Positions 1 to 64,000 of a stretch of 64,000 bases of DNA are shown here, piece by piece. The notes beneath the pieces are model-generated. The model saw nothing but the letters and a program-made list of their open reading frames with translations. It searched no databases and had not been told where the DNA came from. How positions within the stretch are numbered: the first letter of the stretch is position 1; each line of letters starts with the position of its first letter. A program made the position numbers and the translations under genes. The stretch is taken from the IMG/VR virus record IMGVR_UViG_3300020470_001965. The stretch is one strand, 5' to 3'. The stretch is from a virus.

Positions 1-267
1 CCACAACAAAAGATAGATCCAACTTTCATAGCTTCAGTTTTTACTGGAGTTTTAGCGAGCTTCGGAATTCAGACAGCGAGTAAGAAAGGTGATGGTACCA
101 TGAAGATGGACAAGAATGGTAACCCTGCTGGTGGACCACCACCTGTCACTGCTAAGGATATAGAAGCAATCATAGCGAAAGCTGGACCTACTCAAACTAT
201 TCGTATTGAGCAAGCACCTCTTAAAATAGTTGGTGTCTCAACCGATGACAAACCTTACAAACTATAG
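1..267 (+). CDS. Partial (5'-truncated) cyanophage/cyanobacterial hypothetical membrane protein
   Basis: Frame 1 is open from base 1 (PQQKIDPTFIASVFTGVLASFGIQ...KPYKL) to TAG at 265-267; not in the supplied ORF track. Confidence 0.7.
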   Translation, partial: PQQKIDPTFIASVFTGVLASFGIQTASKKGDGTMKMDKNGNPAGGPPPVTAKDIEAIIAKAGPTQTIRIEQAPLKIVGVSTDDKPYKL

Positions 268-271
268 AATC

Positions 272-490
272 ATGCAAAAAATTGTTAACGTACTAGCACT
301 CGTATCTTTCGTAGGTATAGTTGGTGTAGTAGGAGCTGGGGGATATGTTTTTCTTCAGAAGGATGCCATCATTAAAGATGTAACAGAAGGTATATTGGGT
401 GATGTCCTTGGTGATATGCCAGCAATCCCAGAAGTACCAGCAGCAACAGGTGGAGTCGCACCACCAGCAGGGCTAGGTGTCCCTAACTAG
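272..490 (+). CDS. Hypothetical protein with N-terminal transmembrane helix
   Basis: MQKIVNVLALVSFVGIVGVVGAGGYVF; ATG 4 nt after the upstream stop. Confidence 0.7.
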   Translation: MQKIVNVLALVSFVGIVGVVGAGGYVFLQKDAIIKDVTEGILGDVLGDMPAIPEVPAATGGVAPPAGLGVPN

Positions 491-1305
491 TGGACATAAA
501 TGAGATTATGGTTAGGATGCGAGAGATTAAAAATCCTCGCATCACTATCATAGACAATACTGATATTACCATTCCTAATAAACAGATATCTGAAATAAGA
601 AATCAGGATATCCAAGGTATTAATACTGGGGATGTTAAAGTTTATGAGATTAGGGATCCTGTTGTCACAGGTTTGACTGTACCTGTTACTGTGGATGCAG
701 GTAAACCTATTGTCAATATACCTGGTTGTGTTAAAGCACATAAGGATAATGCTGGTAAGAATAAGAACCTCGTAGATGATGACCCTAAGGGTGTCATGAC
801 TTATTGCGATGGTTCACAACCATCATTTAGTCCTATGGACTATCAAAGTGATGAGTTAACATTTGAGCAGGAGAAATACGAACCAAACCTCAAGATACCA
901 CCACCTAAGGTTCCAGATCCACCTGAGGTTCCAGCGATACAATGCTATGAACCACAGATTAAAGATCCTGTAACGGGTCAGTGTATTGATGAACCTACAC
1001 AGAATACCGAACAAAAGGATGATGGTCCTTCGTTTGCAGAACAATATTTACCTGAGGTAAGTACGGTTACTACTACAGCAGCGATAGCAGTGGTAGCTAC
1101 CTCGTCAGCATTACTTGCTAAACCATTAGCAGATCTATTACTTAAGGTCATCAAACCTGCAGTCAAGCAGGCAATGACCAAAATCCAAAGACTACTGGGT
1201 AAGAATCCATATAAACCATCAAGGAATGAGATCATTGCTAATGCATATAGAGAGAAGAAAGGGTTGCTGCCACTGAAGCCTCAGAAAAAGAAGAAGAATA
1301 AATAA
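490..1305 (+). CDS. Conserved cyanophage hypothetical protein (Pro-rich linker, C-terminal hydrophobic segment)
   Basis: 271-aa ORF; start may be further downstream. Confidence 0.7.
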   Translation: MDINEIMVRMREIKNPRITIIDNTDITIPNKQISEIRNQDIQGINTGDVKVYEIRDPVVTGLTVPVTVDAGKPIVNIPGCVKAHKDNAGKNKNLVDDDPKGVMTYCDGSQPSFSPMDYQSDELTFEQEKYEPNLKIPPPKVPDPPEVPAIQCYEPQIKDPVTGQCIDEPTQNTEQKDDGPSFAEQYLPEVSTVTTTAAIAVVATSSALLAKPLADLLLKVIKPAVKQAMTKIQRLLGKNPYKPSRNEIIANAYREKKGLLPLKPQKKKKNK

Positions 1306-1309
1306 ATTC

Positions 1310-1519
1310 ATGGCTCAACGCTCAATTAAGTTTACTATTAGACAGGATGGTACTGTAACCGAGGAGGTTATGGGTGCTGTTGGTAATGAGTGTGAAAATC
1401 TTACTAAGAGGATTGAGGAGAGGTTAGGTCAAGTAGAGAAGGTAGAATATAAACCAGAGTATTACAAGCAAAAACAAACCTTAGAGGATCATGTCACACT
1501 TCACTTGCATAAAGACTAA
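1310..1519 (+). CDS. DUF2997-family protein
   Basis: IKFTIRQDGTVTEEVMGAVGNECENLTKRIEERLG signature; adjacent to DUF1257 as in cyanobacteria. Confidence 0.8.
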   Translation: MAQRSIKFTIRQDGTVTEEVMGAVGNECENLTKRIEERLGQVEKVEYKPEYYKQKQTLEDHVTLHLHKD

Positions 1520-1868
1520 ACTTAAGGAGAGACCGTTCCTGATTGATGCATTAAAAGAATTAGACTACAACGTACAAGAGAACCACCTACTAATCAATCC
1601 TGAAGACCATAACCATAAGCAGTGGAATGTAGAGGTTGCTATCTCTGATGAGATAGGGTTTAAGTGGAACGGTAAGGAGTATGAATTGGTTGCTGAACTT
1701 GATGCTTGGGATCTAGATGTGCCTGTTAGTAGGTTCATAGAGAAAGTCACCCAACAGTATGCTAGGGCAACTCTTCTAGATGCTGCAAAGAATGAAGGAT
1801 ATACTATTGCAGAGGAGAAGACTAGTGTCACTAATGACATCGAGGTAGTGGTAACCCGATGGGACTAG
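1491..1868 (+). CDS. ycf35: Ycf35/DUF1257-family protein
   Basis: MSHFTCIKTKL...IGFKWNGKEYELVAELDAW...VTQQYA...VVTRW. Confidence 0.8.
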   Translation: MSHFTCIKTKLKERPFLIDALKELDYNVQENHLLINPEDHNHKQWNVEVAISDEIGFKWNGKEYELVAELDAWDLDVPVSRFIEKVTQQYARATLLDAAKNEGYTIAEEKTSVTNDIEVVVTRWD

Positions 1869-1887
1869 GCATAAATTTTTGTGAATT

Positions 1888-1931
1888 GTATCAGGGAATA
1901 CGGACCGAACTTGTATAAATAATGGTAGAAT
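1888..1931 (+). promoter_or_regulatory. Putative NtcA box plus extended -10, overlapping a T4-type late promoter
   Basis: GTA-TCAGGGAA-TAC at 1888-1901; TGG-TAGAAT with -10 at 1926-1931 (24-nt spacer); TATAAATA at 1914-1921. Confidence 0.45.
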
Positions 1932-1996
1932 TGGGATAACAAGATGTAACCAAAACCTCTATATCATGAGGTCCATATTGAGTAAAGGAGGAACAA

Positions 1997-2155
1997 ATGT
2001 TTAGCCATCTATCACACAACCAACTGGCAGAATGGAATCACAACATTGAGGAAACACCACTAGAAGACCCAATAGACGAATACTTTGAGTGCCTGATTGA
2101 GTGTGATGATAGTCAGTCCAGTTGTCGAAGACTCTGCGGAGATCTTCTAAAGTAA
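1997..2155 (+). CDS. 52-aa acidic peptide with four Cys (CLIEC-x6-CRRLC)
   Basis: Strong SD AAGGAGG; MFSHLSHNQLAEWN...DEYFECLIECDDSQSSCRRLCGDLLK; followed by a terminator; below the ORF-track cutoff. Confidence 0.8.
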   Translation: MFSHLSHNQLAEWNHNIEETPLEDPIDEYFECLIECDDSQSSCRRLCGDLLK

Positions 2156-2173
2156 AAATCATTCATTTGCTTC

Positions 2174-2197
2174 GTCCCTCCTTGAGAGGGACTTTTT
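2174..2197 (+). terminator. Rho-independent terminator
   Basis: GTCCCTC-cttga-GAGGGAC + TTTTT. Confidence 0.8.
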
Positions 2198-2230
2198 ATT
2201 TTGCTAAATAGATTAGTTTGTCCAAAAATA

Positions 2231-3028
2231 ATGACAGCACTAATTGATCCAAAAGAATACTCCGACGTGGTTGACCTATTGAGGTCATTTTTTTTGTCTA
2301 AAAATTTCCTAGAAGTTCATACACAAAATCGTTTAAGTATCCTTGCTGCCTGTGAAGACCCAGAGACAGTAGCAACATATGAATACAATGGTCAGGTATG
2401 GCCACTGCCACAGACAGGTCAGATGTGGTTAGAATATGAATTACTATCCAACCCCAAAGCAGAGGGGTTTTTCTGTGTCTCAACGTCGTATAGGGCAGAA
2501 CCAAACCCTGTACCAGGAAGACATGAAGTTATCTTCCCCATGTTTGAGTTCGAGATGAAGGGTGGTGTTAAAGAACTCGAAGATATGGAGAAAGAACTGT
2601 GTGAATGGTTGGGTATACCATTAGATATTGGTAGTATTAGAACCTATCAAGAATGGTCTGACGTTTATGATACAAAAGAACTTGACCATGAACATGAAGA
2701 TTGGATTGGTCGTGGTATGATTACTGACTTCCCTGAGTGGACATCACCATTCTGGAACATGGCTAGAAATGATGATGGTACTAGTAAAAAGATTGATGTT
2801 ATTCTAGGTGGTAAAGAAACTATTGGTAGTGCTGAAAGGAGTACCGATAAGGATCAGATGAGAGAGACCTTCTATACCATATCAGATGGTAAGTATGCTC
2901 AACTTATTATTGATCTGTTTGGTAAGGAAAGAGTAGAGAAAGAACTAGAAGACTTCCTCTCATTCGATTTCTTCCCACGATCAGGTGGAGGCATTGGTAT
3001 ACAACGTCTTATATCAGCCCTTAAGTAA
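2231..3028 (+). CDS. Class IIb aminoacyl-tRNA synthetase paralog (AsnRS/AspRS-like catalytic domain only; AsnRS2/asparagine synthetase-like)
   Basis: Motif 1 LRSFFLSKNFLEVHT, motif 2 YRAE..RH..F.M.EFEM, ETIGSAER, motif 3 PRSGGGIGIQRL; 265 aa with no N-terminal OB-fold anticodon-binding domain. Confidence 0.85.
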   Translation: MTALIDPKEYSDVVDLLRSFFLSKNFLEVHTQNRLSILAACEDPETVATYEYNGQVWPLPQTGQMWLEYELLSNPKAEGFFCVSTSYRAEPNPVPGRHEVIFPMFEFEMKGGVKELEDMEKELCEWLGIPLDIGSIRTYQEWSDVYDTKELDHEHEDWIGRGMITDFPEWTSPFWNMARNDDGTSKKIDVILGGKETIGSAERSTDKDQMRETFYTISDGKYAQLIIDLFGKERVEKELEDFLSFDFFPRSGGGIGIQRLISALK

Positions 3029-3037
3029 GGGCAACTA

Positions 3038-3123
3038 TGTGAGGTGACGAAACTGGTAAACGTGGCAGGTTGTTTCCCTGCTGTTCCTGGCGGGACTTGG
3101 TGGTTCGACTCCACCCCTCACAG
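3038..3123 (+). tRNA. Atypical tRNA with GTT (Asn) anticodon and long variable arm; CCA not encoded
   Basis: Acceptor TGTGAGG/CCTCACA + G73; D arm ACG-AAACTGGTAAA-CGT; anticodon arm GCAGG-TTGTTTC-CCTGC; variable arm GTTCC-TGGC-GGGAC; T arm GGTGG-TTCGACT-CCACC. Confidence 0.9.
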
Positions 3124-4272
3124 TTATTTTTCTACGACTGGATTAGAGATAGATACTGGTTCGAATACGAAGTCTTCGTTAGCACCTATGGTTTCTCTCT
3201 TGATGAGTTTTGCTTTACCATTCTCATCATACTCAAAGACTGATACCTCCGTTGCTGATGTCTTTACTCGTACTGTTTTATTCTTAATAGTTTGGTTACC
3301 ATCTCCGTCAACCTCATAGGTTGTTACTTCTTCTTTATTATCGTTAGCAGTTACCTGTGGGATAGTATGTGAGTGATTTGGTAGTCCGTTTTGAGGTAAA
3401 GTAACCACAACGTCAGCACAAACACTAGCATATGGTGACTTCGGATGGAAGACTATGCCTTGCTGTTTGAGTTCACCACAATTTTTGAGACGAGCTATCT
3501 CAAAGTCTAGCCTTTTGTTGGCAAGTAACTGTGCTTGTAGTGCTGTCTGTGTATTATATGCTTTCTTACAACCGTTTTGTAGTTGTTTATCTAATGGTAT
3601 TGATATCGTTGCACTGATACCTAAATTTAGATTCAGGTTATCCTTCTGTCCAGTTCTAGTAGGAATATAGTAGAGGATCTGACCTGGATTATCTGGGATA
3701 CCATCGTCATCATTGTCTGCGTTATTGTAGACAGGATCATCATAGTAATATTCTTTAGGATTCTGGTGTGATATCGCATGTGTCACAAATGGTGTGATGT
3801 TAAGGGTAGGACCCTGACACGAGATACCATTGCCATATGTGTTTGTAATATATGGACCTTGTAAAACTTGTATTGCCTGGTTGGTGACTGAGCCCGAACT
3901 ATTAGCTATCGGATTGGCAGTCGCACTAACACCTCCTACGTCTGCTGCATAGGTAGGTGAACATGTTAACGCTGCAATTACTGGGAGAAGATACTTGTTG
4001 TATCTGTTACGCTTGTTACGTTGGTGGTACGTTGGATTATTGTCTGGTTGGATATACCTGGTCCCATGTATGTAGTCGTTAGTTGGAATGCCCCTCCTGG
4101 AGTTGTTATCGTGTAGTCTCCTAGGGTTGATAGATCCAGTTGAGATGTTGTCTGAGGAGTTGTGTCCGTGGCTGAACCAAGTACGTCTACTGAACCCGAT
4201 GTTACGGTTGCGTCGGGTAATAGACTTGATCCATTGTGTGAAATTCCTGTTCCCGTTACTGAATATTGCCAT
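3124..4272 (-). CDS. Conserved cyanophage protein with signal-peptide-like segment; true start unresolved (probably near 3978-4000)
   Basis: Mature-like part ADVGGVSATANPIANSSGSVTNQAIQVLQGPY; the first ~95 codons overlap the upstream gene in another frame. Confidence 0.7.
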   Translation of the reverse strand: MAIFSNGNRNFTQWIKSITRRNRNIGFSRRTWFSHGHNSSDNISTGSINPRRLHDNNSRRGIPTNDYIHGTRYIQPDNNPTYHQRNKRNRYNKYLLPVIAALTCSPTYAADVGGVSATANPIANSSGSVTNQAIQVLQGPYITNTYGNGISCQGPTLNITPFVTHAISHQNPKEYYYDDPVYNNADNDDDGIPDNPGQILYYIPTRTGQKDNLNLNLGISATISIPLDKQLQNGCKKAYNTQTALQAQLLANKRLDFEIARLKNCGELKQQGIVFHPKSPYASVCADVVVTLPQNGLPNHSHTIPQVTANDNKEEVTTYEVDGDGNQTIKNKTVRVKTSATEVSVFEYDENGKAKLIKRETIGANEDFVFEPVSISNPVVEK

Positions 4273-4448
4273 CCTGTATTATAGTCAATAGAGTTAATCG
4301 TCTCAGTCACTGTCGAGGTTGTCTCGGTGTGGCTCGTCATTGAGCCCTGGGTGAAGTTGGGGACCACAGGGACCGCCAGGGCAGGTACAGCACTTGCAAG
4401 TACAGTACCCACAGCAGTCACATATAGGGCAATCGTCTTCTTCATCAC
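3978..4448 (-). CDS. Secreted or virion Ser/Thr-rich beta protein
   Basis: Signal peptide ...AVPALA|VPVVPNFTQGSMTSHTETT. Confidence 0.8.
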   Translation of the reverse strand: MMKKTIALYVTAVGTVLASAVPALAVPVVPNFTQGSMTSHTETTSTVTETINSIDYNTGWQYSVTGTGISHNGSSLLPDATVTSGSVDVLGSATDTTPQTTSQLDLSTLGDYTITTPGGAFQLTTTYMGPGISNQTIIQRTTNVTSVTDTTSIFSQ

Positions 4449-4457
4449 TATATATCA

Positions 4458-4979
4458 CTATCTTACTGTGAGTTCAGTTACGAATTGTGTTGTTACTGTA
4501 GTACCAGCACCACCAGCATTAGGTGCATCATCACCAGTAGCAAAACCATGAGCACTAGTAACCTGACCAGCTAGGTCTCCAGCAGATCCAGCAGCAGTAG
4601 AATACTGATTAGAGTATGCAGCAACAGCACCAGTAGAAGGTGCAGAACCTATAGCGTCACCTGTAGTTAGACTAGTTGTGAAGCTGAATGCATTTCCAGC
4701 AGTGGTTTGGGTCGCATCTGGAACAGTAAATGTAGCAACACCTGTGTTACTTACAGCAGATATACCACCAAGACTTGCAGCAGCGGATCCACCAGACGGT
4801 GTTACTGTTGTTGTGACATTATTTCCTGATATACTAAACGTATTTCCAGCTCTAGTGACAGATGTCGCAGCTGCGTCCACTGTTAAAGCAGCACTCGTTG
4901 TCATACGGTGGTGTATATCGGCTCTTGCAGCAGAGCCACTCATCAAAATCATACCGAAAAGCAGTAATACTTTTCTCAT
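4458..4979 (-). CDS. Secreted or virion Ala/Thr/Gly-rich protein
   Basis: Signal peptide MRKVLLLFGMILMSGSAARA|DIHH; C-terminal QFVTELTVR. Confidence 0.8.
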   Translation of the reverse strand: MRKVLLLFGMILMSGSAARADIHHRMTTSAALTVDAAATSVTRAGNTFSISGNNVTTTVTPSGGSAAASLGGISAVSNTGVATFTVPDATQTTAGNAFSFTTSLTTGDAIGSAPSTGAVAAYSNQYSTAAGSAGDLAGQVTSAHGFATGDDAPNAGGAGTTVTTQFVTELTVR

Positions 4980-5072
4980 GTGTTTTTACCTAGGTGATTC
5001 TATTTAGCTGATTACGACCTGTTACAAATGTACTATTCGGATAGCACTACCCCTAGTATCAGGCCGATGTGC

Positions 5073-5080
5073 TATAAATA
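5073..5080 (+). promoter_or_regulatory. T4-type late promoter upstream of hsp20
   Basis: TATAAATA. Confidence 0.7.
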
Positions 5081-5139
5081 TATGTGGATGCCTTTGGGGT
5101 CCACAAAACACAAACTCGCTTAGTAAAGGAGCTACTATC

Positions 5140-5568
5140 ATGGGAAACCTAACACGTTATCGTGCGACAGATCTTCCACAACTAATGGAAAAGATCAACA
5201 AGTATGGCATAGGACTAGACTCATACTTCGATCATTTCTTTAGTCAAGATCAATCGACAAACTATCCACCCTACAATTTGATTCATCTTAGTAATCATGA
5301 ATCACGTTTGGAGGTCGCACTAGCAGGATTTAAAAAGGATGAAGTCAAAGTGTATACCGAGTATGGTAAACTCTTTGTAGAAGGTAAGGTAGAAGAGAAA
5401 GAAGAACCAGAGTATGCTTACAGAGGACTCTCTAAGAGAAACTTCAGTAGGTCATGGCAACTCTCTGAGGATGTAGAGATCAAGCATGTTGATTTCGAAG
5501 ATGGACTACTGAATGTTTTACTTGGTAAGGTAGTTCCTGAGCACCATGCAAGAAAAGACTATATGTGA
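5140..5568 (+). CDS. hsp20: Small heat-shock protein (Hsp20/IbpA-like)
   Basis: NYPPYNL, EVALAGF, YRGLSKRNFSRSWQL, FEDGLL; SD AAGGAG. Confidence 0.95.
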   Translation: MGNLTRYRATDLPQLMEKINKYGIGLDSYFDHFFSQDQSTNYPPYNLIHLSNHESRLEVALAGFKKDEVKVYTEYGKLFVEGKVEEKEEPEYAYRGLSKRNFSRSWQLSEDVEIKHVDFEDGLLNVLLGKVVPEHHARKDYM

Positions 5569-5598
5569 TAGTATACATATAGTAACTGTCATACCACA

Positions 5599-5823
5599 GT
5601 GGCTGATAAAAAACAGTACGAGAAGACACCTTTTCGTAAGTACTATGAAGAGTTCTGTGAAGTTTTAGGTCACCCACTGTGGATGCTGCCAATGATGATG
5701 ATTGGTTTCTTCTTTATGGTAGAATTTATGCATACCATGTACCATATGGATGGTGAGAAGGATGCACACGGATTCTGTGGCAGGCAGGAATGGGTAAAAG
5801 AATTAATGGAGGATGAATGGTAG
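5599..5823 (+). CDS. Hypothetical Met/His-rich membrane protein
   Basis: TM segment LWMLPMMMIGFFFMVEF, then MHTMYHM...AHGFC. Confidence 0.6.
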   Translation: MADKKQYEKTPFRKYYEEFCEVLGHPLWMLPMMMIGFFFMVEFMHTMYHMDGEKDAHGFCGRQEWVKELMEDEW

Positions 5824-5984
5824 AACTACTTCAGTTATTAGAGGCAGGTCTAGTGTTTACAGCAGTTTCTATAGCTGCTGTGAGTGCTCCTGTCTCTCTT
5901 CTTACTGACGCTGAACTACCTGACATTGCTCCATTGATAGAACAAGAACAACAAACACCACCAAAACAAGAGGAGGATGACTGA
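5817..5984 (+). CDS. 55-aa hypothetical membrane protein
   Basis: SD GGAGG; MVELLQLLEAGLVFTAVSIAAVSAPV...; fills the gap between neighbours. Confidence 0.6.
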   Translation: MVELLQLLEAGLVFTAVSIAAVSAPVSLLTDAELPDIAPLIEQEQQTPPKQEEDD

Positions 5985-6309
5985 ATCAGAATTTACAGGA
6001 GTACCTGGTACTGACGTATCAGATACTGCACCAGGACTAATTCCAGAAAATACTAATCCATTTCCAGGAGGTGATCCACTATCAGAGATTCATCAGCATT
6101 TGCACGAATTAAATCAAAAGGTAGATCATTTATTAAGGTCAAGGGTCGAACTGTTAGCTAAGGTAGATCATCTACTTGAGCATGCACATCAACCATTCGA
6201 GGGTCATATAACCCTGCATCCACCTGCTAAGGTTCCTGCAGGGAATGATGATGAGTGGGATGGCGATCCTAACTGTGAGGATTGTAAACCAGATCCAGAT
6301 CTGATCTGA
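5977..6309 (+). CDS. Hypothetical coiled-coil protein, His-rich, C-terminal CxxC
   Basis: KVDHLL repeated at 14-aa spacing; CEDC. Confidence 0.7.
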   Translation: MTESEFTGVPGTDVSDTAPGLIPENTNPFPGGDPLSEIHQHLHELNQKVDHLLRSRVELLAKVDHLLEHAHQPFEGHITLHPPAKVPAGNDDEWDGDPNCEDCKPDPDLI

Positions 6310-6330
6310 AGCCTATATAAAACACAACCA

Positions 6331-6353
6331 AAGAGACCTGAGGGTCTCTTTTT
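6331..6353 (+). terminator. Rho-independent terminator
   Basis: AAGAGACC-tgag-GGTCTCTT + TTT. Confidence 0.7.
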
Positions 6354-6367
6354 GTTTGGAGATAACA

Positions 6368-6610
6368 ATGAACATGTATGTTAATCTATGTCCAGCATAC
6401 ACTGAGAAGAGTGAGACTCTTACAGTGGACATTCCACCTGACCAGATGGATGAGTTTATGCAATATGTCCACATTCTATCTGAAGAGAAGAACATTAATG
6501 CCCGTCGAGCATTTGCAGATTTGATTAAAGAATCGTACTACACACTAATGGAGAAAGATTATGAGCGTAAAGGTCGTAAGAATGCAAAACGGAGAGGACG
6601 TAATCGCTGA
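6368..6610 (+). CDS. Hypothetical protein
   Basis: ORF with SD GGAG. Confidence 0.65.
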   Translation: MNMYVNLCPAYTEKSETLTVDIPPDQMDEFMQYVHILSEEKNINARRAFADLIKESYYTLMEKDYERKGRKNAKRRGRNR

Positions 6611-6935
6611 CGTAAAGGAGATGCGTCAGAGTGAGGATGGTCCTGCTATGGCATATAAATTGGAGTATCCATATGCTTTAACTATCAAACCTAATGCAAC
6701 GTTGCTGTTGGAACAAGAGCAGTCACTTGACTTAGATGAGATTGACATAGAGTTTCAGACATATGTTCCATTGTCAAAGCACTCTTATATATTTCTACCG
6801 ATACCATCAGTAGCACTTATATATGAACCACATGATAACCTCCTATCAAAGTACCATGAACTATTAGAAGCCAATGCTGAAACTGATACTACTGAAGACC
6901 AACCCCCAGTTACACCTGTTGGGACAGCTGACTGA
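6561..6935 (+). CDS. Conserved T4-like phage protein upstream of DNA polymerase (Sm-like fold likely)
   Basis: MSVKVVRMQNGEDVIADVKE; usual position before gp43. Confidence 0.7.
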   Translation: MSVKVVRMQNGEDVIADVKEMRQSEDGPAMAYKLEYPYALTIKPNATLLLEQEQSLDLDEIDIEFQTYVPLSKHSYIFLPIPSVALIYEPHDNLLSKYHELLEANAETDTTEDQPPVTPVGTAD

Positions 6936-7119
6936 GTTAGATGAAGAACCTAGTCTTCTCATAGAGAGATGCATGGTAGTTAAGGATGATGGTACGTTAG
7001 AACCATATCCTAAGCATACAGATCAGAGAGATTTGTTCTTGACATCTGACCTACTCTTTACTATAATGGATCCGTCTGCTACGATAGCAGATGCTTACAA
7101 GAAAGCGACTGGAGGTTGA
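6874..7119 (+). CDS. Conserved hypothetical protein upstream of gp43
   Basis: ORF coupled to gp43 start. Confidence 0.7.
   Translation: MLKLILLKTNPQLHLLGQLTELDEEPSLLIERCMVVKDDGTLEPYPKHTDQRDLFLTSDLLFTIMDPSATIADAYKKATGG
7039..7067 (+). promoter_or_regulatory. Sigma70-type early promoter for gp43
   Basis: TTGACA-17-TATAAT (perfect consensus). Confidence 0.8.
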
Positions 7120-9611
7120 TGGATTTTTATACGGACGTTCTTCTCCTTGGCGATGATATACTCTATAGGGGGTATGAAGGCCAGGAACCTGTCCAGTACA
7201 GGGAGAAGGTTCGACCTACCTTATATTTTGTACCAGAGGATCAGTCCAAAACGTCAAAGTATAAGACTCTAGATGGACGTTATGCACACCCCAAGAAGTT
7301 CGATGGAGCAAGGGATGCTCGTAGTTTCCTTGAGAAGTATGAGCATGTTGATGGTCTAGAGGTACATGGGTATGAACGGTTCGTGTATCAGTACATTGCC
7401 GAGAGATTCCCTGACGAGATCCGTTTTGATATGGACCTCATGAAGATCTTTACGATTGACATTGAGGTTGGATGTGATAATGGGTTCCCTTCTGTAGAGG
7501 AGTGTCGTGAGGAGGTGCTATGCATCACCTTAAAGGATGTCGTCTCCAAGAAAATTATAACTTGGGGTAGCAGGGAATTTAATGCACCCGATAACGTTGA
7601 GTATCGGGTCTTTTGGACGGAGCAGGAGTTGTTAGAAGACTTCCATTCATGGTGGGTCGCTAATACTCCCGATGTTATTACAGGTTGGAACTGTAATTTA
7701 TATGACATCCCTTACATCTGTCGTCGCATGGAGCGGGTGCTAGGTGAGAAGTGGAAGAAGTCCCTCTCACCGTGGAATAGAGTGGTAGATAGAGAGATAG
7801 TAATCAGGGGTCGTAAGCAACTGGCATATCAAATTGCTGGTGTTACGATCCTTGACTATCTTGATTTGTATCAGAAGTTTACCTATTCAGCACAAGCATC
7901 TTATCGCCTAGATCATATTGCTAACGTAGAACTAGGGCAGCAGAAACTAGACCACTCTGAGTTTGAGAATTTTAAAGCATTCTATACAAATGATTGGCAG
8001 AAGTTTGTAGAATATAATATACATGACGTGGAACTTGTTGACCGTTTGGAAGACAAGATGAAACTGATTGAGTTAGCATTGACACTTTCTTATGACGCTA
8101 AGGTAAATCTATCTGATGTTTATAGTCAGGTAAGGATGTGGGATACCCTCATCTATAATGATCTGGCAAAGAGAAATGTTGTTGTTCCACCTAAGATAAG
8201 TACTAAGAAAGATGACCAATACGCAGGGGCATATGTCAAAGAGCCTACACCAGGCATGTATGAATGGGTTGCGAGTTTTGATCTTAACTCCCTGTATCCT
8301 CATCTCATCATGCAGTACAACATCAGTCCCGAAACCCTTGTTGAGAGACGACATGCAACAGCCTCAGTTGATGGACTGCTTAGTAGAGAAGTCAGGATCG
8401 ATGGAGATTATTCCGTGTGTGCCAATGGAGCACAATACCGCAAGGACATCCACGGATTCCTACCTGAAATGATGCAACGGATCTACGATGACCGTACGAT
8501 CTATAAGAAGAAGATGCTTAAGGCAAAGCAAGACTATGAGCACACCCCCACAGAACAACTCCAGAAGGACATTGCTAGATATAATAATATCCAGATGGCC
8601 AGAAAGATCCAACTTAACTCTGCCTACGGTGCTATCGGTAACCAGTACTTCAGATATTACAATCTTGCGAACGCTGAAGCCATCACCTTGTCGGGACAAG
8701 TATCAATCAGATGGATAGAGAATAAAATAAACCAGTACATGAATAAGGTACTGAAAACTGAGGAGAAAGATTATGTTATTGCTTCTGATACCGATTCCAT
8801 TTATTTGCATTTGGGTCCTTTGGTTAAAGCTGTATACAAGGGCAGAGAGAAAAGCAGTGAGAGCACTCTGCGGTTCCTTACGAAGGTGTGTGACGTGGAA
8901 CTTGATAAGTATATACAAGATTCTTACCAAGAACTGGCTACCTATGTAAATGCATATGATCAGAAGATGATCATGAAGCGAGAGAACCTCGCTGATAAAG
9001 GTATTTGGACTGCGAAGAAGAGATACATTCTTAATGTATGGAACAGTGAGGGTGTTCAGTATGCTGAACCTAAACTAAAGATGATGGGTATAGAAGCAGT
9101 TAAGTCTTCTACACCTGCACCATGTCGTGTAGCAATTAAAGATACATTAGATCTTGTTATGACTGGTACAGAGGATCAGGTTCAGTCATATGTGTCTAAG
9201 TTTAGAAAGGAATTTGAGACACTACCGTTGGAGGACATAGCATTCCCACGTAGTTGTAACAATATACAGAAGTTCTCTTCTAGTAAAGACATCTATGGTA
9301 AGGGGTGTCCCATGCATGTACGTGGGTCACTATTATATAATTTTTATGTTAAGAAACATAAGATAGCACACAAGTTTCCACTCATTCAGGAGGGTGAGAA
9401 AATTAAGTACATGTATTTGAGGAAACCAAATCGTATAGGAGAGAATGTCATCTCGTTCTTCCAAACTTTACCATCTGAGTTTGAGCTTGACGGATCGATA
9501 GACTATGACTTACAATTTGAGAAGAGTTTTCTTGCACCTATCAAGGTTATCCTTGATGCTATAGGTTGGTCCCCTGAGAAACGTGTATCACTGGAGCATA
9601 TTTTTGGATGA
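7119..9611 (+). CDS. 43: Family B DNA polymerase (gp43)
   Basis: DIEV exonuclease [28 protein letters not shown]. Confidence 0.98.
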
Positions 9612-10627
9612 CAAATTCTTTTTTTACAGACATCGCCAAGGAGATAGGAAATGAGTACGCTGGCGTTGTTTCTGATGGTGTTGCTGCTGGCGACACAAGT
9701 GGTTTTATCGATACGGGTAGCTACCTCTTTAACGCTATTGTATCAGGAAGCATCTTCGGAGGTGTTCCAGGGAATAAGATCACAGCTATTGCAGGTGAGT
9801 CAAGCACTGGCAAAACATTTTTCTGCCTTGGTATGGTACAGCATTTTCTCCAATCTCATCCTGATGCTAATGTTGTTTATTTTGAGTCTGAAAGTGCTAT
9901 ATCTAAGGACATGATAGAGAGTCGGGGTATAGACTCCACTCGTATGTTCCTATGTCCTGTTACTACAGTACAAGATTTCAGACAGCAAGCAATTAAGGCA
10001 GTAGATATACATTTATCCTATCCAAAGGAGCAACGTAAACCAGTAATGTTTGTACTGGATTCCCTTGGTATGTTGTCCACTACTAAGGAGGTACAGGACA
10101 CACAGGAGGGTAAGGATACTAGAGATATGACCAGAGCACAGGTTGTTAAGTCTATCTTTAGAGTACTGACACTCAAACTGGGTAAGGCAAACATCCCTAT
10201 GATCGTAACTAACCATACGTATGATGTGGTGGGTGCCTATGTGCCAATGAAAGAAATGGGCGGTGGTAGTGGACTAAAGTATGCTGCTAGTACTATAATA
10301 TACTTATCTAAATCCAAGGAGAAGGATGGTAAGGATGTCGTAGGCAACCTTATCAAGTGTGAGACTAAGAAGTCTCGATTCACCAAGGAAAATTCTAAAG
10401 TGGAGGTACGATTATTCTATGACGAACGAGGTCTTGACAAGTATTACGGACTACTGGAACTGGGTGAGAGACATGGAGTATTCGAGAGAGTCGGTAACCG
10501 CTATAAGATGGGTGGCTCTAATCTTTATCCTAAGTCCATTCTGGCAGAACCAGAAAAGTATTTTACTCCAGAAGTGATGCAAGCATTAGATGAAGTAGCA
10601 GCGAAGGAGTTTTCCTATGGTAGTTAG
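9608..10627 (+). CDS. uvsX: RecA-like recombinase UvsX
   Basis: GESSTGKT Walker [21 protein letters not shown]. Confidence 0.97.
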
Positions 10628-11186
10628 TCTAAAGGATTATGTTAAGGTATATCCTGGTGCCTTAGACACTAACTTGTGTCGTAACATCATTGATCTTGCA
10701 TCTAAAACTGAACCAGAAAGATGGGAGCAGAAGGGTCGTCCACAGTGGAACATGTGGAACCTAACCATGATGGCAGAGGAAGATAAGATAGAGGAATGGC
10801 AGAAGGTACATAACCAATTGGTTACTGCTATCAAGTCTACTGCTGAACAGTACATGACTGATGTACAGTGTAGAGACTATTGGCCACCTCAAAATGCATT
10901 AGAACAGATAAGATTAAAGCATTACGACCATGAAAAGAATGATCGTTATGACTGGCACGTTGATGTGGGTAACCATGACAGTGCTAGACGTTTCCTTGCT
11001 ATGTTCTTCTATCTGAATGATGTAGAGAAGGGTGGACAAACGTACTTTAATAATATTAATTACAAAGTAAAAGCAAAGCAAGGATCTGTGCTATGCTTTC
11101 CACCTACATGGATGTTCCCTCATGAAGGGAAGGCACCCTTGTCTGGTGACAAGTGGATTGTAGGAACCTATCTACACTATCTCTAA
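10617..11186 (+). CDS. 2OG-Fe(II) oxygenase
   Basis: WHVD...[11 protein letters not shown]...FPP.W.FPH...KWIVGTY. Confidence 0.9.
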
Positions 11187-12556
11187 TGCAAAAGATCGAA
11201 GAGATTACCCTAAGTAAACTTATTTTAGATGAGGATTACTGTAGGAAGACTCTACCCTTTATTCAGGATGAGTACTTTGAGTCTATACATCACAGAACTA
11301 TCTTTGATACAGTTAGGTTGTATGTTGAGGAGTATAATGCTGTTCCAGAACCTACTGCTATTAAGATTGAGGTAGAGAAGAGAAGGGATCTCAGTGAAGA
11401 GATCATGAAGGAGATCGAAAACTTTCTAGATGATAGGTTAGATCATGATCAATATAATGATGATTGGTTGTTAGATACTACAGAGAAATGGTGTAAAGAA
11501 CGTGCTATCTATTTGGCATTGATGGATAGTATTAAGATTGCTGACGGTCAGGATAAGACTCGTACTAAAGATGCCATACCACATATCATGTCAGAAGCAT
11601 TAGGTACATGCTTTGATGAGACTGTTGGTCATGATTATATAAAGGATGCTGAAGAACGTTATGACTTCTATCACCAGAAGGAAGAAAAGATACCATTTGA
11701 CTTGGAATATTTTAACAAGATTACCAAGGGTGGTCTACCCAATAAGACTCTTAACATCGCTCTTGCTGGTACAGGTGTTGGTAAGTCTTTGTTTATGTGT
11801 CACATGGCTAGTGCCTGTCTCCTCAACGGACGTAACGTATTGTATATTACTCTTGAGATGGCAGAGGAAAAAATTGCTGAGAGAATTGATGCGAACCTTC
11901 TGAATGTACCAATCCAACAACTATCTGATCCACTCTTTAGTAAGGCACAGTTTCGTAATAAGATAGACAAGTTAAATAAGAAGACACAAGGTCGTTTAGT
12001 TATCAAGGAGTACCCAACTGCATCGGCACACGTCGGTCATTTTAAAGCACTCCTAAATGAGTTAGCAATGAAGAAAGGATTCAGTCCTGATATAATCTTC
12101 ATAGACTATCTAAACATATGTTCATCCTCTCGTTACAAGAACTCAATTGTCAATTCATACACGTTCGTTAAGGCGATTGCGGAGGAGCTTCGTGGTTTGG
12201 CTGTCGAAGCAAACGTCCCGATTGTTAGTGCTACTCAAACTACTCGTGCTGGTTACGGTTCTAGCGATGTTGACCTTACCGACACATCTGAGTCTTTCGG
12301 ACTCCCTGCTACTGCTGACCTTATGTTCGCTCTCATATCTACTGAGGAATTGGAAGCGATAAATCAGATTATGGTTAAGCAATTAAAGAATAGATATAAT
12401 GATCCTACAGTTCACAAAAGATTTTGCATAGGTATTGACAGAGGGAAGATGAGGCTGTATGATTGTGAACAGGCAACACTCGCTGATCCTGGCAAAGAGG
12501 AAGAGGTTGTAGAGATCAAACCCAGTAAAAACAAATTCGATTCCTTTAAGGTATGA
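11186..12556 (+). CDS. 41: Replicative helicase gp41 (DnaB-like)
   Basis: AGTGVGKS, ITLEM, IDYL, ATQTTR, SESFGLP, QLKNRY. Confidence 0.97.
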   Translation: MQKIEEITLSKLILDEDYCRKTLPFIQDEYFESIHHRTIFDTVRLYVEEYNAVPEPTAIKIEVEKRRDLSEEIMKEIENFLDDRLDHDQYNDDWLLDTTEKWCKERAIYLALMDSIKIADGQDKTRTKDAIPHIMSEALGTCFDETVGHDYIKDAEERYDFYHQKEEKIPFDLEYFNKITKGGLPNKTLNIALAGTGVGKSLFMCHMASACLLNGRNVLYITLEMAEEKIAERIDANLLNVPIQQLSDPLFSKAQFRNKIDKLNKKTQGRLVIKEYPTASAHVGHFKALLNELAMKKGFSPDIIFIDYLNICSSSRYKNSIVNSYTFVKAIAEELRGLAVEANVPIVSATQTTRAGYGSSDVDLTDTSESFGLPATADLMFALISTEELEAINQIMVKQLKNRYNDPTVHKRFCIGIDRGKMRLYDCEQATLADPGKEEEVVEIKPSKNKFDSFKV

Positions 12557-13227
12557 CTAAAGCAAGAAATCCAAATCAACAACCATTAGGTTCTGCTAAT
12601 GTGAACTTTGATCCAGCATCTACAGACAAAGTGTCTAAGATTGCTGAGGACTTTAATGATAAGGTTCAGGATCAGAAGGATGAGATGAAGGAAGGTGCTG
12701 AGAAGATCAAAGATGATACTCCCACCACTCCAGAAGAACTTATTAATAAGAAAGGGTTTTCTGCATGGCAAGCAGCAGAGAAGGTTAAGGCAAAGAGAAG
12801 GGAAGAACATGATCAGAAGAAGTTCCAGATAGATCTGGATAAGTACATGCACTTCTGTGACATGACATGTTCAGAACCTAGTAAGGATCGTGCACAGTAT
12901 CTTGATCGTCTTAATCAATTATATGATCAGGGATGTAATGTATCTCTCTTAGATACTGCATCACAAGGATTGACTGCTGAGGCAGGTGAGTTCTGTGAGA
13001 TTGTTAAGAAGATTAAGTATCAGGGTAAACCATGGAATGATGCTAACAAAGAGCATCTGATTAAGGAGTTGGGTGATATACTATGGTATGCATCCCAAGC
13101 AGCTAGAGCATTGGACATCCGACTGGATGAGGTGTTCTATGCTAACACCCTCAAACTTGCTTCTAGGTATCCTAGTGGTGAGTTTAATATTGAGGACTCT
13201 GAAAACCGTAAACCAGGAGACATTTAA
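12553..13227 (+). CDS. mazG: MazG-family NTP pyrophosphohydrolase with N-terminal extension
   Basis: GLTAEAGEFCEIVKK...KELGDILWY...N..KL..RYP. Confidence 0.9.
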   Translation: MTKARNPNQQPLGSANVNFDPASTDKVSKIAEDFNDKVQDQKDEMKEGAEKIKDDTPTTPEELINKKGFSAWQAAEKVKAKRREEHDQKKFQIDLDKYMHFCDMTCSEPSKDRAQYLDRLNQLYDQGCNVSLLDTASQGLTAEAGEFCEIVKKIKYQGKPWNDANKEHLIKELGDILWYASQAARALDIRLDEVFYANTLKLASRYPSGEFNIEDSENRKPGDI

Positions 13228-13313
13228 TGCATTTACTATTGACCTTGATCTGCATCGGACTTATTGCCCTTGCATTGGGGTATTCTATAGTTAAACACTA
13301 TGACCCTCATTAA
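13227..13313 (+). CDS. 28-aa single-TM microprotein ending YDPH
   Basis: TAATG-coupled to mazG; MHLLLTLICIGLIALALGYSIVKHYDPH. Confidence 0.55.
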   Translation: MHLLLTLICIGLIALALGYSIVKHYDPH

Positions 13314-13470
13314 GGCATTCAGAATATGGAAGTATGCATTGGGTTCGTTCTCTGATGATAAGACCAAGAAGTATGATAATCCTGTACTTCTTGTTCGATC
13401 TTTCATCTTCCTTACATACCTTATCACTAATTGTTTTATTATCGCAGGAGTAATCCGACATTGGAATTAA
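13300..13470 (+). CDS. 56-aa conserved cyanophage membrane protein
   Basis: WKYALGSFSDDKT...TNCFIIAGVIRHWN. Confidence 0.7.
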   Translation: MTLIKAFRIWKYALGSFSDDKTKKYDNPVLLVRSFIFLTYLITNCFIIAGVIRHWN

Positions 13471-13471
13471 C

Positions 13472-13669
13472 ATGACATTATCAAATTCAGTAGAATATTC
13501 TCTAAGAGAAGCACAAGCAGCACTTCGTAATGCTCTAGCATTTTCAGCACGTAGTGAGAAACCATTCGTTAGTAAGCACATTGCTGATATGCTTTCTAAT
13601 ATTGAGAACCTATGTGACATCAGTGAGATTTTAGACAAGGCGGAGGAAGCACGTGGACTTACCGATTGA
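13472..13669 (+). CDS. Hypothetical protein
   Basis: SLREAQAALRNALAFSARSEKP. Confidence 0.7.
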   Translation: MTLSNSVEYSLREAQAALRNALAFSARSEKPFVSKHIADMLSNIENLCDISEILDKAEEARGLTD

Positions 13670-13844
13670 TGACAAGGAGTTAGAAGTTATTGTCACACAA
13701 CTGTGGAAGTCACGTAAGAATGCTGGTGAACCATTGGTTGCTCCATTGTATGAGAAGATGAAACTAGTTAAGGAGGTCAGGGATGCTAACCCTGATGGTC
13801 CTTACAAAGCAATTCTCAGAGAAGAACATGGTTTAATTATCTAA
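13653..13844 (+). CDS. Hypothetical protein
   Basis: SD GGAGG, GTG start. Confidence 0.65.
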   Translation: MDLPIDDKELEVIVTQLWKSRKNAGEPLVAPLYEKMKLVKEVRDANPDGPYKAILREEHGLII

Positions 13845-13846
13845 AT

Positions 13847-13870
13847 AAAGGGTAGAGATACCCTTTTTTT
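13847..13870 (+). terminator. Rho-independent terminator next to a CTAAATA late-promoter-like motif
   Basis: AAAGGGTA-gaga-TACCCTTT + TTTT. Confidence 0.65.
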
Positions 13871-13871
13871 A

Positions 13872-14648
13872 ATGGCTGCGAGGACAGATCCAGAACCGTT
13901 ATATGACGGTGAGGATCCACAAGCGAGAGAGATTCCTAGAAATGCAGGGTTTGCATACGAACTGGATGTGTATCAGAAACTTAGAGATAATCAGTTCGAT
14001 GTTGACAGACCAGCAGGTGCTGACAGTGCTAAAGCTGACATAGAAGTTCGCTTACCTCAGAATGGTGGTAAGGTAACTAAGTTCGAATTAAAGGAAAAGA
14101 TATCTGCTGACTTTGCACAGATGAATTTTGACTGGGATTCTACTAAGGGATTTTATCTTGATAAGACAAAGAAGTCTGCTCAGAAGGATGCTGCTAAAGT
14201 TATGATAGGCATCGCTGAAGATAGAAATATACTTGATATAGCAAACCAACATTGGAATCAACCTTCTGTTGTGCCTGGTAAATTTATCACTAGTAATGAT
14301 AGAGCTTCTAAAGTTAGAGCATGGAACTTAGATAAGAGTAGGTTTCCTGATAAGAAATTTGATAATGGTACAGCAGCAAGATTAGTAGAAAATTATTACA
14401 ATTCTAAGGATACATACTACATTCAGATAAAAGGAAAGGGTTTATATCATATGGGCAGTGACCCTGAGAATTTTGGTACTCCTAGCTTTAGGCAATCAGT
14501 TGGAACTAGTTACATTAGAATAAGATTAAAGACTAACTCATCAAGTAAACCAGCATGGTCATTCTTGATGGCACTTAAGATTGGTTCCGTTACAAGATCT
14601 AACATTAACCTTGATGGGGATCTCAACTTCCTTCTACAGGCTGTATAA
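13872..14648 (+). CDS. Putative PD-(D/E)XK endonuclease (restriction-enzyme-like)
   Basis: G..YE helix, ADIEV...FELK catalytic pattern, YYIQIKGKGLYH. Confidence 0.6.
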   Translation: MAARTDPEPLYDGEDPQAREIPRNAGFAYELDVYQKLRDNQFDVDRPAGADSAKADIEVRLPQNGGKVTKFELKEKISADFAQMNFDWDSTKGFYLDKTKKSAQKDAAKVMIGIAEDRNILDIANQHWNQPSVVPGKFITSNDRASKVRAWNLDKSRFPDKKFDNGTAARLVENYYNSKDTYYIQIKGKGLYHMGSDPENFGTPSFRQSVGTSYIRIRLKTNSSSKPAWSFLMALKIGSVTRSNINLDGDLNFLLQAV

Positions 14649-14655
14649 TAGAGTT

Positions 14656-15843
14656 ATGGCAAAGAACACACACCTAGAACACCTAGAGGATGACCTTTTT
14701 AATAATGGATATGAGGGTGGAAAGAATGCGTTAGCATTTCTAGCGTCACTACGTGACATGCTTAGTGCTAATGGTGGTAGTAACACAAAGGTCACTGTTA
14801 AATGGGACGGAGCACCTGCTATAGTTTGTGGTACAGATCCTGAGACAGATAGGTTTTTTGTTGGTACTAAGTCAGTCTTTAATAAAGGACAACCAAAGAT
14901 AGGATATGATCATGATTTCATAGATTTTCATTATGAAAGTAGTCCAGTAAAGGATGTACTGCATAAGTGTTATGATGCATTTAAAGACTTACCTATTAAG
15001 GGTGTACTACAAGGTGACCTTTTGTACACTAAGACTCCACCCTTAATCACTATGAATGGTAAGAGGTGTTATAAGTTTAGACCTAATACAATTGTATATT
15101 GTGTGGAGAAAGATACTGATCTAGGTAAGAAAGTAGGAGCATCTAATTTTGGTATAGTATTTCATACCAAGTATACTGGTCCTTCTGTTCCTGATATGGT
15201 TGCTTCATTTGGTGTTGATGTTAAGGGTCTACAAAAGAATCCTAATGTTGCAGTCTTCTCTGCAGAGTTTCAGAATGTGAATGGTGTTGCTAACCTTACT
15301 GTTTCCGATAAGCAGAAACTTAATAGTGAGATTGTTATTGCTAAGAGGGAGATGGATAAGGCAAGACCTTTCCTCAGAGTATTGGGTAGTAAGACAATGG
15401 ATTATGCTCCATTGTTTAAGGTTTACTTTAACCAAGTCATTAGGAGTGGTAAGATACCATCTACTTCAGCAGCAATGGCAGCAGGGTATGGTAACTTTAT
15501 AGACATGAAATATAAGACAGAGATTGCTAAGAAAAAGACAGAGAAAACACAGAAAGCATGGGAAAAGAAGAGACAGGAATCTTTAAAGTACCTAAATACT
15601 AACAAGACTGCTGTGCTTTCTGCTTTTTCTAGTTTTAAAAGTCTAATATCTGCTAAAGAAATTGTCATAAATAAACTGAAGAAGATAGAAGGTGTCGGTA
15701 CTTTCATCGAAGATGAAAATGGATACCGTGTTACTAGTCCTGAGGGATTTGTAGCTATTAAAGATGGGACTGCTATCAAATTAGTTGATAGATTGGAGTT
15801 CTCTAAAGCAAACTTTACCGTTGCAAAAGATTGGGGTAAATGA
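14656..15843 (+). CDS. Conserved T4-like marine phage protein (DUF6267-like, RNA-ligase-type nucleotidyltransferase motifs)
   Basis: NTHLEHLED, TVKWDGAP (KxDG), QGD, PEGFV, KLVDRLEFS. Confidence 0.75.
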   Translation: MAKNTHLEHLEDDLFNNGYEGGKNALAFLASLRDMLSANGGSNTKVTVKWDGAPAIVCGTDPETDRFFVGTKSVFNKGQPKIGYDHDFIDFHYESSPVKDVLHKCYDAFKDLPIKGVLQGDLLYTKTPPLITMNGKRCYKFRPNTIVYCVEKDTDLGKKVGASNFGIVFHTKYTGPSVPDMVASFGVDVKGLQKNPNVAVFSAEFQNVNGVANLTVSDKQKLNSEIVIAKREMDKARPFLRVLGSKTMDYAPLFKVYFNQVIRSGKIPSTSAAMAAGYGNFIDMKYKTEIAKKKTEKTQKAWEKKRQESLKYLNTNKTAVLSAFSSFKSLISAKEIVINKLKKIEGVGTFIEDENGYRVTSPEGFVAIKDGTAIKLVDRLEFSKANFTVAKDWGK

Positions 15844-16907
15844 TTAGTTTCCACACATTCATAACCGAAGCCACCACTGCTAAGAAGAAGCCTAAGGGTA
15901 CTACTAAGGCAGAGAAGATGGCAGATGATAAGCATGTTGCTATCACATTCGGTAGATTTAACCCACCCCATGCTGGTCATGGTAAACTGATGGATGCAGT
16001 GAAGACTGCTTCAGGAGATTCTGGTAACTATAGAATCTATCCTTCACGTACACAGGATCATAAGAAGAATCCTTTACATCCTGAAGATAAGATCAAGCAC
16101 ATGCGTAGCATGTTTAAGCATCATAAGGATGCTATTCAGAACTCAGAGCAGCATAGAAATATATTTGATATACTACGTGACCTTAATGATGAAGGTCATG
16201 AGCACGTTACCATGGTAGTTGGTGACGATAGAGTAAAAGAATTTCAGAAACTTACTAGCAAATATAATGGTGTACACTATGACTTTAAGAGTATTAATAT
16301 AAAGTCAGCAGGTAAGAGAGATAAAGATTCCGAGGATCCAGTAGAGAAACTAAGTGCTAGTGGACAGAGGAAGCATGCTGCAGGTGATGATCATGACTCA
16401 TTCCATGGAGGAATGCCTAAAGGATATGGTAAGAAGTCATCCAGAGAATTGATGGATCTGGTTAAGTTAGGTATGACACCTCCTAAGAAGGAGAAGAAGA
16501 CTAAGAAGAAGACCAATGAGTCATGGATGTTTGCACCTAAACTTTACATCGAAGAATTTAGAACACATTATATCGAAGATAGTATCTTTAGTGAAGGTAC
16601 ATTAGTTGAGCACGATGACACAGGTCTACGTGGTCATGTAGTGCATCGTGGTACTAATTATGTTATCTTTAGAAATGATGATGGAGAGGAGTTTAAGGCT
16701 TGGTTACATCATGTAACTGAGGTCGCAGATGCTAGTAAGGAACGGAAAGATCAGTCCAATTTCTCTGCTGATGATGGTAGTGGGAATGATTGGAAAGTTG
16801 GAACTGATAAATATCGTGAGGCAGTCCAGAACATGACACCTGGACAAGGCACCACTAAGTTTGGGGTTAAATTCTCAGACTTTAGAAAACAAACAGCACC
16901 TAAATAG
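15840..16907 (+). CDS. Cytidylyltransferase-like (HxGH) nucleotidyltransferase
   Basis: TFGRFNPPHAGH, VVGDDR, LSASGQR. Confidence 0.85.
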   Translation: MISFHTFITEATTAKKKPKGTTKAEKMADDKHVAITFGRFNPPHAGHGKLMDAVKTASGDSGNYRIYPSRTQDHKKNPLHPEDKIKHMRSMFKHHKDAIQNSEQHRNIFDILRDLNDEGHEHVTMVVGDDRVKEFQKLTSKYNGVHYDFKSINIKSAGKRDKDSEDPVEKLSASGQRKHAAGDDHDSFHGGMPKGYGKKSSRELMDLVKLGMTPPKKEKKTKKKTNESWMFAPKLYIEEFRTHYIEDSIFSEGTLVEHDDTGLRGHVVHRGTNYVIFRNDDGEEFKAWLHHVTEVADASKERKDQSNFSADDGSGNDWKVGTDKYREAVQNMTPGQGTTKFGVKFSDFRKQTAPK

Positions 16908-16938
16908 TAGAACGACTTATTCCCTCTAGGAAAACGTT

Positions 16939-18345
16939 ATGTTAGACATTAAGATATCTGCAGAGTTAATGGGTTTCACCCTTGACGAACAGATGACAAT
17001 TATGAAATGCGTAGAAGAAGGCTCCACTCATGAGAGTAAGAGGTTCCAAGAAGCAGTTCAGAAAATCACAGTCCTTGTAGACGCAGCACCAATCCTTGAG
17101 GTTGTAGAGGGGTATGCAGGATTCCCAATCGAGAAGCAACTGATCGATAAGAATAAGATGAAGAACCCTGATGATCGTAACATCGGTAGGGTTATTGCAC
17201 AGGGTGGCAACTCATTGGTAGTGACAGGTCGTAAGTCAGATGGTCGTTATATTATTGTAGGTAAGAAAGGAGAGAAGACAGCTAAGCATCCAGAAGATCT
17301 AGGTCTCCAAGTCAAGGAGTCTATTGATATAGAAGATCTTCATCAGTCTATGCTCGAAGCAATGACTGTTACTAATGCTGACAAGAAAGGTAATACAAAA
17401 GCGTGGCAGAACTACAAGAAAGGTTTAAAGAATAAGCAAGGCAAGCCAGTATATAAGGCTGCTGATCATGTTAAAGAGAGTTCTCAAGACGTTATTAACG
17501 AAATCTCTGCTGACCTCGCACTGAAAGCATCCAAGAAAGCTGAAGTGGAGAGAGGTAAGGCAGCAGTGGCAGGTGATAGAGAGAAGGCTAAGAAGAAACT
17601 AGCACAGTCATCTCGTCTATATGCTGCACAGAAAAAGAAAAGGCTTGGTGAAGAAACCATCGATGATTTCATTGAGGAGTTCATCGATTTAGATGATGAT
17701 GGAATAGATACCTTAAGTTTTGAGGAACTCGAAGAGGTATGTATCGAGGCATTAGAAGAACTCGAAGGGGATCTTCTAAACGAAGCACTCGAAGCAATAG
17801 ATGGTATATCACTTCTTACTGAAGCACCTTCTCAGCACTCAGCACGTCCACACGTTGCTGTGCAAGCACCACAGAAGGAGAAACCAGGTAGAGATGCAGG
17901 TAAACTTGCGAGAGCAAAGTTATCTAAGCCACAAGCTTCTCGTAAAGAGAAGGTTAAGGCAGCACTCAAGTCTGCTGGTTCAGCAATTAAGAAGGGTGTA
18001 AAGTCTGCTGCAAGAGGTGCAGGTAAAGCTGCAGGACATGCTGTCAATGCTGCTGAGAAAGGTGCTAGAGCAGTTGGCAAGGTTGCCAAAGAAGTTGGAA
18101 AGGGATATTCTGAGACCCGTAATAAGGGTAGATCAGATGAGGGTTCCAGAGTAACTGCTGCTAAGTCACCAGATGAAGGTGGGTCTTCTAGCAATAGACC
18201 ACGCTTGCGTGATAAGATAAAGAGTGGTATAAAGAAAGTCGTTGGTAAGGCTGCTCGTGCCGTCTCCAGAGGTGCAAGAGGTGTAGCTCGGAGATTAGGT
18301 GAAGAGAAGTATGACTGGCGATCTAAATTGGAGGTCAATAAATGA
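16939..18345 (+). CDS. Large charged protein, probable internal head protein
   Basis: Alternating acidic and Lys/Ala-rich blocks; many hydrophobic-X-E sites; CTAAATA upstream. Confidence 0.65.
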   Translation: MLDIKISAELMGFTLDEQMTIMKCVEEGSTHESKRFQEAVQKITVLVDAAPILEVVEGYAGFPIEKQLIDKNKMKNPDDRNIGRVIAQGGNSLVVTGRKSDGRYIIVGKKGEKTAKHPEDLGLQVKESIDIEDLHQSMLEAMTVTNADKKGNTKAWQNYKKGLKNKQGKPVYKAADHVKESSQDVINEISADLALKASKKAEVERGKAAVAGDREKAKKKLAQSSRLYAAQKKKRLGEETIDDFIEEFIDLDDDGIDTLSFEELEEVCIEALEELEGDLLNEALEAIDGISLLTEAPSQHSARPHVAVQAPQKEKPGRDAGKLARAKLSKPQASRKEKVKAALKSAGSAIKKGVKSAARGAGKAAGHAVNAAEKGARAVGKVAKEVGKGYSETRNKGRSDEGSRVTAAKSPDEGGSSSNRPRLRDKIKSGIKKVVGKAARAVSRGARGVARRLGEEKYDWRSKLEVNK

Positions 18346-18827
18346 CATCTACATCACGATTCCAACCAAACAAAAATGACGAAGGCGATAAGAACTCGCA
18401 AGGAGTTGGTAAGCTGAAGAAAAAGGTGGTCAAAGGTATCACCGTCAATCCCAAGAAGGAAGATCTTATGTCCGAGAAATTAGATCCCGTAGGCAAGGAG
18501 GATGCTGACCTTGATAACGACGGGAAAAAGAATGATAAGAATGATAGGTACTTACGTTATAGAAGAAAAGTACGTTCCTCTGTCATCAAAAATCAAAAAG
18601 AAGCATTAGAAGCACTCCGTACTAAGGAACTAGCTGAAGAAGAAGTAGTAAATGAGGTTGCTGTTACAGCAGTCGCTACTCCTGCTGCTGTTGGATCCAC
18701 ATCACACAGCAATACTAAGAAAGGTTCTGGTACTGAAGATGCTAAGAAGAGAATGAGAGAGAAACTTCTTGCTCAGACCGCTGAGTATGACAAGAAGAGG
18801 AAGGAAGCTCGTCATGCCAGTCATTAA
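18342..18827 (+). CDS. Hypothetical protein, probable internal head protein, with DxDNDG Ca-loop-like motif
   Basis: EKLDPVGKEDADLDNDGKKNDKNDRYL. Confidence 0.65.
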   Translation: MTSTSRFQPNKNDEGDKNSQGVGKLKKKVVKGITVNPKKEDLMSEKLDPVGKEDADLDNDGKKNDKNDRYLRYRRKVRSSVIKNQKEALEALRTKELAEEEVVNEVAVTAVATPAAVGSTSHSNTKKGSGTEDAKKRMREKLLAQTAEYDKKRKEARHASH

Positions 18828-19059
18828 TGAGTGGGATGATCAGGCATCTGCTGATCGTATAAAGAGATACGAAAAGGAAAAGAAAGACCGTAAAGAATAC
18901 CTCTACAAGTCTAAGCATGGACCTAAGAGGTATAAAGAGTTTATGAAAAAGGATGCTGAAGCAAAGTCTAAGGGTGTTCCTAAGGACAAGAGAGGTGTTC
19001 GTGCTCTTCATAAAGGTAAGTGGGGATATATGAAGAATAGAAAATTCACTGCCGATTGA
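18814..19059 (+). CDS. Basic hypothetical protein
   Basis: MPVINEW...GKWGYMKNRKF. Confidence 0.65.
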   Translation: MPVINEWDDQASADRIKRYEKEKKDRKEYLYKSKHGPKRYKEFMKKDAEAKSKGVPKDKRGVRALHKGKWGYMKNRKFTAD

Positions 19060-19090
19060 TGCTATATAGGGTAGAGTTTTTACCCTAATC

Positions 19091-19279
19091 ATGATTAACT
19101 TTTTAATGCCTATTGCCATTAGTATTATTAACAAGGCAGTAGATAAAATTCCTGAGGATCTTGACTCAGTAATCAAGGACTTTCTAATCAAACTACTAAA
19201 GAAAGCAGCAGCTAAGACAGGTAATAAAGTGGATGACGAACTAGTCAACGCTCTTGCCAAGGCACTGCTAGAGTCTTGA
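19091..19279 (+). CDS. Small conserved hypothetical protein
   Basis: LLKKAAAKTGNKVDDELV. Confidence 0.7.
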   Translation: MINFLMPIAISIINKAVDKIPEDLDSVIKDFLIKLLKKAAAKTGNKVDDELVNALAKALLES

Positions 19280-19282
19280 TAT

Positions 19283-19290
19283 TATAAATA
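19283..19290 (+). promoter_or_regulatory. T4-type late promoter
   Basis: TATAAATA upstream of a structural gene. Confidence 0.7.
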
Positions 19291-19326
19291 AAATATAGGA
19301 ATACTCACTGTCCAGAGGAGAACACA

Positions 19327-20160
19327 ATGTCTGTCGTAGGAAAAATTGACTCAGCAGCGTTTAGTAATTCGATTGGTGTCACGAATGGTGACGCAACCGT
19401 ATCTAAAAATGCTGGTGATACTGTAGTTGTAGGTGACGTGCTTGACATCAGTGGCGTAAGCTACATTGTTAAACAGGTAACCAGTACCACTGCAATCGAA
19501 CTGCATAAGAATTATGCAGGATCAACCGCAACTGTATCTGCAGGATCAGTGCTACGAAGAACTCCACCTAAAGCAGTTGCAGAGTATGTAATTGTTGGTG
19601 GTGATAGTAATTCCTATGACTTGGTATTTGTAGACACAACTGAGGACAGCATTGCGTCTAACAAGAGTCGTGGTATTTCTGGACCTGGTTGGTGGCAGTA
19701 TAGAACATATACTTCACACAATGGTGACGAAAAGCATAAGGCAGAGTGTTTAGTTCCCCTCAAGGTTGCTGTTGGTACTTCTGGTGACTTCACCGATGAT
19801 ACACTTGCTGCTGATGTCCTTGAGACAATCACAGTCGGTACACAACCTGCTAACTCTACATCCTCTAGTGGTGCTGGAACATTCACTGCTGCATTCTCTG
19901 TGGATCAGTCTGGTACTAAGGTTTACAAGTGGCAACGTCAGACTAAGACCGCTACTACTCGTTGGGTAGATATCGTTGGCGGTGCTGGTGGACTTGACAC
20001 TGGTATCACATATGCAGACTTCACTACAGCAACACTGGCATACAGTGGACTTGCTAGTGATGCACTAGATGGTTACAAGTATCGTTGCGTATTAAATACA
20101 AGCAAGGGTGCAGAGACTAAGTACACTAACGGAGCTGCTACACTTACATTCGGTAGCTAA
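19327..20160 (+). CDS. Virion structural protein with C-terminal Ig-like domain
   Basis: SD GAGGAG; GISGPGWW..Y..Y; ITVGTQP...YKWQ...DGYKYRCV...AATLT. Confidence 0.75.
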   Translation: MSVVGKIDSAAFSNSIGVTNGDATVSKNAGDTVVVGDVLDISGVSYIVKQVTSTTAIELHKNYAGSTATVSAGSVLRRTPPKAVAEYVIVGGDSNSYDLVFVDTTEDSIASNKSRGISGPGWWQYRTYTSHNGDEKHKAECLVPLKVAVGTSGDFTDDTLAADVLETITVGTQPANSTSSSGAGTFTAAFSVDQSGTKVYKWQRQTKTATTRWVDIVGGAGGLDTGITYADFTTATLAYSGLASDALDGYKYRCVLNTSKGAETKYTNGAATLTFGS

Positions 20161-20184
20161 TAAGTAAAGTTGTTTATTATGTAA

Positions 20185-20556
20185 ATGAATTTTGATGAAC
20201 TGAATGAGAAGAATCATCTTCTCTTCGCCATTAAATTTTATGAGAACCCACATTCAGTTACTATAGATGACTTCTTAGAAGACATGAAAAAGTTTAAGTA
20301 CCTTAAACGGTTACTTAAACGGTATCTGAAGACCAAAGTATTAAGGACTAACCTTATACTTAACCATTTGATAGTTCTATATAATGTTTTTGGTGATGGT
20401 ACATTACCTTTATTAATGTACAAACTCGAACCAGAGTACTGGTCTGCAGTCAAGACATTCTTAGTATATCTAAGTAGGTATCCAGATGATCATCAAGGTT
20501 GTCTGAAGGATGTCCAGATAGATGCAACTATAAAAGGAGTCCTAGACAGATTGTGA
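20185..20556 (+). CDS. Conserved T4-like phage hypothetical protein
   Basis: FAIKFYENP...EDMKKFKYLKRLL...LILNHLIVLYNVFG. Confidence 0.8.
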   Translation: MNFDELNEKNHLLFAIKFYENPHSVTIDDFLEDMKKFKYLKRLLKRYLKTKVLRTNLILNHLIVLYNVFGDGTLPLLMYKLEPEYWSAVKTFLVYLSRYPDDHQGCLKDVQIDATIKGVLDRL

Positions 20557-20951
20557 TTAACGAAGATGCCCCAACAATGAGTGCTGGTACTGGTGGATTC
20601 TCTGGATCTGCTGCTGCCACTGGTCCTGTTGCTGGTTTTGATCCAATTCTAGGTGGCTCGAACGAGAAGAAACCCAAGCTGACACGTAGAAAGCCTAAAA
20701 AGAAAAAGTATGTATGTAAGGAAGGTCTTGCTTCGCATGAGAAAGAAGCGGGTTACCTTCCATTTTTAATTTGTTATGATGGAGCACAAGAGTATGTGCT
20801 ATATGGTAAGTCAGAGCAGGAGATTAAGATCCAACTCAGAAAGATATACCGTCCTGAGAACTTCAGTAAGATATATGTTAAGAGATTGTATCCTAATCAG
20901 GTGATACAGTTTTATTTTAATAAACGTAAGCAAGCACTGTCGAACCAATGA
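20553..20951 (+). CDS. Hypothetical protein
   Basis: GTGA-coupled; (V)INEDAPTMSAGTGG...AGFDP. Confidence 0.65.
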   Translation: MINEDAPTMSAGTGGFSGSAAATGPVAGFDPILGGSNEKKPKLTRRKPKKKKYVCKEGLASHEKEAGYLPFLICYDGAQEYVLYGKSEQEIKIQLRKIYRPENFSKIYVKRLYPNQVIQFYFNKRKQALSNQ

Positions 20952-21139
20952 CTAAGATTTTACACAGACTGCCACTCGACGAGTGGTTTGATGATGTTCC
21001 ACACCCTCATGACAGTATGCCTATCGCAACTGACAAGAGTAAGGATACTGATGCTGAACTATCTTTGCATGAGAAAATGTACAGGCTAGCCACTAAGAAT
21101 GGTAGCACTATAGGTGGTTCGGAAAATGCAGGAGGTTAA
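20948..21139 (+). CDS. Hypothetical protein
   Basis: ATGA-coupled ORF. Confidence 0.55.
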   Translation: MTKILHRLPLDEWFDDVPHPHDSMPIATDKSKDTDAELSLHEKMYRLATKNGSTIGGSENAGG

Positions 21140-21518
21140 CGGGGCAATACTAGAAAGACTAGAGAGGGTAGTAGATAAACTCTCAGAGAACTCAACCAAG
21201 ATGGGTGAGTTACTTGCTGTCCATAATGAGAAGTTGGATAAGCAGGATAGAATTGATGCAGTACTGTTTGAGAAGGTGGAGTCAGTCCATCGTGAAGTAA
21301 ATCGTAGAGCAGAGGAGATAAAGAAAGGTTGTGAAAGAGATATCCGTAAGGTTGATGACCGTCTTCAGATCATGGAGAAGAAGATGTGGTCTATTTTTGG
21401 TGCTCTTAGTATTATATCTTTCATCGTTAGCCCAGTGGGACAGAAAGTAATCCGTCCACTCTTGACAGAACCACCAGAAGCTGCTACTGTAAGTCCATCA
21501 GTAACTAACGTAGTATGA
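21126..21518 (+). CDS. Coiled-coil protein with C-terminal TM helix
   Basis: LLAVHNEKL...MWSIFGALSIISFIV; usual position before the primase. Confidence 0.7.
   Translation: MQEVNGAILERLERVVDKLSENSTKMGELLAVHNEKLDKQDRIDAVLFEKVESVHREVNRRAEEIKKGCERDIRKVDDRLQIMEKKMWSIFGALSIISFIVSPVGQKVIRPLLTEPPEAATVSPSVTNVV
21462..21490 (+). promoter_or_regulatory. Sigma70-type promoter for the primase
   Basis: TTGACA-17-TACTGT with upstream TG. Confidence 0.55.
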
Positions 21519-22501
21519 CCTTGGTCGATGACCTGTACATTAATAGGTTATCCATTAGACTAGAAAAATTTAAACGAGTTAAGAGCTCACTTTACAACTT
21601 CCGTTGCCCTTACTGTGGAGATTCACAGAAGAATAAGAACAAAGCACGGGGGTATTTTTTTCAGGTTAATGGACGCATGGTATTTAAGTGCCATAACTGT
21701 GGTATAGGTAAGACTACTGCGAACTTTCTTAAGGAACAGGCACCTGATCTTTATAGTGAATACCAAGTCGAGAAGTACCGTCGTAACTCAACTGGCAAGG
21801 GTACAACTGTAGAGAAATTTAAGGTTCCTGACACGACTCCACACTTTAAAAAACCAAACGATTTACAAAGTATCGAGAGTCTAAATATTGTACACCCCGC
21901 TAAAAAATATTTACTGAGCAGAAAGATTCCAGAGGAGAAATTCTCTCGAATTTATTATGTTGATAAGTTTAAGAAGTGGGTCAACACAAAGAAGAAAACG
22001 TTTGAGAGTCTACAAAATGATCGACCAAGAATTATTATCCCTCTCATTCGTGCAGATGGTACATGGTTTGGCATTCAGGGTCGATCTCTGGCAGCACATG
22101 CTACGTTAAGATACATCACGATAATGTTCGAGGATCATCAAAAGATCTTTGGACTTGATAGCATTAACCCAGAGGAAACTGTTTATGTTACGGAAGGACC
22201 GTTCGACTCATTATTCATCGATAACAGCATTGCTATGTGTGGTAGCGATGTTGACCTTAGCGGTTACAATTATCAATTTGTCTACGTCTTCGACAACGAA
22301 CCGAGGAACAGGCAAATCGTCTCTAAAATTGCTACAGCCGTCGAGCAAGGTTATCAGGTAGTCATTTGGCCATCAACTGTTAAGGTTAAGGACATTAATG
22401 ACATGGTGTTGGCAGGACTCAACCCTTCTGCTATAATAAAGGACAACACTTTCACAGGGTTGGAAGCAAAATTAAGACTAAACAACTGGAAAAAAGTATG
22501 A
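21515..22501 (+). CDS. 61: DNA primase gp61
   Basis: CPYCGDS...KCHNC zinc finger; TEGPFDS, DNEPRN, KDINDM TOPRIM. Confidence 0.97.
   Translation: MTLVDDLYINRLSIRLEKFKRVKSSLYNFRCPYCGDSQKNKNKARGYFFQVNGRMVFKCHNCGIGKTTANFLKEQAPDLYSEYQVEKYRRNSTGKGTTVEKFKVPDTTPHFKKPNDLQSIESLNIVHPAKKYLLSRKIPEEKFSRIYYVDKFKKWVNTKKKTFESLQNDRPRIIIPLIRADGTWFGIQGRSLAAHATLRYITIMFEDHQKIFGLDSINPEETVYVTEGPFDSLFIDNSIAMCGSDVDLSGYNYQFVYVFDNEPRNRQIVSKIATAVEQGYQVVIWPSTVKVKDINDMVLAGLNPSAIIKDNTFTGLEAKLRLNNWKKV
22409..22437 (+). promoter_or_regulatory. Sigma70-type promoter for nrdA
   Basis: TTGGCA-17-TATAAT with upstream TG. Confidence 0.65.
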
Positions 22502-24822
22502 GCAACGGTACTAGTGTTGTCAAAAGGAATGGGGTGGTCGAACCCCTCAACCTAGAAAAGATGCACAAGATGGTAAGGTATGCCTGTGAAGGTCTTGCTG
22601 GTGTATCTGAATCACAAGTCGAGATGAATGCAAACCTTCAGTTTCATGATGGTATTGCCACCTCAGACATACAGGAAATATTAGTTAAGTCTGCCAACGA
22701 TTTAATATCATTGGAGTCACCTAACTACCAATACGTAGCAGCAAGACTGTTACTATATGGACTTCGTAAGCAGGTATATGGAGACCATCCAGACTTTAGA
22801 CCTTATTTAATTGACCATGTTAATGACTGCATTGCGAAAGGTGTTTACGACCCTACCATCGTGGATAAGTATAGTCCAGAAGAATGGCAGGAGATTGATG
22901 GATACATTGATAATGATCGAGATACTTTGTTTACATATGCTGGTCTTAGGCAGGTAGCAGATAAATATTTGGTACAGGATAGGAGTAGTGGTGAACTCTA
23001 TGAGACACCGCAACAAATGTACATAATGATTGCGACTACTCTCTTTCAGAATTACCCTAGTGAAACCCGACTCAGTTACATCCAACGATACTATGACGCA
23101 ATCTCCAAACACCGAATCAACATCCCAACCCCCGTTATGGCGGGAGTACGAACCCCCCTTCGTCAATTTGCAAGTTGTGTTCTGGTTGATATTGATGACA
23201 CCATCGATAGTATCTTTAGCAGTGATATGGCTATTGGCTACTATGTCGCTCAGAGGGCAGGCATCGGTATTAATGCGGGTAGGATCAGGGGGATCAACAG
23301 TAAAATCAGAGGCGGAGAAGTTCAGCACACAGGTGTCATCCCGTTCCTTAAAAAGTTTGAGTCAACTGTTCGATGCTGTACTCAGAATGGGGTCAGAGGT
23401 GGTTCAGCAACCGTCCACTTCCCAATCTGGCACCAAGAAATCGAAGACATCTTGGTCCTCAAAAACAACAAAGGAACAGAAGACAACCGAGTCAGAAAAT
23501 TAGATTACAGCATACAACTAAGTAAGATATTCTATGAACGTTTTATCAAGAATCAGGACATCACGTTATTTTCCCCTCATGATTGTCCTGGGTTGTATGA
23601 GAGTTTTGGGACCCCTGATTTTGATAGGTTATACTGCCAGTATGAGGCTGATGAATCCATCCCCAAGTCAACCATCGGAGCACAAGAGCTCATCCTTGAC
23701 CTCTTAAAGGAGAGAGCAGAGACTGGTCGTATATACATTATGAATATTGACCACTGCAATGAGCATTCATCGTTCATTGACAAGGTTAACATGAGTAATC
23801 TATGTCAAGAGATCACTCTACCTACAGATCCTATTGGTCACATCGATGATGAAGGTGGAGAGATTGCACTGTGTATATTATCTGCTATCAATGTAGGTAA
23901 GATAACTAATCCAGATCAGTTAGAAGAACTATGTGATCTAACTGTACGTGGACTAGAAGAACTTATAGACTACCAACAGTATCCTGTTGATGCTGCCAAG
24001 CGTAGTACTTTATCACGTAGATCATTAGGTGTAGGATTCATTGGACTAGCACACTACCTTGCTAAGGCAGGTGTTAAGTATGAGGATCCTGCTGCATGGA
24101 CATTGGTTCATGAGTTGACAGAAGCATTCCAATACTATCTACTCAAAGCATCTAACCAATTAGCAATCGAAAGAGGTCCTTGTGAAGGATTCTATCGAAC
24201 TAAGTATGCTCAGGGTTTACTTCCTATAGATACATATAAGAAGGATGTAGATCATCTAGTACCTAATGAGTTAAAGCATGATTGGGATAGTTTACGGACA
24301 TCTATCACCGAGAACGGTCTTAGGCACTCAACATTGTCCGCACAGATGCCATCGGAGAGCAGCTCCGTTGTGTCAAATGCAACCAATGGAATCGAGCCAC
24401 CTAGAGACTACTTGTCCATTAAAAAATCAAAGAAAGGACCTCTTAAGCAAATTGTTCCCTCCTATGTGGGTTTAAAGAATAACTACACGTTACTCTGGGA
24501 CATGCCTAACAATGATGGGTACATTAATATTGTAGCAGTCATGCAGAAGTTCTTTGACCAAGGTATCAGTGGTAACTGGGCTTATAATCCAGAGCATTAC
24601 CCCAACAATGAAGTACCTTTGTCTGTGATGGCAAACGATCTACTGAATACATATAAGTATGGGTGGAAGACATCATACTATCAAAACACTTACGATGCTA
24701 AGAAGGAGATAGATGAACCCGCTCATCCAATAGGATGGAAGGATGAGGACAACCTTGTTAACGCTTTAGTTGACGAAATCCTTGCTGGTGATGAAGCAGA
24801 ATGTGAGGCTTGTAATGTTTAG
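22498..24822 (+). CDS. nrdA: Ribonucleotide reductase class Ia alpha subunit
   Basis: ATP cone (VVKRNG), QFASC, SNLCQEI, KTSYY, C-terminal CxxC. Confidence 0.98.
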   Translation: MSNGTSVVKRNGVVEPLNLEKMHKMVRYACEGLAGVSESQVEMNANLQFHDGIATSDIQEILVKSANDLISLESPNYQYVAARLLLYGLRKQVYGDHPDFRPYLIDHVNDCIAKGVYDPTIVDKYSPEEWQEIDGYIDNDRDTLFTYAGLRQVADKYLVQDRSSGELYETPQQMYIMIATTLFQNYPSETRLSYIQRYYDAISKHRINIPTPVMAGVRTPLRQFASCVLVDIDDTIDSIFSSDMAIGYYVAQRAGIGINAGRIRGINSKIRGGEVQHTGVIPFLKKFESTVRCCTQNGVRGGSATVHFPIWHQEIEDILVLKNNKGTEDNRVRKLDYSIQLSKIFYERFIKNQDITLFSPHDCPGLYESFGTPDFDRLYCQYEADESIPKSTIGAQELILDLLKERAETGRIYIMNIDHCNEHSSFIDKVNMSNLCQEITLPTDPIGHIDDEGGEIALCILSAINVGKITNPDQLEELCDLTVRGLEELIDYQQYPVDAAKRSTLSRRSLGVGFIGLAHYLAKAGVKYEDPAAWTLVHELTEAFQYYLLKASNQLAIERGPCEGFYRTKYAQGLLPIDTYKKDVDHLVPNELKHDWDSLRTSITENGLRHSTLSAQMPSESSSVVSNATNGIEPPRDYLSIKKSKKGPLKQIVPSYVGLKNNYTLLWDMPNNDGYINIVAVMQKFFDQGISGNWAYNPEHYPNNEVPLSVMANDLLNTYKYGWKTSYYQNTYDAKKEIDEPAHPIGWKDEDNLVNALVDEILAGDEAECEACNV

Positions 24823-25480
24823 CAAAGAACTAAAGGAGGGGACTTCTAAGTCCCACTCAGCAGCAGAGAATACTAAATTTGTATCCTCTTTCCTTAGAGG
24901 TGTTGTTAGTGAAGAGAACTATCGTGGTCTCATTGCTAACTTCTATTTTGTTTATCGTGCTATGGAGGAAGAGATCTCCAAGCATAAGTCTGACCCTACC
25001 ATTGGTCAGGTGTACTATAAATCTCTAGAAAGAACTAACTTTTTAGAAAGAGACCTTAGATATTTTTATGGTCCTAACTGGAGATCAATAGTAGTTCCAA
25101 CAGAAGCATGCCAGCAGTATGTTAATCGCATACGTGAGGTAGAACCCTATCTTCTCATTGCACATCATTATACTAGGTACATTGGTGACCTATCTGGTGG
25201 TGTAATACTGAGAGGAATTGCTGAGAAGGCATTAACGTTACCAAAGGGTGAAGGATTACACTTCTATGACTTCCCTGACATATCTGATGCTAAAGGGTTT
25301 AAGACTTCCTATAGAACACAATTGGATTCTATACCGTTGACCGAGCAGCAGAAGAATGCTATCATCGTGGAAGCAAATTACGCTTTCCGACTTAACATGT
25401 ATATGTTTGATGAGCTAGAAGGTAACGCTACTAAATCGTTATGGAAGATGTTTGTTAACTTTATAATGCCATCAAGATAA
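24815..25480 (+). CDS. ho1: Heme oxygenase
   Basis: LKEGTSKSHSAAENT, HHYTRYIGDLSGG, EANYAFRLNM. Confidence 0.95.
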   Translation: MFSKELKEGTSKSHSAAENTKFVSSFLRGVVSEENYRGLIANFYFVYRAMEEEISKHKSDPTIGQVYYKSLERTNFLERDLRYFYGPNWRSIVVPTEACQQYVNRIREVEPYLLIAHHYTRYIGDLSGGVILRGIAEKALTLPKGEGLHFYDFPDISDAKGFKTSYRTQLDSIPLTEQQKNAIIVEANYAFRLNMYMFDELEGNATKSLWKMFVNFIMPSR

Positions 25481-26616
25481 TGGGTACCACAGTCTTTAAC
25501 GCAAGGAAGGTAGACACCACAAAACAGCAGATGTTTTTTGGTCCTCCTTTAGGTATGCAACAGTACTGCACCTATAAGTACCCTGACTTTGATAAGTTAA
25601 CCCAGTCAATGCTAGGTTACTTCTGGCGACCTGAAGAAGTTTCACTTCAGAAAGACAGAGTGGATTATAAGACACTCAATTCACAACAGAAACATATCTA
25701 TACTTCTAATCTGAAGTATCAAATACTATTGGACTCTGTACAAGGCAGAGGACCAGGCATGGCATTTAAACCTTACTGTTCATTGCCAGAACTAGAAGGT
25801 GCCATGAGTGTGTGGGAATTTATGGAGGGGATTCACTCCCGATCCTATAGCCACATAATAAAAAATGTTTATTCAGACCCCAGTGAGGTACTAGATACCA
25901 CACTAAACGATGAGAAGATCATCAAACGTGCACAGTCTGTTACTAAAGCCTACGATGAATTTATTAATCAAGCACATCAATGGGACACAGGTAACATGTG
26001 GAGACCTGATTCAGCAGGTTCACCATCAGTAGAATGGTGTCGTAAGGATCTTAAAAGGTTATTATACAGAGCAGTTGCGAACGTTAATATCTTAGAAGGT
26101 ATACGTTTTTATGTTAGTTTCGCTTGCAGCTTTGCTTTTGGTGAACTTAAACTCATGGAGGGTTCTGCTAAAATTATCTCCCTTATTGCACGAGATGAGA
26201 ACCAACACCTTGTACTCACTCAAAAGATACTGAAGAAATGGGCAGAAGGTGATGACCCAATTTTTCTTGAGATCATTAAGGAAGAGAAAGAAAATGTAAA
26301 GCAAATGTTCATTGAGGCTGTAGAAGAGGAGAAAGACTGGGCAAATTATCTGTTCTCCCTTGGATCAATGATTGGATTAAATGAAAGACTACTTTCCCAA
26401 TACGTAGAGTGGATTGCTAATAGACGAATGAAGTCTATTGGTATCGAACCTATCTATGATATACCTGCCAGGAACAATCCATTACCATGGACTGAACACT
26501 GGTTAAATAGCAAGGGGCAACAAAATGCTCCTCAGGAAACTGAGATAGAGTCCTATGTAGTCGGGGGAATTAAACAGGATGTCCAAGAGAATACTTTTGC
26601 AGAATTTGAGCTCTGA
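25480..26616 (+). CDS. nrdB: Ribonucleotide reductase class Ia beta subunit
   Basis: FWRPEEV, LLDSVQGR, EGIHSRSY, EGIRFYVSF, RDENQH, QETEIESY. Confidence 0.98.
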   Translation: MGTTVFNARKVDTTKQQMFFGPPLGMQQYCTYKYPDFDKLTQSMLGYFWRPEEVSLQKDRVDYKTLNSQQKHIYTSNLKYQILLDSVQGRGPGMAFKPYCSLPELEGAMSVWEFMEGIHSRSYSHIIKNVYSDPSEVLDTTLNDEKIIKRAQSVTKAYDEFINQAHQWDTGNMWRPDSAGSPSVEWCRKDLKRLLYRAVANVNILEGIRFYVSFACSFAFGELKLMEGSAKIISLIARDENQHLVLTQKILKKWAEGDDPIFLEIIKEEKENVKQMFIEAVEEEKDWANYLFSLGSMIGLNERLLSQYVEWIANRRMKSIGIEPIYDIPARNNPLPWTEHWLNSKGQQNAPQETEIESYVVGGIKQDVQENTFAEFEL

Positions 26617-26824
26617 CCTATTCACCAAGGTCTTGCATCGCTGGTTTAAAAGATTTAATGAGAAGACGATGGATCCCAAGACGCAGGGTGTCCAACGAGC
26701 TGAAGGTGATTGGCTCGCTGAAAGACCCGAAAGTTGGTATCAGGGACCACTTATATTTCCTACGTTCCCTGAAGAGGGAGTTACAATGTACTCCCAAGAA
26801 GGACCTGGAGAAGTGGAGACCTAG
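26579..26824 (+). CDS. Hypothetical protein (possible start 26669); competes with overlapping ORF 26658-26858
   Basis: Open frame; coding frame ambiguous. Confidence 0.4.
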   Translation: MSKRILLQNLSSDLFTKVLHRWFKRFNEKTMDPKTQGVQRAEGDWLAERPESWYQGPLIFPTFPEEGVTMYSQEGPGEVET

Positions 26825-26847
26825 ATACACTAACAGGAAGAAAAAAA

Positions 26848-27024
26848 ATGCTGAGTAGTAAGTACAGACTGGAGTTGACAGATATCTGTTGTCGTATGAT
26901 GACTACTGATGGTATCGAAGTGTCATTAGAAGAACGGATCTGGATGAATAAGTTGTGCGAACATAACTTACATGCAAGAGAGTTGAGAGACTCTTTACTT
27001 TGTCCTTACAAGGTAGAAGGCTAA
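26848..27024 (+). CDS. 58-aa conserved cyanophage protein
   Basis: MLSSKYRLELTDICCRM...VSLEERIWMNKL. Confidence 0.7.
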   Translation: MLSSKYRLELTDICCRMMTTDGIEVSLEERIWMNKLCEHNLHARELRDSLLCPYKVEG

Positions 27025-27076
27025 AATTTGTAACGTACTTGCTAAATAGTATTAGCGTATGGTAACATACACGTAT

Positions 27077-27123
27077 CGTTCATCCCCTAGTAGTAGGGGA
27101 CGCAAGTAAGCCGACTCGGAACG
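27077..27123 (+). ncRNA. Glutamine riboswitch-like aptamer 1 (glnA/Downstream-peptide class)
   Basis: CGTTCA-TCCCCT..AGGGGA-CGCAAGTAAGCCGACTCG-GAACG; P1 CGTTC/GAACG. Confidence 0.75.
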
Positions 27124-27128
27124 GAGTT

Positions 27129-27304
27129 CGTTCATCCCATGATTCCCTTTATAATTGCTACTTCTTTAACATGCTCTGAGGCACATGAACTTGTCGATAA
27201 GATGAGATCTTATAGGGTCGAAGACGAAACGAAAGCAGAAATGATTTCGATAGTTAAGGAAGAGACTGACGGATGTTGGGACGCAAAAGCCGACTGAAGG
27301 AACG
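27129..27304 (+). ncRNA. Glutamine riboswitch-like aptamer 2 with an expanded P2 loop containing an ORF
   Basis: CGTTCA-TCCCA ...137 nt... TGGGA-CGCAAAAGCCGACTGAAG-GAACG. Confidence 0.7.
27139..27297 (+). CDS. 52-aa protein nested in aptamer 2
   Basis: MIPFIIATSLTCSEAHELVDKM...ETDGCWDAKAD; GGAG at 27123-27126. Confidence 0.7.
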   Translation: MIPFIIATSLTCSEAHELVDKMRSYRVEDETKAEMISIVKEETDGCWDAKAD

Positions 27305-27339
27305 GGGTCTAATCCACCTCACAATTCAGGAGAAAAACC

Positions 27340-27474
27340 ATGGCTGTAGTAACATACAGAGGTGTCAAGTATGACACCAACGCTCCCAAGCAGGAGCATA
27401 AGGAATGGGCAGAGAATGTCCAGAAGACAGAGCACACCTATCGAGGTGTTGCATATAAGCCATCGGCGGCATAA
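27340..27474 (+). CDS. DUF4278-type peptide (44 aa)
   Basis: SD AGGAG; TYRGVKY...TYRGVAY repeat. Confidence 0.8.
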   Translation: MAVVTYRGVKYDTNAPKQEHKEWAENVQKTEHTYRGVAYKPSAA

Positions 27475-27480
27475 CATTTG

Positions 27481-27507
27481 GAGGGTGTGTTGACACCCTC
27501 TTTTTTT
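27481..27507 (+). terminator. Rho-independent terminator containing the -35 of a possible talC promoter
   Basis: GAGGGTGT-gttg-ACACCCTC + T7; TTGACA 27490-27495, TAAACT 27512-27517. Confidence 0.8.
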
Positions 27508-27558
27508 ATGCTAAACTGGACGCAGTAAATCTAAATACTGTAGCGTCCTTCTTTTCAT

Positions 27559-28212
27559 ATGAAAATTTTCCTAGACAGTAGTAACGTAGAAGAGATCACT
27601 GCTGCCGTGGAGACGGGGTTAGTTGATGGTGTTACTACAAACCCATCCTTAATGCTTCAGGCAGGAGAAGATCCTAATGAAGTACTCAAACAAATTACTG
27701 GACTGTTCTCATGGGATGCTTCAGTATCTGCTGAAGTCAGCGGAGAAGTAGCAGAGAACATGCTAGACATGGCAGAGGAATATCTTGCCATTCATCCAAG
27801 TATTACAATCAAAGTCCCATGTAATATAGAGGGACTCAAAGCATGTAGAGAACTATCAAACGATGAGATACCTGTTAACGTTACTCTAGTATTCTCTACC
27901 GCACAAGCAATCCTTGCTGCTAAAGCAGGTGCTGCATATGTATCACCATTTGTAGGTAGGGTCAATGATAACTCTTTCAGTGGGGTTGAGTTGATCGAAC
28001 ACATCAGTAGAACTTATAAGAAGCATGATGTTGAGACACAAATCCTTGCAGCGAGTCTCAGGGATGTGTTTGATGTGTCAAAGTGTTACGAAGTGGGTGC
28101 AGATGTGGTAACCATGCCTCCAAAGATCTTCTGGGGGATGTATAATCATATTCTAACCGAGAAAGGGTTAGCCAAATTTAACGAGGACTGGAGGAAAGTC
28201 TTAGACCGATGA
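27559..28212 (+). CDS. talC: Transaldolase (TalC/FSA family)
   Basis: IFLDS, GVTTNPSL, TIKVP, NVTLVFS, YVSPFVGR, LAASLR. Confidence 0.96.
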   Translation: MKIFLDSSNVEEITAAVETGLVDGVTTNPSLMLQAGEDPNEVLKQITGLFSWDASVSAEVSGEVAENMLDMAEEYLAIHPSITIKVPCNIEGLKACRELSNDEIPVNVTLVFSTAQAILAAKAGAAYVSPFVGRVNDNSFSGVELIEHISRTYKKHDVETQILAASLRDVFDVSKCYEVGADVVTMPPKIFWGMYNHILTEKGLAKFNEDWRKVLDR

Positions 28213-28352
28213 AATGTGAAGTACAACTCTACGTCGCAGGACAGATCATCACAGAGACTGTTCAGTGTCGCAACTACGACCATGCTAAAGAGATTGCTTT
28301 GGCAAGGAACCCTGGTACTAAAGTTATAAGTGTCACCGCTGTATTCACATGA
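28209..28352 (+). CDS. 47-aa conserved cyanophage protein
   Basis: MKCEVQLYVAG...AKEIALARNP; ATGA-coupled at both ends. Confidence 0.7.
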   Translation: MKCEVQLYVAGQIITETVQCRNYDHAKEIALARNPGTKVISVTAVFT

Positions 28353-28621
28353 CCGCACTAATCGTTTTCATGTCCTTCTTGGATTTTATATTCTACCCAA
28401 CAATCGTGGCAACTATTGTTGCTGTTATTGTTGAGCAGATTATAAGACGAGTTGGTAACGCATCAGAACAAGCAGTCTATGTTTCTATGGGGATTAGAAA
28501 GTTCCTATACAGACAAGCACTCATAGTTAACATACTATGGTTCTTAGGCTATGCTATACTCATGTTTACAGTGGGCAGGCAGGCACCTCAGGCAATGCCT
28601 GATATGATTTGGAAAGGGTAG
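28349..28621 (+). CDS. Hypothetical two-TM membrane protein
   Basis: Two hydrophobic helices. Confidence 0.65.
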   Translation: MTALIVFMSFLDFIFYPTIVATIVAVIVEQIIRRVGNASEQAVYVSMGIRKFLYRQALIVNILWFLGYAILMFTVGRQAPQAMPDMIWKG

Positions 28622-29128
28622 ATGTGGGTAGAGGAAGAACTTCATGTAGAAGAATACTTCTGCCCATTTGAGAGTGAGATAAACCCACGTTTGTATGATC
28701 TTATCGTTAAGGCACCTCAGAATACTGAACCTCCTGATAATATCAATGCAAAGATGACAGACTGGCACATAGAATGTGATCAGTTAGTTGATTGGGTAGC
28801 AGAATGTATCTACAAAGATTTCTCTGTACCTACTGGCAGTTTAAAATGCTCAGAGGTATGGGGAGTTTTATATAATGAGGGTGACTATACCACACCCCAT
28901 CAACATTCACCTAGTCTATTTTCATTTGCTTACTATGTGAATGCACCCTTTGGTTCTGCTCCATTAGTATTCTTTACTACTAACCACAAAATATATCCTG
29001 AACCAGGTATGTTAGTGGTCTTTGAGAGTAGACTCAAGCACGGTGTACCACCTAATCATTGTAAGAATAGGTGTATGGTATCAGGTAACTTTATACATGC
29101 AGGAGAGAGTGGAACCTATGGATTATAA
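28622..29128 (+). CDS. 2OG-Fe(II) oxygenase-like protein (TIGR02466-type, HxH)
   Basis: WG..Y..GD...PHQH...SFAYYV...LKHGV...R.MVSGN. Confidence 0.8.
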   Translation: MWVEEELHVEEYFCPFESEINPRLYDLIVKAPQNTEPPDNINAKMTDWHIECDQLVDWVAECIYKDFSVPTGSLKCSEVWGVLYNEGDYTTPHQHSPSLFSFAYYVNAPFGSAPLVFFTTNHKIYPEPGMLVVFESRLKHGVPPNHCKNRCMVSGNFIHAGESGTYGL

Positions 29129-30005
29129 GACTGCTGGTGTGGACATAGAAGCAGGCAATGCATTTGCAAAGTCTATTCCCATTGCTAACCATGGCTTTGG
29201 TGGTATGTTCCCAGTACCTAGTGGGTATGAGAAACCTGTCTTAGTATCTGGTGCTGATGGTGTCGGGACTAAGATAAACATAGCAAGAATTGCTGGTGAC
29301 TATACTACTATTGGTATAGACCTCGTTGCTATGTGTGTCAACGATGTGATCACTAGTGGTGCTAAACCATTATACTTTTTGGATTATGTTTCTACTAAGA
29401 AGATAGATGACAACGTTGCTGACATCATGGTTGGTATCCTTAAGGGATGTGAGATAGCAGGTATAGATCTTATAGGTGGAGAGACAGCAGAGCATTTTAG
29501 ACAGAACGAGTATGATCTCGCAGGATTTTGCACAGGTATAGTAGAACAGGCCGAACTAATAGATGGAAGACTTATAAGACCAGGTGATAAGATCATTGGA
29601 CTGTCTAGTAGTGGACTGCATAGCAATGGATATACTATTGTTAATGATGGTCTGTGGAGACATCATCTAATGTATAAAGATCAACCAGAACTTCTTACTC
29701 CAACTACAATCTATGCTTCTTTAGTTGCAGATCTATTAGAAGAGTATCCTATCGTAGGTATGGCACACATCACAGGTGGTGGACTGGTTGAGAATGTTCC
29801 ACGTATATTACCTGAAGGATTAAAGGCAGAGATTGATTATGATTCTTGGGAGAGACCAGAAATCTTTAACATCATACAAAATAATTGTGATGTGGCAGAG
29901 GAAGAGATGAGAAGAGTATTTAATCTTGGCATAGGGTATTGCCTTATCGTACCTCCTGATGTTACTATAGATACAGGTAAGGTCATAGGGGAGGTGACAG
30001 AATGA
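29118..30005 (+). CDS. purM: Phosphoribosylformylglycinamidine cyclo-ligase (AIR synthetase)
   Basis: YKTAGVDI, DGVGTK, DLVAMCVND, GGETAE, SSGLHSNG, AHITGGG. Confidence 0.96.
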   Translation: MDYKTAGVDIEAGNAFAKSIPIANHGFGGMFPVPSGYEKPVLVSGADGVGTKINIARIAGDYTTIGIDLVAMCVNDVITSGAKPLYFLDYVSTKKIDDNVADIMVGILKGCEIAGIDLIGGETAEHFRQNEYDLAGFCTGIVEQAELIDGRLIRPGDKIIGLSSSGLHSNGYTIVNDGLWRHHLMYKDQPELLTPTTIYASLVADLLEEYPIVGMAHITGGGLVENVPRILPEGLKAEIDYDSWERPEIFNIIQNNCDVAEEEMRRVFNLGIGYCLIVPPDVTIDTGKVIGEVTE

Positions 30006-30310
30006 GTGATAAACTTAAACCAGGTAGTTACATAGACACTCAAGGAATGGGTGGTCCTATGACTCCAGAAGACCTTGCTAAGTGGAAGGCATCTCCTGAG
30101 TTTAAGAAGCAGACCTATAAACCTATGGTGGTTAGACCTCGTAGGTTGTTTACACCTGAGTATGTTAAAGAGTTAAAGATCCTGTTACATGAAGTACTAG
30201 ACGAAAGAGAGGGTAAGTTTGATTACGTATCCTATTTTGACACTGAACACTTTAAGCACCCAGTGGGTGAGGAGGAACCACCTTATGCCAAGACGAATAG
30301 ATCCAAGTGA
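30002..30310 (+). CDS. Hypothetical protein, paralog of 38298-38594
   Basis: PGSYIDTQGMG...RRLFTPEYVKE...EVLDEREGK. Confidence 0.75.
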   Translation: MSDKLKPGSYIDTQGMGGPMTPEDLAKWKASPEFKKQTYKPMVVRPRRLFTPEYVKELKILLHEVLDEREGKFDYVSYFDTEHFKHPVGEEEPPYAKTNRSK

Positions 30311-30461
30311 ATACATGCTTGACGGATGGGATCGTCAAGGTGAAGTTCATTACGTGAGAGGATCACGTTACAATAAGATGATGATAACAGGTCTGTGGAT
30401 ATACTATGTGCTATTCGCAGGCATGTTCATACGTGGTCTCATACTATTCTTAAACCGATGA
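30285..30461 (+). CDS. Hypothetical membrane protein
   Basis: SD GGAGG; C-terminal TM; ATGA-coupled to purN. Confidence 0.6.
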   Translation: MPRRIDPSEYMLDGWDRQGEVHYVRGSRYNKMMITGLWIYYVLFAGMFIRGLILFLNR

Positions 30462-30979
30462 GAATAGGAGTAATGTGTTCTGGAAATGGCACTAACTTCG
30501 AGAACATAGTAAGAACCTGCAGTCAACATGAAGTTGTGTTGATGATACACAACAAGAAAGAGTGTGGTGCTATTGCTAGAGCAAATAAATTAGGTATCCC
30601 ACACTGTAGGATCGCTGCTAAGGATGAAGATCAAATGATCCAGTTGTTTCAGGCATGGAGAGTTGATCTCATAGTATTAGCAGGATATATGAGGGTGTTA
30701 TCATCTGATTTCATCAAAGCATTTCCCAACAAGATTATTAATGTGCATCCATCCCTACTACCTAAGTACAAAGGAATGAATGCCATCAAACAAGCCCTAG
30801 ATAGTGGTGACAAGAAGACTGGATGCACTGTGCACTATGTGACAGAAGAATTAGACTCTGGTGAGATCATAGATCAATCAGTAGTAAATATCTGTCCCGA
30901 TGATACATTAGAATCATTGACACAAAGGGTACAACAAGCAGAGCATCGGTTACTTCCATTAGTAATCAGTAGTTTATGA
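30458..30979 (+). CDS. purN: Phosphoribosylglycinamide formyltransferase
   Basis: SGNGTN, LAGYMR, INVHPSLLP, GCTVH, LDSG. Confidence 0.96.
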   Translation: MRIGVMCSGNGTNFENIVRTCSQHEVVLMIHNKKECGAIARANKLGIPHCRIAAKDEDQMIQLFQAWRVDLIVLAGYMRVLSSDFIKAFPNKIINVHPSLLPKYKGMNAIKQALDSGDKKTGCTVHYVTEELDSGEIIDQSVVNICPDDTLESLTQRVQQAEHRLLPLVISSL

Positions 30980-31314
30980 AACCACAAAGTGCTAAGGGAA
31001 AAGGCAGACGTTTCCAGCAGTGGGTACGTGACATGCTTATAGAACATAGAGATGTTCACCCTGAAGATATAGAATCACGTAGCATGGGTGCTGGTGGTGA
31101 GGATCTCATCATGGCAAGAGATGCTAGACAAAAGTTCCCGTTCAGTATAGAATGTAAGAACGTAGAGAAATTAAATGTGTATGAAGCATATGCACAGGCA
31201 TGTGCTAATGCAGGAGACCATGAACCCATACTGTTCATGAAAAAGAATCACAAGAAACCTCTTGCTGTTGTTGATGCTGAATGGTTTATTAAGAATGTTC
31301 ACAGTACCAATTGA
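30976..31314 (+). CDS. Hjc-like PD-(D/E)XK endonuclease / resolvase-like protein
   Basis: SAKGKGR, GEDL, SIECKN. Confidence 0.7.
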   Translation: MKPQSAKGKGRRFQQWVRDMLIEHRDVHPEDIESRSMGAGGEDLIMARDARQKFPFSIECKNVEKLNVYEAYAQACANAGDHEPILFMKKNHKKPLAVVDAEWFIKNVHSTN

Positions 31315-31870
31315 GTCTTTCAGTGTACCTAATTGGGACTACTGGAAACCAGAAATATTATCTAATCTAACTACTGGTAGCACACTGGCAGAGGTAAACT
31401 CTAGTGGTTACGGTAAGTTTGATGACATGGAGTCAGATTATTTTGACAATAATAATAGTCGAACCCTTCCAAGGTATTACGATGTCGTTACAGAGGCGTT
31501 ACAACCTGTTCTAGATGAGTTTCAGGAGTCCTATCCAAGGGACATACAGATCACAAGTATGTGGTATCAGAAAACATTTTCTGGTCAGATGCATGGAGTA
31601 CATAATCATGGTGCTTTAGGTGTGTCTGCTGCCTTCTATGTTGAGTTCGATCCACTCCTACATAAACCTACTACATTCTATGCACCATTCCATAACTTTT
31701 TTAATGGAGATATGCTATCATATACTCCAGAGGTACAGGAAGGTGACATAGTATTCTTTCCAAGTTATCTACTACATCAGCAGGATCCTAATAAGAGTTC
31801 TGTTATCAGGACAGTAGTCTCCTTTAACATTGCAGGTTATACTCCGACACCCCATGAACTACAGAGATAG
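31295..31870 (+). CDS. 2OG-Fe(II) oxygenase-like protein (TIGR02466-type)
   Basis: HGVHNHG...FFPSYLLH...RTVVSFNI. Confidence 0.8.
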   Translation: MFTVPIESFSVPNWDYWKPEILSNLTTGSTLAEVNSSGYGKFDDMESDYFDNNNSRTLPRYYDVVTEALQPVLDEFQESYPRDIQITSMWYQKTFSGQMHGVHNHGALGVSAAFYVEFDPLLHKPTTFYAPFHNFFNGDMLSYTPEVQEGDIVFFPSYLLHQQDPNKSSVIRTVVSFNIAGYTPTPHELQR

Positions 31871-32369
31871 ATATGTTACAGTCGAACTTGAGGATGATGA
31901 GTTCGCAAGGATACTTAAAGAGATAGGGGAACCTAACTATGAGCCAACAGAAATCGAAGACGTACGTCAGTCTTCTGTCGCCTTTATTGAGTCGCAACTC
32001 CTCAAAGATGTCATCCAAAGTTATTGTCAGCGGGTTAACGAAGCTGCTAAGTGGCACTTCGAGCTCGACTTTCTGGAGCCTCTACAAATTACGAAGTATG
32101 CAGAGGGAGATAGATATGATTGGCATCAAGACGAGTCAGAGTGGTGTAGAAACAAAAGAAAAGAAGAACGAATCAGAAAAGTCTCGTTCGTACTCCTTCT
32201 GAATGAAGACTTTGAGGGTGGGGAGTTTATGTTAATCAATCAAGAGATACCTTTAAAGGCAGGGACAATGATATTCTTCCACTCAGATGACTATCATCAG
32301 GTTAATGCAGTCACTAAAGGAGAACGTAGGAGTCTAGTAGGATGGATACAGGGACCACCATGGGTATAG
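31854..32369 (+). CDS. 2OG-Fe(II) oxygenase (PKHD/P4H-like)
   Basis: YDWHQD, RKVS, FEGGE, HQV..VTKGERRSLVGW.QGP. Confidence 0.9.
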   Translation: MNYRDRYVTVELEDDEFARILKEIGEPNYEPTEIEDVRQSSVAFIESQLLKDVIQSYCQRVNEAAKWHFELDFLEPLQITKYAEGDRYDWHQDESEWCRNKRKEERIRKVSFVLLLNEDFEGGEFMLINQEIPLKAGTMIFFHSDDYHQVNAVTKGERRSLVGWIQGPPWV

Positions 32370-32977
32370 ACCAGGCTATTGTTTATGATGGCATGGTTGC
32401 CAAACCTCGTACTGATTTTTTGTACACAGAGTTCATAGATCAGGAGGTAACTGATGCATTGGTAGATTTTTATCACACTCAAGATATCTTTGAGGGTGGT
32501 GAAGGACAGACTATTGATGACAATGGTGGTGGCATGGTTGATACAGACATCAAAGACTCTATGGATTATCCTATCTTTGTAGGTATCAATGACCGTAGAG
32601 TCAGAGACTTCACTGCTGAAGTCAATCGTGTCTGTCATAACTATGCTCAGAGATTTCCACTGTGTACTAAGACAAACATGTGGAAGATGGAAGAGTTCTT
32701 TAACCTTCAGTACTATAAACCTGGAGGTGGGTATCATCTATGGCATTGTGAAAGACAATCATCAAGCAGATCCAACACGTACAGACATCTGGTTTGGATG
32801 GTATACTTAAACGATGTTCCTAATGGAGGTACAGAGTTCTTTCACCAGCAACAATACATAGAAGCAGAGAAGGGAAAGTGTGCAATCTGGCCATCAGATT
32901 GGACATGGCACCACAAAGGACGCAAGTCTGAAACACATGAAAAAATCATCGCAACAGGATGGTATCACTTTATCTAA
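32360..32977 (+). CDS. 2OG-Fe(II) oxygenase
   Basis: WHCE, YLNDV..GGTEF, WP..WTWHH.G, K.IATGW. Confidence 0.9.
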   Translation: MGIDQAIVYDGMVAKPRTDFLYTEFIDQEVTDALVDFYHTQDIFEGGEGQTIDDNGGGMVDTDIKDSMDYPIFVGINDRRVRDFTAEVNRVCHNYAQRFPLCTKTNMWKMEEFFNLQYYKPGGGYHLWHCERQSSSRSNTYRHLVWMVYLNDVPNGGTEFFHQQQYIEAEKGKCAIWPSDWTWHHKGRKSETHEKIIATGWYHFI

Positions 32978-32985
32978 GGAGACTT

Positions 32986-33330
32986 ATGACATTTACACCG
33001 TATCAACAGGCAGTAGTAGCAGCAAAGAATGCAGTCATCGAAGCACTTAAGATCGATGAGAAGGAACAGACCCTTAGTGAGCTATGGAGACACTACATGG
33101 GACTACGTGCTATCGAACAACAGAATCAGCACACAGAATTGGATGACAATAAGACAGCGAATGAGAATATAACTTTTAATGTGAAGGACAACTTTGGATC
33201 TGATCCATTCACGATGGAGAATCCATACATCCCACTAGACATAGGTGACACTAACATTGCTGCTGATACAGTGACTGTAGGCACTGGTCTTCTTGGTGGT
33301 ATGGGACAGGATCACATAACATTCTCTTAA
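32986..33330 (+). CDS. Hypothetical protein
   Basis: SD AAGGAG. Confidence 0.7.
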   Translation: MTFTPYQQAVVAAKNAVIEALKIDEKEQTLSELWRHYMGLRAIEQQNQHTELDDNKTANENITFNVKDNFGSDPFTMENPYIPLDIGDTNIAADTVTVGTGLLGGMGQDHITFS

Positions 33331-33355
33331 GAATGTCAGGGATAGGTAATAATAC

Positions 33356-33385
33356 TTGACAGAAATTTTATGATTGCTATATAAT
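33356..33385 (+). promoter_or_regulatory. Sigma70-type promoter for the hli cluster
   Basis: TTGACA-18-TATAAT. Confidence 0.65.
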
Positions 33386-33413
33386 TGTGTAACGTTACTT
33401 AACATAAGTTAAC

Positions 33414-33626
33414 ATGAGTTCATCAACTGCAGGTAGGCGGTACGTAACCACTGAGGACGGAGGCAGACAGAATATGTTTGCTGCTGAGCCTCGCATAGAA
33501 GTCATCGATAATGGTGACTACTGGAAGAATGCTGAACTTCTTAACGGAAGACTAGCAATGATTGGTTTAGTTGCTGCTGTATTTAATTACACCGTCTTCG
33601 GATGGGTAATTCCAGGCATTGTATAA
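33414..33626 (+). CDS. hli: High-light-inducible protein
   Basis: AELLNGRLAMIG; TTEDGGRQNMFAAEP N-terminus. Confidence 0.95.
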   Translation: MSSSTAGRRYVTTEDGGRQNMFAAEPRIEVIDNGDYWKNAELLNGRLAMIGLVAAVFNYTVFGWVIPGIV

Positions 33627-33669
33627 GTTACAAGGTCTCTTTAAATCTAATTTCTATCCCTTAAATCAA

Positions 33670-33795
33670 ATGAAAAACGAAAACGAAAGATTATCCTTAG
33701 CAGAATTAGCTAACGGACGTTGGGCAATGATTGGAATCGTTTCTGGTCTAGGTGCCTACCTAACAACTGGTCAACTCATTCCAGGAGTATTCTAA
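33670..33795 (+). CDS. hli: High-light-inducible protein (41 aa)
   Basis: AELANGRWAMIG...TTGQLIPGVF. Confidence 0.92.
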   Translation: MKNENERLSLAELANGRWAMIGIVSGLGAYLTTGQLIPGVF

Positions 33796-33905
33796 TGGAT
33801 ACTACAAGCAACCTGGATATATTTGTACGTAGCAATGGTCGTGCTGCAATGCTCATCTTTTGGGCAGCAGTAGGAGCATATACCTACGTGAAATATTTTT
33901 CCTGA
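33795..33905 (+). CDS. hli: Divergent high-light-inducible protein (36 aa)
   Basis: FVRSNGRAAML; TAATG-coupled. Confidence 0.7.
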   Translation: MDTTSNLDIFVRSNGRAAMLIFWAAVGAYTYVKYFS

Positions 33906-33939
33906 TAAATAGTTACTCGTAACATTTCTACACAATACG

Positions 33940-34125
33940 ATGTCTGACTTAGTAGTCGAGACCAACAGTATATCACCACTAATAGCAGTCCTCTGGGTCT
34001 TTTATCCTATGGCTGCTTTAGTCTTGATAGAGTTGCTGCTCAGAGCATTCAGTGGAAACAATGACGATGACGATGATCATCAGGGAGGCAAGATGATCCC
34101 TGTAGCATTACCAACGGGGGCATGA
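33940..34125 (+). CDS. Small membrane protein with poly-Asp tail
   Basis: LWVFYPMAALVLIELL...DDDDDHQGGKMIP. Confidence 0.7.
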   Translation: MSDLVVETNSISPLIAVLWVFYPMAALVLIELLLRAFSGNNDDDDDHQGGKMIPVALPTGA

Positions 34126-34199
34126 TGTACCAGTTAATTTTCCTAGGTATGTTAATAGCATACGTTAATTTTGGTGGTCTATCCTTTGTGATGCAATGA
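34122..34199 (+). CDS. 25-aa hydrophobic microprotein
   Basis: ATGA-coupled at both ends; MMYQLIFLGMLIAYVNFGGLSFVMQ. Confidence 0.5.
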   Translation: MMYQLIFLGMLIAYVNFGGLSFVMQ

Positions 34200-34294
34200 C
34201 CATTCCAGAACAAGTATTGATAACAGTACCACACCACTTGCACGGTCTACTAGAATTTGGTATACTGGTAGCAGTTGGTGTAACCTTTGGTTAA
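34196..34294 (+). CDS. 32-aa hydrophobic microprotein
   Basis: Coupled at both ends; VPHHLHGLLEFGILVAVG. Confidence 0.5.
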   Translation: MTIPEQVLITVPHHLHGLLEFGILVAVGVTFG

Positions 34295-34935
34295 TGAAGT
34301 TAATAAGATTCACCAGCGGAGATACCTATACCTTCTTCGCACCACGGTGGGAGTATTATGTTTGTGAGACAGAAGTAGACTTTGATTTATCCATGCTGAA
34401 GAATGAAATCTTCTGGCAGGAGCATAGAATCATTGAGCACTATCCATTTGAGGATGATTGGGGTACCAAGTTGGGACCTAATAGTCTTACCTCTAGGTCT
34501 AACAAGTATAACTTATTAACATGGTCAGATGCCAAACCTCTCGGTGCATTCATCCGACACACGCATGATTCACTGATACACGAATTAAATCTTCCACCTA
34601 CCAAGATATATGCTCAATGCTGGGCTAATGTCATGCGTAAGGGTGAGAAGATGGCAATGCATTCCCACGGGAGAGACCCTTGGTCTTATCTCAGTGGGCA
34701 TCTTTGTGTACAGGTGAAGGATACTAATACATATTATCAGAACCCTTATGGTGGAGACCCATACGCTTCTGCCAACTCAGTAGGTAAGATGACACTCTTC
34801 CCTAGTTTCCTACCCCACTACACAGATGAGGTGGACACTGGAGAAAGGGTCACAGTGGCCTTTGACATCAGGACAGAAGAGGGTTATTATAAGGACATCA
34901 AAGACAACATGAAGGAGCACTGGGTCAGACTATGA
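34294..34935 (+). CDS. 2OG-Fe(II) oxygenase-like protein (TIGR02466-type)
   Basis: WANVM, HSHG, YLSG, LFPSFLPHYTD, R.TVAFDI. Confidence 0.8.
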   Translation: MKLIRFTSGDTYTFFAPRWEYYVCETEVDFDLSMLKNEIFWQEHRIIEHYPFEDDWGTKLGPNSLTSRSNKYNLLTWSDAKPLGAFIRHTHDSLIHELNLPPTKIYAQCWANVMRKGEKMAMHSHGRDPWSYLSGHLCVQVKDTNTYYQNPYGGDPYASANSVGKMTLFPSFLPHYTDEVDTGERVTVAFDIRTEEGYYKDIKDNMKEHWVRL

Positions 34936-35189
34936 TTGAGGAATTCAGACTAGATGATGGCAAACTTGAAGAAAGAAAGCTGTGCTTGACAGCATGCATC
35001 AGTAATGGATACCCTATTCAGAGAGGAACCTATGAATTCTGTCATGATTTTGTAATGAATAATAAATTTGAGGGTTATGTCCCCACTGATACCAATGATT
35101 TAGCTGATAAAGTTAATGATTTTAATGGTGATTACTTTGCTTTAGCATGTGCTAGAGTGAAACAGGTATGGGAGGAGCGTCGTCGATGA
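34932..35189 (+). CDS. Hypothetical protein
   Basis: Coupled ORF. Confidence 0.6.
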   Translation: MIEEFRLDDGKLEERKLCLTACISNGYPIQRGTYEFCHDFVMNNKFEGYVPTDTNDLADKVNDFNGDYFALACARVKQVWEERRR

Positions 35190-36655
35190 GAATTGTTATT
35201 GCTGGTGGTGGGTCTGCTGGTTGGATGAGTGCAGCAGCACTCTGTAAAACCTTTCCAGACTGGGACATTACTATCATCGTAGGTGATGAACCTATTGGTG
35301 TGGGTGAGTCTACTACTCCACATATTAATCAGTACCTAAAGTATATGGGTATCGATGATGCTGACTTCTTGAAAGCAGCACGTGCTACCTTTAAAGCAGG
35401 GTCTAAGTTTGAAGACTTTGCAGGTGTAGGTCACTCATTCTTTTATGGTAATGCTCAAGAGCTACCTAAGGGTACACACTATTATCAATGGATGCTTGCG
35501 GATGCATTTAAAATGAATCCTCCTCCATTTATTGATGTCTTCATGCCATTCATGACAGTGGCAGCAGAAGGCAAGATGCCACTCAATAATCCAAGGCTTG
35601 CTCCTTATGACCTCAAAAAGGACCGTAGTTTCCACATTGACTCCCACGCGTTCGCTAAGTATCTTAGAGAAACTTTCTGTGAGAATATTAGAGTCATTGA
35701 TTCTAAAGTTAAGTCGGTATCTTACGGACAAGGAGGAATACAATTTGTCACTGTGGAAAGAGGACCGTACGACCAAGGGGCAAAGAAGGTTGACGCAGAT
35801 CTCTATCTCGACTGTACTGGGCAATCGTCTACACTAGGCGGTGCTATGGGTACTTGGGAACCAATCACTACCCTTAATGTAGACACTGCTATCGTAAGGA
35901 AGGAAGAATATACTGATAAAGATGAGCAGATGCACTGCTACACCCATGCTAAGGGTCTCTCTGCTGGATGGCAGTGGACTATACCTACATGGGATTTCAT
36001 TAGTAAAGGATATGTATTCTCATCTAAGCATCAGTCTGAAGAGGATGCTAAGAAAGAATTTGGTGACGGTAAAGTAATTAAATTTAGGACAGGTAGATAC
36101 GATAAGGCATGGAGTGGTAACTGTGTGAAGATAGGTCTCTCTTATGGTTTTGTTGAACCATTAGAGTCCACTTCACTATTCAATACACATCATGGTATAC
36201 TCTCACTCATTGACATCCTTGCAACGGTACCTGACTATGGTCAGTTTGAGCGTGATAATTATAACTACAATCTTAAGGAGCACTTTGATGGATGGAAGGA
36301 GTTTGTAGAAGCACACTACTATTACTCCAGTCGTAAGGACACTCCCTTCTGGAGGTCACAGACAGATGAGATGGAGTATGATATAGTAGGGTCACATGAA
36401 TTCATCCGTCATTACATGACAAGTGATGAAGCATTCAGTCCAGACCAATTCCACCCTATCGTATACATTATGGCAGGTGCTGGTAAGAATAACATCAACC
36501 AGAGACACTATGGATACTTTAACTATCCTATCCCTATATCTCAGAAGAATGTTGATGATTGGAATGAGGACTATCAAATGAGGAAGTCATTTGCTGGATC
36601 ACTACCTACAATGTATAAATATCTCAGTGAAACTTTCCATGCGGAGGACTCATGA
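35186..36655 (+). CDS. Flavin-dependent halogenase (tryptophan halogenase/PrnA family)
   Basis: GGGSAG, IGVGEST, ATFK, DCTG, GWQWTIP (WxWxIP), FVEPLEST. Confidence 0.9.
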   Translation: MRIVIAGGGSAGWMSAAALCKTFPDWDITIIVGDEPIGVGESTTPHINQYLKYMGIDDADFLKAARATFKAGSKFEDFAGVGHSFFYGNAQELPKGTHYYQWMLADAFKMNPPPFIDVFMPFMTVAAEGKMPLNNPRLAPYDLKKDRSFHIDSHAFAKYLRETFCENIRVIDSKVKSVSYGQGGIQFVTVERGPYDQGAKKVDADLYLDCTGQSSTLGGAMGTWEPITTLNVDTAIVRKEEYTDKDEQMHCYTHAKGLSAGWQWTIPTWDFISKGYVFSSKHQSEEDAKKEFGDGKVIKFRTGRYDKAWSGNCVKIGLSYGFVEPLESTSLFNTHHGILSLIDILATVPDYGQFERDNYNYNLKEHFDGWKEFVEAHYYYSSRKDTPFWRSQTDEMEYDIVGSHEFIRHYMTSDEAFSPDQFHPIVYIMAGAGKNNINQRHYGYFNYPIPISQKNVDDWNEDYQMRKSFAGSLPTMYKYLSETFHAEDS

Positions 36656-36930
36656 ACCTACTACCCGATATCTTCTCGGACACTGCCAAGTATAAGCCTT
36701 GGTTGTGGGAAAAGTATGGTGACACTGAGAAGGAGAGAAAGAAACAAGCAGAGAACGAAAGAGAGTTAAAATATAAGAAAGATAGAATGATGCACGGCAA
36801 GAAGAAAGTCGGACATTCTAAAGACAGCCCTACTTACAAAGAGTTTCTTAAGAAAGCAAAGGGTACTAAGTTAAGACCAGGAGAAGTAAAGAAACTCGTA
36901 AACGGAAAGTGGGTTTCTAATAAAGACTAA
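36652..36930 (+). CDS. Basic hypothetical protein
   Basis: LRPGEVKK..NGKWVSNK. Confidence 0.7.
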   Translation: MNLLPDIFSDTAKYKPWLWEKYGDTEKERKKQAENERELKYKKDRMMHGKKKVGHSKDSPTYKEFLKKAKGTKLRPGEVKKLVNGKWVSNKD

Positions 36931-37004
36931 ATATGCAAGGGCAATGTCAATAAGTCCCCCCGTATGGTGGTAGGGCCTCTGGTTTAGGAGGATATCCACC
37001 CTTT

Positions 37005-37055
37005 CATACCCCAAACCAAGACCACGGGGATTCCTTAGGGATTAGTCTTATCATA
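37005..37055 (+). ncRNA. PhotoRC-II-like structured psbA leader
   Basis: CCCC(37009-12)/GGGG(37026-29) crossing AAGAC(37018-22)/GTCTT(37045-49), a pseudoknot-type arrangement directly upstream of psbA. Confidence 0.55.
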
Positions 37056-37081
37056 ACAAGTAAACACCGCACTCATTTTTA

Positions 37082-38164
37082 ATGACTACTCTTCAACAAA
37101 GAAGTAGCAGCCCGCTTAAGAATTGGGACGAGTTTTGTGCGTGGGTTACCTCCACGGACAATCGCTTATACGTTGGTTGGTTCGGAGTCTTAATGATTCC
37201 ATGTCTTCTAGCTGCAGCTACTTGTTTCATCATAGCGTTTATCGCTGCACCACCCGTCGATATAGACGGTATCAGAGAGCCAGTAGCAGGCTCATTAATG
37301 TATGGAAACAACATCATCTCTGGTGCTGTAGTTCCATCCTCTAATGCTATAGGTATGCATTTCTATCCCATCTGGGAGGCAGCATCACTCGATGAGTGGC
37401 TGTATAACGGAGGTCCATACCAGTTAATTGTCTTCCACTTCCTTATCGGAATCTCTGCCTACATGGGTAGACAGTGGGAGTTGTCGTATCGTTTGGGCAT
37501 GCGCCCCTGGATCTGTGTTGCTTATAGTGCGCCAGTCTCAGCTGCCTTTGCAGTATTCCTCATCTATCCTTTCGGACAAGGATCACTCAGTGATGGTATG
37601 CCGCTTGGGATATCGGGAACGTTCAACTTTATGTTTGTCTTCCAAGCGGAGCATAATATCCTTATGCATCCATTCCACATGGCAGGTGTGGCGGGTATGT
37701 TTGGAGGTGCTCTCTTCAGTGCTATGCATGGCTCCTTGGTCACGTCATCGCTCATCAGAGAGACAACTGAAAACGAATCACAAAACTACGGTTACAAGTT
37801 TGGACAAGAAGAAGAAACCTATAACATCGTCGCTGCACACGGGTATTTTGGTCGTTTAATCTTCCAATATGCATCGTTTAATAACAGTCGAAGTTTACAC
37901 TTCTTCCTCGCTGTCTTCCCTGTCGTCTGTATCTGGTTGACCTCAATGGGTATCTGTACGATGGCATTCAACTTGAATGGTTTTAACTTTAACCAATCAA
38001 TTCTGGATGCACAAGGCAAGGTTGTCCCCACGTGGGGTGACGTGCTTAACAGAGCAAACCTAGGTATGGAAGTGATGCACGAGCGTAATGCTCACAACTT
38101 CCCACTTGACCTCGCAGCTGCTGAGGTTACAGAGGTTGCATTACTTGCACCATCTATCGGTTGA
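37082..38164 (+). CDS. psbA: Photosystem II D1 protein
   Basis: [44 protein letters not shown]; no intron. Confidence 0.99.
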
Positions 38165-38188
38165 CAAGGTATCACAATCTGATATAAT
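38161..38188 (+). promoter_or_regulatory. Sigma70-type promoter overlapping the psbA stop
   Basis: TTGACA-16-TATAAT. Confidence 0.6.
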
Positions 38189-38215
38189 AAGAGGGTCTAA
38201 CGACCCTCTTTTTTT
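38189..38215 (+). terminator. Rho-independent terminator of psbA
   Basis: AAGAGGGTC-taac-GACCCTCTT + T5. Confidence 0.85.
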
Positions 38216-38296
38216 ATGTTATATTTTATTGGCTTCCTAATGGTAGCAGCGATATGTGTAGCAGTATACTACCTCAAGCTTTATAACCCTCATTGA
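38216..38296 (+). CDS. 26-aa single-TM microprotein ending YNPH
   Basis: MLYFIGFLMVAAICVAVYYLKLYNPH; resembles 13227-13313. Confidence 0.55.
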   Translation: MLYFIGFLMVAAICVAVYYLKLYNPH

Positions 38297-38297
38297 T

Positions 38298-38594
38298 ATG
38301 GCAGATAAACCAATACCAGGATCATACATAGACACGCAGGGCATGGGTGCTCCCGCTGACCCAAATTACAAAGGTCCAAGAGAACCAGTAGAATATAAAC
38401 CTGCTATCATTAAACCTCGTAGGTTATTCACTCCAGAATATGTAAAGGAGATGAAGTATCTTATCAATGAGGTATTAGATGAGAGAGAAGGGAAGTATGA
38501 TTACACTTCCTACTTTGACACTGAGAAATTTAAACACTATGTTGGAGAAGATGAACCACCCTATACTGGCAGGCAAAGTAAAGACAGTTTATGA
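38298..38594 (+). CDS. Hypothetical protein, paralog of 30002-30310
   Basis: PGSYIDTQGMG...RRLFTPEYVKE...EVLDEREGK. Confidence 0.75.
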   Translation: MADKPIPGSYIDTQGMGAPADPNYKGPREPVEYKPAIIKPRRLFTPEYVKEMKYLINEVLDEREGKYDYTSYFDTEKFKHYVGEDEPPYTGRQSKDSL

Positions 38595-39249
38595 TGTTGA
38601 TGGTGATGCACAGAAGGTGCTCATCAAGTTTCATGATAAAGTAACAGCAGGTAACGGTAGACTTGTAGAGTTTCCTGAAGATAAGGGTAAGACATGCTGT
38701 CTTATATCTGCCTTGTTGTTTGAATTACTAGAGAAGAATGGTATTAGGACTCACTACCTAGGCACTGAAGGTCTTGATAGTATGTTGTGTAGGAAACTAA
38801 CTATCATTCCACTGGAAGTTATCTGTCGTAACATTGCTGCTGGTAGTATAGTTAAGACTACTACTATTAATGAAGGCACACTACTTCAACCACCTCTAGT
38901 AGAATTCTTCCTTAAAGATGACACTAAGAATGATCCATTACTGACACCAGATAGAGTCAGACTTATGGGACACGATCCTAAACCATTGATTGAGAGGACA
39001 CATGAAATCAACTACCAATTACAATCACTATTCACCTTATGTGGTTTGGATTTGGTTGATTTTAAACTTGAGTTTGGTTACGATGCTCATGGCGATTTAT
39101 ACCTTGCCGATGAGCTCTCCCCAGACAACATGCGATTGTGGAGAAAGGATACTAAGGCACGGTTCGACAAAGATTTATTCAGGAAAGACGAGGGAGATAT
39201 AGTTGAGGCATATAAGACAGTCCTAGCACAGCTCAGACAGTTTGCCTAA
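38551..39249 (+). CDS. purC: SAICAR synthetase
   Basis: GKVKTVY, IPLEVICRNIAAGS, KDD..NDP, LVDFKLEFG, LADELSPDNMRLW, DKDLFR. Confidence 0.96.
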   Translation: MNHPILAGKVKTVYDVDGDAQKVLIKFHDKVTAGNGRLVEFPEDKGKTCCLISALLFELLEKNGIRTHYLGTEGLDSMLCRKLTIIPLEVICRNIAAGSIVKTTTINEGTLLQPPLVEFFLKDDTKNDPLLTPDRVRLMGHDPKPLIERTHEINYQLQSLFTLCGLDLVDFKLEFGYDAHGDLYLADELSPDNMRLWRKDTKARFDKDLFRKDEGDIVEAYKTVLAQLRQFA

Positions 39250-39273
39250 ATATTCCGTAAGGTATATTAAGTA

Positions 39274-42200
39274 ATGGCAGGGCAGGATATCAGAGATATA
39301 GTAGCAAGATGCTACGAGGGGATGGGTCCATTGCTGAGTCCGAATGCATTGGACCAGTTGAATCCATACACTCCTACTGTTCCTAATGTTGTACAACCAC
39401 AACCATCAGACCCTGCTGCAATTATTAGAGAGTTAGTTGGTCGGTGTTATCAAGCACCAGTAACCAACATGCCTAACCCATTAGACCAGTTGAATCCTCC
39501 ACCAGTGTGGCAACCTCAAGTTATACCAGAGGTACCAACACCTGCTGAAGTTATTCAGACTCTAGTTGGTAGATGCTATCCAGATTTACCACCACTAGAG
39601 CCACCACCTGAGGCACCAGAGCCACCAGATGACTGGACTATCATTGATGTAACAGACCAGATTAAATGGGCTAGAGACTTTGTTGACTTAGATATTGAGA
39701 AGATTATTGTCAAGACACCTGACCCTAATGACCCTAGTGGATTCGTTAGGTGGGATGGTAGTCAGTGTGAAGAGGTATTAAAGTTTAGAAGAAAGAATCT
39801 CCTTAGAGACTTAGGTGATGGATGGTGGCAGCATATTACTACCAATGAGAAGTATTATTGTAAGGATAGTAACTGGAATCCTAATATTAAATGGGAAAAC
39901 TGTGTAAGGAATGCACTAGAGTGTATGTTTAGACCTTACATAGGAGGTAAGTGGACACCACCCAAGGCAGACTGTGAAGGACAGCACAACCAAGGATGGA
40001 GTAGCAATAGAGATGAGATATGTATCAAGAATTGTTATCCAGATAGGTTAGCAGTCTATGAATCTAAGAATGGTAACATCGATAACGCATACCATACATC
40101 TGCTACACCACCAGTAGGTTATACACTCACCAGTAACACGCCAGCATTTTATATACTGGCGAGTGCTGAAGCAGATAAGTCAGTCCCTCTGTTTAAGTAC
40201 TACTCAGGTACCAATCAAGATACTTTTCTAACAACCAACCCAGGTCAACCAGACTCACCTGGAGCAGGTGAGAGAGCAACGATGGATGCTTCTGGCATGG
40301 TATTCGTAGAGCAGATGGGTCATGTATTCAACATGGCAAATGACGCAGGAAGTTACCTAGCAGATGGTGAGGTTGCTAAGCCACTCCATAGATTCTGGAA
40401 GTCATCTCCATTCAATCACAAGTATATGATTGATGCTGATGTGGAAGGCATGAGACCAGAGAGGACAGACAAGTGGGCATATAGTATACCTCAAGAGTGT
40501 AGTGCTGACTTGAGTATCAACCTAGACTGTGAGCATGGGGCAGCAGGGTATGACAATGCACTTGGATTCTACCTAGCAAATGATAGTGGACCTGTTGAGG
40601 GTGTCGTAGTCTTACCATCAGCTAAGAGTGGTGAGCAGATGACCACGGTCACCATAATGTCTGCCATGCTTAACACCTATGGCAATGGAACCATGGGATT
40701 TTTCTTGATCCCTGATGGTGGTGGCCAGAATTCACTTACCTTAGGTCAGTCAGTAAACTTTACTAACCTAGGGAGTGGTAGTGACGCAGGCTTCAGTGCT
40801 ATAGGAATCAGTACTGCACAGTCAAACTACTGCCTATTTTCCGACCGTCGTTGGAACCCAGCAGGCCAGAAAGACTTTACTAAATGGCAAGGCACATCAC
40901 ATCAGATGTGGGAAGACCTTATCAATGGTGACGATGACTATGATGACCTGAAACTATGGCACAATGTCCAGTGGTCTTATAATGGTTGGATATATGAGGG
41001 TGTTACAGGGTATGTGTATGCTGGACCTGCACCTGAAAAGGTAATGAAGAAGTTGCAGGTCAACAAACCATGTGATGACAGAATATTAGCATCATCCTTC
41101 AAGGATATAACTGTCAGACGTATGGATTGTGGTACTAATAACCCAACGATACAATCAAACGCAGAGGACTGGGAGTGTGGTCAGTGTAGTGGAGGTTACG
41201 CACTCAAACTACATGACACTCAGACCATTGAGGTTAAGAAGACATGCACCTTCTGGGTGAAGAGCATGGGTGGTATCACTGGAGGGTTAGAAGCAGACTG
41301 CATTAAATTCACGATGCGTTTTGCCAAGAATGGCCAGGATGTATTCAATAAACAATTTGAGGTCAGGTATTGGCCTAAGATAGGAGAGAATCTAGCAGAC
41401 GTATCAGTTAGTTGTGTACCAGGAGACACTGTAACCTTACAGTTAGTATCAATTGATGTTGGACCTCATACAGGGTTTGTCTCGCCTGGTATGGCACTAT
41501 ATGAAGAGGTCTCAGGTGTCTTCACTGATATGATTAACATATCATTAGGTACACAGGCACATGATGATACCATTGGGTCTACTACTGGAGGCACAGTTGG
41601 TAACCCACTCAACACTTCTATTAATACTGTTACAGGATTCGGTATGCAATTCCGTCCTACTATGAAGGAGGCAGACGAATGGCAGCCAGGATCTAAGGCA
41701 GCAGAGACATGGAATGTTGATGATGATTACTCAAGAGAACCATACACTACTGTATGGTCATCAGGTGCTGCTGTTCCTATGCATGGGTCACTCCAAGTCA
41801 ACCCAGATATACCAGGACAGAGTAGGATAATCAACAATGCATTGATGCCTGACATATCAGGTGCATACATTGATACAGGGTATGTCTATGATGGACAAGA
41901 GTATTTCCTTGACAGTATCCTACCTACATTTAACTATAGAAATCAGACTGGTGTATACAACCACCTACTAGAGGAGCATCTAGTTACGAGGTGGGAAACC
42001 TTAAGTGGTAGTGTAATTTCGGGCAGTGTTAAAGAGCAATTGGCCAAAGCAGCACCGACTGCTTACGCTAAGGTAGTAAGACCTTGGTATGACTTAGGAC
42101 TTGCTAGTTTTGGTGCTGACTTTAATACACAGGTACAAAACACATGGAATGGTACCACTTACTACTCACCTTGTACCTTTATACATGACTACCTATTAGA

Positions 42201-42645
42201 TACTGTTGCTGGCACAGGAGCACCTAGTATTACTGATGCATGTAAGATAAGAATGGGTATCACATTCTACCCAGTCGTTACACAGATATCAGGTAGCAGT
42301 AGGACGGTACACTACTGGCAGGCAATGATACATGTAATAGATGTACTAGATGCAGGGTCAGGGTATAGCGAAGGACAGAAATTTGTGCTACACTGGCCTC
42401 CTATCAGGGATCCTCTGACTGAGAACGCTGCACAGACACCTTACTATCCTGACCAAGAGTCAGTGTTTAAGATGCCTCATACACCAGTGTGCTCTTGGTA
42501 TGAGCAACCTGATATGGTCAAGAGGATGGCGAAGGAAGCTATATACCAGGAGTCACACAATAAAGATAGTGTTGTGTGGTATTACTCTTCGGATAAGAAT
42601 GACTTCCGAGTTAGATTCTCTATTATAATTACAGAAACTACTTAA
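39274..42645 (+). CDS. Large multidomain putative virion protein (N-terminal repeats, DUF4114-like domain)
   Basis: Three I..LV.RCY repeats; AGYDNALGFY...WEDLINGDDDYDDL; CTAAATA upstream. Confidence 0.7.
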   Translation: MAGQDIRDIVARCYEGMGPLLSPNALDQLNPYTPTVPNVVQPQPSDPAAIIRELVGRCYQAPVTNMPNPLDQLNPPPVWQPQVIPEVPTPAEVIQTLVGRCYPDLPPLEPPPEAPEPPDDWTIIDVTDQIKWARDFVDLDIEKIIVKTPDPNDPSGFVRWDGSQCEEVLKFRRKNLLRDLGDGWWQHITTNEKYYCKDSNWNPNIKWENCVRNALECMFRPYIGGKWTPPKADCEGQHNQGWSSNRDEICIKNCYPDRLAVYESKNGNIDNAYHTSATPPVGYTLTSNTPAFYILASAEADKSVPLFKYYSGTNQDTFLTTNPGQPDSPGAGERATMDASGMVFVEQMGHVFNMANDAGSYLADGEVAKPLHRFWKSSPFNHKYMIDADVEGMRPERTDKWAYSIPQECSADLSINLDCEHGAAGYDNALGFYLANDSGPVEGVVVLPSAKSGEQMTTVTIMSAMLNTYGNGTMGFFLIPDGGGQNSLTLGQSVNFTNLGSGSDAGFSAIGISTAQSNYCLFSDRRWNPAGQKDFTKWQGTSHQMWEDLINGDDDYDDLKLWHNVQWSYNGWIYEGVTGYVYAGPAPEKVMKKLQVNKPCDDRILASSFKDITVRRMDCGTNNPTIQSNAEDWECGQCSGGYALKLHDTQTIEVKKTCTFWVKSMGGITGGLEADCIKFTMRFAKNGQDVFNKQFEVRYWPKIGENLADVSVSCVPGDTVTLQLVSIDVGPHTGFVSPGMALYEEVSGVFTDMINISLGTQAHDDTIGSTTGGTVGNPLNTSINTVTGFGMQFRPTMKEADEWQPGSKAAETWNVDDDYSREPYTTVWSSGAAVPMHGSLQVNPDIPGQSRIINNALMPDISGAYIDTGYVYDGQEYFLDSILPTFNYRNQTGVYNHLLEEHLVTRWETLSGSVISGSVKEQLAKAAPTAYAKVVRPWYDLGLASFGADFNTQVQNTWNGTTYYSPCTFIHDYLLDTVAGTGAPSITDACKIRMGITFYPVVTQISGSSRTVHYWQAMIHVIDVLDAGSGYSEGQKFVLHWPPIRDPLTENAAQTPYYPDQESVFKMPHTPVCSWYEQPDMVKRMAKEAIYQESHNKDSVVWYYSSDKNDFRVRFSIIITETT

Positions 42646-42646
42646 C

Positions 42647-43009
42647 ATGGCAGAAGGATTCAGTGCAAGAGAGGTAGCCGCTGAAAGGTCTCTCGAAAAA
42701 TCTTCCAAGGAATTGAAGATGCTTAGGAAGGTCATCGAAAAGTATAAGGATGATCCAAAGGGTAAGAGAAAGATGCTCAAGAAGATGCAGAAGTATTGGA
42801 GGAGTCCTATTGCTACCATTAAGGGGTTGGATTATAAACCTAAGGGTAAGGACTGGGAGTTAGACCCTGAGATAGCAGAGAATATCAAGAGTATGGAGGA
42901 GTACATCGACCCACGTGGAGAGGAGGACGATGTAACAACTGTCTTAACAGACGAGCAGGAAGCAGAGTTACGTGCTAAGATGACAAAAACAACCCAAACA
43001 GATGATTAA
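42647..43009 (+). CDS. Hypothetical protein
   Basis: 120-aa ORF. Confidence 0.7.
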   Translation: MAEGFSAREVAAERSLEKSSKELKMLRKVIEKYKDDPKGKRKMLKKMQKYWRSPIATIKGLDYKPKGKDWELDPEIAENIKSMEEYIDPRGEEDDVTTVLTDEQEAELRAKMTKTTQTDD

Positions 43010-43217
43010 TCTCGATGAAAAGTATCATGATTATTTGACCAGTAGAAAGACACTGAAGATTGACGGTGTAAATGAACGAGTGAGAGGCTACGGTTACGAG
43101 TGTAATGGTAGTGAGATCATAGGATACTATCTGACTACAGATAACTATAAACTATTCTATAATCTTAATGAACAGTTTCTTCGGATGGTGCCAATTGCTG
43201 AACTGTCACAAGGGTAG
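43002..43217 (+). CDS. Hypothetical protein
   Basis: 71-aa ORF. Confidence 0.65.
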   Translation: MINLDEKYHDYLTSRKTLKIDGVNERVRGYGYECNGSEIIGYYLTTDNYKLFYNLNEQFLRMVPIAELSQG

Positions 43218-43252
43218 TTGACGGATGTCCGAATCATCAAGTATTATAAATA
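43218..43252 (+). promoter_or_regulatory. Overlapping early (TTGACG-18-TATTAT) and late (TATAAATA, 43245-43252) promoters
   Basis: Motifs read directly. Confidence 0.6.
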
Positions 43253-43305
43253 CTTCTTCGATGAAGGACGCTTCATCATTCTTTACATTCCGAATGCCTC
43301 AATTA

Positions 43306-43383
43306 CTCGCGCTAGGTCTGGACGGAGAGAAACCAAGGGAATCATGTCGAGATTCCTGTCATCCGCAGTCCTTGTATTGCGAG
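43306..43383 (+). ncRNA. Putative structured 5' leader RNA
   Basis: Nested stems CTCGC/GCGAG, GGAC/GTCC, GGA/TCC, GGAATC/GATTCC. Confidence 0.45.
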
Positions 43384-43399
43384 ACACTTTAACACAATC

Positions 43400-43783
43400 A
43401 TGTCAATCAAATCAACAATCGCAGCACTAGCTGCCTCACCATTTCTACTCGCTGGAGCCGCTTTTGCTGGTCCTTACGTGAACGTAGAAGCTAACGTTTC
43501 CTATCCAGATGGAGACTATAGTGGTGCAACTACAGACGCTCACGTAGGTTACGAAGGTGACCTCTCTGAGACTGCTTCCTTCTACGTACAGGGTGGACCT
43601 GCATTCGTAGCTAAGGATGGTTCTGATACAGAAACAGAACTATCAGGAAAGGTAGGCGTTAACATCGCTGCTACTGAGTCCTTCGGAGTATACGGAGAGC
43701 TCGCTGGAATCACCAACGAGGACAGCAATGGCGACGGAATCGTTGACTGGGCTGCTAAGATCGGTGGTAAGTTCACCTTCTGA
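43400..43783 (+). CDS. Small outer-membrane beta-barrel-like protein
   Basis: Signal peptide ...GAAFA|GPYVNVEAN; amphipathic strands; C-terminal GGKFTF. Confidence 0.8.
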   Translation: MSIKSTIAALAASPFLLAGAAFAGPYVNVEANVSYPDGDYSGATTDAHVGYEGDLSETASFYVQGGPAFVAKDGSDTETELSGKVGVNIAATESFGVYGELAGITNEDSNGDGIVDWAAKIGGKFTF

Positions 43784-43803
43784 TAAGCAGAACATATCTA
43801 AAT

Positions 43804-43830
43804 AAAGGGTCACTTAGGTGACCCTTTTTT
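43804..43830 (+). terminator. Rho-independent terminator
   Basis: AAAGGGTCAC-ttag-GTGACCCTTT + TTT. Confidence 0.85.
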
Positions 43831-43848
43831 CTTTTCTACCTTATTAAT

Positions 43849-44100
43849 ATGGCCAAACAAATAGGAAACACCGCAATCTATACTCGACCAGGGTGTGCAT
43901 TCTGTACGAAGATTAAGGAAGTTTACAAATCTAAAGGGTGGGGCTTTGCAGAATACGTTTTAGATGTTAACTTTACTAGGCAGCAGTTTCAAACCGAGTT
44001 TGGTATGAATGCTACCTTCCCTCAAGTTATCATTGCGGGACACAAAATGGGTGGATGTACTGAAACTGTTAAATACCTGCGAGAAAATAGTTATCTATGA
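43849..44100 (+). CDS. nrdC: Glutaredoxin (NrdC-like)
   Basis: CAFC, TFPQV, GGC. Confidence 0.9.
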   Translation: MAKQIGNTAIYTRPGCAFCTKIKEVYKSKGWGFAEYVLDVNFTRQQFQTEFGMNATFPQVIIAGHKMGGCTETVKYLRENSYL

Positions 44101-44450
44101 TAGTAATGGATTCTACTGAAGAACTCTATACTCTTATCGACCGTAGCATTGATGAAGCAATGTTTAACGGTCGATTTATGTTTAAGATGTATGATTATCT
44201 GAAGTCGAGCAAGTGGACACGTAAAGCAACAGGTGAACTACTAGAGTCATCATCCATGCAAGAATTAAAAGGTGTGGTCAATGAGTTGAGTCAATACATT
44301 GCACGTGACACATACATGACAGAAGCATACAGTAACATACCTAAGCCACAAGCAAGGAAGATAAGGAAATATTTTCAGAGTATGATAGATGATGCACAGT
44401 TATACTATGACACTCATAAACCAGGGCGTCCTCGTAAACGTGCTAAATAA
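44097..44450 (+). CDS. Conserved cyanophage hypothetical protein
   Basis: EAY..IPKPQARKIR.Y...KPGRP. Confidence 0.75.
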   Translation: MIVMDSTEELYTLIDRSIDEAMFNGRFMFKMYDYLKSSKWTRKATGELLESSSMQELKGVVNELSQYIARDTYMTEAYSNIPKPQARKIRKYFQSMIDDAQLYYDTHKPGRPRKRAK

Positions 44451-44473
44451 GTTCAATAACATAGGAGGAACAG

Positions 44474-44710
44474 ATGGAGTTAACTTTTTTATACACCAGT
44501 TTCTTCTTGACAATCGGAAGTTTTCTGCTAGGATTCATAGTATCCTGGAATCTTAAGCACATCTATGATGAGTGGAGAGCAAGAGCAGACTATGCTGCTG
44601 TCGTTATGCACCCTGAGATGCAAACAGATAATGGACCTGTAGACCCATCCGAGTTGTTATACTTGCGTATCACCGACGATGATGATACAATAGAAGATGA
44701 TGAAGATTAA
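44474..44710 (+). CDS. Hypothetical membrane protein
   Basis: SD AGGAGG; N-terminal TM; HPEM motif. Confidence 0.7.
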   Translation: MELTFLYTSFFLTIGSFLLGFIVSWNLKHIYDEWRARADYAAVVMHPEMQTDNGPVDPSELLYLRITDDDDTIEDDED

Positions 44711-44724
44711 CCGTTGAGCTCAAT

Positions 44725-45165
44725 ATGAAACTGATGATTTCTGAAGTGCTTCAGAAAGCACATAATGCAAAAACAAAAAAGGAAAAGATTAAAATCCTAC
44801 AGGATAACAATACTCCTGCACTAAGGATGGTCTTCGTCGCTAACTTTGACGACTCCTTGGTACCACGTGTCCCTCTCGGTGAGGACGTACCTTATCGTAA
44901 GAATGAGGCACCTAAAGGTACAGAGCACACCCTTCTTGAGAAGGAGGCATCAAAGATGTACTATTATTTCAAGGGTGGTGCTGATAACGTAGCGACGATG
45001 AAGGTAGAGAGTATGTTTATCCAACTGCTTGAAGGACTGCATGAGTCAGAAGCAGAGGTAGTTATTAAAGCAATCAATAAGACTCTTCATAAGAAGTATC
45101 GAATCACCCACGCTGTTGTTAAGGAAGCATTCCCTAGCATTGAGTGGGGTGGTAGAGGTAGATGA
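44725..45165 (+). CDS. Conserved T4-like phage protein (DUF6433-like)
   Basis: ISEVLQK...FIQLLEGLH..EAE. Confidence 0.75.
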   Translation: MKLMISEVLQKAHNAKTKKEKIKILQDNNTPALRMVFVANFDDSLVPRVPLGEDVPYRKNEAPKGTEHTLLEKEASKMYYYFKGGADNVATMKVESMFIQLLEGLHESEAEVVIKAINKTLHKKYRITHAVVKEAFPSIEWGGRGR

Positions 45166-45482
45166 AATTAACCGAGGAGCAAATCTCAACCATCAATACT
45201 GCTGGTGGGGGTTGTTATATTATCCAGACTGGTATCACACCTGATGCTGCTGAGGATAAGCAACTACCCACCAATGCATACCTTATGGAATGTGAGAAGG
45301 ATGGAGACATATGGTTTGATGTTGTTATGGGTGACACCGTAGGAATATTTGACACATATTATGATCTGCTTGGCAATGTCATCAAGAAGATGTCATACTG
45401 TAAGGGTACAAGACCACCTCACATGTGGAATGCAACTCCACCTAAGAAACAAAAAGAAAAACCACCCAAGAGGAAACAATAG
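45162..45482 (+). CDS. Hypothetical protein
   Basis: LPTNAY...FDTYYD. Confidence 0.7.
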   Translation: MKLTEEQISTINTAGGGCYIIQTGITPDAAEDKQLPTNAYLMECEKDGDIWFDVVMGDTVGIFDTYYDLLGNVIKKMSYCKGTRPPHMWNATPPKKQKEKPPKRKQ

Positions 45483-45719
45483 ATGCCCATCTACAGAGAC
45501 TACGAGATTCGTATTAACCTCAACGAGTTAGTTGAGCAACGTATCCCTGTGTGTAATGCTCTACACCCTGACCACTGCCTAACAGAGGAGCAGGAAGACC
45601 AGATAGCACATGGAATACGACAAGAGTTGGACCTGACTCCCATTTATGACCAAGTTGATGCTAAGATAAGAGAGTTCTGCGAAGCAGCACACATTGAAAT
45701 GCCATGTGAATGCCCATGA
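45483..45719 (+). CDS. Hypothetical protein
   Basis: MPIYRDYEIRINLNEL. Confidence 0.7.
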   Translation: MPIYRDYEIRINLNELVEQRIPVCNALHPDHCLTEEQEDQIAHGIRQELDLTPIYDQVDAKIREFCEAAHIEMPCECP

Positions 45720-45976
45720 CTGTATACATTGACCCTCGCCGTAAGGTAGAGGCACCTACAGAATTAACTCCAGAAGAATTGGAGAAGAAAAGAAATGAAG
45801 AATTGGGGATGAAAGTTGTGCAGACGTTTGCTACTCTAACTCTCTCACCCCTAGTCGTTATGTTGATATGGAACTGGGTGATACCTACTCTGTTTGGACT
45901 ACCTACCCTGACATACTTCACAGCACTAGGACTCTACTTACTATGTAAAATATTATTCACAAATAATAATGACTAA
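45716..45976 (+). CDS. Hypothetical membrane protein
   Basis: WNWVIPTLFGLPTLTY. Confidence 0.7.
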   Translation: MTVYIDPRRKVEAPTELTPEELEKKRNEELGMKVVQTFATLTLSPLVVMLIWNWVIPTLFGLPTLTYFTALGLYLLCKILFTNNND

Positions 45977-46676
45977 AGTATGTTTGGTTACTGTCACACC
46001 TGACGCTGAAAAAACTATCGGATACATCGCAAGAGTATCTAACCCTAACAACCAAGACAACCCGAAGGTTGCTGGTCTATTAAAGTATTGCATCAAGCAT
46101 GGACACTGGTCTATCTTTGAGCAAGCACACATGACGTTGGAGATTAATACGACACGTGGTATTGCTGCACAGATACTGAGGCACAGGTCATTCACCTTCC
46201 AAGAGTTTAGTCAGAGATATGCTGACACTAATCTCCTTGAGCCACCAGTTATACCTGAGTTGCGTAGACAGGATTTGAAAAATAGACAGAATAGTATAGA
46301 TGACATCCCAGAAACCGAGCGAGCCTTTTTACAAGGCCGAATTAAACAATACTTTGATGAAGGACAAGCCCTCTACAATGACTTACTTTCTAGCGGGATT
46401 GCAAAAGAGTGTGCGAGATTTGTGCTCCCCTTGGCTACTAGTACTCGTATCTATATGTCTGGTTCTGTAAGGAGTTGGATGCACTATATACAACTACGCA
46501 CTGCCAATGGTACACAGAAGGAGCACATGGACATAGCAAACCTATGTCGTGACCACTTCATCTGTAACTTCCCCATCACATCTAAAGCATTGGGATGGTG
46601 TCCTGATGTTGAAGACTGTGACTGTCGTTATGATAACGACTGGGGTGACACACAACCATGCTTAAGGATAGACTAA
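45969..46676 (+). CDS. thyX: Flavin-dependent thymidylate synthase
   Basis: HWSIFE, QILRHRSFTFQEFSQRY, ECARFVLP, TQKEH. Confidence 0.96.
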   Translation: MTKVCLVTVTPDAEKTIGYIARVSNPNNQDNPKVAGLLKYCIKHGHWSIFEQAHMTLEINTTRGIAAQILRHRSFTFQEFSQRYADTNLLEPPVIPELRRQDLKNRQNSIDDIPETERAFLQGRIKQYFDEGQALYNDLLSSGIAKECARFVLPLATSTRIYMSGSVRSWMHYIQLRTANGTQKEHMDIANLCRDHFICNFPITSKALGWCPDVEDCDCRYDNDWGDTQPCLRID

Positions 46677-46906
46677 TGCCAACATACCCTGTTATAAATA
46701 AATCCACAGGAGAGACTAAAGAACTCTCTATGACCATGCAAGAGTATTGTGACTGGAAGGATGCGAATCCTGACTGGGACAAGGACTGGTCTCAAGGGAC
46801 TGGTGGAGTGACATATGGAAACCCTAAACAATCGGACGGCTTCAAAGAAGTAATGAGTAAAGTACAAGAGAAACATCCAGGTGCTAACCTTTCTAGGTTT
46901 ACTTAA
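46676..46906 (+). CDS. Conserved hypothetical protein upstream of phoH
   Basis: MPTYPVINK.TGE...GFKEVMSKV...PG. Confidence 0.75.
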   Translation: MPTYPVINKSTGETKELSMTMQEYCDWKDANPDWDKDWSQGTGGVTYGNPKQSDGFKEVMSKVQEKHPGANLSRFT

Positions 46907-46908
46907 TT

Positions 46909-47673
46909 ATGCCAGCAAGAAAGAAGAATGGTAACGGTAATGGGACTCCTAATGGGAGTACCCTATCTAAAAGACAGATGAAACGCAAGCCTATCAACCT
47001 TGATCACCTTAAGGTGATTGAACCGTTGACAGATAACCAAACAAAGGTCTTTGATGCGTTTGATGAAGGTAAGAATTTAATATTGCATGGTTGTGCAGGG
47101 ACAGGTAAGACATTTATCAGTCTCTACTTATCACTCAAGCAGGTGCTAGACCAAGCTACACCATACGATAAGATTTATATGGTGCGTAGTCTTGTGCCTA
47201 CAAGAGAGATTGGTTTCCTACCTGGAGACCATGAAGATAAGAGTGACCTCTATCAGATACCATACCGTAACATGGTGAAATACATGTTTAGTATGCCAGA
47301 TGAGGTCACATTTAACGGGCTGTATGACAACCTACGTGGCCAGGATTCTATATCTTTCTGGTCTACATCATTCTTACGTGGTGTCACCCTTGACAATGCT
47401 ATTATAATAGTAGATGAGTTTAGTAATCTAAACTTCCATGAGTTAGATAGTATCACCACTCGTGTTGGTCAAAACTCTAGGATTATATTCTGTGGAGATT
47501 ACACACAGTCTGACCTAGTTAAAACCAATGAGAGGTCTGGTGTGCTAGACTTCATGAAGATATGCAGACAGATGCCATCGTTTGAGATGGTTGAGTTTGA
47601 GATACCAGACATCGTTAGGTCTGGTTTCATAAAGGAATATCTTATTAGTAAAATCAACCTTGGAATTGCCTGA
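46909..47673 (+). CDS. phoH: PhoH-family ATPase
   Basis: GCAGTGKT, IGFLPG, FLRGVT, VDE, GDYTQSD, DIVRSG. Confidence 0.96.
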   Translation: MPARKKNGNGNGTPNGSTLSKRQMKRKPINLDHLKVIEPLTDNQTKVFDAFDEGKNLILHGCAGTGKTFISLYLSLKQVLDQATPYDKIYMVRSLVPTREIGFLPGDHEDKSDLYQIPYRNMVKYMFSMPDEVTFNGLYDNLRGQDSISFWSTSFLRGVTLDNAIIIVDEFSNLNFHELDSITTRVGQNSRIIFCGDYTQSDLVKTNERSGVLDFMKICRQMPSFEMVEFEIPDIVRSGFIKEYLISKINLGIA

Positions 47674-48341
47674 TGTTTAATTATGTTGGTCCTGCTAAGC
47701 CTCTAACGGAGGTAAGCAGTAGGACACTTGATGAAGGTCGCTTCTATAAGATTGATGACAAGTGGATGCCATCTGTCACAACAGTCGTAGGACACCAATC
47801 AAAAGCTGGTATACTAGAGTGGCAGGACCGTGTAGGTTTTGCTAAAGCAGAGCAGATTAGACGCTCGTCTGCCTGGCGTGGCACTCAGTACCACAATCTA
47901 GTAGAGCACTATTTAAAGAATGAATTGGAGGAAGTTGAAAAAAGCGAGGGTCTTCCCACGTACCTTTTTAGGGCTGCTCGTGAGACTCTTGATCGTATTT
48001 CTAATATTCATTGCATTGAGGCCCCTCTTTTTTCTCGTCGTCTGGGGATTGCTGGTCGTGTTGATTGCATTGCTGAGTTTGATTCTGAGCTTAGCATCAT
48101 AGATTTCAAGACAACCAAGCAACTCAAGAAGGTAGAGCACCTAGAGAAATTCTTTGTGCAGGAAGCAGCATATGCTTACATGTATTATGAATTGACTGGT
48201 GTTGAGGTGGACAAACTTGTGACACTATCTGTTGCTGAAGATGGAAGTGTGCAAGTTGAGCAAAGATATGATAAAGTAGAGTATATTGACACCTTAATCG
48301 ATTGGATTACTGAATATCATGAAAGTCTCAATGCAGCGTGA
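47673..48341 (+). CDS. PD-(D/E)XK exonuclease (Cas4/RecB-like)
   Basis: PSVTT, RGT.YH, AGRVDCI, IIDFKT, Q..AY. Confidence 0.85.
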   Translation: MFNYVGPAKPLTEVSSRTLDEGRFYKIDDKWMPSVTTVVGHQSKAGILEWQDRVGFAKAEQIRRSSAWRGTQYHNLVEHYLKNELEEVEKSEGLPTYLFRAARETLDRISNIHCIEAPLFSRRLGIAGRVDCIAEFDSELSIIDFKTTKQLKKVEHLEKFFVQEAAYAYMYYELTGVEVDKLVTLSVAEDGSVQVEQRYDKVEYIDTLIDWITEYHESLNAA

Positions 48342-48963
48342 AGATGTTTTAGGTGTACCTTTCTATCGTTTTTATTACGATGAAGATAAGGTACCAGGTA
48401 TCCTAGAGTCACTACAGAAACTAGAGTACCGTGACAACAGCACCAATGAAATCTGGGTCGGTGTTGATGATAGTGGTGAAGGAGGAAGTGACCTCTACAA
48501 TTACCCAGACTTCGCTGATTTATTCGCGTGGATGCAGGAGTGCATGGCCGAAGTTGCTAAAGACTTGAACATTCCAAACAAATTGGTATGTAATGCTGCA
48601 TGGTCTCATAGAAACAAGCAGCATCAATTCTTCTACGACCATACACACTACAATACTATGTTTAGTAGCAACTACTATGCATCAGGTGTACCAGAAGATA
48701 AGACACAGTGGTTCTATCCTAATCCTTACTTCCATTACACTAACCTCTATCCATTAGGGGACTACACAGAAGACAAATATATGTTAAACTGGATGGAAGA
48801 TACTGAACCTGGTAAGTTTATAGTCTTCCCGCCTATGATAAGGCATCGAGCATGGGCTAACACATCACCAGAAGATCGTATTACTATTGCAGCGAACTGG
48901 TTTCCAACAGGTAATATTAATGCATCTGGTGTCTCTCATCTAAAGGTGGACGTTATACAATGA
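48331..48963 (+). CDS. 2OG-Fe(II) oxygenase-like protein (TIGR02466-type)
   Basis: HTH...SSNYY...FPP..RH...RITIAAN. Confidence 0.75.
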   Translation: MQREDVLGVPFYRFYYDEDKVPGILESLQKLEYRDNSTNEIWVGVDDSGEGGSDLYNYPDFADLFAWMQECMAEVAKDLNIPNKLVCNAAWSHRNKQHQFFYDHTHYNTMFSSNYYASGVPEDKTQWFYPNPYFHYTNLYPLGDYTEDKYMLNWMEDTEPGKFIVFPPMIRHRAWANTSPEDRITIAANWFPTGNINASGVSHLKVDVIQ

Positions 48964-49205
48964 AAGAGATAGAGGAAAAGTTTATGACTCAAGGAAAATT
49001 CACTTCCTTGGTGGAGCAGAGAGTTAAAGACAGTAATGGTCTTATTAACTACATAGAATCAGTAGCATCTGTTTGTGAAGAATTTGAGATTGAAGTGGAG
49101 ACAGTGAGTAAACTTATATCTAAACCACTTAAAGATAAAATCAAATGGGATGCACAACAATTAAACTACATGAAACGTACAAGTAGAGGGGTTTTAAACC
49201 TATGA
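48960..49205 (+). CDS. 33: Late transcription coactivator gp33
   Basis: KLISKPLKDKIKWDAQQLNYM. Confidence 0.9.
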   Translation: MKEIEEKFMTQGKFTSLVEQRVKDSNGLINYIESVASVCEEFEIEVETVSKLISKPLKDKIKWDAQQLNYMKRTSRGVLNL

Positions 49206-49576
49206 AGGACGACTTTTTCAAATCAGAGATAGTTGCAAAAGAGCTTGAGGATATACAAGCATGTTATACTTCCCTGTTGCAAATGTCATCTGGACTTAAG
49301 TCTTTCTCACCACAGGAAAGATTGGACCACATCGAGAAGACTCTTGAGTTGATTGCAAAGCAGAAGGTATTCTACGCACGTCTGCAACTAGCAGCAACTG
49401 ATTTGAATGACGATGAATCAGCAAAAGCAATTAAAGACAACATTGAAACCATGTCCATGCAGTATAGTCAGGGCATGGATTTGAATACTATCCTTAACCA
49501 CATGGAAGGCAAGCTCCAGCATTGGAGACGTGAGATTAAGGAGAAGCATCCTAACGACTTGACGGAGCCTAAATAG
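49202..49576 (+). CDS. DUF1825-like protein
   Basis: FFKSEIV..EL...LIAKQKVFYARL; between gp33 and gp32. Confidence 0.7.
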   Translation: MKDDFFKSEIVAKELEDIQACYTSLLQMSSGLKSFSPQERLDHIEKTLELIAKQKVFYARLQLAATDLNDDESAKAIKDNIETMSMQYSQGMDLNTILNHMEGKLQHWRREIKEKHPNDLTEPK

Positions 49577-49590
49577 TATGCTACTATAAT
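49559..49590 (+). promoter_or_regulatory. Early promoter (TTGACG-17-TACTAT) with nested CTAAATA upstream of gp32
   Basis: Motifs read directly. Confidence 0.55.
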
Positions 49591-49632
49591 CCAGTAGCAC
49601 ATACTACAATACAACATCGGAGACAAATACGA

Positions 49633-50550
49633 ATGTCATTTGCATCTTTAAAGAGTAAGTCTGGTAAGTTTTCTAAGCTTACACAACAGATTGAAAACAT
49701 GTCCAAGCCTCAGGGGCGTGGTCCAGACGAAAGGCTCTGGAAACCAGAGGTAGATAAATCAGGCAACGGTTACGCTGTTATTCGTTTCCTACCAGAACCA
49801 GAGGGTGAAGACCTTCCTTGGGCTCAGGTATGGAGTCATGCATTTCAAGGACCAGGTGGATGGTACATTGAGAATTCTCTCACTACCCTCAACCAGAAGG
49901 ATCCTGTTGGTGAGTTAAACAGGACGCTATGGAATAGTGGTCTTGATTCTGACAAGGACGTAGCACGTAAGCAGAAGCGTAAACTCTCATACTACAGCAA
50001 TATTCTTGTTGTAAAGGACCAGCTACATCCAGAGAATGAGGGTAAGGTATTCTTGTACAAGTATGGCAAGAAGATCCATGATAAGATTGCATCAGCAATG
50101 CAACCACAGTTTGAGGATGAGACACCCATCAATCCATTTGACCTATGGAAGGGTGCAAACTTTAAGATTAAGATTCAGACCATTGGTGGATACTGGAACT
50201 ATGATAAGTCAGAGTTCGATGTCCCATCAGTAGCAGGTGGATTGGATGATGAAGCCCTAGAGGCACTATGGAAGAAGGAGTATTCTCTTACAGAGTTTAC
50301 TGACCTTAAGAATTTCAAGTCTTATGAAGAGCTTGAGGCACGTCTTAACCTAGTCTTAGGTAAGACTGCACGTGCTAAAGTAAGGTCAAATGAAGAGGAC
50401 GAAGAATTGCTGCCACTGGATAGTCCAGTTGTTAAAGCGGACCCTTCACCCCCACAAAAGAGTGGGTTTGGTGCTAAAGTAGAAGAAATCAACGAGGGAG
50501 GGGACTCACCTGACCTTAGTTACTTCGCAGCACTAGCATCTGATGACTAA
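49633..50550 (+). CDS. 32: Single-stranded DNA-binding protein gp32
   Basis: DKSGNGYAVIRFLP, WYIENSLTT, GANFKIK, NYDKSEF, acidic tail. Confidence 0.97.
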   Translation: MSFASLKSKSGKFSKLTQQIENMSKPQGRGPDERLWKPEVDKSGNGYAVIRFLPEPEGEDLPWAQVWSHAFQGPGGWYIENSLTTLNQKDPVGELNRTLWNSGLDSDKDVARKQKRKLSYYSNILVVKDQLHPENEGKVFLYKYGKKIHDKIASAMQPQFEDETPINPFDLWKGANFKIKIQTIGGYWNYDKSEFDVPSVAGGLDDEALEALWKKEYSLTEFTDLKNFKSYEELEARLNLVLGKTARAKVRSNEEDEELLPLDSPVVKADPSPPQKSGFGAKVEEINEGGDSPDLSYFAALASDD

Positions 50551-50917
50551 ATTCTTCGCTCCATTACTCGCTCTGGGTTTGCTTGGTGCTCAACCTGCAT
50601 CAGCACTCACATGGGCAGAGTTTTGGGAACCATTTACCGAAGAGCACCACCATCACCATCACAGTCACAGACCTCGTAGAAGACCTCATTACGAGGTCCA
50701 TCGACCCTATTATGGACCAGTATTGCACAAGCATGCTGGTTTCGATGGACACACGAGGGACTGGCACCCTGTAGGACGCAAGCATCATGTCCACTTCGAC
50801 CCTGATTTCGTAGGGTATTGCAGTAAAATCACCCGCTATAAGAAGTGGGTGCATCCTCACCACCATGAGTGGGGACACTGGAGCCACTGGACTAAGGTCG
50901 AAGAACATCCATGCTAA
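50543..50917 (+). CDS. Secreted His-rich protein
   Basis: Signal peptide ...PASA|LTWAEFWEPF; 23 His in 124 aa; two Cys. Confidence 0.75.
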   Translation: MTKFFAPLLALGLLGAQPASALTWAEFWEPFTEEHHHHHHSHRPRRRPHYEVHRPYYGPVLHKHAGFDGHTRDWHPVGRKHHVHFDPDFVGYCSKITRYKKWVHPHHHEWGHWSHWTKVEEHPC

Positions 50918-50948
50918 ATCCCGTATATTATTTCGATTTTTGATCAAG

Positions 50949-50981
50949 AAAAACCCCGCTAAAAAAGCGGGGTATTTTTTT
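50949..50981. terminator. Bidirectional rho-independent terminator
   Basis: A-tract-ACCCCGCT-aaaaa-AGCGGGGT-T7 between convergent genes. Confidence 0.85.
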
Positions 50982-51006
50982 GTCTGTCAGGGTCGAGTAA
51001 GTATTT

Positions 51007-51249
51007 CTACTTAGTCTTAAAGCAATGGTATCCACAACGGTTAGGATCCGTTAGGGACTTTACTGCACGTGTGTTCCAACCATGTGGAGCACTAGGGCGG
51101 CCTTTCTTTGCGGTCATCTCTTCAAGGCTTTTTGGTACGAAAAACTCATTACAGGTTTTCCAAGGCAAAATAGGTGCTCTACCCTTTCTTTCGCCAAATG
51201 GCTCAAACTCTTGAGGATCAAAGTTTACCTCATAATGTATGCGTGACAT
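51007..51249 (-). CDS. Basic hypothetical protein with its own early promoter
   Basis: 80-aa ORF; TTGCAT-18-TATACT on the minus strand at 51305-51276. Confidence 0.6.
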   Translation of the reverse strand: MSRIHYEVNFDPQEFEPFGERKGRAPILPWKTCNEFFVPKSLEEMTAKKGRPSAPHGWNTRAVKSLTDPNRCGYHCFKTK

Positions 51250-51354
51250 AGGAGTGAATGTTTAACAACTTGCTTAGTATAGCAGTATATGCAAGTTTAA
51301 TGCAACCCCCCTATTGTGTCAGGAAGTGTCATGAAGGGACACCGTTAATAAATC

Positions 51355-52227
51355 TTAATATCCCCCTGAAGACCCATATTGGTTAGTTGTCTGAGTATTG
51401 CTATCAGTCGTGGTTTGGGTAGTTACTGTAGTGCTACCATCCGCTAATGACTGTCCTTCTCCAATAGTCATTTCTTCGGTTGTAAATTCCTTAGATGAGA
51501 ATTCTTGCTGAGAGGCAAATTCGATATTTGACGTTAATCCGATATTTGTCGAATATGTTGGTTTTACGCTTGTGAAGGTTTCTTCGACAACTGACGTAGA
51601 TCTCTTAGCTTGCGTATCTGGGTCAGTTTCCCCATTTGGCAGATATGAGACTAGCATCTGGAATTCCTCTATGAAGTCAGGAAGGTAATCTTCCCTTAGA
51701 AGGTATATATTCCGTTTATAGTCGTTGAGCTCGGATTCGTACTCATAGTTCGTAACTGGGACAACAAGGTCTTCCTTTTCGACCATTGTGCCGTCGTAAC
51801 GTCTGTACGTCCAATTCTCAGGTACCTCCAATCCCGCTTTAACGACGATTCTACCCTTTTGATCCCTAATTTCCTGAGACTTCCAATGATGGGTATCTTC
51901 AACTCTTGATTCTCCATATTTCTGCACACACATTTTATATAGTTCATCTTCTGTCATAGGCCACTCAGAATACAAATTAATGCAATTATTGCAAAGTAGC
52001 ACTATCCAGTCATATGACCCATTACCGTAATGTTTGAAAGCAACCTGATCTGGTCTTTCGTTGTTTTGGACGGTATATTGCGAAAATCCCAAAATAACGT
52101 CATCTAGCTCTTCTCTGATTTTTATTCGTCTGAAGAGGTTTTTCGCTAAAACATGAGGGTCAATATTATTTGTCCTATAAGAGGAAGACCTTACATATAC
52201 ATCTGGTAAATTCTTGAAATATGCCAT
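51355..52227 (-). CDS. 53: Baseplate wedge subunit gp53
   Basis: MAYFKNLP, ERPDQVA..YG...DWIVLL.N, WP, TNYEYE...N..KR.I. Confidence 0.9.
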   Translation of the reverse strand: MAYFKNLPDVYVRSSSYRTNNIDPHVLAKNLFRRIKIREELDDVILGFSQYTVQNNERPDQVAFKHYGNGSYDWIVLLCNNCINLYSEWPMTEDELYKMCVQKYGESRVEDTHHWKSQEIRDQKGRIVVKAGLEVPENWTYRRYDGTMVEKEDLVVPVTNYEYESELNDYKRNIYLLREDYLPDFIEEFQMLVSYLPNGETDPDTQAKRSTSVVEETFTSVKPTYSTNIGLTSNIEFASQQEFSSKEFTTEEMTIGEGQSLADGSTTVTTQTTTDSNTQTTNQYGSSGGY

Positions 52228-53141
52228 TATTTGAAGGACTCCTTGGTAACGAATGCAGTCTCTTGGAAACTGAGATCCATGTTATATGCAGAAGGACCAA
52301 AGTCGTCAGTCCTCGCTCCAGGATTCCATGATTGCAGTGAACTATATCCCCCTTCAGGTGCGAAGTTGAGATTCATATTGGTTAATACCAATTTAGTTGG
52401 GAATTGCATCAGTTTATTAAGTATTCCCATCTTTCCACCAGTTCTAGGGTTGCTGATAGTCTCTTGTTCCCCTGAATCTGTGTATCTAATGATTGATATT
52501 CTAAAATACTCAGGTATGGTCAACCATCTGTTATTACCGCTTCTACCAGGTAACATACACTGTCTTAGGTTTGAAACGATATCATATATGGACTGGACAT
52601 CCTGACTATTCCTTGGTACAAGTCTAAATTGGAATTTATGGTCTCTAAACTTATCTTGACCCTTGAAGATTGCTTCTTCATATGGGTTGAAAATTCTTTT
52701 ATCTACTAATGCGGATACATCGTTAGTTGTTAAACTACCATCTCCTACACCACTGAATCCGATAGCAGAGTTGATGATTTTAGCACCAGCAGAGAATGCC
52801 ATTGCACTTTTACCTGTTTCTGCTGCTTGCTTAACGGTTTCTGAGAAACTATCACCTATAGCACCTGTCTTGAATGCGTCACTACCAGCATCAAGTGCTG
52901 CTCTACCAATACCACCTAGTTGCACAGTATTGTACGCAACAGAGTAACCCTCACCCAGAGCTTGAGGTAAATACAGATAAATAGGTCCAAAATCGGTAGT
53001 ACGATCTGACTTATGATCATATATGTCAAACTTTAGATAATCAACTACTTTGGTCGGAAAGCCATTTTCCTCTCGGATAGCTTCCTGACTCATCCTACTA
53101 TTGACACCTAATGGTTTACTTCTTGGAAATACTAACGGCAT
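52227..53141 (-). CDS. 48: Baseplate tail-tube cap gp48
   Basis: LYLP, NPYEE.IFKG, FR...F.F.L.PRN, L.LSFQET. Confidence 0.85.
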   Translation of the reverse strand: MPLVFPRSKPLGVNSRMSQEAIREENGFPTKVVDYLKFDIYDHKSDRTTDFGPIYLYLPQALGEGYSVAYNTVQLGGIGRAALDAGSDAFKTGAIGDSFSETVKQAAETGKSAMAFSAGAKIINSAIGFSGVGDGSLTTNDVSALVDKRIFNPYEEAIFKGQDKFRDHKFQFRLVPRNSQDVQSIYDIVSNLRQCMLPGRSGNNRWLTIPEYFRISIIRYTDSGEQETISNPRTGGKMGILNKLMQFPTKLVLTNMNLNFAPEGGYSSLQSWNPGARTDDFGPSAYNMDLSFQETAFVTKESFK

Positions 53142-53577
53142 GAGTTATAAGGGACGCTACAAACCATCAAATCGACATAAGTATAAAGGTGATCCTACGA
53201 ATATTATTTATAGGAGTTTGTGGGAAAAAAAGTTTATGATATGGTGTGATAAGAATTCAAACGTTTTGGAGTGGGGCAGTGAAGAAATTATTATTCCATA
53301 TAGGTCTCCCGTGGATAATCGTATTCATCGCTATTATCCCGATTTTTATGTTAAAGCCATCACGAGAGACGGAAGACTCGCAAAAAGCATCATTGAGATC
53401 AAACCTTATGCTCAGACTACACCACCGAAACGCAGGAAACAAAAATCGAGGACTTTTCTGAGCGAAGTTAAAACATGGAGTGTGAATGCTGCAAAATGGA
53501 AAGCAGCACGGTCGTATTGTGCAGATAGACGCATGACCTTCTTAATATTGACCGAACATCACTTAAACATCAAATGA
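53140..53577 (+). CDS. 4: Head completion nuclease gp4
   Basis: KYKGDPTNIIYRSLWE, WGSEE, HRYYPDF, EIKP, ILTE. Confidence 0.92.
   Translation: MSYKGRYKPSNRHKYKGDPTNIIYRSLWEKKFMIWCDKNSNVLEWGSEEIIIPYRSPVDNRIHRYYPDFYVKAITRDGRLAKSIIEIKPYAQTTPPKRRKQKSRTFLSEVKTWSVNAAKWKAARSYCADRRMTFLILTEHHLNIK
53205..53212 (-). promoter_or_regulatory. T4-type late promoter for gp48-gp53, inside gp4
   Basis: TATTTATA is TATAAATA on the minus strand, about 65 nt upstream of the gp48 start. Confidence 0.55.
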
Positions 53578-54053
53578 GCATTTTCACAGACGTAAAAGAA
53601 TTAGCAGGTGGTGCCAACCAAAGTAAATCATGGTATAGGTCTCAACTTCAGTATGGGTTAGAGTCATATACAGGTGCTTTCACTGTTGGTGACATTATTT
53701 TCTTCAATTATAGTGCTCAGACACCAGATTTATTGTTTTGGGACACTTTCCCAATGGTGCAAATAGTTGATGTTGATTATGATTTGATGCAGTTTCAGGG
53801 TGGTAATATACACTATTTAAGACCATCGACTAGAAAATCAGTAGGTGCATCATGGGCTGCTGGTAGTATTTCATATCCCAAGCGTTGCCACCATAAATAC
53901 TTTATGAGTTCATGTACCAGTGTGTACGAAGTACCACGGGATAGTTTTGAAGACATGACTCCTCTACCAGTGGAGCAGTTTGTTATGAGACCTAAAGGTC
54001 TTGGTAAGACATTAGAAGTACCAAGCAGTATCATTTGGAGTAGATTAAAATGA
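53574..54053 (+). CDS. 2: DNA end protector gp2-like protein
   Basis: S.SWYR, FWDTFP, G.N.HYL.P, LPVEQF; position after gp4. Confidence 0.75.
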   Translation: MSIFTDVKELAGGANQSKSWYRSQLQYGLESYTGAFTVGDIIFFNYSAQTPDLLFWDTFPMVQIVDVDYDLMQFQGGNIHYLRPSTRKSVGASWAAGSISYPKRCHHKYFMSSCTSVYEVPRDSFEDMTPLPVEQFVMRPKGLGKTLEVPSSIIWSRLK

Positions 54054-54781
54054 GTCGAGGCGGCTTTAATCAGTTCATGGATCTTGTTGCGTCGGGTGCG
54101 AAAGAACCCTCACGCAGTAATCTCTATGAAGTAAGAGTACCAATACCAGCAGTTGTATGGGTTAATAATCCTGAACTGAGAGCAAGGCAGAGTGAGTTAG
54201 CACAAGCAATAGATTATTTTGCTGATGATGTATCAGTGCCTGGTAGGAGAGTTACTACTTCATCTGTTAAAGATATTGGTGTCCAGCGTAAGTATGCTAG
54301 TGGACAGGCAGTATCTGAGTTTACATGTTCCTTTATTGTTACTAAGGACATGATTCACAGACAACTGTTTGACCTGTGGATGAATTATACTGCTGCTGAC
54401 CAAGAGAATAGAGTTACTTTTTATGATGAATATATTACTAATATAATAGTATGCAAATGGGAATTAGCAGCACCAGTGAAGTCTGAAGGTTTTTATGGCG
54501 ATAGGTTATATTCTACAAGACTTAATAGAGCATCAGCAGTGTGGCAGATGTATGGAGCATTCCCAATAGATATATCAGGTCATCAGTTCAGTAATGCACA
54601 AGTAGACCTTGTTAAATTAGATGTCACCTTCGCTTATGAGAGACATAGATTTGACACCATTGCTAATGATCTGTTACCCTGGAAAGCTGATGTTGACGAT
54701 AAGATAATCAGTCCGTTTAGTGAAATATCTGATATACTAGGTGTCAATATTGAACAGTCAGAAGTCGTTGGATTTAGCTGA
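54050..54781 (+). CDS. Tail-tube initiator gp54-like (gp19 paralog)
   Basis: SRSNLYEV, VSVPGR, FDLWM, FYDEY, AFP, L.VTFAY. Confidence 0.75.
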   Translation: MSRGGFNQFMDLVASGAKEPSRSNLYEVRVPIPAVVWVNNPELRARQSELAQAIDYFADDVSVPGRRVTTSSVKDIGVQRKYASGQAVSEFTCSFIVTKDMIHRQLFDLWMNYTAADQENRVTFYDEYITNIIVCKWELAAPVKSEGFYGDRLYSTRLNRASAVWQMYGAFPIDISGHQFSNAQVDLVKLDVTFAYERHRFDTIANDLLPWKADVDDKIISPFSEISDILGVNIEQSEVVGFS

Positions 54782-54808
54782 TAAATAATTATACAAAATG
54801 CGTTCGTT

Positions 54809-55513
54809 ATGCCTTTACCAAAGTTAGCCATACCTGAGTATGAAATGGAGTTGCCTATTACAGGCAAACAAATATCATACAGACCCTTCCTTGTGAAGGA
54901 AGAGAAATTGCTTTATCTCGCTATGGAGTCGAAAGACGACAAGCAAATGATTAAAGCAGTGAAGACCATCATTAAAAACTGCACAAATCTAAAGACTAAG
55001 GTTGAAGATCTTGCTACGTTCGAGATTGAATATATCTTCTTGAAGATTAGGTCGAAAGCAGTTGGTGAGGTTAGTGAGTTTACTATTGTCGCACCAGATG
55101 ATGATGAGACTAAAGTTGAAATTCAGATTCCTTTAGAACAAGTTGAAGTTATAGTACCTGAGGACCATACTAACGAAATTAAGTTAGATGAGAATGTAGG
55201 TATCAAGATGAAGTATCCTTCCTTGGATGTATTCATTTCACAGAATATGTCTGAGAATCCTGGACTAGAAGATATCTTTAAATTAGCAGCGAATTGTATC
55301 GAACAAGTCTATGACCAAGAAGAGGTGTATGATGACTTTACTCCTAAGGAAGCATTAGATTTCTTAGAGAATTTGAATTCTGACCAATTTGCGAAGATTC
55401 AACAATTCTTTGAGACAATGCCTAAGTTATCTCATACTATACCTGTCTATAATCCTAAGACTAAGGTCACATCTGATTTAGTATTAGAGGGTCTAGCAAG
55501 TTTTTTCGAGTAG
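54809..55513 (+). CDS. 26: Baseplate hub assembly protein gp26-like
   Basis: MPLPKL..P.Y, YRPFLVKEEK, FLKIRSKAVGE, FFETMPKL, LEGLASFF. Confidence 0.9.
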   Translation: MPLPKLAIPEYEMELPITGKQISYRPFLVKEEKLLYLAMESKDDKQMIKAVKTIIKNCTNLKTKVEDLATFEIEYIFLKIRSKAVGEVSEFTIVAPDDDETKVEIQIPLEQVEVIVPEDHTNEIKLDENVGIKMKYPSLDVFISQNMSENPGLEDIFKLAANCIEQVYDQEEVYDDFTPKEALDFLENLNSDQFAKIQQFFETMPKLSHTIPVYNPKTKVTSDLVLEGLASFFE

Positions 55514-55518
55514 CGTTA

Positions 55519-55704
55519 ATGCATGATAGTCTTGAAAATTACTACAAGACTAACTTTGCATTAATGCAACATCACAAATATTCGTTGAGTGACTTGGAAG
55601 ACATGATACCTTGGGAGCGAGATGTTTACGTCAACCTTCTATTGGCACATATCAGGGAAGAGGAACGGCGACAGGATGAGCAATCAGCTAAAATGTCGAT
55701 GTAA
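55519..55704 (+). CDS. 51: Baseplate hub assembly protein gp51-like
   Basis: YYKTNFALMQHHKYSLSDLEDMIPWERDVY. Confidence 0.85.
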   Translation: MHDSLENYYKTNFALMQHHKYSLSDLEDMIPWERDVYVNLLLAHIREEERRQDEQSAKMSM

Positions 55705-58700
55705 TGGCAATTAGAAGTTTCGTTTCAATTAAACCCGTTTCCGTCAAGAGTCCGATTGACGAAGGTTTTGCATCGATCGGGAAGGGTATTAACCGTATTG
55801 GGACAACAACTCAATCTATTGGTAATAATTTTCAAACTGTTGAGAAACTTATAAAGTTTGAAAGGAAGTGGTTAAGCGATACAGGTAGAAAGAAACTTAA
55901 GGATACGAATGACGAAGCCAAGGATGAGAAGAAGACTTGGAAGTCGATGTTTGATGCCATTAAGAAGAAATGGAAGAAGAACAAGAGGAAACAGGCAGAG
56001 ATAAGCTCAGAGAAGGGTTTAGAAGAAGCAAAGGAAGAAGGGAAGAAGATAGTTGAGAAAGCTAAGGCACCAATATTCAAGTTCCTTAAGACAATAGGTG
56101 ACCTACTGGGTGGTCTACTGCAATGGTTTGTTGGATATGCAGCATTAGATTGGTTGTCTAAGACAAATACTGAGAGTCTTACTAAAGTCTTTAGAGCAAT
56201 CTTTGCTATAGGTAAGTTCATTGTTAGTATCATAGGGTTTGGTGTGAACCAAGTTCTGAATGGACTCACTAACTTAATAGGTAGAGATTTTGGTGAAGGA
56301 CCAGTTAAGAGGTCACTAAGGGGATTACTTGGTGCTTTCCAGTTGATTGGTGGCATTGCAGCACTGAAGACTGCTCAATGGCTCATAATGCCTTGGAAGG
56401 CAATAACTGATTTCAGAGCTATTGGACAGATATTCTCTAAGCAATCCGAGATTGAAGCAGAGAATGCGTTCAGTCGTAAACAGAGAATTAACGGATATAG
56501 AGATACCAAGACTGGTGTAATCTATAGTAAAGAGGAATACGAAGCTAATATGAAGTCTGCTAGGAGAGCAGACGCTAAGAGAGGGGCAAGAGCAGGTAAG
56601 GGGATGACCTCTAACCTGTATGAGTCTGAGATGAATAAGAGATTCCAGGCTCAGTACAGAGGTAAGAATAAGAATGTCTTACAGAAGGGTATACAAAGAA
56701 CTAGAATTGGATTCAAGAAGGGACCAAGAGCACTACAGAAGAACTTCTTAAAACCAGGATTTCAAAAAGGATTAGCTGTAGTCGGAGGTGCTACACGTAT
56801 AGCAGCAGGACTAGCATCAGGTGAAGACGCTACATCAGCAATCGGTGCAGGTGCTGGTCAAGCAATAGGAGGTATAGCAGGTGCAGCAGCAATGACTGCT
56901 GTAGCACCATTCTTAGGACCATTTGCACCTATTATAGGTAATGCTCTCGGTAGTTTCTTAGGTGAGTGGGTAGGTAAATCATTAGCACCTGTCCTCAAAC
57001 CACTATTTGAACCTATAGGTAGATACTTTAGTCTACTTAGGGACTATGTTGGTACAGTATGGAAAGCTGCTGGAGGTGCAGAGTGGATAGGTCAACTAGG
57101 TGAGTTATTTGGTGCATTGTGGAGCATCCTTAAACCTGTATTAGGTGTCCTATGGAGTTTTATTAAGTTTGTTACAGGTGCATCATTCAAGGCAATCGGT
57201 AAAATCGTTGGATTCGTAGTCAATAATGCCAAAAGGTTAATGAACCCTGGCAGTATCGTTGGAGGTGTGGTAGACTTCTTAACGTTTGGACTAACGGATG
57301 CAGACGGTATGAGTAGAGAAAAAGGTGGACCAGTAAATGTGCCTCACATGGCTGCTGGTGGAGGTATGATTGGACCTCAGATTAGTATTATGCAGGCAAT
57401 AGGAGGAGCACTTCTAGGTGGAGTAGTTGGTGGAATTGCAATGTTGGGATTCGCTGCTGGACCAGCGATGGCATTCATTGGAGGTGATGTAGCAAGACTT
57501 ACAAAATTATTTGGTACCCGTGGAGCATCAGGTGGTGGTGCTGGACTATCATCATCTATGGGGTCTATCAATACAGGAAGTTTGAAGGATTCATCTACGC
57601 AAGAGAAAGAGCGTATGATTGAACACCAGAAGGGATTGATAGCAGCAGCAAATAGTTTCAATGAGTTAGTAATCAAAGCAGCAAAGGTATTTGACCCTGA
57701 GTTCAATCAGAAAGAAGATATATCACAAAATAATGGTCAGGCAGAGAGTGGACCTCCAGTTAAGAAGGTAGACTCTGGGTCTGGATTTGGTATGGAGGAG
57801 AAAGCCGCTGGTGGTTTCTTAGGTATCAACAAGAAAGACTTAATGCCATTAATGGCAGGTGGTGGACATATCGTGACCTCTAAGATGGGTCAACGTGGGT
57901 TTAAACTATCTCCTGGCATGCACATGGGTGTTGATATTGCTGCTGAGATAGGCGAACCATTATATGCATTCACTGATGGTAGAATTGAAGCAAAAGGATG
58001 GGAGAAAGGATACGGTAACTATGTAAGTTGGGTTGATTCCAATGGGAATGGACATTTCTTTGCACACTTAGATAAACCAGCACCTGTACAGGTAGGTCAG
58101 TCTGTTAAGAAAGGTACTATCGTTGGTTATGCTGGTAATACTGGTAAGTCATCAGGTCCACATCTACATTGGGAGATGGCACGAAATCCTGCTGATACAG
58201 GTATGCCTAAGTCTTCTGTGTTGAGTAGAATTAATCCATTAGACCACTTTAGTAAGGAAGCACCATTTGGTGGTACTATATCTCCTAATCTATTAGAGAG
58301 ATCTAAACCAAAAGCTAAAGACGAAGCATCAATTACTGAGACTAAGGGTACTGAGGAGGAAGTCTCTGAGAAGACTATTGCTCCAACTTCTATGGAGCAA
58401 TTAGAGAAGGCATTAGGTGACTTCGGTAAGAAAATGGCAGAAGCAGGTAGAGCTACCTATGCTGAGGATGCTGCTGCATATCAAGCAAAGTTAGTTGCTA
58501 CTGATGTTAAAGCAATGACATCTAGGCGTACTCAGCAGCAGAAATCTGTTGAGGATATGATGTTAAAGGCAAGACGAGATAAGGATAGAAACAATTTTAT
58601 TGCACCACCCATGATAGTAGCACAAAGATCTACTCAGACCATAATAAATAAGTCAGGTAGTGCTGGTACTAAAGTTGTCTACACTAAGCCTTCACCACTC

Positions 58701-58715
58701 CTAACACTGTGTTAA
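55704..58715 (+). CDS. Tape-measure/hub-like tail protein with M23 peptidase domain
   Basis: Helical amphipathic and Gly/Ala-rich body; HMGVD...GYGN...FAHL...GNTGKSSGPHLH. Confidence 0.8.
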   Translation: MAIRSFVSIKPVSVKSPIDEGFASIGKGINRIGTTTQSIGNNFQTVEKLIKFERKWLSDTGRKKLKDTNDEAKDEKKTWKSMFDAIKKKWKKNKRKQAEISSEKGLEEAKEEGKKIVEKAKAPIFKFLKTIGDLLGGLLQWFVGYAALDWLSKTNTESLTKVFRAIFAIGKFIVSIIGFGVNQVLNGLTNLIGRDFGEGPVKRSLRGLLGAFQLIGGIAALKTAQWLIMPWKAITDFRAIGQIFSKQSEIEAENAFSRKQRINGYRDTKTGVIYSKEEYEANMKSARRADAKRGARAGKGMTSNLYESEMNKRFQAQYRGKNKNVLQKGIQRTRIGFKKGPRALQKNFLKPGFQKGLAVVGGATRIAAGLASGEDATSAIGAGAGQAIGGIAGAAAMTAVAPFLGPFAPIIGNALGSFLGEWVGKSLAPVLKPLFEPIGRYFSLLRDYVGTVWKAAGGAEWIGQLGELFGALWSILKPVLGVLWSFIKFVTGASFKAIGKIVGFVVNNAKRLMNPGSIVGGVVDFLTFGLTDADGMSREKGGPVNVPHMAAGGGMIGPQISIMQAIGGALLGGVVGGIAMLGFAAGPAMAFIGGDVARLTKLFGTRGASGGGAGLSSSMGSINTGSLKDSSTQEKERMIEHQKGLIAAANSFNELVIKAAKVFDPEFNQKEDISQNNGQAESGPPVKKVDSGSGFGMEEKAAGGFLGINKKDLMPLMAGGGHIVTSKMGQRGFKLSPGMHMGVDIAAEIGEPLYAFTDGRIEAKGWEKGYGNYVSWVDSNGNGHFFAHLDKPAPVQVGQSVKKGTIVGYAGNTGKSSGPHLHWEMARNPADTGMPKSSVLSRINPLDHFSKEAPFGGTISPNLLERSKPKAKDEASITETKGTEEEVSEKTIAPTSMEQLEKALGDFGKKMAEAGRATYAEDAAAYQAKLVATDVKAMTSRRTQQQKSVEDMMLKARRDKDRNNFIAPPMIVAQRSTQTIINKSGSAGTKVVYTKPSPLLTLC

Positions 58716-58718
58716 TAA

Positions 58719-61640
58719 ATGGCGGGTCCACAAGTTAAAATAGCGAAAGCAGGTCTTTATAAGATGATATCTTATAAAGGAACTTCTGGTACCAAAAAAT
58801 ATACACCAATGACTGCTGCGGTTCAGTTGGGCAAGACTGAGCGTAGCATGCAGATTGGTATGAAGTCTGTTGTTGCAGGTATTAACTCATTAGGATCAGT
58901 ATTAAACAGTATATCTGCTAATTCTGAAGCAATGGTGTCTTCGATGAAGCAATCTATCGGAGCACAGATAGCAGATAATCAAGCACTCATAAAGAGAGAG
59001 AAAGAATTAAAGAAAGAAGAAGACGCACGTAAGGCAAGAGAAGAAAGAGAGAGACGGAAGAAAGAAGAGAAAGAAAAGAGAGATGAGGCAGAGAAAGGAT
59101 CTGAAGCCCCTCTATTCAAGAAAATAAGAGAACAATTCAAGGAGAGTGCTAAGTCAGCATTTGGTGGATTCCTCATGGCACTTGCAAGGTTTGCAACTGC
59201 GTTCCTGAAGTTCTTCCTTGTATATAAAGCATTAGATTGGATTGCCAATAATCCTAAGAAGATAGAGAAACTTGCTAAAGGTTTATTTGCACTTGGTAAG
59301 TTTGTATTCAAGGTCACGTCCTTCTTAGTTGGGTCTGGTCTTGATGGTATTACTAAATTCCTAGAGAATCCTCTTAGTTTAAAGGGATTCTTTGGTGCTG
59401 TTCAATTTGTATTATCTGCTGCACCTATATTCATAGGTCTAGCATTCCTTAAGAACCCTGTAGGTACAGTCAAAGCACTTGGTTGGGTCATAGCGTCCTT
59501 AGGTAAGGGCATTATGGGCATGCATAAGCAAGGCAAGCTTATGGGTAGACTGAAGGCATTTAAGTCCACTAGGATGGCAAGACTAGCAGGTGGATTTACT
59601 GCTGGTGCTATGGCATTCACTGGTGCTCAGTTAGATGGATCTAACATGGCAGAGGCACTAGGTGCTGGTGGCGGTGCTATGGCAGGTCAGATGATTGGTG
59701 CCAAAGTAGGTAGCATGATACCTGTACCTGGAGCAGGTGTTATTGGTGGTGTATTAGGTGGTGCTGTTGGAGCACCTGTAGGTAAGGCAATAGGTGGGTT
59801 GATTGAACCTATCGTTGAACCTATGAAGAGATTCTTTGGTATGGTTGGTGATGTATTCAACAATGTTATGGGTGCCATTAAGGAACCCCTCACTGGATTA
59901 TTCCAGGGTATAGCAGATGTAATGAGTACTATATTGGATGTAGTTGAACCACATCTTCCATTGATTGGTACATTGGTTGGTGGTGGATTGAAGATTGTTC
60001 TGACTCCATTCATGTTGATGCTGAAAGCATTGACAGCAGTCCTTAAATTCTTTGCACCTAAGAAAGGAGGTGGTGAGAAAGGTGGAATTGCAGAGGCATC
60101 ACAGAAACGAGCAGCAGGTGGACCTATTGTAGTACCATCACCTATACCGCAGATGGCATCAGGTGGTAATGCAATAGATGCTGGTCCTATTCAGTTAGTA
60201 TCTACATCTCTGAAGAAAGTAACAGAGATGGGTGCAGGTATTGGTAAGGTGATGATACTACCATTCAAAGCTATTGGTATTGGTATACTCTCTGCTATTG
60301 GTATGGTCGGTAGGTTGTTTGGTAGATTCTTACCTGGACCTCTGAAGACTATAATGGCAAACTCACTAGCACCTATTGCTAGAGCGTTTGGTGTCCCTCT
60401 ATCAGTGTTGGGTGCAGATGTTGGTGGCACTCCAAAGGGAGAAGACCAAGGTAAGGAAGAACCAGATTATCAGAAAGAATTACTAGAGATATACACTGGA
60501 GAAGGTGGTGTCCTAGAAAACTTTGGTAAACTATTAGATGTAGTTACTACCAGAGATATGGTTAATAGAGGGTTGGGTGTATTATCTGACCTTAAGACTA
60601 AAGCAGGATTTGCTAAGGGTGGATGGATATCAGGTCCTATGAGTGGATATCCTGTATCACTTGATGGTGGTAGAAGCACATCATTCATTGGTCATGGTAC
60701 TGAGTGGGTAGGATATAAAGGTTTCGCTGCTGGTGGAGCATACGTTGTACCATTTAATACCCCTGCTACTAGGAAGAATGCTGGACTTACTAGCTTAAGG
60801 ATGCGTCAAGCAGCAGCAGGTGGATATGCTTTGCCATTTTCTGCTGGTGGAGCACTAGATCCAACAATACCTAGATTCTCTGCTGGTGGTAAGTTTATGT
60901 CACCTGAAGAGAAGAGAGGATATGAGAAAGGTATGAAGCATACCTGGCACTTCCAGGTGGGTGATAAGGAGTATGGTGCTGCATATACTAAGAGTGGTAA
61001 TGATATTAATATCAAGCAGCTATCTAGGGTAGATGATTCAGGTGGATGGTTTGGATGGGGTCAGAAGAAACCACCTCTACAACCAGGTAGTCCTGAGTTC
61101 AATAAGGTATTAAACTCTGAAGCATTGAGGTATGCTATTGCCAAGCATGCTAATCTGAAGAGTGGTGGTAATAGGAGAGGACATGGTGCGAAGATTGATC
61201 CTAGTCTGATCAATAAGATTACAACTGATAAATTAGCAGGTAGATACTATACGTTTAAGACCACACCTAGAAAAGAAAGAGAGAGACTAGAGGAAGAGCA
61301 TAAGAAAGCACAGGAACCAGTAGAGAGTCTTGAGAAACTTCTCATGGACTTTGGTGCTAAGATGGCAGAGGCAGGTGGACATAATATTGCAGGTGCAAAG
61401 TTAGATGAAGCACAGTTAAAGGAGGTAGAGGCACAGAATCAAAAACAGAAAGATGTAGCAAATGCTGCACAGACAGTGATAGCACAAGAGGTTGACAAAC
61501 CCCCTATTATTACTGGAGGTGGGAATGAGGTTCAAGAGATAGTTGTTCCTGGTTCAACTTCTATGGATGCTGACCCATTCTTAATGCCTAAGTTTGGATT
61601 GGTACCAGAATTTACAACTAACGTATCTGATATGATGTAA
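58719..61640 (+). CDS. Second tape-measure/hub-like tail protein (paralog of preceding gene)
   Basis: Same architecture; GP.SGYP...HGTE motif; shared LEK.L.DFG.KMAEAG. Confidence 0.75.
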   Translation: MAGPQVKIAKAGLYKMISYKGTSGTKKYTPMTAAVQLGKTERSMQIGMKSVVAGINSLGSVLNSISANSEAMVSSMKQSIGAQIADNQALIKREKELKKEEDARKAREERERRKKEEKEKRDEAEKGSEAPLFKKIREQFKESAKSAFGGFLMALARFATAFLKFFLVYKALDWIANNPKKIEKLAKGLFALGKFVFKVTSFLVGSGLDGITKFLENPLSLKGFFGAVQFVLSAAPIFIGLAFLKNPVGTVKALGWVIASLGKGIMGMHKQGKLMGRLKAFKSTRMARLAGGFTAGAMAFTGAQLDGSNMAEALGAGGGAMAGQMIGAKVGSMIPVPGAGVIGGVLGGAVGAPVGKAIGGLIEPIVEPMKRFFGMVGDVFNNVMGAIKEPLTGLFQGIADVMSTILDVVEPHLPLIGTLVGGGLKIVLTPFMLMLKALTAVLKFFAPKKGGGEKGGIAEASQKRAAGGPIVVPSPIPQMASGGNAIDAGPIQLVSTSLKKVTEMGAGIGKVMILPFKAIGIGILSAIGMVGRLFGRFLPGPLKTIMANSLAPIARAFGVPLSVLGADVGGTPKGEDQGKEEPDYQKELLEIYTGEGGVLENFGKLLDVVTTRDMVNRGLGVLSDLKTKAGFAKGGWISGPMSGYPVSLDGGRSTSFIGHGTEWVGYKGFAAGGAYVVPFNTPATRKNAGLTSLRMRQAAAGGYALPFSAGGALDPTIPRFSAGGKFMSPEEKRGYEKGMKHTWHFQVGDKEYGAAYTKSGNDINIKQLSRVDDSGGWFGWGQKKPPLQPGSPEFNKVLNSEALRYAIAKHANLKSGGNRRGHGAKIDPSLINKITTDKLAGRYYTFKTTPRKERERLEEEHKKAQEPVESLEKLLMDFGAKMAEAGGHNIAGAKLDEAQLKEVEAQNQKQKDVANAAQTVIAQEVDKPPIITGGGNEVQEIVVPGSTSMDADPFLMPKFGLVPEFTTNVSDMM

Positions 61641-63283
61641 TGGCTGATAGAAAATCAAGACACCACGAATTAAGAAGATTAGATATTATCTGTCACGAGG
61701 GTACCTCCGCTGAGAAGAAGTATAATATCGAGGCTCTTGTCATGGATTTTCAATATCATGAATCCATTGAGTCTCCATTTCTTCGAGCAGATTTTACTAT
61801 TATAGATGCTGTAGACTTTAATCTTCAGTTACAAGGTGGTGAACCTATCCTGATTGAGTTGGAGACTGAAAGCTCTAAGAGTAAACCACTTAAGGTTGAG
61901 TTACAGGTGTATAAGATAGGTAGTATCATCAAGCAAGAGAGACAGCAGATGTATATCTTGCATTGTGTATCACCAGAGATGTATCATAATGAAATTAAGA
62001 GAGTATTTAAAGCATTTGGACCTGGTAGTAAGAAAGATGTAAATTGTGTACCAAAGTTTATTGCTAAGGAATATCTAAATGCAGATCCTAAGAAATTAAA
62101 GGGTAGTAACTTTGAGGACCATTCAAAGTTTACTTTTATATCCCCTTCATGGAGACCTGTTGATACTATTACATACCTATCAGATAAAGTAACTAGGAAG
62201 GTAAGTAAGAAGTCAGGTGCATCTAGTAAAGGTAGTGAGAAGCAGTCTGGATTCTTATTCTTTGAGAATAGTGATGGGTTTCATTTTAAGTCTATTGATT
62301 CTCTAGCAGAGCAAGATACAAATGGATTCAAGTATACCTACACTCAGTCAGGTAACATGGAAGATGATAAGGATGGTGGACAGTATGTAATTGAGAGTGT
62401 GCAGTATCCTGATAAGGCAAATCATCTACAGAATATGAGGATGGGTACTTATAAGACTTCATACATCAGTATATCCATACCAATGCCTACAGAGAGTCAT
62501 CTTCAGGATGCTGGTAAAACTTCAGGTCAACAAACTACAACTACTACACAGAATACTACTACCACTGCTGGATCTGTTAGTGGTACTGGATCTTTACCTG
62601 ATGATGTAAGTGGTGTTACTAAAGCAGGAGGGACTAGTACTTCACCGTCTGGGACTATAAGACCACCCAAGGCGATGACATTTAATAAATTATTCAGTAT
62701 GGCAAGTACTATTGAATCTCGACCACCACTTAGGGTACCTAAGATATTAGGTGATCTTGAAGCTAAGACTACACCACCTACTAGGACTAAGTTTAGGGCA
62801 TTGCCTGGGTTTAAGAATCAGCAGTCTAAAGCATCATTGTTGAGGTCAGCAACTACAACTACCACATCTACTACTGGTTTTGATACCTCATCTGGAGCGA
62901 GTGGGTCATCATCCACATCCTCTAGTATTACGCAATATTTCAATTCAGATAACGTTAATGATGTCAAACCTCTAGGTGCGACAGCAGGGAAGCAAGAGAA
63001 TCAAAGTACTTCAGCGGTTGCACATTATGCAGCAGCGAGGTATAATCTAATGAGAGCCATACAACTCAATATTGTAGTACCTGGTAATACTGGACTCAAG
63101 GCAGGAGAAATCGTGACTGTGGTTATACCTGCTGCTAAAGAGGAAGGTAAGAATGTGCAGGAGGATTTTAGATACAGCGGTAAATATCTTATTGCTGGTG
63201 TCACCCATGTTTGGAAACCTGCTGGTGAAGGAGTCACTTCAAGACTATCTTTAATCAGGGATTCAACAAAAAAGCAGGGGTAA
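61640..63283 (+). CDS. Baseplate hub gp27-like protein
   Basis: YHESI.SP, P.WRP, GFLFFEN.DGFHFKSIDSL, VPGNT.L.AG, YSGKYLI..V.H. Confidence 0.75.
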   Translation: MADRKSRHHELRRLDIICHEGTSAEKKYNIEALVMDFQYHESIESPFLRADFTIIDAVDFNLQLQGGEPILIELETESSKSKPLKVELQVYKIGSIIKQERQQMYILHCVSPEMYHNEIKRVFKAFGPGSKKDVNCVPKFIAKEYLNADPKKLKGSNFEDHSKFTFISPSWRPVDTITYLSDKVTRKVSKKSGASSKGSEKQSGFLFFENSDGFHFKSIDSLAEQDTNGFKYTYTQSGNMEDDKDGGQYVIESVQYPDKANHLQNMRMGTYKTSYISISIPMPTESHLQDAGKTSGQQTTTTTQNTTTTAGSVSGTGSLPDDVSGVTKAGGTSTSPSGTIRPPKAMTFNKLFSMASTIESRPPLRVPKILGDLEAKTTPPTRTKFRALPGFKNQQSKASLLRSATTTTTSTTGFDTSSGASGSSSTSSSITQYFNSDNVNDVKPLGATAGKQENQSTSAVAHYAAARYNLMRAIQLNIVVPGNTGLKAGEIVTVVIPAAKEEGKNVQEDFRYSGKYLIAGVTHVWKPAGEGVTSRLSLIRDSTKKQG

Positions 63284-63336
63284 ATACTCAAGTATACTAT
63301 AATAAATAGTTCGTATAATAGTAAGGGGCAAACTCG

Positions 63337-63573
63337 ATGACTCATTACGCAACCATCGAAGATCATATCGCTGCTGACCAAGCAATCGTTGATGATCCAC
63401 AAACTAATCCTGCGGCACGTCGTCACTATAAGGAAGAATTACATGATCTTATAGAGTACGAAGAGCATCATCACGATGAAATCGTAGCAGGTGACCACCA
63501 CGATCCTAACTGTATCGAATTATTCTGTGACCAACATCCAGACGAGCCTGAGTGCTTAATCTACGATGATTGA
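63337..63573 (+). CDS. cp12: CP12 Calvin-cycle inhibitor
   Basis: IEDHI..D...RRH.KEEL..L...ELFCDQHPDEPECLIYDD. Confidence 0.93.
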   Translation: MTHYATIEDHIAADQAIVDDPQTNPAARRHYKEELHDLIEYEEHHHDEIVAGDHHDPNCIELFCDQHPDEPECLIYDD

Positions 63574-63667
63574 TACTTCATGGTCATCCATTAGAATGTT
63601 TCTCATACTTGTTATGGGTGTGGTATGGTTCTATCTGTTAAATGTAGAACTACGAAGTGATGACTGA
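63566..63667 (+). CDS. 33-aa single-TM microprotein
   Basis: MIDTSWSSIRMFLILVMGVVWFYLLNVELRSDD; overlaps both neighbours. Confidence 0.55.
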   Translation: MIDTSWSSIRMFLILVMGVVWFYLLNVELRSDD

Positions 63668-63920
63668 AGAATGGAGAGAAGAATACAAGGGTTATACTTC
63701 ATCGAGATATGAGTTAGACCTCTTGGAGAATGGACCCAAGAGTCTAGCTCAGTCTTGGATGATGGGTGCTTTGTATAATAAATGGAAGAAGATGAAGGGT
63801 ATTAAAGACCCAGAGCCACCAAATTGTCAATCGTCATTTAAAGAGTGGAATGATAACGTACGCGACACTTATGAGGGGTCGGTATCGGAATCAGAGACAG
63901 GCATTCTCGAATCCGAGTAA
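63660..63920 (+). CDS. Conserved cyanophage hypothetical protein
   Basis: LLENGPKSLAQSW...PEPPNCQSSFKEW. Confidence 0.7.
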   Translation: MTEEWREEYKGYTSSRYELDLLENGPKSLAQSWMMGALYNKWKKMKGIKDPEPPNCQSSFKEWNDNVRDTYEGSVSESETGILESE

Positions 63921-64000
63921 GTGGCCTCAAATAGATATCGATATTACGACACCTGCTAAGGATATAATCATAGTTAAATCATGGTACAAGTATAAGGGTG

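What the first reader, a model, noticed from the sequence alone, without database searches (positions are those of the whole stretch)
2231..3123. Anticodon-domain-less AsnRS/AspRS paralog paired with its own non-canonical tRNA(GUU): candidate dedicated enzyme-tRNA system
Seen: a 265-aa ORF has class II motifs 1-3 but starts at motif 1, so it has no OB-fold anticodon-binding domain. Only 9 nt after its stop lies an 86-nt cloverleaf with GTT anticodon and G73. A hairpin (GCCCTT-aagt-AAGGGC, 3017-3032) sits between them, and a terminator (2174-2197) separates the pair from upstream genes. Known: canonical AsnRS/AspRS read the anticodon with the N-terminal domain. Catalytic-only paralogs act otherwise (archaeal AsnRS2 asparagine synthetase, EpmA on EF-P, GluQ on the tRNA-Asp anticodon), and SerRS recognises tRNAs by the long variable arm. 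Inference: the two genes form a co-evolved unit. It could be an orthogonal pair charging Asn/Asp via acceptor and variable arm, a donor for non-ribosomal amino-acid transfer, or a counter to host anticodon nucleases or tRNA depletion.
Basis: partly seen in the sequence, partly recalled or inferred. Interest (0 to 1): 0.9.

Follow-up and report, generated by a model that had tools for sequence, protein, structure and literature searches.

The report
Phage AsnRS-like enzyme with captive tRNA
A marine cyanobacterial virus carries a cut-down asparagine-tRNA-synthetase look-alike followed nine bases later by an oddly built asparagine tRNA that occurs almost only behind this gene, and the enzyme's relatives are tied to pyrimidine (DNA-building-block) synthesis, so this is probably an untested enzyme-plus-tRNA metabolic module and not an ordinary tRNA charger.

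Summary
ORF 2231-3028 is a 265-aa class IIb synthetase catalytic core with no anticodon domain. A stop-codon hairpin lies at 3017-3032. An 86-nt tRNA(GUU) at 3038-3123 has a tRNA-Leu-like class II body, U1-A72, G73 and U37.

The window is an uncultured T4-like cyanophage. GenBank already annotates the pair as 'tRNA ligase' + 'tRNA-Asn' in P-SSM2, P-SSM5 and P-SSM7. I found no functional study. This scan has reported the same pair before on other DNA.

- **Linkage is one-sided.** All 81 evaluable cyanophage loci have the tRNA, and 73 of 74 evaluable loci found from the tRNA alone have the enzyme just upstream. In contrast, only 31 of 80 diverse viral loci and none of 74 cellular loci (mostly Patescibacteria) have it.
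- **The tRNA is under selection.** 19 of 24 pairs show compensatory changes.
- **The enzyme is nearest AsnRS** and has Asn-type pocket residues.
- **The family is tied to pyrimidine synthesis.** Members with the same active-site motifs are fused to PyrD or PyrF. pyrE sits beside the pair in some phages and co-occurs with it in every cultured phage that has it. In Patescibacteria the enzyme is anti-correlated with aspartate transcarbamoylase and unrelated to AsnRS.

Best reading (about 0.4): a pyrimidine-linked ligase with a captive Asx-carrier tRNA. No activity has been measured.

The parts
2174..2202 (+). Intrinsic-terminator-like hairpin plus T-run. It closes the upstream gene and isolates the cassette.
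   Evidence: 7-bp stem with 5 G-C pairs, then TTTTTATTTT. Sequence.
2204..2210 (+). CTAAATA, a possible T4-type late-promoter-like motif 21 nt before the ATG. Inferred and untested.
   Evidence: Sequence read. The likeness to TATAAATA-type late promoters is from my own knowledge. No convincing sigma-70-like site lies upstream of the ORF.
2231..3028 (+). 265-aa stand-alone class IIb (AsnRS-like) catalytic core. Class II motifs 2 and 3 are intact and there is no anticodon-binding domain.
   Evidence: (PHROG 29758, function unknown).
3017..3032 (+). 6-bp hairpin enclosing the stop codon and ending 5 nt before the tRNA. The structure is conserved while the sequence varies.
   Evidence: 63 distinct upstream segments, nearly all folding to a 5-8-bp hairpin at this place with different stems (GCCCTT, GCACT, GCTCT, ATCCCT, GTCAGC, CCCTGA).
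3038..3123 (+). Non-canonical tRNA(GUU): tRNA-Leu-like D arm, long variable arm, U1-A72, G73, U37 and no encoded CCA. Its 3' end abuts the stop of the convergent ORF 3124-4272.

Best explanation
The cassette is one functional module of two parts.

**Part 1: the enzyme.** It is an adenylate-forming ligase derived from AsnRS that has lost the anticodon domain. Its family works at the entry to pyrimidine synthesis, upstream of dihydroorotate dehydrogenase, orotate phosphoribosyltransferase and OMP decarboxylase, and in place of aspartate transcarbamoylase. It most likely turns an asparagine- or aspartate-type substrate plus ATP into dihydroorotate or a direct precursor of it.

**Part 2: the tRNA.** It is a captive tRNA that is useful only together with this enzyme. 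It keeps the marks read by a non-discriminating AspRS or by AsnRS (G34, U35, U/C36, G73) and by bacterial GatCAB (U1-A72). It has a pyrimidine at position 37, and in some relatives a non-U at position 33, so it should decode poorly. Most likely it presents the Asx substrate to the enzyme's acceptor-end site. It could be loaded by the host's tRNA-dependent asparagine route or by the enzyme itself.

**Expression.** The two are co-transcribed. RNase P cleavage at the tRNA 5' end would free the mRNA, whose 3' end is capped by the stop-codon hairpin.

**Shown:**
- the anatomy
- selection on the tRNA fold
- the one-sided linkage
- the AsnRS-type fold and pocket residues
- the genomic ties to pyrD, pyrE and pyrF and the anti-correlation with pyrB

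**Inferred:**
- the reaction
- who loads the tRNA
- co-transcription and processing
For: **Fold and pocket**
- VIA-align ranks AsnRS first (Z 26.1, rmsd 2.2 A, 242 aligned), then archaeal AspRS (24.7), archaeal Asn synthetase A (23.8), and LysRS/GenX (about 23).
- A family profile hits AsnRS best, at 7.5e-15.
- In those alignments the family reads QTGQMWLE and FEFE. AsnRS reads QSSQLYLE and VEAE. AspRS reads QSPQLYKQ and LDIE.

**Pyrimidine link**
- At least 9 clusters are PyrD-core fusions at 55-58% identity with the same six active-site motifs. There is also one core-PyrF fusion and one core-then-PyrD arrangement.
- Locus L115 reads adenylosuccinate lyase, core, OMP decarboxylase, glutamine synthetase.
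- pyrE is present in P-SSM7, P-SSM2, P-SSM5 and a complete IMG/VR genome.
- Among 50,697 phage records, pyrE-like genes occur in only 13. These are those same three cultured phages, six marine virus fragments and one huge phage (compare).
- pyrE lies directly beside the pair in L030, L031, L042 and L047.
- In Patescibacteria, PyrB passes its cut-off in 2 of 50 enzyme-bearing genomes against 33 of 117 without the enzyme (Fisher p 3e-4). Among PyrF-bearing genomes the figures are 1 of 21 against 26 of 50 (p 1e-4).
- The enzyme shows no relation to AsnRS (p 0.24) or PyrF (p 1.0).

**tRNA tie**
- 81 of 81 evaluable cyanophage loci carry it.
- 73 of 74 evaluable loci found by a tRNA-only pattern have the enzyme upstream on the same strand.
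- The tRNA appears in at least four lineages of the enzyme tree.
- G34, U35 and G73 never vary. Position 36 is U, or C in L095 and L122. Position 37 is U in most copies. Position 33 is C in 8 of 51 copies.
- U1-A72 is the bacterial GatCAB identity element, and position 36 is not (PMC1635274).
Against: - No activity has been measured for any family member, and I found no paper on it.
- The chemistry is conjecture.
  - An AsnRS-type site activates the alpha-carboxylate, which closing a dihydroorotate ring does not need.
  - It is unknown whether the substrate binds flipped, as it does in Asn synthetase A.
- This 64-kb window itself holds no pyrD, pyrE or pyrF.
- Most neighbours of the enzyme in diverse viruses are unrelated to pyrimidines.
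- The Patescibacteria comparison has three weaknesses.
  - It is not corrected for phylogeny.
  - The two genome sets are drawn differently.
  - The PyrC profile test was inconclusive: 3 of 49 against 16 of 121 at E 1e-30, and the model fits the phylum badly.
- One tRNA lineage has A1-U72 instead of U1-A72.
- The Leu-like D arm may hinder host AspRS or GatCAB.
- Whether Prochlorococcus lacks AsnRS and Asn synthetase was not tested here.
- An intact motif 2 loop and G73 are equally what a true charging enzyme would need.
Confidence: 0.4

Rival explanations
1. Private (orthogonal) aminoacylation pair. The core enzyme is a mini-AsnRS that recognises the acceptor end and body of its own tRNA and charges it with Asn for translation of the phage's many AAY codons. 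This might let the phage reuse free Asn in a host that makes Asn-tRNA only indirectly.
For: - The enzyme is nearest to AsnRS in sequence and fold and has Asn-type pocket residues.
- Motif 2 and motif 3 arginines are intact.
- The tRNA keeps GUU, G73 and U1-A72 and is tightly and one-sidedly linked to the enzyme.
- The tRNA is the only one in this window, and the only one ARAGORN finds in the 6.8-kb P-SSM2 and P-SSM5 loci.
Against: - Identical active-site motifs occur in PyrD fusions and in genomes with no such tRNA.
- In Patescibacteria the enzyme is unrelated to the presence or absence of full-length AsnRS.
- The same enzyme motifs sit beside GUC tRNAs.
- U37 in most copies, and C33 or A33 in some, are poor for decoding ANN codons (the decoding point is from my own knowledge).
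- This reading does not explain the pyrE co-occurrence.
Confidence: 0.25
2. The enzyme is a tRNA-independent asparagine synthetase, like archaeal AS-AR or AsnA (Asp + NH3 + ATP gives Asn). The tRNA is an ordinary helper tRNA-Asn that is inherited with it.
For: - Architecture and size match AS-AR, a catalytic core of about 290 aa (Z 23.8).
- Some neighbours are glutamine synthetase and an ammonium transporter.
Against: - NCBIfam AS-A models score 12-16 bits against cut-offs of 322-389.
- There is no positive association with AsnRS in Patescibacteria.
- This reading explains neither the PyrD/PyrF fusions, nor the PyrB anti-correlation, nor why the tRNA is almost never found without the enzyme.
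Confidence: 0.1
3. The tRNA is a counter-defence replacement for host tRNA-Asn. Its anticodon loop and body are altered to escape an anticodon nuclease. The enzyme is kept because host enzymes can no longer charge the altered tRNA.
For: - Phage tRNAs with altered anticodon loops that escape host nucleases are documented (PMC10264068, listed).
- U37 and the variable positions 32, 33 and 38 fit such pressure.
Against: - No nuclease that targets tRNA-Asn in picocyanobacteria is known to me.
- The evidence against the private-pair reading applies here too.
- Tracing the loop changes to defence pressure is pure inference.
Confidence: 0.1
4. There is no biochemical link. The tRNA travels with the gene as an RNA-processing or mRNA-stability element, or as a recombination hotspot of a mobile cassette.
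For: - The cassette sits in different genome contexts.
- Homing-endonuclease domains are fused to the enzyme or lie next to it.
- The conserved stop-codon hairpin suggests a role for processing.
Against: - The same odd tRNA type persists behind enzymes only about 50% identical to each other.
- G34, U35 and G73 are invariant and T54-T55-C56 and G18-G19 are kept, with strong covariation. That is more constraint than a mere processing signal needs.
Confidence: 0.1

Closest known systems
Asparaginyl-tRNA synthetase, class IIb catalytic domain (P. horikoshii 1X54, human 8H53/8TC8, B. malayi 2XTI)
   Same: Best structural and profile match (Z 25.7-26.1, rmsd 2.2 A; E 7.5e-15). Class II motifs 2 and 3 are present. 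The Asn-type residues L-E after the Q-x-x-Q motif and E-x-E at the end of motif 2 are shared.
   Different: No N-terminal OB anticodon-binding domain. It scores 19-22 bits against cut-offs of 343-414 on the asnS models. Sequence identity is 21-23%. The motif 1 proline is replaced (EVHTQ). Its genomic ties are to pyrimidine genes, not to translation.
Archaeal asparagine synthetase A (AS-AR, 'AsnRS2', 3P8T/3REU/1NNH) and bacterial AsnA
   Same: Also a stand-alone catalytic core of about 290 aa derived from the AspRS/AsnRS lineage that has lost tRNA anticodon reading and serves metabolism (Z 23.2-23.8).
   Different: Only weak sequence similarity (E 1.8e-6 for the profile; NCBIfam AS-A far below cut-off). 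AS-AR has no dedicated tRNA and no known tie to pyrD, pyrE or pyrF.
EpmA/GenX/PoxA (LysRS paralogue that modifies EF-P)
   Same: A class IIb core without an anticodon domain that is used for a non-canonical acceptor (Z 22.6-23.0).
   Different: EpmA has a Lys-type pocket. Its model scores 13-20 bits here against cut-offs of 264-287. Its partner is a protein, not a tRNA.
tRNA-dependent asparagine synthesis (non-discriminating AspRS + GatCAB acting on tRNA-Asn)
   Same: The captive tRNA keeps G34-U35-U36, G73 and U1-A72. U1-A72 is the GatCAB identity pair, and position 36 is not an identity element (PMC1635274). The idea of an amino acid being made or carried on a tRNA for a purpose beyond decoding is shared.
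   Different: The tRNA body is Leu-like with a long variable arm and U37. No gat genes are in the cassette. Loading by host enzymes is untested.
Bacterial class II tRNA-Leu
   Same: Shared D arm (GGUGGYGAAAYUGGUARAC type, 3-bp stem) and long variable arm. In genomes that lack the captive tRNA, the best hits of the covariance model are ordinary tRNA-Leu.
   Different: G73 instead of A73 (the A73 rule is from my own knowledge), U1-A72, and anticodon GUU with U37.

Membership tests
Class II aaRS catalytic domain, subclass IIb (Pfam PF00152 tRNA-synt_2) | Profile match above the gathering score and the class II antiparallel-sheet fold with motifs 2 and 3 | tested here: met
   56.1 bits against a cut-off of 25. 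Model pLDDT 96, Z 22-26 to AsnRS, AspRS and LysRS cores. YRAE...GRH and GGGIGIQRL are present.
Canonical asparaginyl-tRNA synthetase (asnS; TIGR00457, NF003037) | N-terminal OB-fold anticodon-binding domain | tested here: not met
   No such domain in Pfam. The ORF starts at motif 1, and an upstream terminator leaves no room.
Canonical asparaginyl-tRNA synthetase (asnS; TIGR00457, NF003037) | Equivalog model score over the curated cut-off | tested here: not met
   19.4 bits against 342.6, and 22.2 bits against 414.
Canonical asparaginyl-tRNA synthetase (asnS; TIGR00457, NF003037) | Asn-type (not Asp-type) specificity residues | tested here: met
   HMMER alignments give QTGQMWLE/FEFE for the family, QSSQLYLE/VEAE for AsnRS and QSPQLYKQ/LDIE for AspRS. 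The meaning of these positions is from my own knowledge.
Canonical asparaginyl-tRNA synthetase (asnS; TIGR00457, NF003037) | Charges tRNA-Asn with asparagine | not testable with these tools
   Needs biochemistry.
Asparagine synthetase A (archaeal AS-AR, NF005055/NF005053; bacterial AsnA) | Model score over cut-off; Asp + NH3 + ATP gives Asn | tested here: not met
   15.7 and 12 bits against cut-offs of 389 and 322. Fold likeness of Z 23.8 shows only the shared core. Activity is not testable here.
EpmA/GenX (TIGR00462, NF006828) | Model score over cut-off | tested here: not met
   13.4 and 19.6 bits against 286.9 and 264.
tRNA (Rfam RF00005) | Covariance-model score over gathering and a cloverleaf kept by compensatory change | tested here: met
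   45.5 bits against 29. 19 of 24 pairs covary and 99.9% of cells are paired.
Canonical bacterial elongator tRNA-Asn | GUU anticodon, G73, U1-A72 | tested here: met
   U1-A72 and G73 are invariant in 51 of 51 cyanophage copies.
Canonical bacterial elongator tRNA-Asn | Purine at position 37, U33, short (class I) variable loop, 4-bp D stem | tested here: not met
   U37 in 51 of 51 copies. C33 in 8 of 51. A 5-bp variable-arm stem. A 3-bp D stem with an A-A pair. That these features are canonical is from my own knowledge.
Pyrimidine de novo pathway enzyme (functional assignment, not a sequence family) | Gene fusion, gene neighbourhood and phylogenetic profile shared with pyr genes | tested here: met
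   PyrD and PyrF fusions. pyrE adjacency and co-occurrence. PyrB anti-correlation.
Pyrimidine de novo pathway enzyme (functional assignment, not a sequence family) | Catalyses a step that yields dihydroorotate or orotate | not testable with these tools
   Needs an enzyme assay or genetic complementation.

The most novel reading that the evidence does not exclude
A tRNA-assisted, ATCase-independent route into pyrimidine synthesis. An AsnRS-derived ligase would make the dihydroorotate ring from asparagine (or aspartate) that is carried or made on a dedicated, non-decoding tRNA. That would be the first case of an aminoacyl-tRNA feeding nucleotide biosynthesis, and it would be carried by some of the most abundant viruses in the ocean.
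Probability: 0.2. Interest if true: 0.95.

Novelty: new variant of a known kind. Interest (0 to 1): 0.8.

Why it matters
- **The family is very abundant and has no assigned function.** The exhaustive search found 658 clusters at 50% identity. More than 590 IMG/VR matches were found. PHROGs lists it as 'unknown' and GenBank as 'tRNA ligase'.
- **If the best reading holds, three things follow.**
  - It adds a new entry into pyrimidine synthesis that bypasses aspartate transcarbamoylase.
  - It adds a new non-translational job for a tRNA.
  - It adds a new kind of auxiliary metabolic gene by which cyanophages reshape nucleotide supply in Prochlorococcus.
- **If the rival holds,** it is a natural minimal synthetase-tRNA pair that does not read the anticodon. 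That would interest genetic-code engineering.
- **Either way, the question is directly testable** with P-SSM2 or P-SSM7 on NATL1A or NATL2A and with recombinant protein.

Tried and rejected
- **Huge phages.** I looked for the odd tRNA in LR756501 and LR756508, which encode a 47-48% identical enzyme. There is none. The best model hits are tRNA-Leu, and one ordinary 74-nt tRNA-Asn is present.
- **Enzyme-bearing cellular genomes.** The same search in five of them also found none.
- **Enzyme pocket against anticodon.** I tested whether enzymes next to GUC tRNAs carry AspRS-type K/D residues. They do not; the motifs are identical.
- **AsnRS substitute or Asn supplier.** I tested whether the enzyme plays either role in Patescibacteria. 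It shows no association with AsnRS (29 of 50 against 56 of 117) or with PyrF.
- **PyrC profile.** Inconclusive, because the model detects few PyrC genes in this phylum.
- **tblastn with the fused PyrD and PyrF domains** against the window and all loci found nothing.
- **Single distant proteins (P0135, P0160) as IMG/VR queries** found nothing.
- **No whole genome is held for the window**, and no Prochlorococcus handle could be obtained. The host's AsnRS, AsnA and AsnB status was therefore not tested.
- **Literature searches** found no study of this gene pair.
- **The ESM Atlas** returned only the family's own clusters.
- **Other weak hits.** The Rfam THF-II hit at 2172-2193 (E 0.38) is the terminator hairpin, not a riboswitch. 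The Pfam PASTA-like hit (E 0.099) is noise.
Full report
**What is there**

The window is part of an uncultured T4-like cyanomyovirus. Its 20-40 kb stretch matches P-RSM6, P-SSM3 and S-WAM1 at 74-78% identity over nrdA, nrdB, psbA and primase. A terminator-like hairpin lies at 2174-2192 and is followed by a T-run. After it, an ORF runs from ATG 2231 to TAA 3026-3028 and encodes 265 aa.

The ORF's only Pfam family is tRNA-synt_2 (E 4e-15, profile positions 26-292 of 308). PHROGs files it under phrog_29758, 'unknown function'. NCBIfam models for AspRS, AsnRS, LysRS, EpmA and Asn synthetase A all score 10-25 bits against cut-offs of 264-1026.

Nine bases after the stop lies an 86-nt tRNA at 3038-3123. 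ARAGORN calls it Asn/GTT, and Rfam scores it 45.5 bits against a gathering score of 29. Its features are:
- a 7-bp acceptor stem with U1-A72
- G73, with no encoded CCA
- a 3-bp D stem with an A-A pair
- a 5-bp variable-arm stem
- a canonical T loop
- the anticodon loop UUGUUUC, so position 37 is a pyrimidine

A 6-bp hairpin at 3017-3032 encloses the stop codon.

**Is the tRNA real and under selection?**

I collected 51 distinct copies from cultured phages and IMG/VR.
- On the cloverleaf, 99.9% of cells pair and 19 of 24 pairs show changes on both sides. No shuffle in 500 reaches this, and slid controls give 3-8 such pairs.
- Invariant positions include U1-A72, U8, G9, G18-G19, the T54-T55-C56 region, G73 and G34-U35-U36-U37.
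- Position 33 is C in 8 of 51 copies.

The D arm resembles tRNA-Leu. Where the odd tRNA is absent, the covariance model built from these copies (R1) finds ordinary tRNA-Leu as its best hits.

The stop-codon hairpin is conserved as a structure with many different stems. This fits co-transcription followed by processing at the tRNA 5' end. That step is inferred.

**Linkage**

GenBank already annotates the pair as 'tRNA ligase' + 'tRNA-Asn' in three Prochlorococcus phages:
- P-SSM7, where it follows gp23 and a three-tRNA cluster
- P-SSM2 and P-SSM5, where it lies between hypothetical genes and a lipase

These are three phages in two genera with different neighbours.

The linkage differs by set:

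| Set searched | How found | Loci with the tRNA |
|---|---|---|
| Closest loci: cultured-phage loci and the 80 closest IMG/VR loci (75-94% aa identity) | enzyme query | all 81 with enough downstream sequence |
| 80 more diverse viral loci | alignment headed by the huge-phage homologue | 31, lying 11-374 nt downstream (one at 1053 nt) on the same strand |
| 80 loci from prokaryote genome assemblies | enzyme query | 6, the ones closest to the cyanophage enzyme and probably mis-binned phage contigs |

The other 74 loci of the third set have no such tRNA. Most lie on large Saccharibacteria or other Patescibacteria contigs among housekeeping genes. Five such whole genomes and two huge-phage genomes hold no tRNA of this type anywhere.

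A search of IMG/VR with a pattern taken from the tRNA alone returned 80 loci.
- 73 have the enzyme directly upstream on the same strand.
- 6 have fewer than 70 nt of upstream sequence.
- 1 (L337) lacks the enzyme.

So the enzyme can do without the tRNA, but the tRNA is almost never found without the enzyme. On a FastTree of 222 family members, the tRNA state needs 8 changes:
- The 81-row cyanophage clade and a 17-row sister clade are all tRNA-positive.
- The next clade, 62 Patescibacteria rows, is all tRNA-negative.
- Other tRNA-positive lineages lie elsewhere on the tree.

**Variation among linked tRNAs**
- G34, U35 and G73 never change.
- Position 36 is U, or C in L095 and L122.
- Position 37 is U in most, A in L102-L105, and G in L108, L113 and L141.
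- One lineage has A1-U72.
- Five copies are 74-76 nt with a short variable loop, so the long arm is not essential.
- Many copies outside the cyanophages encode CCA.

**What the enzyme looks like**

The AlphaFold model is confident (pLDDT 96.1, pTM 0.92). Structural and sequence matches rank as follows:
- VIA-align puts AsnRS first (Z 25.2-26.1, rmsd 2.2-2.3 A, 241-242 residues).
- Archaeal-type AspRS follows (24.5-24.7), then archaeal Asn synthetase A (23.2-23.8), then LysRS and GenX (about 22.4-23).
- A family profile hits AsnRS best (7.5e-15), then archaeal AspRS (3.8e-13).

In the HMMER alignments the family's QTGQMWLE and FEFE align with AsnRS QSSQLYLE and VEAE, and with AspRS QSPQLYKQ and LDIE. 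The pocket is therefore Asn-type. The reading of these positions is from my own knowledge.

The six active-site motifs are the same whether the neighbouring tRNA is GUU, GUC or absent.

**Ties to pyrimidine synthesis**

A note from earlier agents of this scan pointed to fusions, and I tested this.
- Longer relatives include at least nine 90%-identity clusters of dihydroorotate dehydrogenase-core fusions (584-661 aa, 55-58% identity to the window enzyme). There is also one core-OMP decarboxylase fusion and one protein with the core N-terminal half followed by DHO_dh. All carry the same active-site motifs.
- In L115 the gene lies between adenylosuccinate lyase and OMP decarboxylase, with a glutamine synthetase after that.
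- pyrE is present in P-SSM7, P-SSM2, P-SSM5 and a complete IMG/VR genome that carry the pair.
- Across all 50,697 phage records, pyrE-like genes occur in only 13: those same three cultured phages, six marine single-virus fragments and one huge phage. The enzyme occurs in those three cultured phages and three huge-phage records.
- In L030, L031, L042 and L047, pyrE lies directly beside the pair. A PyrE-like gene also lies near the enzyme in five Bacteroidota-labelled contigs.
- This window has no pyrD, pyrE or pyrF, but it is only 64 kb of the genome.

**Profiles in Patescibacteria**

The enzyme is sporadic, present in 4 of 121 sampled genomes of the class.

| Gene | Enzyme-bearing genomes | Genomes without the enzyme | Fisher p |
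|---|---|---|---|
| full-length AsnRS-like | 29 of 50 | 56 of 117 | 0.24 |
| PyrF | 21 of 50 | 50 of 117 | 1.0 |
| PyrB over cut-off | 2 of 50 | 33 of 117 | 3e-4 |
| PyrB, among PyrF-bearing genomes only | 1 of 21 | 26 of 50 | 1e-4 |

The tests are not corrected for shared ancestry, and the two sets were drawn differently, so they are supportive, not decisive. GatB is present in all five genomes checked. PyrC detection was too poor to use.

Lack of ATCase in enzyme-bearing, PyrF-bearing genomes argues against the enzyme being merely an ATP-driven dihydroorotase acting on carbamoyl-aspartate.

**Reading**

The family behaves like a metabolic enzyme at the entry to pyrimidine synthesis, not like a replacement AsnRS or an Asn supplier. 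Its reaction is unknown.
- An Asn-type pocket, intact ATP motifs and displacement of ATCase suggest formation of dihydroorotate or a precursor from Asn or Asp, ATP and a C1/N donor. This is conjecture.
- The tRNA is tied to the enzyme one-sidedly and keeps exactly the marks that AsnRS or non-discriminating AspRS read (G34, U35, G73).
  - It also keeps the GatCAB mark U1-A72. Position 36 is irrelevant to GatCAB (PMC1635274).
- At the same time the tRNA carries features that should weaken decoding (U37, and sometimes C33 or A33).
- I therefore favour a carrier role for the tRNA (confidence about 0.4 for the whole reading).
- Lesser rivals are a plain Asn synthetase, a counter-defence tRNA, and a merely physical linkage.

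**Not tested**
- Whether the host lacks AsnRS and Asn synthetases. This claim appears in earlier notes of the scan.
- Any activity of the enzyme or the tRNA.

This scan has found the same pair on other DNA several times. Those notes led me to the fusion test, but they are not counted here as evidence.

Noticed in passing
L337:6054-6149 (-), with ORF 7520-8035 (-): This is the only evaluable locus where the odd tRNA(GUU) has no enzyme gene directly upstream. A 171-aa ORF 1.4 kb upstream gives weak hits (22-24% identity, best E 0.004) to the enzyme's N-terminal half. It may be a remnant, or the enzyme may lie elsewhere on this 195-kb contig.
   Followed up: partly
L031:2241-2967 and L047:1904-2966: pyrE, then a tRNA-Thr(TGT), then the enzyme and the odd tRNA all lie on one strand. 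In P-SSM7 a tRNA-Ile/Arg/Leu cluster precedes the enzyme instead.
   Followed up: partly
Proteins P0173, P0175, P0177, P0178, P0252 (alignment A2): Some family members have lost the motif 2 arginine (the RxE motif) and the GGGIG..R of motif 3. They are probably inactive paralogues.
   Followed up: no
Protein P0289, and neighbours counted: A GIY-YIG/NUMOD3 homing-endonuclease module is fused to the enzyme or lies next to it in some viruses. This hints that the gene is mobile.
   Followed up: no
G015 contig C20, G080 contig C18, G144 contig C5: Three Patescibacteria genomes each carry three full-length AsnRS-like genes (about 440-470 aa) close together on one contig.
   Followed up: no
L263:1978-2896: A giant-virus-labelled contig has a ten-tRNA cluster about 3 kb from its copy of the enzyme. 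[quoted passage not shown] The odd tRNA is absent.
   Followed up: no
window 2204-2210: CTAAATA lies 21 nt before the ATG and resembles T4-type late promoters. The cassette may be a late transcription unit.
   Followed up: no
window 5140-5568 (+): A 142-aa ORF that looks like a small heat-shock protein, judged by eye only. No search was run on it.
   Followed up: no
window 3124-4979 (-): Convergent ORFs rich in Thr, Ser, Gly and Ala with signal-peptide-like starts (382, 156 and 173 aa). The first one's stop codon directly abuts the tRNA 3' end.
   Followed up: no

Follow-up and report, generated by a model that had tools for sequence, protein, structure and literature searches.

What does a phage gain from a tRNA gene that carries the identity elements of tRNA-Asn on the body of another tRNA, and that lies immediately downstream of a gene of synthetase type? 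Such a gene is found at positions 3038-3123 (plus strand) of the 64,000-nucleotide stretch of viral DNA analysed here (the window), which belongs to a T4-like cyanomyovirus whose nearest isolates are P-RSM6 and P-SSM7. The window also carries psbA (37082-38161, plus strand), which is host-like and 91% identical to Prochlorococcus D1, and ORF 27544-28209 (plus strand), which from its sequence we take to be the transaldolase gene talC. Both would be ordinary cyanophage auxiliary genes. The tRNA and enzyme genes are annotated in GenBank, and our literature search found no study of the tRNA architecture, of the enzyme or of the pair.

The only tRNA that ARAGORN calls in the 64 kb of the window has the anticodon GTT and occupies 3038-3123 (plus strand). 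A search of the 401-base region 2900-3300 with Rfam RF00005 gave 45.5 bits (E 1e-8, model positions 1-71 of 71) for a gathering score of 29. Run at the gathering threshold over the window (1-64000), Rfam reported zero families and missed this tRNA, because its fast filters can lose an atypical tRNA that the regional search recovers. The minimum free energy fold is the cloverleaf described in the initial annotation. The acceptor stem (3038-3044 paired with 3116-3122) has 7 bp beginning with U1:A72 and is separated from the D stem by U8 and G9. The D arm (3047-3063) consists of a 3-bp stem and an 11-nt loop of Leu type. It is followed by a 5-bp anticodon stem (3065-3069 with 3077-3081) that closes the loop UUGUUUC (TTGTTTC in the DNA, 3070-3076), in which alignment and tabulation place G34, U35 and U36 at 3072-3074, U37 at 3075 and C38 at 3076. 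A 17-nt variable arm with a 5-bp stem (3082-3098), a normal T arm (3099-3115) and the discriminator base G73 (3123) complete the molecule, all on the plus strand. No CCA is encoded after G73. The following bases are TTATTT, of which the first three (3124-3126, TTA on the plus strand) are the stop codon of the convergent ORF 3124-4272 (minus strand), as seen in the ORF list and its translation, so that the stop directly abuts G73. The unusual features first claimed for this gene, namely the U1:A72 pair, GUU, G73, the 3-bp D stem, the 17-nt arm, the loop with U37, the abutting stop and the missing CCA, were thus recovered from the sequence, the fold and ARAGORN.

The N-terminal third of the convergent ORF is of low complexity and rich in Arg and Asn, and the ORF is matched by no Pfam family. 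Other cyanophages conserve it only at about 3404-4064, and its true start is therefore probably internal, further downstream on the minus strand. The ORFs 3978-4448 and 4458-4979, also on the minus strand, begin with signal-peptide-like sequences.

The anticodon GUU, G73 and U1:A72 together make up the identity features of tRNA-Asn. All are present in the window tRNA and in the host tRNA-Asn, found by pattern search in Prochlorococcus, and the normal T arm is also shared by canonical tRNA-Asn(GUU). However, the host tRNA-Asn is an ordinary type I molecule whose D stem has 4 bp, whose variable loop has 5 nt and whose anticodon loop reads CUGUUAA, whereas the phage tRNA combines its 3-bp D stem with an 11-nt D loop and a 17-nt variable arm. 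It therefore lacks the type I architecture of tRNA-Asn (4-bp D stem, variable loop of 4-5 nt), and has U37 where bacterial tRNA-Asn has A37. A37 is where t6A is formed in tRNAs for codons beginning with A.

The covariance model R1, derived from the phage tRNAs, was run on three complete Prochlorococcus genomes. The best matches were four host tRNA-Leu genes (49-60 bits), followed by Ser and Tyr tRNAs (45-47 bits), and at E <= 0.001 the tRNA-Asn of these genomes was not matched. The D arm is identical to that of host tRNA-Leu at 17 of 19 bases and has the same G18G19 register. The long variable arm and the two unpaired bases before the T stem are also those of bacterial tRNA-Leu, a type II tRNA. 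Unlike tRNA-Leu, the phage tRNA has a U1:A72 first pair, the anticodon GUU, and G73 in place of A73, A73 being the major LeuRS identity element. Judged by these comparisons the body is tRNA-Leu-like and not tRNA-Asn-like. The chimera proposed at the outset, Asn identity on a type II body of Leu or Ser type, therefore stands, with the body narrowed to the Leu type by the R1 scores and the D arm. Charging by SerRS, which would place Ser at Asn codons, was considered in the light of the SerRS recognition rules and is unlikely, since both the D loop and the nucleotides left unpaired at the base of the variable arm follow the Leu and not the Ser type, and 10 of 84 relatives lack the arm.

Anticodon and scaffold of different amino acids are likewise joined in the allo-tRNAs and in Streptomyces tRNA-ProA, for which a dedicated synthetase, ProRSx, is encoded alongside. 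The phage tRNA differs from the allo-tRNAs in its normal 7/5 cloverleaf: covariation supports a 7-bp acceptor stem and a 5-bp T stem, and not the 8/4 or 9/3 arrangement of allo-tRNAs and tRNA-Sec-like molecules. It differs from tRNA-ProA with ProRSx in that its partner enzyme has no anticodon domain and is linked to pyrimidine genes. Because its acceptor identity and its anticodon identity agree (both Asn), no mistranslation is implied.

IMG/VR was scanned with the protein encoded upstream of the tRNA, and more than 594 loci matched. Among the best 80, the odd tRNA was present in every locus with sufficient downstream sequence. We aligned 49 distinct close homologues, which form the window's own clade, and widened the set to 84 distinct tRNAs by adding a distant clade in which the enzyme is 55-60% identical. 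In the alignment of 49, 99.9% of stem cells are paired, those of the variable stem included. Compensatory changes on both sides occur in 19 of 24 stem pairs, a number matched by none of 500 shuffles, and slid controls pair at 41-49% only. GUU and G73 are each found in 84 of 84 tRNAs and U1:A72 in 83, the remaining one having U1·G72; the set thus hardly varies even between tRNAs whose enzymes share no more than about 55% identity. The Leu-type D arm never changes among the relatives. The long variable arm is dispensable: the variable region ranges from 5 to 28 nt among the 84, and the ten tRNAs in which it measures only 5-7 nt have lost the long arm while keeping the D arm of tRNA-Leu. Copies with even longer arms were missed by ARAGORN and recovered by R1. 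In related clades, CCA is encoded (35 of 84).

This tRNA is genuine and under purifying selection. A decaying or mis-called gene, such as a tRNA-Leu pseudogene with GTT at the anticodon position by chance, might have been suspected from the Leu-like body and from the miss in the whole-window Rfam run. Against it stand the nearly complete pairing, the compensatory changes, the frozen identity elements and the CCA of the related clades; covariation excludes it, and we give it a negligible probability. The fully paired stems had already been read as an argument against decay from the single sequence, and the alignment upholds this, the variable stem included.

The partner gene is ORF 2231-3028 (plus strand), whose stop codon is 9 nt upstream of the tRNA. 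It encodes 265 aa, the length predicted for most homologues, or would encode 275 aa if translation began at the TTG at 2201. In P-SSM7, P-SSM2 and P-SSM5 the same tRNA gene, annotated tRNA-Asn, lies directly after a gene annotated 'tRNA ligase'. More generally, wherever a cyanophage locus has sufficient flank, the tRNA comes directly after the enzyme gene, one in-clade genome excepted. A consensus scan detected a terminator-like hairpin with a T tract just upstream (2174-2192, plus strand), which separates the two genes from those preceding them, and no such site between the enzyme gene and the tRNA. The genomic contexts of the pair differ between P-SSM7, P-SSM2 and the window.

The enzyme was extracted from 216 loci, and a tree of 99 non-redundant sequences was built. 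ARAGORN found the tRNA beside the enzyme in 136 of the 216 loci, and R1 in more. The tRNA-linked enzymes form one clade of 65 rows (SH-aLRT 97), and the tRNA is missing from all 34 rows outside it. Where it seemed to be absent within the clade, it mostly had a very long arm and was missed by ARAGORN but recovered by R1. Enzyme and tRNA are thus inherited together, all within one enzyme clade, and the tRNA was gained once on the enzyme tree. Since the pair has a single origin, is retained almost universally and moves as a cassette, tRNA and enzyme are a functional unit, a mobile cassette of two genes in which the tRNA is the RNA component and an AsnRS-like catalytic core the protein component.

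Some carriers at the margins of this distribution were looked at individually. The in-clade exception is a 146-kb phage record (L294), in which the odd tRNA is absent beside the enzyme; elsewhere in its genome (L504, 1470-1629) it encodes a canonical type I tRNA-Asn, with A37 and encoded CCA, followed by tRNA-Asp. In the huge phages LR756501 and LR756508, which have a distant enzyme, the odd tRNA was not found elsewhere in the genome, the best R1 matches being typed by ARAGORN as ordinary tRNA-Leu, tRNA-Ser and tRNA-Pro. Five large IMG/VR records with a distant enzyme gave no R1 match in two cases and untyped matches in three. A scan based on P0242 yielded no viral loci. In P-SSM2 (NC_006883.2, L082), RefSeq places the tRNA-Asn PSSM2_199 at 5337-5422, inside gene PSSM2_205 and about 2 kb off. 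ARAGORN finds it at 3325-3412, directly after 'tRNA ligase', as the order of the locus tags implies, and the RefSeq coordinates look stale.

While the identity elements are frozen, positions 33 and 37, normally essential to decoding, are relaxed. All 49 tRNAs of the window's own clade have U37. Among the 84, position 37 is U in 73, G in 8 and A in 3, and position 33 is U in 67, C in 11 and A in 6, so that 17 of 84 lack U33. By comparison, U33 and purine-37 occur in every one of the 22 other distinct tRNAs encoded in these loci. The initial annotation had named A37 and short variable loops in homologues as a result that would refute it; the great majority of homologues do not show them, A37 being limited to 3 of 84, G37 to 8 and a short variable region to 10. 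U37 is therefore a property of the lineage, and the suspicion that this tRNA decodes poorly suits the relaxation seen at both positions. To our knowledge, working tRNAs almost never tolerate a pyrimidine at 37 or a base other than U at 33. Hundreds of abundant ocean phages maintain both here, in tRNAs whose stems are perfect. Quadruplet decoding of GUUU is an unlikely explanation, since the loop is constant at 7 nt and some relatives have G or A at 37.

The unusual loop could also be a means of evasion, and the initial annotation had raised a decoy or a nuclease-resistant variant as possibilities. The tRNA would then be a supplementary decoder charged by the host, its loop and body having diverged to escape a tRNA-targeting nuclease or to become independent of host modifications (t6A37, queuosine), and its link to the enzyme would be indirect, through a shared aspartate/asparagine economy or by hitch-hiking. 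Phage tRNA variants are known to defeat tRNA-cleaving defences. The PARIS effector AriB cleaves tRNA-Asn(GUU), and its targets share U36-A37-A38-U39 (PMC12409363). This UAAU is present in two of three host tRNA-Asn genes (MIT9302 and SS51); the phage tRNA has UUC or UUA instead. With C33 or A33, a variant would in addition be deprived of U33-G34-U35, the site needed by bacterial TGT. However, known resistant phage tRNAs keep purine-37 and a normal body, and evasion leaves the adjacency to the enzyme, of single origin and near-universal, unexplained. We consider it unlikely.

The protein encoded by 2231-3028 is a class IIb aminoacyl-tRNA synthetase catalytic core (Pfam PF00152, E 4e-15). Its AlphaFold model (pLDDT 96.6) has AspRS and AsnRS catalytic domains as top Foldseek matches, and the family profile searched against the PDB finds AsnRS 2xti best (2.6e-15) and archaeal AspRS next. 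All class II motifs are present. In the printed alignments the pocket motif is QMWLE, compared with QLYLE in AsnRS and QLYKQ in AspRS. An anticodon-binding domain is absent from the 265-aa enzyme. A split domain encoded beside the cassette was also considered and rejected, because the neighbours differ between P-SSM7, P-SSM2 and the window. A copy of the enzyme gene with 82% identity (record G033, 4441-5256, on the contig of L429) is read through one in-frame TGA; PyrE is encoded on the same 25-kb contig.

The enzyme family comprises 173 clusters at 50% identity with E < 1e-30. About 90 residues, the pocket signature Q..Q..LE among them, are conserved in enzymes within the tRNA clade and in those beyond it. 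No more than four residues are specific to the clade, and the mean net charge of the enzyme within the tRNA clade is -18. Given so many shared residues, so few clade-specific ones and so acidic a protein, no adaptation of the enzyme to bind the new tRNA is visible. The chemistry is probably the same across the family, with or without the tRNA, as far as conserved residues can tell. Stand-alone class IIb cores of about 270-300 aa that act outside translation are known: archaeal asparagine synthetase A (PDB 3P8T), an AsnRS paralogue without anticodon domain, AsnA and EpmA. The phage enzyme resembles them in this respect, and its profile matches 3P8T at E 1e-6 and EpmA at about 1e-5, but true AsnRS and archaeal-type AspRS are nearer to it (E 1e-15 to 1e-13). 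We know of no asparagine synthetase A of the 3P8T type, AsnA or EpmA that travels with a dedicated tRNA or is fused to dihydroorotate dehydrogenase (DHODH).

Fusions to DHODH do occur in the family of the phage enzyme. They are found in P0125 and at least eight further clusters (at least nine in all, 53-58% identity), and P0150 is a single fusion of the enzyme to OMP decarboxylase. A giant-virus bin encodes the enzyme 14 nt ahead of a triple fusion of PyrE, PyrF and PyrD, in this order. This 758-aa protein (L325, 3369-5645, plus strand) follows immediately after the mini-synthetase, and adenylosuccinate synthetase is encoded nearby on the opposite strand (2-1015, minus strand), forming a compact nucleotide-synthesis island. 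PyrD, PyrE or PyrF is fused or adjacent to the enzyme in about 15 of 80 metagenomic loci, and none of these 80 loci has the odd tRNA. Among the ten neighbouring ORFs tested in pyr-linked loci, none encodes ATCase, dihydroorotase or CPSase.

In cyanophages, PyrE is encoded by all four complete genomes with the cassette, and the only cultured phages with the same PyrE among 50,697 phage records are three, all with the cassette. A strict two-way co-occurrence of PyrE and enzyme does not hold, as one complete genome encodes PyrE but not the enzyme, and one 85%-complete genome the enzyme but not PyrE. In most of its distant carriers, the enzyme has no pyr genes nearby. The wiring of the family to the late pyrimidine genes (PyrD, PyrE and PyrF) suggests that the enzyme probably makes dihydroorotate or a direct precursor of it.

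The hosts were examined for the corresponding functions. No asnS was found above the curated cut-off in Prochlorococcus MIT9302, SS51 and MIT1012 or in Synechococcus RCC307, only LysRS and AspRS. The three Prochlorococcus genomes all have gatB and a normal type I tRNA-Asn with A37. By established knowledge, hosts such as these, which lack AsnRS and have GatB, form Asn-tRNA by an indirect two-step route, in which the anticodon and G73 are read by a non-discriminating AspRS and U1:A72 by GatCAB. GUU and G73 are elements read by AspRS and AsnRS alike. The features read by the two-step route, GUU, G73 and U1:A72, are thus the very set that is invariant or nearly so in the phage tRNA. However, the known substrates of the route are normal type I tRNA-Asn molecules used in translation, and the phage tRNA has an enlarged D loop. 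AsnB-family genes exceed the cut-off in SS51 and in MIT1012, which has two adjacent copies, and are absent from MIT9302. Therefore at least some hosts may make asparagine only on tRNA, and free Asn may exist in two of the three Prochlorococcus.

The main rival to the reading that we prefer is a private synthetase and tRNA pair for translation. The cut-down AsnRS-like enzyme would charge the tRNA directly with Asn, recognizing the acceptor end (G73, U1:A72) and perhaps the odd body, and would give the phage a one-step route to Asn-tRNA for AAC and AAU codons in hosts that have the two-step route only. The adjacency and co-transfer of the two genes, the class II motifs, the AsnRS-type pocket on a confidently modelled catalytic domain, and hosts without AsnRS all agree with such a pair. 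So do the invariant GUU, the preserved L-shape nucleotides and the CCA encoded in 35 of the 84 homologues. Moreover, a 2010 comparative paper, which lists 'tRNA ligase' in one table, gives this tRNA as the only one of P-SSM2 (PMC3037559). However, the same family with the same pocket is fused to DHODH or OMP decarboxylase, or sits in PyrD/E/F clusters, where the tRNA is absent. The enzyme has almost no clade-specific residues, is very acidic and lacks an anticodon-binding domain, and a decoder of codons that begin with A would be poorly served by U37 (87% of the tRNAs) and by a base other than U at 33 (20%). A private pair is therefore possible but doubtful.

In the reading that we favour, with a probability of roughly 0.4, the tRNA would be loaded through host AspRS and GatCAB and reserved for carrying or supplying asparagine to an enzyme whose product goes to dihydroorotate dehydrogenase. 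The non-discriminating AspRS of the host would read GUU and G73 and attach Asp to the phage tRNA. GatCAB would read U1:A72 and convert this Asp to Asn on the tRNA. The charged molecule would then act mainly as the Asn carrier or supply of the neighbouring enzyme and not as an efficient decoder, and the enzyme would make dihydroorotate or its direct precursor, which feeds the PyrD step. Such a carrier would account for the freezing of GUU, G73 and U1:A72 while positions 33 and 37 drift, and for an enzyme that is unchanged, with its 90 common residues, four clade-specific ones and strongly negative charge. It would also account for the restriction of the tRNA to a phage clade whose known hosts lack AsnRS. 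The position of the tRNA after the enzyme gene in cyanophage loci, its confinement to a single supported clade, the presence of gatB with a normal tRNA-Asn in hosts without asnS, and the pyrimidine fusions and neighbourhoods of the enzyme family are all consistent with it.

Several observations weigh against the carrier. We infer the loading and hand-over steps, that is the charging agent, the amino acid and the route by which it reaches the enzyme, and a tRNA that donates an amino acid to nucleotide metabolism would, as far as we know, be without precedent. The enlarged D loop of Leu type could be an anti-determinant for GatCAB, by analogy with tRNA-Glu and tRNA-Asp. If only recognition by AspRS mattered, U36 could drift; its invariance fits decoding. 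Free Asn may be available in the two Prochlorococcus with AsnB-family genes, and N-carbamoyl-aspartate as a substrate would explain the pyrimidine link without any tRNA. Finally, most of the distant carriers of the enzyme lack nearby pyr genes, and one complete cyanophage genome has PyrE without the enzyme. The fullest form of the carrier reading is more tentative. In it the tRNA would not be primarily a translation adaptor but a scaffold supplied by the phage, on which host AspRS and GatCAB build Asn and from which the AsnRS-derived enzyme diverts it into a viral shortcut to dihydroorotate, and thus to pyrimidine nucleotides, in hosts that make Asn only on tRNA.

Under either reading the automatic labels 'tRNA-Asn' and 'tRNA ligase' hide a cassette in which one tRNA unites the scaffold of one amino acid with the complete identity set of another and is locked to a synthetase-derived enzyme in hosts without that synthetase. 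Were the private pair true, it would be a natural orthogonal pair, of interest to genetic-code engineering. Were the tRNA an Asn carrier for a pyrimidine shortcut, this would be a new role of tRNA outside translation, and cyanophages of global importance would have a new set of viral metabolic genes.

A second tRNA of P-SSM7 also departs from its type. Its tRNA-Leu(UAA) (L001, 3897-3969) is only 73 nt long and has no long variable arm, and is thus the mirror image of the Leu-bodied Asn tRNA encoded by the same phage.

What the first reader, a model, noticed from the sequence alone, without database searches (positions are those of the whole stretch)
27077..27474. Tandem glutamine-riboswitch-like aptamers, the second enclosing an entire protein-coding ORF in its P2 loop
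Seen: two copies of CGTTCA-TCCC...GGGA-CGCAA(n)GCCGACT(n)GGAACG lie 5 nt apart. In copy 1, P2 is a short hairpin. In copy 2, P2 (TCCCA 27135-39 / TGGGA 27277-81) closes a 137-nt loop. A 52-codon ORF starts with the last A of the 5' P2 strand, and its last codons (WDAKAD-stop) are spelled by the 3' half of the aptamer. Its SD-like GGAG overlaps the end of aptamer 1. A DUF4278-type peptide gene and a terminator follow. Known: glnA/Downstream-peptide RNAs bind glutamine and precede DUF4278 genes in marine picocyanobacteria. Inference: translation of the nested ORF and folding of aptamer 2 are mutually exclusive. That would make a two-stage, ribosome-coupled nitrogen sensor controlling two peptides, one possibly a glutamine synthetase regulator.
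Basis: partly seen in the sequence, partly recalled or inferred. Interest (0 to 1): 0.8.

Follow-up and report, generated by a model that had tools for sequence, protein, structure and literature searches.

The report
Gene nested inside double glutamine riboswitch
This cyanophage starts a small nitrogen-related transcript with a glutamine-sensing RNA built from two sensor cores joined through one shared helix, and one stem closes around a real 52-codon gene. Folding of the sensor and translation of that gene must therefore compete on the same RNA.

Summary
The window is a T4-like cyanomyophage (nrdB upstream, talC downstream).

The reading as two independent tandem aptamers is only partly right. 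"Copy 1" has only the AGUA half of the loop-E motif. "Copy 2" has only the UGAAG half. The segments next to these halves covary with each other across 69 related loci: AGCCGACU:AGCCGACU, AGUCG:CGACU, AGUCA:UGACU and GGACGG:CCGCCC.

So 27077-27305 is one composite sensor. It has an outer canonical glnA-type three-way junction. Its P3 helix opens into a second, inner glnA-like junction. The inner stem P2' (27135-39/27277-81) encloses the ORF 27139-27297.

The ORF is a real gene:
- It matches phrog_504, and the family has 296 clusters at 50% identity.
- Its frame is open in 54 of 54 relatives.
- It has two invariant cysteines.
- Median dN/dS is 0.48.

Its AUG lies in P2'. Its last six codons and its stop codon are the sensor's J2/3, P3 strand and loop-E. 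P2' covaries even at the cost of the conserved Trp.

A DUF4278 (IF17-like) gene and a terminator follow. Glutamine binding and regulation were not tested. This scan has noted the same layout in many other phage genomes. I found no paper that describes it.

The parts
27039..27070 (+). Likely promoter. It has a -35-like TTGCTA (27039-44), a -10-like TAACAT (27064-69) and a perfect NtcA-type box GTA-N8-TAC (27057-27070) that overlaps the -10.
   Evidence: Read. Related loci keep TTGACT about 38 nt before the element. 46 of 64 distinct upstream regions hold a perfect GTA-N8-TAC. The promoter role is inferred.
27077..27081 (+). Outer P1, 5' strand CGUUC. It pairs with 27300-27304.
   Evidence: Invariant in 15/15 and 52/52 aligned loci. 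RNAalifold on ORF-less relatives pairs the first CGUUC with the last GAACG.
27083..27100 (+). Outer P2 hairpin (27083-89 / 27094-27100).
   Evidence: All 5 counted pairs show changes on both sides among relatives. Pair probability is 0.8-1.0.
27101..27109 (+). J2/3 CGCA plus the 5' half of the loop-E motif, AGUAA.
   Evidence: Invariant CGCAAGTA. It matches the Rfam Glutamine consensus and the E-loop strand GAAGUAA of the crystallised aptamer (PMC5393176).
27110..27116 (+). P3, 5' strand GCCGACU. It pairs with 27288-27294.
   Evidence: Covariation between the two copies in 17 distinct strand combinations. Changes on both sides occur in 4 pairs of alignment A3 and 2 pairs of A4.
27119..27133 (+). 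Inner P1' hairpin: GAACG 27119-23, capping G 27124, loop 27125-28, CGUUC 27129-33.
   Evidence: Both strands are invariant. The hairpin is predicted by RNAalifold. The choice of pairing partners rests on connectivity, not on covariation.
27135..27139 (+). Inner P2', 5' strand UCCCA. A27139 is also the A of the nested AUG.
   Evidence: It pairs with 27277-81. CG/UG/UA variation is kept as pairs in 52/52 loci. There are 40 distinct stem combinations, all with at least 4 pairs and up to 10.
27139..27297 (+). Nested gene of 52 codons (phrog_504 family). Predicted as a two-helix protein with invariant Cys12 and Cys46.
27277..27281 (+). Inner P2', 3' strand UGGGA. It also supplies the Trp-Asp codons.
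   Evidence: Pair probability is 0.72-0.86 in the unconstrained fold.
27282..27287 (+). J2/3 of the inner core, CGCAAA.
   Evidence: GACGCA is invariant in all aligned loci.
27288..27294 (+). P3, 3' strand AGCCGAC. It also supplies the Lys-Ala-Asp codons.
27295..27299 (+). 3' half of the loop-E motif, UGAAG. It contains the nested gene's stop codon TGA (27295-97).
   Evidence: Identical to strand UGAAG of the crystallised aptamer. It reads U[GA]AAG in all relatives.
27300..27305 (+). Outer P1, 3' strand GAACG, plus the capping G 27305.
   Evidence: Invariant.
27328..27332 (+). Shine-Dalgarno AGGAG of the DUF4278 gene, 7 nt before its ATG.
   Evidence: Read. (A)GGAG is conserved in most relatives.
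27340..27474 (+). DUF4278 (IF17-like) peptide gene, 44 aa, with two YRG motifs.
   Evidence: Pfam PF14105 28.4 bits against a 25.3 cut-off. phrog_5049 E 2.4e-16.
27480..27508 (+). Intrinsic-terminator-like hairpin followed by a T run.

Best explanation
Positions 27077-27305 form one composite glutamine sensor at the 5' end of a short transcript of about 430 nt.

Outer core: a canonical glnA-type three-way junction. P1 is the first CGUUC with the last GAACG. P2 is a hairpin. P3 is flanked by the loop-E halves AGUAA and UGAAG.

Inner core: P3 does not end in a loop. It opens into a second three-way junction with the same pocket-forming sequences (CGUUCA, P2', GACGCA, GAACGG). Its P1' is capped by the 4-5 nt 'linker'. 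Its P2' stem closes around a real 52-codon gene.

Geometry: the gene's AUG is the last pair of P2'. The 30S landing zone covers P1' and P2'. The gene's last six codons are P2', J2/3 and the P3 strand. Its stop codon lies in the only loop-E.

Inferred mechanism:
- A folded, glutamine-stabilised sensor hides the nested start codon.
- A ribosome on the nested gene melts P2', P3, loop-E and P1, which is the whole sensor.
- By analogy with gifB, glutamine binding favours translation of the downstream IF17-like DUF4278 peptide. The nested protein would then be made mainly when the sensor is unfolded.

Shown here: the sequence anatomy, covariation of P2, P2' and P3, and coding status of the nested gene. 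Inferred: which P1 strands pair, glutamine binding at one or both cores, and the direction of regulation.
For: Sensor identity:
- Rfam Glutamine hit of 34.7 bits on the first half.
- The loop-E halves are split between the copies, and the segments beside them covary in 17 distinct combinations.
- On 15 ORF-less relatives, 95.6% of cells pair and 11 pairs change on both sides (4 of them in P3). 0 of 500 shuffles reach the covariation score, and slid controls give 34-56% paired.
- On 52 ORF-bearing relatives, 94.6% of cells pair and 0 of 500 shuffles reach the score.
- RNAalifold on ORF-less forms returns the nested P1/P1' topology.

P2' closure:
- 40 distinct stem combinations all pair. UCCU:AGGA and UCCUC:GAGGA replace UCCC:GGGA, and the peptide's Trp is lost with them.
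- Predicted P2' closure averages 0.81 in natural sequences against 0.19 with codon-shuffled interiors. Natural is higher in 52 of 53 loci.

Gene status:
- phrog_504, E 1.7e-12.
- 296 representatives at E<=0.001.
- Frame open in 54/54, while the other two frames hold stops in 53/54 and 54/54.
- Both Cys codons vary synonymously.
- Median dN/dS is 0.48.
- Annotated as a CDS in P-SSM7, S-SSM7, S-CAM8 and P-HM2.

Context: DUF4278 downstream. DUF4278 is part of IF17, and the glutamine riboswitch is an ON switch for gifB (PMC6212724). The glutamine pocket is formed by P1 and J2/3 (PMC6698751).
Against: - No binding or expression data exist here.
- All four P1 strands are invariant. Covariation therefore cannot tell the nested pairing from a pseudoknotted cis pairing. 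The nested choice rests on strand connectivity and on RNAalifold.
- The nearest-neighbour model puts the nested fold 6.4 kcal/mol above the MFE and gives P3 a probability of about 0. That model cannot score loop-E, A.C pairs, triples or ligand.
- No consensus structure was found between the sensor and the DUF4278 ribosome site. The read-out for the downstream gene is unexplained.
- Inside the ORF no position-conserved helix beyond P2' was found.
- dN/dS of 0.48 is only moderate constraint.
- I could not read Ames and Breaker 2011 or Ren et al. 2015, which might already mention this arrangement.
Confidence: 0.7

Rival explanations
1. Two independent glutamine aptamers in simple tandem, each folding on its own, the second with an ORF in its P2 loop.
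For: At the sequence level there are two direct copies 5 nt apart. Rfam aligns copy 1 as a self-contained aptamer at 34.7 bits. Some ORF-less second copies reach 33-38 bits. Tandem glnA RNAs are mentioned in PMC2864571.
Against: AGUA occurs only in copy 1 and UGAAG only in copy 2. In the AGUCG/CGACU and AGUCA/UGACU classes neither copy can form a local P3. The A/U and U/A swap (AGCCGACA with UGCCGACU) breaks local hairpins but keeps the inter-copy helix.
Confidence: 0.1
2. The composite sensor works, but the nested gene is only a tolerated passenger in a variable stem, like homing-endonuclease genes in intron loops. Its translation has no regulatory link to glutamine sensing.
For: About a third of the related loci found by DNA pattern have a short hairpin in place of the ORF, with the same flanking sensor sequences. 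P2 of the outer core also varies widely in length. In P-HM2 it carries a second ORF.
Against: The start codon sits within one or two bases of the stem in all 54 loci and often pairs with a CAT. The reading frame always runs into the sensor core, and in nearly all loci the stop lies in loop-E. ORF interiors favour stem closure far more than shuffled ones. This geometry forces interference whether or not it is used.
Confidence: 0.15
3. Insertion of the ORF disabled sensing. The flanking aptamer-like sequences persist only because they encode the peptide's C-terminus or stabilise the mRNA.
For: The 3' half overlaps six codons, so protein constraint could conserve part of it.
Against: Conservation is absolute beyond the stop codon (AAGGAACGG) and before the start codon (CGTTCAT). 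The same sequences occur in ORF-less forms. P2' pairing is kept at the expense of the conserved Trp.
Confidence: 0.03
4. The insert is not translated. It is only a long structured extension of P2'.
For: The interior is predicted to fold so that its ends meet. No proteomic evidence was available.
Against: The frame is open in 54/54 while the other frames are closed. Indels come in multiples of three. Two Cys are invariant with synonymous codon variation. dN/dS is 0.48. The family has 296 clusters, nearly all 49-60 aa.
Confidence: 0.02

Closest known systems
Glutamine-I riboswitch (glnA RNA motif, Rfam RF01739), e.g. the Synechocystis gifB (IF17) leader (Klahn et al. 2018, PMC6212724)
   Same: P1 CGUUC/GAACG, a P2 hairpin, J2/3, a loop-E motif AGUAA/UGAAG flanking P3, and a position upstream of a DUF4278 (IF17-like) gene.
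   Different: - P3 is formed by two distant segments and opens into a second glnA-like junction.
- J2/3 reads CGC and the base after P1 is G, as in type II. The cellular type I consensus has CGG and C.
- One stem encloses a protein gene.
- Rfam scores are at or below threshold.
- Klahn et al. report glnA-type aptamers absent from marine picocyanobacteria, the hosts of these phages.
Glutamine-II riboswitch (Downstream-peptide motif, RF01704)
   Same: The same pocket sequences (CGUUCA, hairpin, CGCA, GGAACGG), a DUF4278/YRG peptide downstream, and marine picocyanobacterial ecology.
   Different: Type II closes the pocket by a pseudoknot inside a second hairpin. It has no loop-E and no three-way junction (PMC6698751). 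Here the score is 28.3 bits against a gathering score of 33.
[quoted passage not shown]
   Same: Two copies of a ligand-pocket motif within one folded RNA, related by duplication.
   Different: Here the two junctions share one helix head to head. Only one has a loop-E. Occupancy of the second pocket is unknown. This comparison is from my own knowledge and was not tested.
Leader-peptide ORFs inside riboswitch leaders (Salmonella mgtA leader with mgtL) and classical attenuators
   Same: Translation of an ORF embedded in a sensing leader competes with RNA structures that set downstream expression.
   Different: Those ORFs are short sensors of tRNA or proline supply, and their peptide is not itself conserved as a protein. 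Here the ORF lies inside the aptamer and encodes a conserved 49-66 aa two-cysteine protein family. This comparison is from my own knowledge.
Protein genes looped out of peripheral stems of group I introns in T4-like phages
   Same: A whole ORF sits in a stem-loop of a structured, functional RNA. Ribosomes and RNA folding can interfere.
   Different: The host RNA here is a metabolite sensor, not a ribozyme. The ORF's start and end overlap core sensor nucleotides instead of lying within the loop. This comparison is from my own knowledge.

Membership tests
Glutamine-I riboswitch (RF01739) | Score at or above Rfam's gathering threshold | tested here: not met
   34.7 bits against 35 for 27075-27127. 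There is no hit for the ORF-bearing half and no hit at the gathering setting. Relatives score 31-37.8 bits.
Glutamine-I riboswitch (RF01739) | P1 helix CGUUC/GAACG carrying the ligand pocket | tested here: inconclusive
   Both strand types are present twice and are invariant. Without variation, pairing and the choice of partner cannot be shown by covariation.
Glutamine-I riboswitch (RF01739) | P2 hairpin supported by covariation | tested here: met
   In outer P2 all 5 pairs change on both sides. Inner P2' pairs in 52/52 long forms, and 4 of its 5 pairs change on both sides in short forms.
Glutamine-I riboswitch (RF01739) | Loop-E motif (AGUAA / UGAAG) flanking a P3 helix | tested here: met
   Met only when the two copies are combined. 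AGUAA is at 27105-09, UGAAG at 27295-99, and the P3 helix between 27110-16 and 27288-94 covaries.
Glutamine-I riboswitch (RF01739) | Selective binding of L-glutamine with a structural change | not testable with these tools
   Needs in-line probing, ITC or SHAPE.
Glutamine-I riboswitch (RF01739) | Location in the leader of a nitrogen-related gene, typically DUF4278 | tested here: met
   A DUF4278 gene starts 35 nt after the sensor. The same holds in relatives.
Glutamine-II riboswitch (RF01704) | Gathering score and a pseudoknot within a 3' hairpin | tested here: not met
   28.3 bits against 33. The aligned 3' hairpin pairs are poor.
DUF4278 (PF14105), IF17-like peptides | Pfam gathering score | tested here: met
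   28.4 bits against 25.3. Two YRG motifs are present.
phrog_504 (phage protein family of unknown function) | Profile match over the full length | tested here: met
   E 1.7e-12, residues 1-50 on profile positions 1-52 of 53.
Leader-peptide attenuator | A short ORF whose translation selects between alternative leader structures | not tested
   Only the geometry is shown: the AUG lies in P2' and the stop lies in loop-E.

The most novel reading that the evidence does not exclude
The element is a ribosome-coupled switch with two outputs. Two glutamine pockets share one helix, which may make the response cooperative. When glutamine is low the unfolded sensor lets ribosomes onto the nested two-cysteine protein gene, and their passage keeps the sensor open. 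When glutamine is high the folded sensor silences that gene and turns on the IF17-like peptide. The phage would thus set two small host-directed proteins in opposite directions from one RNA according to host nitrogen status.
Probability: 0.35. Interest if true: 0.9.

Novelty: new variant of a known kind. Interest (0 to 1): 0.8.

Why it matters
Riboswitch aptamers are thought of as compact non-coding domains. Here a conserved protein gene lies inside an aptamer stem and shares its start, its last codons and its stop with core sensor nucleotides. That is an extreme case of overlapping RNA-structure and protein codes, and a natural system for studying competition between ribosomes and ligand-dependent folding.

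The head-to-head fusion of two glutamine cores through one P3 is an architecture that standard family scans miss or call as a single sub-threshold hit. Glutamine sensing in marine phages is therefore under-annotated.

The element is widespread in cyanomyophages of Prochlorococcus and Synechococcus. Named carriers are P-SSM7, P-HM2, S-SSM7 and S-CAM8, and S-PM2 has the ORF-less form. It precedes an IF17-like peptide, so it bears on how phages read and perhaps reset host nitrogen metabolism in the ocean.

Tried and rejected
- **Rfam at gathering thresholds:** no hit in the window.
- **Own genome:** none is held for this window.
- **Prokaryote genome scan:** a DNA-pattern scan for the 3' half gave mostly chance hits. 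The 8 real ones (7 showing the two-copy junction, 1 cut at a contig end) lie on contigs of MAGs and SAGs that I take to be phage DNA, though I did not check their gene content. I saw none in an isolate cyanobacterial genome.
- **The look-up of encoding contigs:** One substitute search found another nested locus and one found nothing.
- **Nested protein's fold:** the AlphaFold model is a generic helical hairpin (pLDDT 74). It has no significant PDB match, and the Atlas returns only viral hypothetical clusters.
- **Conserved helix inside the ORF beyond P2':** RNAalifold found none.
- **Expression platform between the sensor and the DUF4278 start:** RNAalifold found no consensus. By eye, a short hairpin of the G run after P1 with a downstream CC(C) is possible in many loci. 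So is complementarity of UACUU to AAGUA. Neither is consistent across loci, and the window lacks UACUU.
- **Literature:** I found no description of the nesting or of the shared P3. Ames and Breaker 2011 and Ren et al. 2015 are not held.

Full report
**Setting.** The window is a T4-like cyanomyophage. A class Ia ribonucleotide reductase beta gene ends at 26616, and a transaldolase gene (Pfam TAL_FSA, E 1e-53) starts at 27559. All 114 matching phage records are cyanophages or marine single-cell virus contigs. No whole genome is held for the window.

**The observation.**
- TCGTTCATCCC occurs exactly twice in 64 kb, at 27076 and 27128.
- GACGCAA..GACT..GGAACGG occurs exactly twice, at 27099-27124 and 27280-27305. 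None was found in 100 shuffles.
- Rfam gives no hit at gathering thresholds.
- With permissive settings, 27075-27127 matches Glutamine RF01739 at 34.7 bits (cut-off 35, E 1e-5). It matches Glutamine-II at 28.3 bits (cut-off 33).
- TCCCA 27135-39 and TGGGA 27277-81 bracket 137 nt.
- The 52-codon ORF 27139-27297 starts on the last A of TCCCA. It ends WDAKAD-TGA within the second 3' half.
- The next ORF (27340-27474, 44 aa) passes the DUF4278 cut-off.
- A terminator-like hairpin follows at 27480-27501.

**Relatives.** I collected loci in three ways:
- DNA similarity in named phages.
- A search with the nested protein in IMG/VR.
- A scan for the junction pattern between the two copies.

After removing duplicates there were 69 distinct two-copy loci. 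54 have an ORF in the second copy and 15 have a short hairpin there. Among loci found by DNA pattern alone the ratio is about two to one.

Named phages with the ORF form, each with the ORF annotated as a hypothetical protein:
- P-SSM7 (PSSM7_205).
- S-SSM7 (SSSM7_289).
- S-CAM8 (SXCG_00118).
- P-HM2 (PHM2_180).

S-PM2 and AG-345-P14 have the short form.

In all ORF forms the ATG lies 9-11 nt after GTTCA. In nearly all, the reading frame runs through GGGA-CGC-AAA-..GAC and stops at TGA or TAA inside U[GA]AAGGAACG.

**The two copies are not independent.** Three facts show this.
- The copies differ in a fixed way. Copy 1 always reads CGCA-AGUA-x-CGGAACGG. Copy 2 always reads CGCA-AA-y-U[GA]AAGGAACGG. 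AGUAA and UGAAG are the two strands of the loop-E motif that flanks P3 in the crystallised aptamer (sequence and E-loop assignment quoted in PMC5393176; Rfam consensus). Each copy therefore holds only one half of that motif.
- The segments x and y covary with each other:
  - AGCCGACU with AGCCGACU.
  - AGCCGACA with UGCCGACU.
  - AGUCG with CGACU.
  - AGUCA with UGACU.
  - GGUCG with CGACU.
  - GGACGG with CCGCCC.
- In the AGUCG/CGACU class neither copy can form any local P3. The A/U swap breaks local hairpins but keeps the inter-copy helix.

Pair counts support the composite structure.

| Alignment | Cells paired | Slid controls | Pairs changed on both sides | Of these in P3 | Shuffles reaching the covariation score |
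|---|---|---|---|---|---|
| 15 ORF-less elements (A3) | 95.6% | 34-56% | 11 | 4 | 0 of 500 |
| 52 ORF-bearing elements (A4) | 94.6% | 31-56% | 8 | 2 | 0 of 500 |

On the ORF-bearing set the long-range P2' pairs in 52 of 52 sequences, with CG, UG and UA at its fourth position.

**Architecture.** The simplest structure that keeps the canonical connectivity is nested.
- Outer core, which matches the glnA consensus throughout: P1 (27077-81 with 27300-04), A, P2 hairpin (27083-27100), CGCA-AGUAA, P3 (27110-16 with 27288-94), UGAAG.
- Inner core, inside P3: a second three-way junction with the same strand order. P3 strand, CG, GAACG (27119-23), loop (27124-28), CGUUC (27129-33), A, P2' (27135-39 / 27277-81), GACGCAAA, P3 strand.

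RNAalifold on the ORF-less forms gives this nested P1/P1' topology by itself. All four P1 strands are invariant, so covariation cannot exclude a pseudoknotted arrangement in which each copy closes its own P1. I prefer the nested form for one reason. Only it places P1a-A-P2-CGCA-AGUAA-P3a and P3b-UGAAG-P1b in the canonical junction.

The glutamine pocket of both known classes is built from the terminal P1 pairs and the J2/3 strand, capped by a long-range pair (PMC6698751). Both phage cores carry those sequences unchanged. Two pockets are therefore possible, but I did not test this.

The phage cores read CGC in J2/3 and G after P1. The cellular type I consensus reads CGG and C. This would keep the capping pair as C:G. 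I infer that from the consensus and from memory of Ren et al. 2015, which I could not read.

**The ORF-bearing stem.**
- Across 40 distinct P2' combinations at least four pairs always form, and up to ten. The ATG often pairs with a CAT.
- Where the 3' strand changes from UGGGA to GAGGA or AGGA, the 5' strand is UCCUC or UCCU. The otherwise conserved Trp then becomes Glu or another residue. RNA pairing is kept at the protein's expense.
- In the window the unconstrained fold gives P2' a probability of 0.72-0.86.
- Over 53 loci the mean is 0.81. It is 0.19 when the interior codons are shuffled, and the natural sequence is higher in 52 of 53.
- No position-conserved helix inside the ORF was found.
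- The thermodynamic model does not recover P3. It puts the nested fold 6.4 kcal/mol above the MFE. It cannot score loop-E, A.C pairs, base triples or ligand.

**The nested ORF is a gene.**
- It matches phrog_504 over its full length, E 1.7e-12.
- A profile of 30 diverse members finds 296 representatives at 50% identity with E<=0.001. Nearly all are 49-60 aa, or longer only through upstream start calls.
- The frame is open in 54 of 54 loci. The other two frames hold stops in 53 and 54 loci.
- Length differences are multiples of three.
- Cys12 and Cys46 are invariant with both TGT and TGC in use.
- Median dN/dS outside the sensor-encoded ends is 0.48.
- AlphaFold predicts two helices (12-24 and 29-42) at pLDDT 74.
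- No fold or family match gives a function.

**How it most likely works.** Shown:
- The AUG is the last pair of P2'.
- The region a 30S subunit must occupy covers P1' and P2'.
- The last six codons are P2', J2/3 and the P3 strand.
- The stop codon lies in the only loop-E, five bases before P1.

Inferred: the folded, glutamine-stabilised sensor blocks initiation at the nested AUG. A ribosome translating the nested gene unfolds P2', P3, loop-E and P1, which is the whole sensor.

By analogy with the gifB leader, glutamine binding turns translation on, and DUF4278 marks IF17-like proteins (PMC6212724). High glutamine should then favour the downstream peptide. The nested protein would be made when the sensor is open. 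The direction was not tested, and I found no conserved structure linking the sensor to the DUF4278 ribosome site.

**What is known.**
- Tandem glnA RNAs were noted in 2010 without detail (PMC2864571).
- Glutamine riboswitch hits in phages are reported from Rfam scans (PMC9004378).
- Klahn et al. do not mention phages.
- I found no paper describing a shared P3, a double core or a nested gene.
- Two key papers were not held.
- Standard scans see only single hits of 24-38 bits on these loci.

**Earlier notes of this scan.** They report the same layout in at least 73 other genomes and call the cores 'interlocked'. That wording led me to test inter-copy pairing. The covariation evidence above is my own.

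**Verdict.** This is a new variant of the glutamine riboswitch: two cores fused through P3, with a protein gene inside one stem. Binding and regulation remain to be shown.

Noticed in passing
window 27057-27070; related loci L001-L148: There is a perfect NtcA-type box GTA-N8-TAC (GTATGGTAACATAC) just upstream of the sensor, overlapping the likely -10. 46 of 64 distinct upstream regions of related loci hold a perfect box. It lies either about 60 nt upstream (before a TTGACT -35) or 13-20 nt upstream. The two positions would suggest opposite NtcA effects.
   Followed up: partly
L189 (P-HM2) 46-480; also L003 (AG-345-L05): In P-HM2 the outer P2 also encloses an ORF (PHM2_179, 67 aa, two Cys, N-terminus like the nested family). 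Its ATG pairs with TATCAT. Its last codons GRK-TAA are spelled by GGA-CGC-AAG-UAA, so its stop lies in the AGUAA loop-E strand. Both P2-type stems therefore carry genes. Copy 1 of L003 shows a similar lack of a nearby 5' half.
   Followed up: partly
L148; proteins P0163, P0166, P0153, P0169 and others: Some family members read through the sensor core in another frame and end ...TEGTG, which translates ACU GAA GGA ACG GGG. Others (P0160, P0170, P0172, P0180) have unrelated C-termini and may lie outside a sensor.
   Followed up: partly
L188 440-640: In one relative the ATG in P2' opens only a 7-codon mini-ORF. The family protein starts at a second ATG 25 nt further in.
   Followed up: no
window 26848-27024 (+): A 58-aa ORF just upstream of the promoter has four Cys and matches phrog_19028 (E 9e-23). 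A homologue precedes the element in AG-345-P14. Function is unknown.
   Followed up: no
window 27490-27517 (+): A promoter-like TTGACA-16-TAAACT with a TG extension lies inside and just after the terminator hairpin, ahead of talC.
   Followed up: no
DUF4278 genes downstream of related loci: There are two kinds of downstream peptide. One is a short MAQVTYRGV... form like the window's. The other is a longer MNTLNLIKKQI... form with YRG motifs and Cys residues. The second kind occurs mostly with the AGUCG/CGACU class of P3.
   Followed up: no
L155, L187, L150, L153, L162, L168, L186 (genome contigs): The element occurs on contigs filed under Prochlorococcus or Synechococcus SAGs and MAGs, and under unrelated MAGs (Dehalococcoidia, Verrucomicrobiales, Euryarchaeota). 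These include contigs of 189 and 194 kb, which look like phage genomes binned with cells.
   Followed up: no
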